From positions 1 through 24,000 of the forward strand of contig DUBC01000038.1 in NCBI GenBank assembly GCA_012960505.1: 24,000 nucleotides of DNA, in the 5' to 3' direction. The DNA comes from Verrucomicrobiales bacterium. Lineage in GTDB: Bacteria; Verrucomicrobiota; Verrucomicrobiia; Verrucomicrobiales; DEV007. Below the pieces are notes generated by a model. That model ran no database searches, was not told where the DNA came from, and saw nothing but the letters and a program-made list of their open reading frames with translations. This document shows positions 1-24,000 of this stretch, in pieces (the first letter of the stretch is position 1; each line of letters opens with the position of its first letter). Made by a program: the position numbers and the translations under genes.

Positions 1-1094
1 GGATCAGTTTTAGTCTCCTCGTACTCATCAATGTCCGTTAACCCGTCCCCGTCAAAGTCTCCGGTCCCTGAACCAGGACCAGGACCAGCACCGTTACCGT
101 TCAAATCATCAAGGTTATCAACGAGCGCTTCTTCCCAGGCATCGGGAATCCCGTCATTGTCGGCGTCGAGATCAAACTTATCAGTGGCCATACCGTTGCC
201 CAGGTCATCAAGGACAAGACCAATGCCCTCATCACCAAGATCCGAAAGTGCTCCTGGATTTTCCGGATCGAGACCGGACACAGGTGACCATGTGATTCCG
301 GTAACCTCACCGGCGTCGTCGTCATCGAAAAGAGTAAACAGTTCGGCCGCCTGGACGGGAGAATAGTCGAGGCCACTCAAACGAAGGTTACGAATCGCGT
401 TGACCTGATGGATGGATAACTCACCCGAGAAAACAAAGATATCATCGACGATTGCGTCGAGATCCTGGTTGTCGTATCGACCGATCTCAATTTCGAGCTC
501 TCCGGGCGCGTTGCCGCCATCTCCAGAACTGGAAATAGTGCTACTGATGATAGTGTCAGCAACAGCATCACCAACATAGAGTATCGCGCGGTTCTCTAGT
601 TTACTGAAAGTGGCTACCACATATTCCCAACTGCCCGGGGTCGGAACAATACCTGAATTGGTGTTACCACCACTTGCGATCGACCATTGAAGGTTGTGAA
701 GGTTGATACCCCGGTCCCAACCTCCATTGTCGATAGCCATGAATCCTGGAAAACCTTCCGCTGTTTCAAGGTTCACCCAACCGCCAAAGCTAACCTCTTC
801 CAACACGTCGGGGTTAGCATCAATCGGGATATTAATCGTTCCGCCAGTATTCCCTCCGCCATTGGCATCCGGGTCATTGATGTCAGCGCCACGGCCTCGA
901 AAGCCATCCGTAAAAGATACTTCGTCCGGGTTCTGGGTAGGCACCGCGGTGTTGTCGTTGCCAGAGACATCGTCATAGCTGTCCTCGAATGGGTAGTAGC
1001 CAAGAAGGCTTTGGCCTTTCAACGAAGGAACAAAAACAAAAACCGCCACAACGATAAAAATATTACTAAACCTATGAAAATTTAATTGTCTCAT
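1..1094 (-). CDS. Secreted LamG (concanavalin-A-like lectin/glucanase) domain protein with Asp-rich thrombospondin-type-3-like Ca-binding motifs. The C-terminus is cut by the window edge.
   Basis: This ORF is not in the supplied track because it has no stop inside the window. My manual minus-strand translation from the ATG at 1094-1092 stays open down to base 3 (364 codons). The N-terminus MRQLNFHRFSNIFIVVAVFVFVPSLKGQS looks like a signal peptide. The core (VSFGGWVNLETAEGFPGFMAIDNGGWDRGINLH, GSWEYVVATFSKLENRAILYVGD, LEIEIGRYDNQDLDAIVDDIFVFSGELS) fits the LamG/Laminin_G_3 pattern. The tail motifs DLDADNDGIPDAWE and DFDGDGLTDIDEYE are DxDxDG calcium-binding motifs. The + strand ORFs listed in this region are antisense shadows. 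Confidence 0.8.
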   Translation of the reverse strand, partial: MRQLNFHRFSNIFIVVAVFVFVPSLKGQSLLGYYPFEDSYDDVSGNDNTAVPTQNPDEVSFTDGFRGRGADINDPDANGGGNTGGTINIPIDANPDVLEEVSFGGWVNLETAEGFPGFMAIDNGGWDRGINLHNLQWSIASGGNTNSGIVPTPGSWEYVVATFSKLENRAILYVGDAVADTIISSTISSSGDGGNAPGELEIEIGRYDNQDLDAIVDDIFVFSGELSIHQVNAIRNLRLSGLDYSPVQAAELFTLFDDDDAGEVTGITWSPVSGLDPENPGALSDLGDEGIGLVLDDLGNGMATDKFDLDADNDGIPDAWEEALVDNLDDLNGNGAGPGPGSGTGDFDGDGLTDIDEYEETKTD

Positions 1095-1216
1095 TTTAGT
1101 GTTAATTTTTTTGTTATTTGAACAATTAATATTTTAGAAAATTTAGAGTACAATAGTCAATTCAATTAATTAAAGTAGAATTATTTATACACAAAACTGA
1201 TCATGGTGGGACTTCA

Positions 1217-3244
1217 TCAGTTCACTGGTAAGGTTTCGCGATATGGTCGTTTCTTCAAGTATCCTTCGCGTCGCTTCTGCAACAATCCCATTATTCTCTT
1301 ATCTTTCGCGGCCAATGCCAGTCCGATGGCGGCATCGACAGTTTTCACTGCAACGACAAAATCACCATTAGCGGCCTGTGCCGCAGCGAGAGTATCAAGA
1401 ACGCGCAAATTAGATTTTTTTGACGCCTTAGCACTTTGCTCCGCGAGCTTGAGAGCCTCGACCGGATTGTAGATCTCTGCATCGGTGTGAGTCGCCAGTA
1501 ACCAAGCCAATTCATTGATGACAAGCAGTGAATCGGGCTGCAAATTCAGTGCTTCACGAAACAATCGTTCGGCCTCAGTGGCCCGCCCCAATCGCACCAG
1601 CGAATGTCCATACCACAATTTGGCCATCGTGTCCTCAGGATTAATCGAGCTTAAGTAATGCAAGTGCCGGGCAGCGTTGACATGATCGTTAGTCTGAATC
1701 AATGATAGGCTAAGCATTTTCCGCGTATTATGCACCTGAGGTTGCTCGATCACCACTTTACGTAAATGTGGGAGGGCTTCGATATAGCGCTGCATGCGAA
1801 ACAAAAGCGTCGCTAGTTCGAGACGTGCGCGCGTTTTCTTGGAATCCAATTTTATCGCATGAGCGAAGGCCTTGATTGACTCGTTAAAGTTTTTTTGGAA
1901 GCGTAATTCAGAACCGACGATAAAGTATGACTCGGCGAGATCACGGTTCGCCCGCTCATCACCACTAACAGTGAACTGATCAAGATAATGCTTGGCAGCT
2001 TCTGGCTGTCCGAAGCTCATGAATTTGTCGAGCATACCCGTCGGAGTCGCTGGCCAGGGTCCTTCTATCCATGTTCCTTGGAAGTGAGAAGCTTCCACGT
2101 TTAAAACTTCCTTAGTCGCTCCAAGCAGAGCCACGTCAGTCGCTAATCGTTTAACCTCTACTGGTCCCTTGTAGATTACCGCTATACGACCCTTCGCGTC
2201 CAACAGGATACTACTGGGAACCGGCAACGATTCATATTTGTCGATCTGTGCACGGCCGGCCACTTCGAGCACTTCGAGGAAACCTGCGTCTGCAAGCCCC
2301 ACGGTGAACGGAAACTTTCTCTTTTCCAAGAATGGCTTCACAATCGCGCGTCGCTCAGCTACTGGATTGTCGAGTTTGTCGACGCTAAGTGCCAAAATAT
2401 CGATCCCGAGTTCACGTAGCGTCGCCTGTTTCTTTGTCCAACTGTCCATCTCGGCGATGCAGGGCGCACACCAAGTTGCCCAAAGATTAATTAGGCGTGG
2501 ACGCCCACGTTCGACGGCGATTGTTTTCTTACCATCAAGTTCGAGGTATCTGGCCTCAGGAAACGGTAGCCGCGAAGCCATCACTATACGTGCAGATTCT
2601 GATGGTAAGACAATATCCTTTGCCACCGGGATAGTTTGTAGAGGTTTAACTTTCGTCGGAACTTGCCATTTATGTGCCTTGCCAGATCCCTGTTCTACCA
2701 TGAAAAAATGACCCGGTTCGACTCCAGTAATCTCCTCACTCTTTCCGCCAGGCCAGAGAACTTTCAAACCTTTAATCTGCGCCCCATCGGCAATTCCGAA
2801 ATGAATCCACTTACTCGACTGTGCGAGGAAACCTTCACCGGCCCGCAAGGTAAGTATCTGCTTCGACGGTGTTCCTTCCAACAACAATTCAACGCGCGCC
2901 CCAACCGCATCACGATTGCAGCTGACGCCTATGAGTCTCACTGAAACAAAATTATTACGTGTCTGCGAACGGTTATGTTGCAGTCGTATCCGCGGTGCGG
3001 TGCGGTTACTAATCCAAAAATCAAGCTTACCATCGAAATCCCAATCGGTAACCGCGATGGCCCTTCCATCGTCCATCAGGTCAAGTCCACAAGCTCCTGA
3101 AATGTCAGCGAACTGGGGTTGCCCGCCACCAAGATTGAGAAATGCGCAATTGCGTTCAAACCCGCTGTAAGAACGTCCTTCTTCGAGCATCGTATTCAGT
3201 GCCTTCCACGCTTTACGATAAGCAAAGATTCTATTCAGATTCAT
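1217..3244 (-). CDS. UnbV/ASPIC domain, TlpA-like thioredoxin domain (WCAPC) and TPR repeats. Probably the C-terminal part of one CRTAC1-family protein together with 3290..5140.
   Basis: The 675-aa ORF starts inside an FG-GAP-like blade (AVTDWDFDGKLDFWISN). It continues with the UnbV_ASPIC pattern (NRDAVGARVELLLEG...RAGEGFLAQSSKWIHFGI...LKVLWPGGKSEEI). A redoxin motif LINLWATWCAPCIAEM follows, then a C-terminal TPR region (ALNLQPDSLLVINELAWLLATH). The ORF has no signal peptide of its own, although the thioredoxin module is of the exported TlpA type. Confidence 0.85.
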   Translation of the reverse strand: MNLNRIFAYRKAWKALNTMLEEGRSYSGFERNCAFLNLGGGQPQFADISGACGLDLMDDGRAIAVTDWDFDGKLDFWISNRTAPRIRLQHNRSQTRNNFVSVRLIGVSCNRDAVGARVELLLEGTPSKQILTLRAGEGFLAQSSKWIHFGIADGAQIKGLKVLWPGGKSEEITGVEPGHFFMVEQGSGKAHKWQVPTKVKPLQTIPVAKDIVLPSESARIVMASRLPFPEARYLELDGKKTIAVERGRPRLINLWATWCAPCIAEMDSWTKKQATLRELGIDILALSVDKLDNPVAERRAIVKPFLEKRKFPFTVGLADAGFLEVLEVAGRAQIDKYESLPVPSSILLDAKGRIAVIYKGPVEVKRLATDVALLGATKEVLNVEASHFQGTWIEGPWPATPTGMLDKFMSFGQPEAAKHYLDQFTVSGDERANRDLAESYFIVGSELRFQKNFNESIKAFAHAIKLDSKKTRARLELATLLFRMQRYIEALPHLRKVVIEQPQVHNTRKMLSLSLIQTNDHVNAARHLHYLSSINPEDTMAKLWYGHSLVRLGRATEAERLFREALNLQPDSLLVINELAWLLATHTDAEIYNPVEALKLAEQSAKASKKSNLRVLDTLAAAQAANGDFVVAVKTVDAAIGLALAAKDKRIMGLLQKRREGYLKKRPYRETLPVN

Positions 3245-3255
3245 TGATTCGTCGG

Positions 3256-3281
3256 GTGATTGCGACGAGACCCGCCGCCAC
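3256..3281 (-). promoter_or_regulatory. SECIS-like mRNA hairpin candidate downstream of the in-frame UGA at 3292-3290
   Basis: The minus-strand RNA reads UGA AGCUUUGCGUG GCGGCG GGUCU CGUCGC AAUCAC. Numbering the U of UGA as nt 1, GCGGCG (nt 15-20) pairs with CGUCGC (nt 26-31). That gives 6 bp including one G-U, closing a GGUCU loop. A possible 3-bp lower stem pairs GUG (12-14) with CAC (35-37). The core hairpin is at 3262-3278. Confidence 0.35.
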
Positions 3282-3289
3282 GCAAAGCT

Positions 3290-5140
3290 TCACAAGTCTC
3301 CGCTGTCCCCAGCGGAGATCATTCCATTAGCAACCACCAAGTCTTGTCTACCGTCATTATCTAGGTCAATAAAGTTCGAACTCCATGCCCAACGCGCCAT
3401 ATTGGCTCCGGATGACTGTGTCTTATCAAAAAAGGTTCCATCGCCCGCATTAAGGTAAACGGAGTTTCCGCGTGCGTGGCGGCGCGCTTGTGCTCTTGTC
3501 GCTTTATCTGCCCCTGGAAGGAACTGCTTCTGTAAGGTAATACGGTTACCTGCATTGGACCACATATTGGCAACATAGAGATCAGGATGACCGTCGTTGT
3601 TGTAATCTCCCCACGCTGCTGACATTCCCGGTCCGATGTCTAAAACTTTTGCCTGTTTGGCAATATCAACGAAAACATGCCTCCCCGGTTCGATTTCGTC
3701 ATTACGGAACAAGTTCTTACGACCGAAGTCGTTAGCGACATAGATGTCCTGATCTCCATCATTGTCAAAGTCCTCCCAAGCGCAGGCAAGACTGAAACGC
3801 TGATTATTAACGTCCATGCCAACCGCTTTGGTCACATCGTTGAAAATAAAATCTCCATCGTTTTGAAATAGGGTGTTCGGACCTCCGTTATTGGCATCGT
3901 AATACGGCATAGGAATTCCTAATGCGCCTTGCTCCGCCTTAATCGCACCACTAGCGTCCCGTCCACAGACATAAATATCCAGATCGCCGTCATTGTCGTA
4001 ATCTGCAGCCGCCATCGAATTCACCTGACCCTCACTTCTGAAACCTCCACGTGGTGTAAAGTGCCCTTTGCCGTCGTTTTCCATAAGAAAAAGCTTCCAA
4101 GCAAGACCTATCGCAAGATCTTGATCTCCGTCATTGTCTAAATCGATCAGTAGAGCACTACGACAAAAATCGAGTATATCGACACCAGATTCAGTCGAAG
4201 CGTCTCGGGCTGTGCCGTCAACCTGATGAATAAGTAGCCGGTTCGGAAGGCCCCCGGGCTGAAGAATATATACGTCATCAAGCTTGTCACCGTTGACATC
4301 ACCGACAATAACACCCTGCGCGCCAAGCAGATCAGCTACTAAACTCTTGTCCGAGCGGGCGCGCCAGTAATCAAAACTCATCGCCAGTTGCTCACGGTAA
4401 CTCGCCACGTCAGAAAGTAACGCGGGAGCCACATCAATAAATTCAATAACTCCATTTTTTCCTGGAGCCACTTCGCGGTAATCACTGACCCGAATTGAGT
4501 GTAATTTCGGCGGATCAGCAAGTATCCATTGACAGTGCCATGTCGATGTCACCTGTCTTCGTCCTTTGGTTGTTTTCCCATGCATCTCGAAGAGCATCTT
4601 GGTCAAGATTAGATCTCCCTTTACTTCCACATGCATGACCTTGAACTTTGCGCGCCTTTCAGATGCATTTTTCAGGACATTTGCCAAGTAATTCAATGCT
4701 TCGGTAAAGCCTTCAACACCTCTCCGAACGGATTTCTTCGTCTTTTCGCTATCGGTAACCGGACGACTAATACGCATGGATCCACCTTCATTGATGGTCT
4801 CAAGATTAGTGAAACGCAGTGGCCCACTAATGAACCCATCAGCCAGACGCACTTCGAGTTCCTTGGCTGCTAGGCCGTCAGGATGGACCAACAGCTTGGC
4901 TATCGATTTCATCTCAATCGATACAGCTTCGCTGAAACTTTCACTTTCCCAGCCATTCTCTCCAGGATCGATGTTAACAAACTCATCTACCAACCGCCGG
5001 TGGAATTCAAGTCCGTCCGATCTTCCGGAGACAGTTTCGCTATCTGCCCACACATTACCTATCACGCCTAATAACAGTGAAACCACTAGCACAATAGCAG
5101 TATCGAGCCATGATCGATTTGTTAGGCTCCTGCTATTCAT
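3290..5140 (-). CDS. FG-GAP/VCBS repeat protein with N-terminal signal anchor (N-terminal part of a CRTAC1-family protein)
   Basis: The 616-aa ORF has an N-terminal hydrophobic segment, WLDTAIVLVVSLLLGVIGNVWA. It carries repeated FG-GAP Ca-binding blades (GDVNGDKLDDVYI, DLDNDGDQDLAI, DYDNDGDLDIYV, DFDNDGDQDIYV, DYNNDGHPDLYV, DLDNDGRQDLVV). It ends at a TGA that is in the same frame as the next ORF. Confidence 0.85.
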   Translation of the reverse strand: MNSRSLTNRSWLDTAIVLVVSLLLGVIGNVWADSETVSGRSDGLEFHRRLVDEFVNIDPGENGWESESFSEAVSIEMKSIAKLLVHPDGLAAKELEVRLADGFISGPLRFTNLETINEGGSMRISRPVTDSEKTKKSVRRGVEGFTEALNYLANVLKNASERRAKFKVMHVEVKGDLILTKMLFEMHGKTTKGRRQVTSTWHCQWILADPPKLHSIRVSDYREVAPGKNGVIEFIDVAPALLSDVASYREQLAMSFDYWRARSDKSLVADLLGAQGVIVGDVNGDKLDDVYILQPGGLPNRLLIHQVDGTARDASTESGVDILDFCRSALLIDLDNDGDQDLAIGLAWKLFLMENDGKGHFTPRGGFRSEGQVNSMAAADYDNDGDLDIYVCGRDASGAIKAEQGALGIPMPYYDANNGGPNTLFQNDGDFIFNDVTKAVGMDVNNQRFSLACAWEDFDNDGDQDIYVANDFGRKNLFRNDEIEPGRHVFVDIAKQAKVLDIGPGMSAAWGDYNNDGHPDLYVANMWSNAGNRITLQKQFLPGADKATRAQARRHARGNSVYLNAGDGTFFDKTQSSGANMARWAWSSNFIDLDNDGRQDLVVANGMISAGDSGDL

Positions 5141-5269
5141 GTGTCGATCTTATACACACAAAGCATGCTTCGACAATAAAACTTGGAAACGTTGAAGAAA
5201 AAAGAAACAGTTTTTCTCTTAATCCACCTAACTTGTTAACTTGATAATTATATCCGTTAGTTAAGAAAA

Positions 5270-5352
5270 TACCAGGGACAAGAATCGAACTTGCACTCCC
5301 AAAGGGAACCAGATCCTAAATCTGGCGCGTCTACCAGTTTCGCCACCCTGGC
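5270..5352 (-). tRNA. tRNA-Leu, anticodon UAG, class II with long variable arm; CCA not encoded
   Basis: The minus strand reads GCCAGGGUGGCGAAACUGGUAGACGCGCCAGAUUUAGGAUCUGGUUCCCUUUGGGAGUGCAAGUUCGAUUCUUGUCCCUGGUA. The acceptor stem is GCCAGGG/CCCUGGU with a G1-U72 wobble. The anticodon stem is CCAGA/UCUGG with loop UU-UAG-GA. The variable arm stem is CCC/GGG and the T-loop is UUCGAUU. I folded this by hand. Confidence 0.85.
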
Positions 5353-5464
5353 TTTATTAAACTAATAACCAGTATTTAATCCTCTTATCGACAATGTCAA
5401 CCTCGACAAAGACACTTCGCTTCAAAATTAATTAATTTAATGAAGTTCTATTAAATGAACCACA

Positions 5465-5902
5465 TTACAAACATGCTGGACATTGACCGAAAAATTCGAG
5501 TTCATGGTATATGCCAGAGAAACCGCTACTCGCCATCACCTCTTTTTCCAGAGTCTCAACTGGACATTTAATACTCAGAGTCTCAATTTTTCCGCAATCA
5601 GTACAGACAAGATAATCATTATGCTCGCCAGGATAAGAAAAAATGTAATAAGCCGCTCGCTCTTGAAAACCCAACTTTCTAATAACACCCTTACCTACAA
5701 GCCTTCCTAACAATCTAAAGACTGTAGCACGATCACATTGATTGCAAAGCCCATCAGATTCACAAAGATCAGCCAATGTCTGAGGCTTCTGAAATGTTAT
5801 CAGCACTTTTAAAAGTTCACGCATAGCCTTGGTTCGGCGCAAACCTCGTTCACTGCATGTCTGTATTGCCCAGTCGAGGCGATCTTGGATCTCTTTATCC
5901 AT
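5465..5902 (-). CDS. Fur-family transcriptional regulator; Fur, Zur or PerR type not resolved
   Basis: The 145-aa ORF has a winged-helix region (ATVFRLLGRLVGKGVIRK). It has the two C-terminal CxxC pairs of the Fur-family structural Zn site (CTDC at 100-103, CPAC at 141-144). It is divergent from msrB. Confidence 0.8.
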   Translation of the reverse strand: MDKEIQDRLDWAIQTCSERGLRRTKAMRELLKVLITFQKPQTLADLCESDGLCNQCDRATVFRLLGRLVGKGVIRKLGFQERAAYYIFSYPGEHNDYLVCTDCGKIETLSIKCPVETLEKEVMASSGFSGIYHELEFFGQCPACL

Positions 5903-6047
5903 TTATTAGTACAATATGATTTATTTAGTATAATTACATGATTTTCAACAATATTAATTACATCAATTAAGTGTTCTTATGCCCAGTTGCACTCTTACCA
6001 AAATATCGCTAAACTTTAAGCAATAACTTTATAACTCATTTAACTAC

Positions 6048-6746
6048 ATGAAACCGCTCATTAGTATACTGGTAATATTAGTCTTAGGTATTTTTACATG
6101 TTCTTGTGATCATAGTGGAAACTCCACAACGAAAAAACCTGGAAAAACAAATTCCCCTGAAACGGAAAAACAGAATGTAAATGAAAAAGAAACTGAGCCA
6201 GTTACCATAAAAACTGAAACAGAAGTCGCACAAAAAAAACCCATTAAAAAACCGGAGCCAAAACAAATGCAAAAAAGGAAAGCATATGAGCCTCTCAGCG
6301 ATGAACAGCTAAGGAAAACTCTAACTCCACTACAATATCAAGTAACCAAACATGAAGCCACTGAGCGACCTTGGATTAATAAATTTGATGAACACTTCGA
6401 GGAAGGTATTTACGTATGTATTATTTCAGGAGAACCTCTTTTTTCATCTAAAGATAAATACGACTCGGGCTGTGGATGGCCAGCTTTCACCAAACCTATC
6501 AATTCAAAAGAAATAGTAAGCAGCACCGATTTTAAAATTGGTTACGCTAGGACCGAAGTCAGAGCAAAGACAGGAAACTCACACCTCGGTCACATTTTTC
6601 CAGACGGTCCAAAATCAAAGGGGGGGCTTAGATATTGTATCAATTCAGCCTCATTGCGTTTCATTCCTAAGGACAAACTCGCCGATGAAGGTTATGGCGA
6701 ATACGTTCAACTCTTCGAAGAAAATGTTAAGGAAATTCCTCAGTGA
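6048..6746 (+). CDS. msrB: Peptide-methionine (R)-S-oxide reductase MsrB with N-terminal signal/lipoprotein-like peptide and a Lys/Glu/Pro-rich linker
   Basis: The SelR/MsrB core is present: [18 protein letters not shown], the resolving Cys in [15 protein letters not shown], and the catalytic Cys in [16 protein letters not shown]. The first ~85 aa are [20 protein letters not shown] followed by a low-complexity KKP/ETE linker. Confidence 0.9.
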
Positions 6747-7042
6747 TTAATCCAGAGGGGATTCAGGCAATTGGTGAGGAAATCGCTATCCGGTGGGATA
6801 ACGGAACCGAAACGTACTGCTCAATGGAAAAGTTGCGCAAAGAATCCCCAAGCGCAGAGAATAAAGGAGAAACTGATCTCACAGGAAATAGGATAGGAGG
6901 TTGCGATCAGAAAACCTTTCCTGGAGTAAAAGTCACTGGTTGGGAAATGATTGGAGGTTATGCAATTCAATTCACCTTTAGTGATGGGCATAATACAGGA
7001 ATATTTAGTTACGATCTCCTCCAAGAACTTTCCTCTTCGTAG
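6743..7042 (+). CDS. DUF971 (gamma-butyrobetaine hydroxylase N-terminal-like) small protein
   Basis: The GTG start overlaps the msrB stop (GTGA). The pattern [12 protein letters not shown]...[13 protein letters not shown]...[23 protein letters not shown] matches my recollection of DUF971. Confidence 0.7.
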
Positions 7043-7050
7043 AAAATTAA

Positions 7051-7359
7051 CTATACATCTTCTTTCAACTCGTCTTCTTTCGCGGACTCCTTTTCCTCAA
7101 TATATACCCACTCATCTTGTTGCTCTGAGCGCAAAAAATAATTAATTAAAATCACAAGAGAAAAGCCGAACAGACCAAGCGTGATTTCCAAAAGTCCCGG
7201 AGTAAAAAATATTGGTAATATATTAGCGAAAGCGTCACGGATAAGCTCAAATGTCTGTCTGAAAAACAGCACACAGATAAGAATGGGCCCCACAAAAAAA
7301 CCTATCCAGAACGGCCCTAATCTCTTGCGTTTCTTGTTCGAAAAATTACCTGCCTTCAT
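7051..7359 (-). CDS. Small hypothetical membrane protein with acidic C-terminal tail
   Basis: The 102-aa ORF has a basic N-terminus (KKRKR) and two or three hydrophobic spans (GPFWIGFFVGPILICVLFF, LLEITLGLFGFSLVILINYF). I recognise no family. Confidence 0.55.
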   Translation of the reverse strand: MKAGNFSNKKRKRLGPFWIGFFVGPILICVLFFRQTFELIRDAFANILPIFFTPGLLEITLGLFGFSLVILINYFLRSEQQDEWVYIEEKESAKEDELKEDV

Positions 7360-7428
7360 TTTTTATATATAGATTCTAGCCGCATTTCACGCTTTGCAAT
7401 AAGATTAAGTTCATTGAGGATTATTATC

Positions 7429-8205
7429 ATGCACATTCATTTGATTCAGACGGATATTATTTGGGAGCGTCCTACTGAAAATAGAGATTCTCTAGAGAAA
7501 ATGTTTGGAGAATTAAATCCAATAGCTGGTGACATTATAGTCCTACCTGAAATGTATGCTACCGGGTTCAGCATGAACACTGCCCTTAGTGAAGAAAAAA
7601 AGCAAACAGACGCACCAAACACATCTTACCTAATACGTAAATCCAAAGAATTTCAATGTTGCGTAATAGGTGGTATAGCAATCCAAAGTAAAAACCTATT
7701 TCACAATGAGTCCGTCGCTGCATTTCCGAACGGGGAACTTGTAAGATATCAAAAAAATAACCTCTTCCCATTGGCAAATGAAAATCAAACCTATACAGCC
7801 GGTAAGGAACTAACGACCTTTGAATGGAATTCATGGATCATCGGTATGTCCATATGCTATGACCTTAGATTTCCTGAACTATATCGAGGACTTACCGCCA
7901 AAGGAGCTAATCTAATGATTAACATTGCGAACTGGCCAGTAGACAGAATTGATCATTGGGTAACCTTACTAAAAGCAAGAGCCATAGAAAATCAGAGTTA
8001 CATTGTCGGTGTAAACCGTACCGGCGCCGATCCTAACAGTAATTACAATGGAAGAAGCATGGCCATTGATCCCATGGGGAGCATTATTCTGGATGCAGGT
8101 GAACAGCATGGTGTATTTAGTACCACTATAGAAATCGGAAAAGTATCTTCATGGAGAAATAATTTTCCAGCACTTAAAAGCATACAAAACTCGAGCTATA
8201 TTTAA
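7429..8205 (+). CDS. Carbon-nitrogen hydrolase family protein (YafV/omega-amidase-like)
   Basis: The Glu-Lys-Cys triad context of the nitrilase superfamily is present: IVLPEMYATGF, RYQKNNLFP, MSICYDLRFPELYR, plus ARAIENQSYIVGVNRTG. The track starts at a TTG at 7414. The in-frame ATG at 7429 (MHIHLIQ) is the more likely start. Confidence 0.85.
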   Translation: MHIHLIQTDIIWERPTENRDSLEKMFGELNPIAGDIIVLPEMYATGFSMNTALSEEKKQTDAPNTSYLIRKSKEFQCCVIGGIAIQSKNLFHNESVAAFPNGELVRYQKNNLFPLANENQTYTAGKELTTFEWNSWIIGMSICYDLRFPELYRGLTAKGANLMINIANWPVDRIDHWVTLLKARAIENQSYIVGVNRTGADPNSNYNGRSMAIDPMGSIILDAGEQHGVFSTTIEIGKVSSWRNNFPALKSIQNSSYI

Positions 8206-8232
8206 TAATATTCTGTCCTTAATCCATTAATA

Positions 8233-8946
8233 ATGCATCAAAAAATACCAAATGGCATTATAGAAGGTGAGGTAGTAGTCCTAGCCTTTGAAGTTGATCC
8301 AATTAAAGAAAGTTGGACAGATTATGCGAATTCTCTTCCAAGAAATGAAATAGATAGGGCCAGAGAATTTCATTATCCACAGGACAAACTACGCTTCACC
8401 AAATGCAGAAGCATACTCAGAAATACACTGTCAAAATGGTTAAATGATAACACAAAAGAACTAAATATTGCCCTTGAGACAAATGGAAAACCATACCTGA
8501 AGGAAAATCCAGAAATACAATTTAACATCTCACACACTGAAGGCTTCGCAGGAATCGCTTTCTGCATGGAATATGGAGTTGGTATCGACGTAGAGAACAC
8601 CGCTAGAGCCACTGATATCGATCAAGTCGCGAAAAAAGTTTTTACTGAAAGTGAACAAGTAATTATAAATGCAGAAACTACCCCTGATAAAAGGAAAATG
8701 TTTTTTCGTCTCTGGACGGCAAAAGAAGCTTTCCTTAAAAATACCGGCCTCGGACTCACTCTCGATCCTAAAAAAGTTGAATCCAATCTTCCAACGGAAA
8801 ATAAAAAATATGGCACCTTTGAATGCTCCCAAGTAAAGAACTCTTCTGGTTTACGATTCGTCGAAATATCATGCCCAGAGCCATACATCATGACGTTGAG
8901 CGCATCTGAAGAATCATTAGGTGAAATCAGTGTTTTTCCTCTCTAG
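8233..8946 (+). CDS. 4'-phosphopantetheinyl transferase, Sfp/EntD type
   Basis: PPTase motifs are present: FNISHTEGFAGIAF, GVGIDVE and FFRLWTAKEAFLKNTGLGL. Confidence 0.85.
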   Translation: MHQKIPNGIIEGEVVVLAFEVDPIKESWTDYANSLPRNEIDRAREFHYPQDKLRFTKCRSILRNTLSKWLNDNTKELNIALETNGKPYLKENPEIQFNISHTEGFAGIAFCMEYGVGIDVENTARATDIDQVAKKVFTESEQVIINAETTPDKRKMFFRLWTAKEAFLKNTGLGLTLDPKKVESNLPTENKKYGTFECSQVKNSSGLRFVEISCPEPYIMTLSASEESLGEISVFPL

Positions 8947-8961
8947 GTCTAAACTTTCTAA

Positions 8962-9069
8962 TTAAATGCCTTCAGGAATAAATTTGGAATTCCCACTAGC
9001 GTCTAAAATCGATATGCTTTTATACTTTTTGGCAATAATTTCATTTCCATCAAGAAAGATATCAATCAT
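8962..9069 (-). CDS. Unlisted small ORF (35 aa), speculative
   Basis: My manual translation gives MIDIFLDGNEIIAKKYKSISILDASGNSKFIPEGI followed by a stop. It is below the track's size cut-off and I recognise no family. Confidence 0.15.
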   Translation of the reverse strand: MIDIFLDGNEIIAKKYKSISILDASGNSKFIPEGI

Positions 9070-9103
9070 TTGGTTCGGTTTTATTGATGTTTTAGAAAAA
9101 TTC

Positions 9104-9265
9104 CTACGTGCGTGCTTTTACTTCGATAGATAGAAGCTCCACTTGTCCTGAATTAATGCCGAGAAGCCCTAACACCCAATCGACAAGCCTATCTGTAAAA
9201 TTATCTATTAGAATAAATAAGCTGAAAAATATAGTAAAAATAATTCCGAAAAATATGTAAACCAT
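9104..9265 (-). CDS. Unlisted small ORF (53 aa), possible single-pass membrane peptide, speculative
   Basis: My manual translation gives MVYIFFGIIFTIFFSLFILIDNFTDRLVDWVLGLLGINSGQVELLSIEVKART followed by a stop. It starts 30 nt downstream of the HAD gene stop on the same strand and has a strongly hydrophobic N-terminus. Confidence 0.25.
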   Translation of the reverse strand: MVYIFFGIIFTIFFSLFILIDNFTDRLVDWVLGLLGINSGQVELLSIEVKART

Positions 9266-9295
9266 TACGATTAAATCTAGTCAAAATTTATTCGA

Positions 9296-9958
9296 TTAAG
9301 AAATATTTCTAATAACCTCTAAGATCTCATTAGGGTTACTGATAATGTGATTGGCTCCAGCCTCTCTAAGCTCTTCCTCCTCTCGGAAACCCCATAACAC
9401 ACCGATCGTTGTCATCCCAGCTGCGCCCCCAGTAAGAATATCGACATTAGTATCACCAACAAAAACAACATTACTCGGATCTACTTTCATCTTATTGCAT
9501 ATTTCAATAGCGGCATCAGGTGATGGTTTTTTTTCTACTCCTTCTCTTTGCCCTAATACAACTTCAAAGTGTTCATTGCCAATTAGGCTTTCCACGCACA
9601 TTTCAGTGAAATGATGAGGTTTATTAGACAGAACAGAGGATATAATACTGCGAGCTTTTAAATCAGCCAAGCATTCCATAATACCTTCATATGGCCTACT
9701 TTTGTTGTTCCAGTTTTTGGTATAGGCTTCCCCGTAATCTTTTAAAACTTCTTCAATTAAATATTCATCATTGAGGCATTCATCAGGTAACGATCTTTTG
9801 ATTAAATTCTCCATGCCATCGCCAATGAAAAAACAATACTCCGCATAAGAATGTGTCGGGTACCCTCTTGCAACCAGAACCTCATTTACAGAATCCCCCA
9901 AATCCTCAATCGTGTCCAAGAGGGTTCCATCCAGATCAAATACAACTAATTTAATCAA
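9296..9958 (-). CDS. HAD-superfamily hydrolase, phosphoglycolate phosphatase-like
   Basis: HAD motif I is VVFDLDGTLLDT. Motif II is SVLSNK. Motifs III/IV are K...FVGDTNVDILTGGAAGM. Confidence 0.85.
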   Translation of the reverse strand: MIKLVVFDLDGTLLDTIEDLGDSVNEVLVARGYPTHSYAEYCFFIGDGMENLIKRSLPDECLNDEYLIEEVLKDYGEAYTKNWNNKSRPYEGIMECLADLKARSIISSVLSNKPHHFTEMCVESLIGNEHFEVVLGQREGVEKKPSPDAAIEICNKMKVDPSNVVFVGDTNVDILTGGAAGMTTIGVLWGFREEEELREAGANHIISNPNEILEVIRNIS

Positions 9959-10014
9959 TCGTACTTAGAGAAATAAATTATTAATCGATTTTAGAAATAA
10001 CCAGAGGGTCTGGA

Positions 10015-12147
10015 TTATTTAATATCCTTAACCTCAAAGTGCCAATCTGTCCTCCACCGGTTCTCCTTATAGCGCCTGTAATCAAATGCTTTAATCCCAG
10101 CAGCAAAAGAAAGAGCCTTTCGAACAGAATTGGCAATTTCAATGAACTCATCACCTTGGGGTATAACAAATAGGTTAAAAGAATTCGCGATGATCTCATT
10201 ATTCTCTTCAACTAATGTTAGCCAGTCCCCAGCGAACTGCGTCAATGAATCAAATCTGACTTTCATTACCAGACCTGTAATTTTTTCTTCGTTAGGCTCA
10301 ACAATACTGGCCGCTATTTCTTCAGTAAATTTTTTGGAAGTACTCAAGAAAAACATCTCATCACTAATTGAAAGTGAGGGAAGGAAATCATTACTAACAA
10401 AAGGAAGCCCCATAAAATGAGTTGTTACATTCTTACCCTCACTGGACAATGAGTCAGGTAATTGAAATTCCTGACCCGGCTCCTGCCCTGGAACGACCGC
10501 CACAATTTCATTAATTGCCGGAACCAACTCATCCCAAGCTTCACTTAGGAGTTTACGATTTTTTACAGAATTAAAGACAGCAATTCTAGGTAATTTACCA
10601 TTCTTAATGAGTTCTGCCGGAAAACCAGGAACCTTTGGCATACTGCCATTAAGATCCACGACAATACCGCCCTCAGACCCAAGGCCATTGGCTACTTTGT
10701 TTTTCATGATTCCCCACAACTTAAGAATTTTCGGTGTAAGCATCTGGTCAAACATTGCAAACATTTGTCCTACATCTTCGTCACCTTGAATTTTTACAGC
10801 TGATGATCCGATAATATGAAGCAATTCTGCTATCGTTTCAGTAATCTCAATACCTGATGTGCGATACTTTGGATCCTCAGCTGCATTCAATAAAAAGAAT
10901 GCATCTTTAGGAGCATTCGGCGCCAATTTAAGAGATGAACTGGAATCTATTCTTGCAGCACTGTAACCTCCAACAGAAGCCCATTTTAATCCATTCTCAC
11001 GATACAAAACTCCCGCAGTCGAATCTATTGAGATATCTGCCATTTTCGTAATCTGAGTGCCAAACTTCTTCATGAGAGGTACCGCTTTAGTTAAATCAAT
11101 CCCTCCCTCTTTCATTGATTCAATTAATTTTACAGCTGAATCACTCATCGCCTTAAAGCTGTCCTTGGCATAAAAAGCCGTAAGGGCTGATTCCGATAAA
11201 TAATTATATGCCAAAATTTTCTTCTCCCCATAGCCCTTAGCAAATTCAAAATCAGATACGGCTAACAATGAATCCTCCTCGCTCTTAGAGAATTTGATAT
11301 GCTTATGGTCTGGACCAATTCCCACTATCACATACTCGTCAATAGATCCGAATGAGAATTCAACTTTTTTGGTATCAATTATCTTTTCCAATTTTGCAGC
11401 TAAATCCTCATCTCCAATTGCTTCGCGCATCTGCTCTCGGGCGCTATCATCAAAAACGTCCTTAGCCGCAACACTCCAAGACCTGAACTTCTGATCCCCC
11501 AGAACCTTAAACTCGGAAGTGAGGACAAATGGTGGCAAGTCAGCTTCTAGGGCAGATAATTGATTAACTAACTGCGCTGACATCCCTTTGCCCACCTTGG
11601 CTCCCGCTATAAATGAAGGTAACTGTAACTCCTCCATTAATTTTGCATTCTTACCTTCATCGGCTGATAGAATCTCCTTCAGAAGATCTCTCAGAAACTC
11701 CTCAGGATCAGGTTCATCAGCCCCGCCCAAACCAAAAGCAGAAAGCATCTGAGGACCAGCAACCTTTAATAAGACTTTATTATAAGCATTATTTATCTCA
11801 TTCAATTTTTCTAAATGTTCCGCTGTTCCATTACCAAAACTAAAGAAAGCATCCTCACCCACAAAATCCATTGCTGAACCCCAAGGCTCGGCCACTTCAC
11901 TCAAATCAAATCCTGATTCCAACTCAAATAATTCGATGAGTTTTTTCCACGTATTACTTTTACCAACCTCTTGTGTGAATTGCTCAAGATTGCGGAGTCC
12001 GAAAATTATCTCAGTGTCTTGAGGCATCCTTGAAACAAAACCGAATGGGGTTTTTTCTTTTGCGTCTTCCTGCGAATAGACAAAAGCTTGCCCAAACAAA
12101 TTAAGACAAATTACGGCTAATAAGGTTTTTACAATTTTATAGTTCAT
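10015..12147 (-). CDS. Hypothetical secreted protein, 710 aa, no recognisable domain
   Basis: This is a long uninterrupted ORF with signal peptide MNYKIVKTLLAVICLNLFGQAFVYSQ. It is acidic and Lys/Glu-rich, with no catalytic or repeat motif that I can name. Confidence 0.8.
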   Translation of the reverse strand: MNYKIVKTLLAVICLNLFGQAFVYSQEDAKEKTPFGFVSRMPQDTEIIFGLRNLEQFTQEVGKSNTWKKLIELFELESGFDLSEVAEPWGSAMDFVGEDAFFSFGNGTAEHLEKLNEINNAYNKVLLKVAGPQMLSAFGLGGADEPDPEEFLRDLLKEILSADEGKNAKLMEELQLPSFIAGAKVGKGMSAQLVNQLSALEADLPPFVLTSEFKVLGDQKFRSWSVAAKDVFDDSAREQMREAIGDEDLAAKLEKIIDTKKVEFSFGSIDEYVIVGIGPDHKHIKFSKSEEDSLLAVSDFEFAKGYGEKKILAYNYLSESALTAFYAKDSFKAMSDSAVKLIESMKEGGIDLTKAVPLMKKFGTQITKMADISIDSTAGVLYRENGLKWASVGGYSAARIDSSSSLKLAPNAPKDAFFLLNAAEDPKYRTSGIEITETIAELLHIIGSSAVKIQGDEDVGQMFAMFDQMLTPKILKLWGIMKNKVANGLGSEGGIVVDLNGSMPKVPGFPAELIKNGKLPRIAVFNSVKNRKLLSEAWDELVPAINEIVAVVPGQEPGQEFQLPDSLSSEGKNVTTHFMGLPFVSNDFLPSLSISDEMFFLSTSKKFTEEIAASIVEPNEEKITGLVMKVRFDSLTQFAGDWLTLVEENNEIIANSFNLFVIPQGDEFIEIANSVRKALSFAAGIKAFDYRRYKENRWRTDWHFEVKDIK

Positions 12148-12445
12148 TTTAATGCGTTTATTTAATTCCTCTCTGATTGGAGATATTTACATTTTTTTTT
12201 AGGCTAACTCTTAGTTTTTTCACTCCATATCGTCAAATTGACTTTTAGTCATTATTACCCCCGAAATGGGGCTAGGTCTTATTGACTAAAATCCACTAAG
12301 ATAATTAAGAGATGTTAAATAAAACCAACCCCAATCTAATTGTCTCATAGTAAGCAAATCGGCATATAATTCCATTATAATAATTTCTTCAATTTATAAT
12401 GGGGAGCCTTTATTAGTGTTAAAGACAACCAATAAAATTACTAAT

Positions 12446-13149
12446 TTATTTACCCTCAGCTTCTAACTCTTTACTTGTCTTGACCCCACTTTTTCGAAGC
12501 TTCTCGCCCGTTTTGTTTCGTTCATATTTAAGTGCCACATCTAGTGGAGTCTGATCCCTTGAATTTTTGACATTCACTTTGGCTCCAGCGGCAATTAACA
12601 AATCACATATCTGAGAAACATTTTCTTCCCTAATCGACCGCGATACAGCGTGCAGAGCGGTTTCTCGTGCTTCCCAATCATTAACTAAGCCCGGACTTAA
12701 ATCCCTACAACTCACATTAACATTCGCACCCTTTTCTATTAACACTTTAACAAGATCTCGATACATCTCAAATGTTTTAGGGGGAGCAAATGACGTAGAT
12801 CGTGCTGCAGAATTAAGTATGGTATCAGGCCCTCCGAACAAACCTATGGCATTAACATTCGCACCAGCTTCGATAAGTAAAATTGCTGTTTCTCGGTTAC
12901 TTACAGAATGTAATGGAGTTTCTTTACAATCGCAGGTTGCCTTCACATTAGCCCCCCTATCAATTAAAAGTTTAACGATTCCACGATGACTTCCTTTCAA
13001 ATCGGCACTGACAGCATGGTGCAGTGCAGTCCATCCAGGTTCATCTTTTGAATTAATAAAAGCTCCATCATCTAATTGCTTTTTTATAGCCTCAATGTCT
13101 CCCTTTGAAACAGCAGAACAAGTGGCAAGAACAGCAACATATTTTTCAT
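12446..13149 (-). CDS. Ankyrin-repeat protein, about 5 repeats, probably exported. The N-terminus is disrupted by an apparent 1-nt frameshift.
   Basis: Ankyrin motifs are present (GWTALHHAV, GIVKLLIDRGANV, ETPLHSV, AILLIEAGANVN, ETALHAV, DLLIAAGAKVNVKN, QTPLDVA). The ankyrin frame is open from 13150 but has no ATG, GTG or TTG before the TTG at 13000, which lies in the middle of a repeat. The only upstream ATG (13149-13147) is in another frame and is followed by an A5 run. Confidence 0.75.
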
Positions 13150-13180
13150 ATCAAAATATTTTTAATAAAAGAAATATTAA

Positions 13181-14587
13181 TCATTCCGTTAATATTGGAA
13201 CAGACTTACGCTTACCGTCATACCAATTAATATTCCTTGTCAGGTACATAATAGCAGCGATGACAACAAAAAGTCCTATTGATCCAATAAGTAACGCATA
13301 GTCCTGACTCCTTAATAGAACATAGAGATATCCATACAAGACAATGGCTATCAATCCTACAATAGAAGCCTTCACTGAGCTTTTAAGAATGACCAAAGAA
13401 TATGAACTTATTAAAGTAACCACTGCTACGCTAGCTGTTATATAAGCAGCAACAAATCCTATGTGTTCAGCCAATGATAGTTCGAGTAAATAAAAAACAC
13501 ACATCCCTGCACCAAGTAGCAGGTATTGAAGGGGATGTATACGAGATCCAGTCAGGATTTCAAATAGCCATAAAGTAATAAATGTCAGCATTAAAAATAG
13601 AGGGGCATATTTAACACTTCGAAAACCCATCCGATAATTATCAATAGGCACTAAGAATTTAACGCCAAAGAATGAAGCCCTAATAACTTCATTTAGATTA
13701 GAACCAGTCTTCCACTTTTGAGGATAATTACGACCAAGATAAGGCACATTCCATGTTGCGCTGAACCCGTCAATCCCTACCTCATGACTCCTTGGAAGCC
13801 AATTACCTACAAAACTTGGATCTGGCCAATCAGATTTCAAATCAATTTCAGTTTCATGCCCATAGGGTGTGAAAAAAAGACTGTCACTACCATTCAATTG
13901 AATAGGAAAAGAAAATTCAAATAATTCGCCCTCTAGATAACTTCCAAGAAGCGCATGAATTCCAGGACTCCCATGATTCGAACTGAAAGCTTGGGCAGTA
14001 GAACCTGGCCTGAAATTAATTTTTTCGCTACCCCAATCAAGAACACTTTGTTTAGTAATGCCTTTCGAATCCGAGATCCCTAATGACAAGTATGCTCGAT
14101 CCCAAAGTATATCTTCCGAACTAATTCCCCATGACGAAAAATCAGGTTTGGAAAACTCACCACTAATTGTTGCAGAAAAATCATACAAAGGGACTTGAAA
14201 AATTCCTCTTTTCCTTAAATCATTGGAACTGCTCCCGTCAATTTTAAGTTTTTCAGGTAAAAAAGTGGCATGTCGAGTCTCGGTAGTAGTAAAATTTTCA
14301 ACACGATCACCGGATGTTCTTTTCTCTACTTTGTGATGCGAATAAGGAACTGTAATCCATGGTCCCATTATAGCTTGATCACCTCCCCAGCTACTCGTGA
14401 CATCTCTGAATGCTTCATCTTTTGTCTGCTCTCGTTCACGGATCACTCCATTAATCATCAGAATTGGAATTTGCAAAATGAGGATTAAAAATCCTATAAA
14501 AAGAGTCCTTAGAAACAGGGATTTTTTTATGGATTCCATCACAGGTGATAACCAATCATTTATTTTATTTTGATGTGAGTTGCTCAT
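13181..14587 (-). CDS. creD: Cell envelope integrity / inner membrane protein CreD family
   Basis: The sequence is similar to my recollection of E. coli CreD. Examples: N-terminal LILQIPILMINGVIREREQ, SDWPDPSFVGNWLP (E. coli SNWPHPSFLGDFLP), and RIHPLQYLLLGAGMCVFYLLELSLAEHIGF (E. coli RLHPMQYLLVGLSLVMFYLLLLALSEHTGF). Confidence 0.85.
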   Translation of the reverse strand: MSNSHQNKINDWLSPVMESIKKSLFLRTLFIGFLILILQIPILMINGVIREREQTKDEAFRDVTSSWGGDQAIMGPWITVPYSHHKVEKRTSGDRVENFTTTETRHATFLPEKLKIDGSSSNDLRKRGIFQVPLYDFSATISGEFSKPDFSSWGISSEDILWDRAYLSLGISDSKGITKQSVLDWGSEKINFRPGSTAQAFSSNHGSPGIHALLGSYLEGELFEFSFPIQLNGSDSLFFTPYGHETEIDLKSDWPDPSFVGNWLPRSHEVGIDGFSATWNVPYLGRNYPQKWKTGSNLNEVIRASFFGVKFLVPIDNYRMGFRSVKYAPLFLMLTFITLWLFEILTGSRIHPLQYLLLGAGMCVFYLLELSLAEHIGFVAAYITASVAVVTLISSYSLVILKSSVKASIVGLIAIVLYGYLYVLLRSQDYALLIGSIGLFVVIAAIMYLTRNINWYDGKRKSVPILTE

Positions 14588-14730
14588 GTTTTATTTTGGC
14601 TTTTTTTACTTAAATCCGTAGAAGTTAATACGTTGACTTTCTCTATTACCTTTCAGATTCGTGTTATTTTATTTTTTATTGGCTAAATAACTGACTGAGC
14701 AGATTAAGCATTTACAATTACCTACGTTTT

Positions 14731-14749
14731 TACTTTGTATGACAAAGTA
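14731..14749. promoter_or_regulatory. Palindrome TACTTTG-TATGA-CAAAGTA, candidate operator (copy 1)
   Basis: This is a perfect 7-5-7 inverted repeat in the 243-bp gap upstream of creD. The extended match to copy 2 is TTACTTTGT-N4-CAAAGTATA. Confidence 0.4.
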
Positions 14750-14765
14750 TATTAGGTCAAGCCAT

Positions 14766-14784
14766 TACTTTGTGAGGCAAAGTA
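14766..14784. promoter_or_regulatory. Palindrome TACTTTG-TGAGG-CAAAGTA, candidate operator (copy 2)
   Basis: This is a second perfect 7-5-7 inverted repeat with identical arms, 35 bp from copy 1 centre to centre. A TTGACC hexamer on the minus strand (14760-14755) lies between the two copies. Confidence 0.4.
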
Positions 14785-14830
14785 TAATTAAAAACAGCTT
14801 AAAATATTCAAAAAATTGTCTAAGCAATCA

Positions 14831-15757
14831 TCAACTAATACATTTTTTTTTAATGGAACCTCGTGACCTGATCCAGAACCGGATTAACCCGTGAGTAGGG
14901 CTAAAGATCCAAGCCATAACAAAAAACATCATTCCACAAACGACCGTAGAAGGCGCGGTAGGAATTTTAAAGGCGACAGCTAAATGAACTCCCCCAATGG
15001 CACTCATAAAGGAATGCATAAGGCTAAATAACATCATCATCCAAAGCCTATCCGTTAAAAGATATGATGTAGCCGCTGGAAGGATTAACATCGCAATTAC
15101 CAAAATCGCCCCAACTGATGAAAATGCCGACACAACAACAACGGACAACATACACATCAAAAGATAATGAACTAGCCTAGGGCTAATTCCTATTGTTGCT
15201 GCCAAATTTGGATCAAAGGAACTTACAAGTAATTCCTTATAGAATAAAATAATCAAGCCTCCAACAATGAGAACGATCATGCCCATCGTCAAAGCCACTC
15301 CAGGCAATCCCATGATGATTTTTTCTTTTGAAGATAAGAAATCAAGTTTTCCAAAGAGAACACAATCTAAATCCAAATCAGTATGACTACCATGCAAGGA
15401 TATAAGGATTACGCCAATAGCAAACATTGTTGAAAAAGTAATTCCAATAGCAGCATCCTGTTTGATTCGAGTTCGAGAATGCAAGATCTCAATGATTAAT
15501 GTTGTCATAACTCCAGCCACCAAAGCGCCGATGAACATTGGAACCTCCGACTTTGAGTTAGTTAGAATAAATGCAATAGCTATGCCAGGAAGTACACTGT
15601 GACTAATAGCATCTCCGATCAAGGAAATGCGCCTTAAGACGAGATAATTACCAACTAGTCCACATGCTGCGGTAACAAAAAAAGCCATCGCTAATATAGG
15701 CCAATATGTCGAAGCATGTCTTTCCCAGGGCTCTATAAATATTTGATAAAACCTCAT
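14831..15757 (-). CDS. Metal ABC transporter permease (ABC-3 family, TroD/YtgD/MntD-like)
   Basis: This is a polytopic membrane protein with the ABC-3 signature region LIGDAISHSVLPGIAIAF. It is a paralogue of the upstream permease. Its ATG overlaps the upstream stop (ATGA). Confidence 0.9.
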   Translation of the reverse strand: MRFYQIFIEPWERHASTYWPILAMAFFVTAACGLVGNYLVLRRISLIGDAISHSVLPGIAIAFILTNSKSEVPMFIGALVAGVMTTLIIEILHSRTRIKQDAAIGITFSTMFAIGVILISLHGSHTDLDLDCVLFGKLDFLSSKEKIIMGLPGVALTMGMIVLIVGGLIILFYKELLVSSFDPNLAATIGISPRLVHYLLMCMLSVVVVSAFSSVGAILVIAMLILPAATSYLLTDRLWMMMLFSLMHSFMSAIGGVHLAVAFKIPTAPSTVVCGMMFFVMAWIFSPTHGLIRFWIRSRGSIKKKCIS

Positions 15758-17166
15758 ATACTTGCCCTTCCCGGAATAGGCTTACCGTGAGGATCTTCCT
15801 GTGGATAATCCAGATAAGACTCCAACTCAGAAACCTCTTCTTCACTTAAAAAATGCTCTACCTTTTCCGCGTCATCATGCACATGATCTAAAGCATAATT
15901 AGCTTCATTCGTCAGATAAAGTTCCCATAACCTATGATTACGAACAACTGATCTAGCTTTATCGAATCCATCGTCGGTCAGGCTGACATTATCACCTTCC
16001 AACTTTACTAAACCGGATCTTTGCATGTTTTTAATTTCTTTAACTAACCCCGCTATAGACATTTTCCGATGACTGGAAAGATCCTTCATTAATACTCTAT
16101 TGCCTGAACTTTCCAGCCCTTTACTTTCCAATACCTTATATATGGATTTAAGAGAATTTTCCTCACGAACTTTTTTGACACGAGCACGGTGCCTTAACCA
16201 CTTAGTAAATCTACCATACTTAGGTGAAAAAAGGTAAGCCATAGTAAAAATTGAACTCGCAGAAAGAACCATAAAAGGCCCAGTCGGTAGGTTACTTCCA
16301 AGAAATGAGAGGAATACACCAATGACGGCAGACAACATACCAACTCCCATCGCTATCCATAGCATGCGGTGCATACGATCGACCAGAAGATACGCTGTGG
16401 CCGCTGGCGTAATAAGCATCGCTGAAACTAAAACGACACCAACAGCCTGAAGGGAAATAACAATAGCGAAAGCCAAAAACATTTGGAATAAAGCTTCCAA
16501 AATCCTCACAGGAAAACCTATTGAAACCGCAAATTGTCGATCAAAGCTTATTGCAAGGAATGGTCGGTAGAGTAGACCAAACAGAATAACGGTCAAAATA
16601 ACAACGACCCCCATTGTTATAACATCATACCGATCTAGAACAGCGACATCGCCAAACAGATATGATTTAAGCCCCGTGATTTTTGAAGCTCCTTCGTTAT
16701 TCTGTATTATACGAATAAGACAGAGTCCTATAGCAAAAAATGAAGCGAGAACAATTCCAAGAGCCGCGTCTTGTTTGATGCGAGTTGTTCTTCGTATAGC
16801 TCCCACTAAAAGTGATCCTGCTAGACCTGCTAAAGTTGCTCCAATCAGTATAGCAACTGGATCCTTACTCATACTCCACAAGAATCCTAAAGCCACACCT
16901 GGAAGAACTGCATGCGAGATAGCATCCCCGAAAAGAGCCATTTTACGAACCACAATAAAACTTCCTAACAAACCACAAACAGCTCCAAAGAGAAGCGCCC
17001 CTATCAAACTCAAACGCAATCCACGATCTGACAGCGTAATGAATCTTCTCATCTGATCCCAAGGATTCGTCTCAACTATCTCACCTATACGTGCAGCGGC
17101 AGCTTCATTTACTGCCACAGAGAGAACTAACACTCCAAATATGATTATTGATCGAATCCTAGGCAC
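15754..17166 (-). CDS. Metal ABC transporter permease (ABC-3) fused to a C-terminal DtxR/MntR-family repressor domain (YtgC-YtgR-like)
   Basis: Residues ~40-320 form the permease (LFGDAISHAVLPGVALGF). Residues ~325-470 form a winged-HTH plus DtxR dimerisation/metal domain (MSIAGLVKEIKNMQRSGLVKLEGD, RNHRLWELYL, HDDAEKVEHFLS with the E-x-x-E-H motif, DPHGKPIP). Confidence 0.9.
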   Translation of the reverse strand: MPRIRSIIIFGVLVLSVAVNEAAAARIGEIVETNPWDQMRRFITLSDRGLRLSLIGALLFGAVCGLLGSFIVVRKMALFGDAISHAVLPGVALGFLWSMSKDPVAILIGATLAGLAGSLLVGAIRRTTRIKQDAALGIVLASFFAIGLCLIRIIQNNEGASKITGLKSYLFGDVAVLDRYDVITMGVVVILTVILFGLLYRPFLAISFDRQFAVSIGFPVRILEALFQMFLAFAIVISLQAVGVVLVSAMLITPAATAYLLVDRMHRMLWIAMGVGMLSAVIGVFLSFLGSNLPTGPFMVLSASSIFTMAYLFSPKYGRFTKWLRHRARVKKVREENSLKSIYKVLESKGLESSGNRVLMKDLSSHRKMSIAGLVKEIKNMQRSGLVKLEGDNVSLTDDGFDKARSVVRNHRLWELYLTNEANYALDHVHDDAEKVEHFLSEEEVSELESYLDYPQEDPHGKPIPGRASI

Positions 17167-17177
17167 TGCTAAATTAA

Positions 17178-17954
17178 TTAACTTTCCTCTTTTGCAAACT
17201 TTTCAGCAATCTCAGATAGAACAGTCAAGCGACCTCCATATGTCTTCTGCAATAGATCTCCAGTAAACACTTCTTCAGTTTTTCCGAAAGCAACGACTCT
17301 CATATTTAACAGAAGCATCATATCAAAATATTCACGGGCACTACCCAAATCATGATGAACAACAATTAATGTCTTTCCTTGATCTCTAATCTCTCTAAGA
17401 AGTTCAACAATCGCTGATTCCGTAGCCGCATCAACGCCTGCAAAAGGTTCATCCATTAAATATAGGTCACTTTCCTGAGCCAATGCTCTGGCAAGGAAAA
17501 CACGTTGCTGCTGACCTCCGCTCAAATTTGCTATCTGCCGTTTTCCGTATGCCTCAAGGCCCACTTTTTTTAATGCGGCATAAGCCTTTTCTTTTTCTTC
17601 TTTCCCTGGCCTTCGGATGAGCCCAAGTCTTCCGTAACATCCCATAAGAACAACATCAATCACACTAACAGGAAAATCCCAGTCAACGGATTCACGTTGG
17701 GGCACATACCCGACTCTCGAAATATTCTTTTTTAAATCTTCACCAAATACTTTTACCCACCCATCAGAGCATTGAACTAATCCCATTACTGATTTTATCA
17801 GCGTAGATTTACCTGCTCCATTCGGTCCAACGACCCCAACCATACTCCCAGCAGGAACCGCCATATCGACTCCATATAGTACTGGTCTCTTTTGGTAAGA
17901 AACCGTTAGATCATGTATTTCCAGAGCAGGAACCTCAACATCCTCAGTAGACAT
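17178..17954 (-). CDS. Metal ABC transporter ATP-binding protein (TroB/YtgB/ZnuC-like)
   Basis: Walker A is GPNGAGKST. The ABC signature is LSGGQQQRVFLARAL. Walker B is LYLMDEPFAGVD, and the H-loop is VVHHD. Confidence 0.92.
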   Translation of the reverse strand: MSTEDVEVPALEIHDLTVSYQKRPVLYGVDMAVPAGSMVGVVGPNGAGKSTLIKSVMGLVQCSDGWVKVFGEDLKKNISRVGYVPQRESVDWDFPVSVIDVVLMGCYGRLGLIRRPGKEEKEKAYAALKKVGLEAYGKRQIANLSGGQQQRVFLARALAQESDLYLMDEPFAGVDAATESAIVELLREIRDQGKTLIVVHHDLGSAREYFDMMLLLNMRVVAFGKTEEVFTGDLLQKTYGGRLTVLSEIAEKFAKEES

Positions 17955-17959
17955 AGCAA

Positions 17960-18907
17960 TTATTTAAGAGCTTCCACAATAGTGTTTATATTATGCTTTA
18001 GCATTCCTTGATAAGTCCCTAAGTCATATTCCTCATCATTGGACTTTTCTATGTCGCCAGGCTCCCCCATAGCGTCAGAGAACAATTCCCCACCAACCTT
18101 AGCGCCCGAATCCTCCGCAATACTTTTAATTGCCTCAGGAGAAACACTAGACTCGACAAAAATTGATTTAATCTGATTTTCTTTTATAAAATCGACAAGA
18201 TTGACCCTTTCAGCAATTCCTGCCTCTGTTACCGTAGAAATACCTTGAAGCGCAACTACCTTGAATCCATAAGCTTCACCAAAATATTCAAAAGCATCAT
18301 GACTTGTAATCAGAATTCTAGACTCCTCAGGCAGTGACTCTACTCTGGATCTTGACCATTGATGTAAATCTCGAAGCACTTCAATCAAGTGATCGCCTCT
18401 TTCTCTGTAATAAGATGAGTTCTGAGGATCTGCATCACTGAGCTCTTTAACAACCAAAGGAACACAACCTTCCCATATCTCTGCATTACCCCAAATATGG
18501 GGATCAGGATGTGATTTCTGACCTTTGAGTTGATTCTCAGAAACAGTGGATCCAAAATCAATCCCTTCTTGAGTTTTAAGATCAGATGTCATCTGACCCT
18601 CAAGAAAAAGTCCATTATAAAAAATAAGATCGGCTTCACTTAAAGCGATACCATCACTCGGTATTGGCTCATAAAGGTGAGGATCCACTCCCGGTCCCAT
18701 TAAGCCAGTGAGTTGAACTTTATCGCCGGCTATTTGTTTAACCATATCAGTTATCATTGTTGTCGTTGTCACAACAGAAATTCGGGCATCTTCATCCATA
18801 GATCTATAATCCGAACTGCAACTCGAAAAAGCTGTCAATGCCAACAAAATAACAATTCTGTATATTAGTAATGACCTAACAAGCGCTTGTGTAACCAAAT
18901 TGGGCAT
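17960..18907 (-). CDS. Metal ABC transporter substrate-binding lipoprotein (cluster A-I, TroA/YtgA-like)
   Basis: The signal/lipobox-like N-terminus is LLALTAFSSC. Ligand contexts are GVDPHLYEP, HPDPHIW, ITSHDAFEYFGEAYGF and LFSDAMG. It has no His-rich loop, so it resembles TroA rather than ZnuA. Metal specificity cannot be decided from sequence. Confidence 0.9.
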   Translation of the reverse strand: MPNLVTQALVRSLLIYRIVILLALTAFSSCSSDYRSMDEDARISVVTTTTMITDMVKQIAGDKVQLTGLMGPGVDPHLYEPIPSDGIALSEADLIFYNGLFLEGQMTSDLKTQEGIDFGSTVSENQLKGQKSHPDPHIWGNAEIWEGCVPLVVKELSDADPQNSSYYRERGDHLIEVLRDLHQWSRSRVESLPEESRILITSHDAFEYFGEAYGFKVVALQGISTVTEAGIAERVNLVDFIKENQIKSIFVESSVSPEAIKSIAEDSGAKVGGELFSDAMGEPGDIEKSNDEEYDLGTYQGMLKHNINTIVEALK

Positions 18908-18942
18908 ACCTAAATAATCTTTCTTTTTATTATAATATTAAT

Positions 18943-18961
18943 TATTTATAGCCTAACCTAA
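18943..18961. promoter_or_regulatory. DtxR-box-like operator candidate in the divergent promoter between the binding-protein gene and mntR
   Basis: TATTTATAGCCTAACCTAA matches the DtxR/IdeR consensus TWAGGTTAGSCTAACCTWA at 15 of 19 positions. The right half (TAGCCTAACCTAA) is perfect and the left half is degenerate. The site lies 36-54 bp upstream of the substrate-binding gene start. Confidence 0.4.
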
Positions 18962-19026
18962 CTTTAATTGTAAACCCAATTATTATTTTGTTTGCCAAAT
19001 GATTTTAGCCATGCCACTATTCTATC

Positions 19027-19479
19027 ATGGCTGCAATTGTCAGTACCAAAGCAGACACTCCACGTGGGACTCGTGCTCAAGAAGATTATCTGGAGCAAAT
19101 ACTCAGCCTTATAGAAAAAAAAGGCTATGCGAGAGTAGTAGATATTGCCAAAAACCTGAATATCGCCCAAGCGAGTGTCACAGGAATGATTCAGAGAATG
19201 GATGCAGAAGATCTCGTATCGTATGAAAAATACAGAGGAGTTATCCTGACCTCTGAAGGAGAAAAAATAGCTAGAGCTATCATTAACCGTCATGAAAGTT
19301 TAACTAAGTTCTTCAAACTTTTTGGATTATATGATGATACTATCTATGAGGATATTGAAGGAATTGAGCACCACATGAGTCCACCCACTCTCGCCACAAT
19401 CCAAGCCCTTACTAAAGAATTGGAAAGGCAGCCAGCTCTACTAGATCGAGTAAAATCTAAAGTATTCCAAGCCACTTAA
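19027..19479 (+). CDS. mntR: Manganese-dependent transcriptional regulator MntR (DtxR family, stand-alone)
   Basis: It closely follows my recollection of B. subtilis MntR. Examples: EDYLEQILSLIEKKGYARVVDIA (Bsu [23 protein letters not shown]), YEKYRGVILTSEGEKIA and YEDIEGIEHHMS. Confidence 0.9.
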   Translation: MAAIVSTKADTPRGTRAQEDYLEQILSLIEKKGYARVVDIAKNLNIAQASVTGMIQRMDAEDLVSYEKYRGVILTSEGEKIARAIINRHESLTKFFKLFGLYDDTIYEDIEGIEHHMSPPTLATIQALTKELERQPALLDRVKSKVFQAT

Positions 19480-19488
19480 TATAACCTC

Positions 19489-20439
19489 ATGCGAAGAGGA
19501 ATCTTAGGAATAGGTGTATGCACCTTGGACATATTAACTAAAGTTAAAACTCTACCTTCTGATGAAAGTGTTGAGGAAGCTGACTCGGCCATTTTTATGG
19601 GAGGGGGGCCAGTCCCAACAGCATTAGCTGCTGCAACTCATTTAGGAAGCTATACAACCATGATTGATATTCTGGGTGACGACTGGAAATCAAAACTAAT
19701 TATAGAAGAATTAATGGATCATGGCATCCAATGCGAAAACATCACAATCAAACCAGGTGCATCAGCCTCACTTGCTTCAGTCCTTGTCAGATCATCTGAC
19801 GGAGCTAGAGCCATCCGTTTTGTTAGGAGTTCAACTAAAGCAATCAATCCGCAATCACTTGATGATAATACAATTAACAATCACAAAATTCTACACTGTA
19901 ACGGAAGGCATCTCGATGCCTGTTTGAAAGCTGCAGAAATAGTAAAATCACATAAAGGAGAAACCCTTCTTTCCTTTGATGGCGGCGCTGGTCGCTACAG
20001 AGAAGAATTACTTCCATTAATGAAAAGAATCGATATTGCTATCGTCGCTCAGGATTTTGCACTCAAGGCAACTAATGAAATTAATTTAACCCAATCCACT
20101 TGGATTAAATTAAATCAACTATTCCCAAAGGCTCACATCATTGGAATTACTGATGGGAAAAAAGGAAGTTGGATCCAACACGAAGACCAAGAAGCCTTTC
20201 ATCAACCCGCATTCTTAGCCACAAACATTGAAGACACGACCGGCTGTGGTGATGTATATCACGGAGCATTTCTTCACGCTATTGAATCCGGAATATCAGT
20301 TAATGAAGCAGCAAAAATGGCTAGTGCCGCGGGCTCAATGAATGCCACGGCTTTGGGTGGTAGGGGCTTTCTTCCCAATAAAGAACAACTGCAAAATTTC
20401 CTAGCTAAAGCCAAAGAAATTAAACCTCTTAAATTTTAG
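19489..20439 (+). CDS. PfkB-family carbohydrate/nucleoside kinase (ribokinase-like)
   Basis: The N-terminal GIGVCTLD glycine-rich motif is present, as is the C-terminal PfkB signature DTTGCGDVYHGAFLHA. The substrate is unknown. Confidence 0.85.
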   Translation: MRRGILGIGVCTLDILTKVKTLPSDESVEEADSAIFMGGGPVPTALAAATHLGSYTTMIDILGDDWKSKLIIEELMDHGIQCENITIKPGASASLASVLVRSSDGARAIRFVRSSTKAINPQSLDDNTINNHKILHCNGRHLDACLKAAEIVKSHKGETLLSFDGGAGRYREELLPLMKRIDIAIVAQDFALKATNEINLTQSTWIKLNQLFPKAHIIGITDGKKGSWIQHEDQEAFHQPAFLATNIEDTTGCGDVYHGAFLHAIESGISVNEAAKMASAAGSMNATALGGRGFLPNKEQLQNFLAKAKEIKPLKF

Positions 20440-21781
20440 GTAATTTTCCGGTACTATCACCTAGCTTGGAAACTTTTGCTCCAACCTTATCCAGCATAGC
20501 TACATACAAGTTAGACAATGGAACTTCTCCTTGAAAATCCAAATGACGTCCAGGCTCTAGAGTCCCACCACCATGACCAGCTAAAAGAAGAGGTAAATCA
20601 TGATGCTTATGACTGTTACCATCAGCAATACCGCATCCATAAACAATCATAGAATTATCAAGAACACTCTGTCCTTCAGCATCTTCCATAGATTTTAATT
20701 TGGTTAAAAAATAACCAAATTGCTCAATATAAAATCTGTCGATTTTAGCAATCTTATCGAGCTTCTTTTGATTATTTCCGTGATGTGATAAATGGTGATG
20801 CCCTTCGGGTATTCCAATATCTCGAAAATTTCTGTTACTACCATCATGCGCCATCATGAAAGTAGAAATGCGGGTCGTATCAGTCTGGAAAGCCAAAGCA
20901 GTAAGATCATAAAGCAATCGAATGTGATCCTTGTAATTACCAGGAATCCCTTCCGGCATCTTCATGTCAGGAGCTTTGGCCGCAAATTGTTCGGCCCTTA
21001 CAACTTTGCGCTCAGTATCGCGGACAGCAGTTAAATATTCGTCAAGTTTCTGTTGATCATTACGACCCAACTTACTGTGAAGTCTGTTTGCGTCTTCCAA
21101 TACAAAATCAAGGATACTTTTCTGTTGCTTTGCAAATTTCAACCTCTGCTCTTTGTTTCCTTTCTCTCCTGAGCCGAATAATCTCTCAAAAACAACTCTA
21201 GGGTTAGCTTCGGGAGCCATTGGTAATTTTTCATCTCTCCAAGAAATATTATACTGGTAAGCACAGCTGTAACCAGAATCACATTTTCCACTCTTTCGAG
21301 CAGCATCACAACTCAGCTCTAACGAAGATAATTTTGTTTCTTTCCCAATACTATTGGCTGCAACTTGATCTACAGAAACACCAAGTCTTATATCAGCACC
21401 TGCTGTCTTCTTCGCCCTCATTCCTGTCAAGAAAGTCGCATTAGCTCTTGCATGATCGCCTGCACCGTCTCCACCGTTTGTTGCGTTCCTATGATCAAGA
21501 CCACTAAGTACTTGAAAGTCCTTTTTGAGATCCTCTAACGGCTCAAGCGTGGGTGACACTTGATAATCCGACCCTAATGAACTTGGCCTCCATTTTTGCA
21601 TATTCTTCCCGTTAGGCGAATACACAAATGCCATTCTCTTTGGAGACTTAGGCGAAACATCCGCAGCAAAAGATTTCGAGCCTAAGGAATCCATTAGAGG
21701 TAATGAGATGCTCACCCCCAGTCCTCTAAGGACCTTTCGGCGTGATACTTGTTCCCTTTTCATGTTCATATAAACCTGCAA
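20429..21781 (-). CDS. DUF1552 domain protein with twin-arginine-type signal
   Basis: The N-terminus SRRKVLRGLGVSISLPLMDSL and the HHLSHHG motif are typical of DUF1552. The track start is a TTG at 21781. The in-frame ATGs at 21769 or 21763 (MKREQVSRRK) are more likely starts. Confidence 0.85.
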   Translation of the reverse strand: MQVYMNMKREQVSRRKVLRGLGVSISLPLMDSLGSKSFAADVSPKSPKRMAFVYSPNGKNMQKWRPSSLGSDYQVSPTLEPLEDLKKDFQVLSGLDHRNATNGGDGAGDHARANATFLTGMRAKKTAGADIRLGVSVDQVAANSIGKETKLSSLELSCDAARKSGKCDSGYSCAYQYNISWRDEKLPMAPEANPRVVFERLFGSGEKGNKEQRLKFAKQQKSILDFVLEDANRLHSKLGRNDQQKLDEYLTAVRDTERKVVRAEQFAAKAPDMKMPEGIPGNYKDHIRLLYDLTALAFQTDTTRISTFMMAHDGSNRNFRDIGIPEGHHHLSHHGNNQKKLDKIAKIDRFYIEQFGYFLTKLKSMEDAEGQSVLDNSMIVYGCGIADGNSHKHHDLPLLLAGHGGGTLEPGRHLDFQGEVPLSNLYVAMLDKVGAKVSKLGDSTGKLPKI

Positions 21782-21787
21782 AGTTTT

Positions 21788-21807
21788 TAGTTAATACTAG
21801 TTAATAC
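21788..21807. repeat. Perfect tandem direct repeat TAGTTAATAC x2 just upstream of the DUF1552 gene
   Basis: Read directly from the sequence: tagttaatac at 21788-21797 and again at 21798-21807. Confidence 0.6.
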
Positions 21808-22085
21808 AACATCAACTTCCGATAACTGCAAAAAATTACTATACAAACGTTAAATATTTAAGCATTTTTTCATTTTTTATAGAATAAAACACTAATCGAA
21901 TAAGTTTTGCTTGGGAAAATAGGTATTAATTAAAAAAATGAGGGGATCTCAGTAAATGCTCCTGATCTTTCCCTTCACTCTGTTTAATAAACGGATTCAT
22001 TTTCTTTAGAGCGGCGAGGATAATTTCGATATTTTATAAACTAGAATGCTAAGATTGAGAAATACCATGAGTATTGAAAATTTAA

Positions 22086-23081
22086 TTAAGGCACCCAAGT
22101 GAATCGACCCCAGTTTTTTTTGTGGGGTACAATTGGCAATTTCTTTTCCCCTGATTCAGTATCAACCATGACTTTAGGTCCACCCTTTTTTGGATCAGGA
22201 AAAGCTCGGGTTACATATCCATCGGGAGACCAAGTAGGGTCATCTCCCCTCCCGAATTTGCGCCGATTCTTTCCATCACTGCCAACTACCCAGACGTGAA
22301 ACGTCGATGAGATCATTCGGTCTCGCTGAGGGTTAAGGACTCCCGTAAATTTGCTCATGTGAATCATCTCAACGCCTTCCCAATGGGCAATCCATTTGCC
22401 GTTCGGCGACCAGGCAGGAACTTTCTGTTCAATGGGAGCCTTTATCTCCTTGTGGTATTCCACATCCGGACGAGAAATTAGTTTAGCATTACCTCCATTA
22501 AAGTCGCTGACCCAAATACGCATATTGCCGCTTCGGTTGGAGACGAAAGCGATCCGATTTCCTTTGGGCGAGACGACCGGCATAGCATTACTGAACTTCA
22601 ATTGCTCTTTATCGGTGAAAAATCTACGCGTCTGGCCTGTTTTTACATTTCCGAGATAGATCTGCGCATTGCGGGCTGGATCTTGTTTCGGCTCGGGCTT
22701 CACCTTCATCCATACCAGATGCTCTGAGTCAGGCATCCAAGAGGGCATCAAATTCATACCCTCTTTCACCAATGTTTGGGCATTTTTTCCATTGATATCG
22801 GAAATCCTTAATGCCAACCCGTGACCAATCTGTTCAACATAGGCAAGCTTCTTTCGGTCGGGGGAGCAACTCGGCATACGGCACCCGCTCTTTGAATGAG
22901 TGAGTTGATGACTGCCCGTACCGTCCTCCTTCATGCGGTAAAGTTGTAGGATACCTTTCTCATCGGTGTGACTAACGATAACTTCACGCAATTCATCTCC
23001 GGCTAAGGCTTCTCCCGCTTTCTGAAAAACTGTAAAAGCGAAAAATGCAATGACGGCCAGAACAGCATTGAGTATTTTCAT
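22086..23081 (-). CDS. TolB-like beta-propeller (PD40/WD40-like repeat) periplasmic protein
   Basis: The signal peptide is MKILNAVLAVIAFFAFTVF. PD40-like motifs recur (CSPDRKKLAYV, PSWMPDSEHLVW, VSPKGNRIAFVS, PAWSPNGKWIAH, PTWSPDG). Confidence 0.8.
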   Translation of the reverse strand: MKILNAVLAVIAFFAFTVFQKAGEALAGDELREVIVSHTDEKGILQLYRMKEDGTGSHQLTHSKSGCRMPSCSPDRKKLAYVEQIGHGLALRISDINGKNAQTLVKEGMNLMPSWMPDSEHLVWMKVKPEPKQDPARNAQIYLGNVKTGQTRRFFTDKEQLKFSNAMPVVSPKGNRIAFVSNRSGNMRIWVSDFNGGNAKLISRPDVEYHKEIKAPIEQKVPAWSPNGKWIAHWEGVEMIHMSKFTGVLNPQRDRMISSTFHVWVVGSDGKNRRKFGRGDDPTWSPDGYVTRAFPDPKKGGPKVMVDTESGEKKLPIVPHKKNWGRFTWVP

Positions 23082-23190
23082 TTCCTGACTCTAGCACCGC
23101 TCCCACACAAGAAACAAGTGAGCTATTTTATAAAAACTTTAAAGCCACTCCACAGATCACTGATAAAATTCTAAGAAAAGTAAATCCAGT

Positions 23191-24000
23191 TTATTTATGT
23201 TGAGCACTCTTTCTAATATCCATGAGTAATTTATCGCATCGCTGCCGAATCGAATTCAACTTTCCAAGATAATTGGGATCCTTCGATAGATTATCTCTTT
23301 CATGCGGATCATTTTTAAGATCATAGAATTCTTCATAGATTGGATCCTGCTCAAAATAGCGAATATATTTCCAATCTTTCGAACGGACCCCTTCACTTTT
23401 TGGAATTTTTTTATGTTCGAAGAGGTGCTCGCACAAGAAATCTTCACGCCATGCATTCTTGACATTTCCTGAAAGAAGTATCTTTAAACTTCGCCCATCC
23501 ATTGGAGTTTTATTCTTTACCCCAGCAAAATCAAGAATGGTGGGAGCCAAATCCAAATTTAGCACCATTTCTTGGCGCAATTTGCCTCGCTGACTCTTAG
23601 CTTTTGTACGTGGGTCGAAGACGATCAAAGGAACACGGATAGATTCTTCATATAATAACCAGCAATCACTTAGTCCACGTTCTCCAAAAAACATTCCATT
23701 ATCGCTAGAATATATAATTATCGTGTTCTCTCTGAGATCTAACTTTTGCAATTGATCCCTTAACCGACCAACTGCATCATCCACCCCACTGACCATTCGA
23801 TACATACCCTTCATCATTGTTTGAAATTTTTTAGGTGTATTAAATCTCCAACCCCACCGTTCCCTCCCAAGAGAATCTTGCAGAAAATCAGGCTGTCTTT
23901 TAAAAAAGTTCTGATCTGAATTTAGTGGTTCTGGTATTGTGGATCCTGCGTAATATTCGTCAAATCGGACTGGCCAGATGTATTGCCTAGGATCATCATC
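23191..24000 (-). CDS. Sulfatase-family protein. Only the C-terminal part is in the window; the N-terminus lies beyond it.
   Basis: The track lists only 23191..23817. The same frame stays open upstream to base 24000 (DDDPRQYIWPVRFDEYYAGS...FNTPKKFQTMMKGMY). Sulfatase motifs are MVSGVDDAVGRL, TIIIYSSDNGMFFGERG, LYEESIRVPLIVFDPR and DLAPTILDFAG. Confidence 0.85.
   Translation of the reverse strand, partial: DDDPRQYIWPVRFDEYYAGSTIPEPLNSDQNFFKRQPDFLQDSLGRERWGWRFNTPKKFQTMMKGMYRMVSGVDDAVGRLRDQLQKLDLRENTIIIYSSDNGMFFGERGLSDCWLLYEESIRVPLIVFDPRTKAKSQRGKLRQEMVLNLDLAPTILDFAGVKNKTPMDGRSLKILLSGNVKNAWREDFLCEHLFEHKKIPKSEGVRSKDWKYIRYFEQDPIYEEFYDLKNDPHERDNLSKDPNYLGKLNSIRQRCDKLLMDIRKSAQHK

Follow-up and report, generated by a model that had tools for sequence, protein, structure and literature searches.

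Does a single in-frame TGA in the 24,000-nt stretch of DNA analysed here (the window) end a gene, or is it read as selenocysteine (Sec) inside one? Two open reading frames on the minus strand share a frame and are parted by this TGA only (3292-3290). The upstream frame, 5140..3293 (-), has 616 codons. Beyond the TGA, the same frame runs for 690 further codons and stays open until a TGA stop at 1219-1217 (-). Reading through the UGA gives a product of 1307 aa, with the junction ...NGMISAGDSGDL-UGA-SFAWRRVSSQSPDESMNLNRIF.... The layout was re-derived and agreed with the first-pass annotation, which had described same-frame ORFs split by one TGA and a fused length of ~1307 aa. We consider it very probable that 5140..1217 (-) forms a single gene encoding an extracytoplasmic selenoprotein of 1307 aa, with UGA as the Sec codon. 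At first pass, too, the preferred interpretation was a selenoprotein whose SECIS resembles that of fdhF, and it is supported by the conserved UGA column, a covarying hairpin, and selD-selA-selB genes beside one family member.

Gene layout and domain content

The following features were assigned (window coordinates, strand, description):
3293..5140, minus, N-terminal 616 codons of the predicted selenoprotein gene: signal, unassigned ~230-aa N-terminal domain, and FG-GAP propeller blades
5140-5042, minus, signal peptide or signal anchor, MNSRSLTNRSWLDTAIVLVVSLLLGVIGNVWA with the boundary before the following D
3290..3292, minus, in-frame UGA, putative Sec codon, residue 617; TGA at the homologous column at 84 sites
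3262..3278, minus, bacterial SECIS-type hairpin; nt 15-20 pair with nt 26-31, loop GGUCU at 3272-3268, UGA 11 nt away
1217..3289, minus, C-terminal 690 codons and stop codon; includes the SFAWRRV insertion and the last propeller blade
3146..3148, minus, Cys665 (in ERNC), candidate resolving cysteine, specific to UGA-bearing members
2908-2711, minus, UnbV_ASPIC (Pfam, 50.5 bits, above cut-off)
2563-2153, minus, TlpA/ResA-like Redoxin domain (Pfam Redoxin, 40.8 bits against a cut-off of 26.6)
2459..2473, minus, WCAPC motif with Cys891 and Cys894 of the thioredoxin-like domain; CxxC in 74 of 75 Sec forms
about 1990-1310, minus, TPR repeats in the C-terminal part

The N-terminal part matched FG-GAP_3 (Pfam) in five stretches (2.1e-36, 124.8 bits, above cut-off). 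The domain content reported at first pass was thus found again: FG-GAP repeats on the 5' side, and UnbV_ASPIC, Redoxin with WCAPC, and TPRs on the 3' side. Both the propeller and UnbV_ASPIC, the components of CRTAC1/ASPIC-UnbV proteins, are present, on one polypeptide only if the UGA is read through. The Redoxin domain scored far below the NCBIfam cut-offs for TlpA (47 bits against 230) and ResA (46 against 170) and also matched NF041054 weakly; judged from these scores, the likeness to TlpA/ResA thiol-disulfide oxidoreductases is at the domain level only. The most likely product is one 1307-aa exported protein combining a CRTAC1-like propeller, UnbV/ASPIC, a TlpA-like WCAPC domain, and TPRs. 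In many orthologues the window-type signal is replaced by an N-terminal lipobox (LxGC), and the protein would be exported via its N-terminal signal, a lipoprotein signal in those orthologues.

Coding continuity across the UGA

Protein-level conservation continued uninterrupted over the UGA, and the motif directly 3' of it, S-[FVM]-x-W-R-Q-V-V-S-Q-S-P, was the same as in uninterrupted homologues. No conserved start or restart codon was found after the UGA in relatives, where the first Met lies 1-531 residues downstream. The AlphaFold model of an uninterrupted homologue (P0012) has one more propeller blade encoded 3' of the UGA; the UGA column falls within a ~60-residue insertion, modelled with low confidence, between two blades. 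The split had been placed inside an FG-GAP blade at first pass, and the homologue model puts it between blades instead. Sec617 would be carried by a flexible insertion that separates the final two blades. Structurally, the model matched CRTAC1 best (cartilage acidic protein 1; crystal structure 9etn_A, E 3.5e-27, TM 0.69), which, like bacterial CRTAC1-family/ASPIC-UnbV proteins, has an FG-GAP beta-propeller followed by UnbV/ASPIC. CRTAC1 differs in lacking Sec, the thioredoxin-like domain, and TPRs, all of which are present or predicted in the window protein.

TGA also serves as the ordinary stop of five other coding regions in the window, each with little or no in-frame extension. Genome-wide reassignment of UGA is excluded by these regions.

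Conservation of the UGA among relatives

Of the 80 species-representative genome loci that matched best, 78 had TGA at exactly the homologous column, in relatives reaching down to about 52% identity. Counting tandem paralogues and the window, there were 84 TGA sites, and neither TAA nor TAG was seen at this column among the 84 sites or the best 80 loci. The two exceptions had sense codons, Cys (TGC) in locus L017 and Ser (TCG) in L044, and both were nested inside the Sec clade. UGA-bearing loci came from Verrucomicrobiota, Planctomycetota, and Acidobacteriota, with one Dehalococcoidia-labelled and one Proteobacteria-labelled MAG. In the protein database, ~85 homologues of the N-terminal half all terminate exactly at ...DL. 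The 3924-nt gene, TGA included, was identical in four independent assemblies (18 contigs).

Outside the clade, the UGA column holds Asn in 76 homologues from soil, and further homologues have G, S, M, D, or E; the only Cys form found was L017, within the clade. Such non-Cys residues are atypical for selenoproteins. Comparison with homologues had been proposed at first pass as a check, and its outcome was divided: the UGA is kept in 84 genes, but the distant homologues are non-Cys, a result that had been named as speaking against Sec. They leave the selenoprotein interpretation standing, since the clade that bears the UGA is old and diverse in its own right.

The hairpin downstream of the UGA

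The hairpin GCGGCG/GGUCU/CGUCGC spans nt 15-31, with the U of UGA taken as nt 1 (3278..3262, minus), and so the 6-bp stem-loop reported earlier at 11 nt past the UGA was recovered with the same sequence and position. Folded alone, it had an MFE of -11.5 kcal/mol and was not unusually stable (z-score against shuffles +0.68). Since this z-score is not significant, the single-sequence thermodynamic argument was dropped for covariation, and the significance of the hairpin is judged to come entirely from comparative data. All six pairs formed at 78 of 84 sites and five of six at the remaining 6. Across the family, 98.6% of cells were paired, with compensatory changes in two pairs: 18-28 (AU 24, GU 23, CG 11, GC 2) and 20-26 (AU 48, GC 12). 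None of 500 shuffles matched the covariation score, slid-register controls were 11-69% paired, and the same stem was found independently by RNAalifold. The Asn homologues (n = 76), which have the same peptide motif, formed only 2-5 of the 6 pairs; their Val codons are mixed, whereas the Sec forms fix GUC-GUG-UCG. Judged from these alignments, the hairpin covaries and is confined to the members that bear the UGA.

Bacterial SECIS (bSECIS) criteria are an apical loop of 3-9 nt, a stem of 4-16 bp, G in the first two loop positions, a UGA-to-loop distance of 16-37 nt, and an MFE of -7.5 kcal/mol or lower (PMC13188914, Fig 2A). The window hairpin had a 5-nt loop (GGUCU) beginning with GG, a 6-bp stem, a spacing of 17 nt, and an MFE of -9.4 kcal/mol, within every one of these limits. 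Folding of 61 family hairpins (alignment A3 set) gave 57 with an MFE at or below -7.5. An Rfam scan of 3150-3350 returned three matches, all far below gathering scores (best E 0.28), and no SECIS family.

The minimal SECIS of E. coli fdhF (formate dehydrogenase H), GGUUGCAGGUCUGCACC, likewise lies at nt 15-31 within coding sequence. Both hairpins present an apical GGUC with the G-U dinucleotide exposed. The bulged U in the 5' strand of fdhF is missing from the window hairpin, and because of this GGUC is one nt nearer the UGA (nt 21-24, against nt 22-25 in fdhF). The strict fdhF-type pattern (bulged U17, G23/U24 in GGUC) is thus absent, the bulged U being lacking and the loop shifted by 1 nt. 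The window loop has 5 nt, and the fdhF host protein is unrelated to the window protein. Of the likeness to fdhF claimed at first pass, the nt 15-31 position, the GGUC loop, and the missing bulged U stood; the loops were found to be offset by 1 nt. By analogy, the window hairpin is taken to work like the fdhF SECIS while being a different element.

Cysteines associated with Sec

Residue 665 was Cys in 87% of Sec forms and in 2% of non-Sec forms, where V or I is found. Of 74 non-Sec forms, 72 lacked the CxxC and had SxxC or similar in its place. Both Cys665 and C891, the initial Cys of CxxC, were gained specifically in UGA-bearing members. U617, C665, and C891 are all clade-specific and on that account support a Sec-Cys-CxxC redox relay, which the pattern suggests by inference only. 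Residue co-occurrence is the sole basis of the relay model.

Known selenoproteins with extracytoplasmic thioredoxin-fold reductase modules have this module type in common with the window protein. In those, Sec replaces Cys inside CxxC; the window protein has an all-Cys WCAPC and its Sec ~274 residues upstream in a different domain.

Selenocysteine machinery, earlier records, and gene neighbourhood

In locus L024 (Verrucomicrobiales CPC23), selD, selA, and selB lie directly downstream of a family member on the same strand, each scoring above its NCBIfam cut-off. No sel genes were found in the 24-kb window, and ARAGORN found tRNA-Sec neither in the window nor in any examined locus. Planctomycete genomes P1 and P2 carry this family together with selA/B/C/D (PMC4807772). 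Family candidates had been listed in 2016 for two genomes (PLoS One, Table S9; PMC4807772). They have the domain content of the window gene, each is annotated as a pair of neighbouring genes with the UGA between them, and a SECIS was predicted in three of the four. The closest uninterrupted match has Gly at the homologous residue, as do some homologues aligned here. That listing is a supplementary table only, without family-level analysis; cross-phylum conservation, covariation of the hairpin, the association with CxxC and Cys665, and selDAB adjacency come from the present analysis. The family is absent from a 2026 catalogue of 119 prokaryotic selenoprotein families. No main-text description of an FG-GAP/ASPIC/UnbV/CRTAC1 selenoprotein was found by full-text literature searches, the sole trace being the supplementary table.

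Neighbourhood clustering of 81 loci gave no conserved operon partner. Loosely recurring neighbours were LamG/TSP3 proteins (16 loci), followed by PSCyt/PSD1, PA14, sulfatase, and DUF1501.

Alternative explanations

The hairpin might stimulate insertion of a standard amino acid at the UGA by a near-cognate or suppressor tRNA, as programmed read-through without Sec. The inserted residue would be Trp, Cys, Gly, or Arg, giving the same full-length protein without selenium. The tolerance of Asn, Gly, or Ser at the column in homologues fits such a scheme, but the hairpin agrees with the bSECIS criteria and with the position and loop of fdhF, selD-selA-selB adjoin a family member, and the complete Sec machinery is encoded in P1 and P2. 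The strict co-occurrence of UGA with the new C665 and C891 is what a redox-active Sec would predict, and a sense replacement, in L017, is Cys, the nearest to Sec chemistry. Read-through of this kind is considered very unlikely.

Two genuinely separate genes would make the TGA a real stop and the hairpin a terminator, coupling, or regulatory element; both polypeptides would then assemble after translation. Every public annotation does call two genes, and other coding regions of the window do end normally at UGA. Against this, the relatives share no start site, the peptide sequence just past the TGA is conserved and agrees with uninterrupted homologues, no stop other than TGA occurs at the 84 sites, the last propeller blade is encoded past the TGA, and the C-terminal part, while lacking its own signal peptide, includes a type of domain that functions extracytoplasmically. 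This alternative, raised at first pass, was rejected on the missing start and the conserved downstream residues, and its remaining probability is very small indeed. The bare presence of a stop codon is all that speaks for a nonsense mutation peculiar to this strain (pseudogene) or an error of sequencing or assembly. Both had likewise been raised and are refuted by the four identical assemblies and by TGA in 78 of 80 loci, which leaves them a practically negligible probability.

Proposed mechanism

Recoding of UGA by SelB and a downstream hairpin is established bacterial Sec biology. In the selenoprotein reading, the UGA at 3292-3290 would be decoded as Sec, with the hairpin 11 nt downstream bringing SelB and its Sec-tRNA(Sec) to the ribosome in the manner of E. 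coli fdhF. Sec617 may then be the catalytic redox residue, with Cys665 resolving and the tethered CxxC domain recycling the pair; we rate this at about an even chance. The chances are equally balanced that the CxxC domain would take electrons from a membrane CcdA/DsbD-type system, and a substrate-binding role of the lectin-like propeller could go either way.

Implications for the family

The gene may, as a tentative proposal that we hold at somewhat below even chance, represent an uncatalogued and very widespread cell-surface/periplasmic selenoenzyme family of marine PVC bacteria and Acidobacteriota, in which a Sec617-Cys665-Cys891-x-x-Cys894 centre arose de novo on a lectin-like CRTAC1 propeller, at an Asn position of non-redox relatives. 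It would be an uncommon case, a large exported multi-domain selenoprotein whose Sec aligns with Asn, not Cys, in relatives. If this is true, Sec in this family did not arise from a catalytic Cys, and a new extracytoplasmic activity would act on a propeller-bound substrate, e.g. a glycan-linked or a sulfur-, selenium-, or peroxide-type compound.

In all public records seen, family genes are split between a "VCBS/FG-GAP repeat protein" and an "ASPIC/UnbV" or "TPR" protein. This leaves many database entries truncated and affects analyses of domain architecture and pangenomes in Verrucomicrobiota and Planctomycetota. No characterised bacterial CRTAC1/ASPIC-UnbV protein was found in the literature searched, and the way in which Sec, Cys665, and an intact CxxC strictly go together offers a starting point for testing what these proteins do. 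The family often has 2-4 or more copies per genome, in many marine genomes, and may be a major selenium sink in its lineages. If the tentative proposal above is true, the selenoproteomes of the PVC and Acidobacteriota phyla would be substantially underestimated.

Gene layout and coding continuity

The split gene was recomputed from the sequence, and the layout agreed with the first-pass annotation: a single in-frame TGA, with a read-through product of 1307 aa. The elements are as follows.

5140 to 3292-3290 (-): ORF of 616 codons, from ATG to the in-frame TGA
3292-3290 to 1219-1217 (-): frame open for 690 further codons, to a TGA
3278-3262 (-): hairpin GCGGCG-GGUCU-CGUCGC, 11 nt past the in-frame TGA (nt 15-31, the U of UGA being nt 1)

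Pfam assigned FG-GAP repeats to the N-terminal side of the TGA, and UnbV_ASPIC, a Redoxin/AhpC-TSA domain with WCAPC, and TPR repeats to the C-terminal side. The N-terminus of the product resembles a signal peptide, and lipoboxes were found in many orthologues. TlpA/ResA-type domains work outside the cytoplasm. From these features we infer that the product is extracytoplasmic.

The residues after the TGA, S-[FVM]-[FYAW]-W-R-[QR]-V-V-[SA]-Q-S-P, agreed with D-L-x-S-F-F-W-R-Q-V-V-A-x-S-P of uninterrupted homologues. The distance from the TGA to the first Met ranged from 1 to 531 residues, and no conserved restart Met was present among the family members compared. An uninterrupted homologue (P0012) was modelled with AlphaFold (pLDDT 80.5, pTM 0.82). 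The residue at the UGA position, N377 in this model, lies within a low-confidence insertion of ~60 residues (loop, short helix, loop, helix), which is flanked by one propeller blade and then another complete blade; the beta-propeller is thus predicted to span the UGA. The top solved-structure match of the model was murine CRTAC1 (9etn_A, E 3.5e-27, TM 0.69), followed by fungal GlcNAc-binding propeller lectins.

Conservation of the UGA and alternative readings

When the junction region was used as a protein query, ~85 homologues of the N-terminal half (58-99% identity) were retrieved from Verrucomicrobiales, Akkermansiaceae, and Planctomycetes, all terminating at ...DL. Entries for the C-terminal half started at differing, non-homologous Met residues. 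DNA was fetched for the best 80 of at least 498 matches in species-representative genomes. TGA was found at exactly this position in 78 of these 80 loci, and five of them had a second paralogue with TGA too. The remaining two had TGC (Cys, locus L017) and TCG (Ser, locus L044); TAA or TAG occurred in none of the 80. With the window counted in, the total was 84 TGA sites. By label, the loci belonged to Verrucomicrobiota (~39), Planctomycetota including Phycisphaerae (~34), and Acidobacteriota (3); one MAG labelled Dehalococcoidia and one labelled Proteobacteria may be binning artefacts. The one Cys at this position was in L017; uninterrupted relatives had mostly Asn.

The first-pass annotation had also offered a fresh nonsense mutation or an assembly error. 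Three NCBI MAGs, together with one JGI metagenome, contain the identical 3924-nt gene, TGA included; the exact N-terminal half occurs on 18 contigs. Complete MAGs with this gene are GCA_015659695.1, GCA_039830315.1, and GCA_029936055.1. Since independent assemblies share the TGA, both alternatives are excluded, the nonsense mutation also by the 78 of 80 loci. Reassignment of the UGA codon is excluded because five further coding regions of the window use UGA as an ordinary stop, and the frame extends little or not at all past any of these stops.

The family is multi-copy. Two sites each were found in L004, L005, L007, L063, and L067, and tandem paralogues had their own UGA and their own hairpin. 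Several MAGs account for 2-4 of the loci, and up to four UGA-bearing genes per MAG were counted among the best 80 matches (isolate 3300054698_94, for example: L004 twice, L018, and L026).

The hairpin as a SECIS-type element

The hairpin had been described as nearly superimposable on the minimal E. coli fdhF SECIS (GGUUGCAGGUCUGCACC). The shared span (nt 15-31), the GGUC loop, and the missing bulged U, which is present in fdhF, were confirmed, but the spacing was not identical: GGUC lies 1 nt farther from the UGA in fdhF. In single-sequence folding, the stability of the hairpin did not exceed that of shuffled sequence (z = +0.68); the hairpin does exist in this one sequence, but by itself it has no significance.

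Covariation was analyzed in 61 sites, aligned without gaps. Of the cells in the stem (nt 15-20 with 26-31), 98.6% were paired, compared with 11-69% in slid-register controls; the covariation score of the stem was matched by 0 of 500 shuffles, and RNAalifold recovered the same stem. Pair 18-28 was AU in 24, GU in 23, CG in 11, and GC in 2 sites, and pair 20-26 was AU in 48 and GC in 12. The window has the GC type and the peptide RRVSS in place of RQVVS, so that two amino-acid changes keep base pair 20-26.

The control set consisted of 80 uninterrupted homologues from metagenomes (the best 80 of at least 575 metagenome matches). The 84 UGA sites were compared with 76 Asn homologues sharing the SFFWRQVV peptide.

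Table. Stem pairing and codon use at UGA sites and in Asn homologues
Stem pairs: UGA sites, 6/6 in 78 and 5/6 in 6; Asn homologues, 2-5 of 6, never 6
First Val codon: UGA sites, GUC in 75/84; Asn homologues, GUG/GUA/GUC/GUU mixed
Second Val codon: UGA sites, GUG in 72/84; Asn homologues, mixed
Ser/Ala codon: UGA sites, UCG or GCG in 80/84; Asn homologues, mostly GCC

Stems were mismatched in the Cys and Ser forms. In its loop, stem, spacing, MFE, and the G of the loop, the hairpin falls within the published bacterial SECIS limits (PMC13188914). It is an RNA element that is conserved and specific to the UGA-bearing members.

Selenocysteine machinery

No sel genes or tRNA-Sec were found within the 24-kb window. 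When all fetched loci were searched with E. coli SelD, SelA, and SelB (tblastn), the sole locus matched was L024 (Verrucomicrobiales bacterium CPC23, NYWG01000027.1), where the UGA of the family member is at 2835. The genes below are on the same strand as the family member and scored above the NCBIfam equivalog cut-offs.

5083-6111: selD
6111-7445: selA
7475 to locus end: selB

The arrangement at 951-8834, the family member and then selD, selA, and selB, resembles a selenoprotein-selDAB operon. The examined part of this contig contained no tRNA-Sec. Full selA/B/C/D sets have been reported by Kim et al. 2016 (PMC4807772) in two planctomycetes that have this family among their selenoprotein candidates. 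The split gene very probably encodes a selenoprotein, whose UGA would be recoded in the standard bacterial way.

Gene neighbourhood

No conserved neighbourhood partner of the family was found in 81 loci. The following genes were observed in the window.

1-1094 (-): LamG/TSP3-repeat secreted protein, directly downstream of the selenoprotein gene and running off the window start
5270-5352 (-): tRNA-Leu (anticodon tag), between the Fur-family gene and the selenoprotein gene start
5465-5902 (-) and 6048-7042 (+): Fur-family regulator, divergent from an MsrB (SelR-domain) gene
10015-12147 (-): 710-aa ORF without Pfam match, conserved in all four identical-gene assemblies
14831-18907: ZnuA/ABC_tran/ABC-3 operon
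15754-17166 (-): ABC-3 metal-transport permease of this operon with a C-terminal iron-dependent repressor domain (Fe_dep_repr_C), an unusual permease-regulator fusion

LamG/TSP3-type proteins adjoined family members in 16 of the 81 loci. On the plus strand, ORFs 31-366 and 687-1085 probably represent antisense artefacts of the LamG/TSP3 gene. MsrB has an N-terminal extension of ~90 aa and a 4-nt overlap with a DUF971/GBBH-like_N gene. The Fur/MsrB cluster is located a short distance upstream of the selenoprotein gene, on the far side of the tRNA-Leu gene, and, judged from the window, may be a sign of an oxidative-stress context.

Clade-specific cysteines and a proposed redox relay

Residues were compared between 63 full-length Sec forms and 56 non-Sec forms.

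Table. Residues in Sec and non-Sec forms
Residue 617 (UGA position): Sec in all; Asn in 54/56
Cys203: 70%; 0%
Cys665 (ERNC): 87%; 2%
Cys891 (first Cys of CxxC): 98%; 4%, otherwise Ser or Ala
Cys894: 100%; 70%

Of 75 Sec forms, 74 had an intact CxxC, and the odd one out had masked bases; the motif was missing from 72 of 74 non-Sec forms. The remaining two were the Cys and Ser forms, which were nested within the Sec clade (neighbour-joining tree). These two genes (L017:6685 and L044:6685, Candidatus Polarisedimenticolia) are the sole sense-codon members inside this clade; the kept CxxC and mismatched hairpin stems are consistent with secondary loss of Sec. The cysteine pattern of the Sec clade suggests a relay that would run from Sec617 to Cys665 and on to Cys891/Cys894, seated on a flexible arm of the lectin-like propeller. 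Judged from residue patterns, the chances that the family functions as such a redox relay are evenly balanced.

Status of the family

The family appears in neither a 2022 review nor a 2026 catalogue that lists 119 families of prokaryotic selenoproteins, and no NCBIfam model covers it. It is included, without discussion, in the 2016 candidate list of Kim et al. (PMC4807772). Its database entries were split in two in all records examined. The selenoprotein family is thus essentially uncharacterised and widely mis-annotated, and its unusual trait is that Sec is aligned with Asn, not Cys, in relatives.
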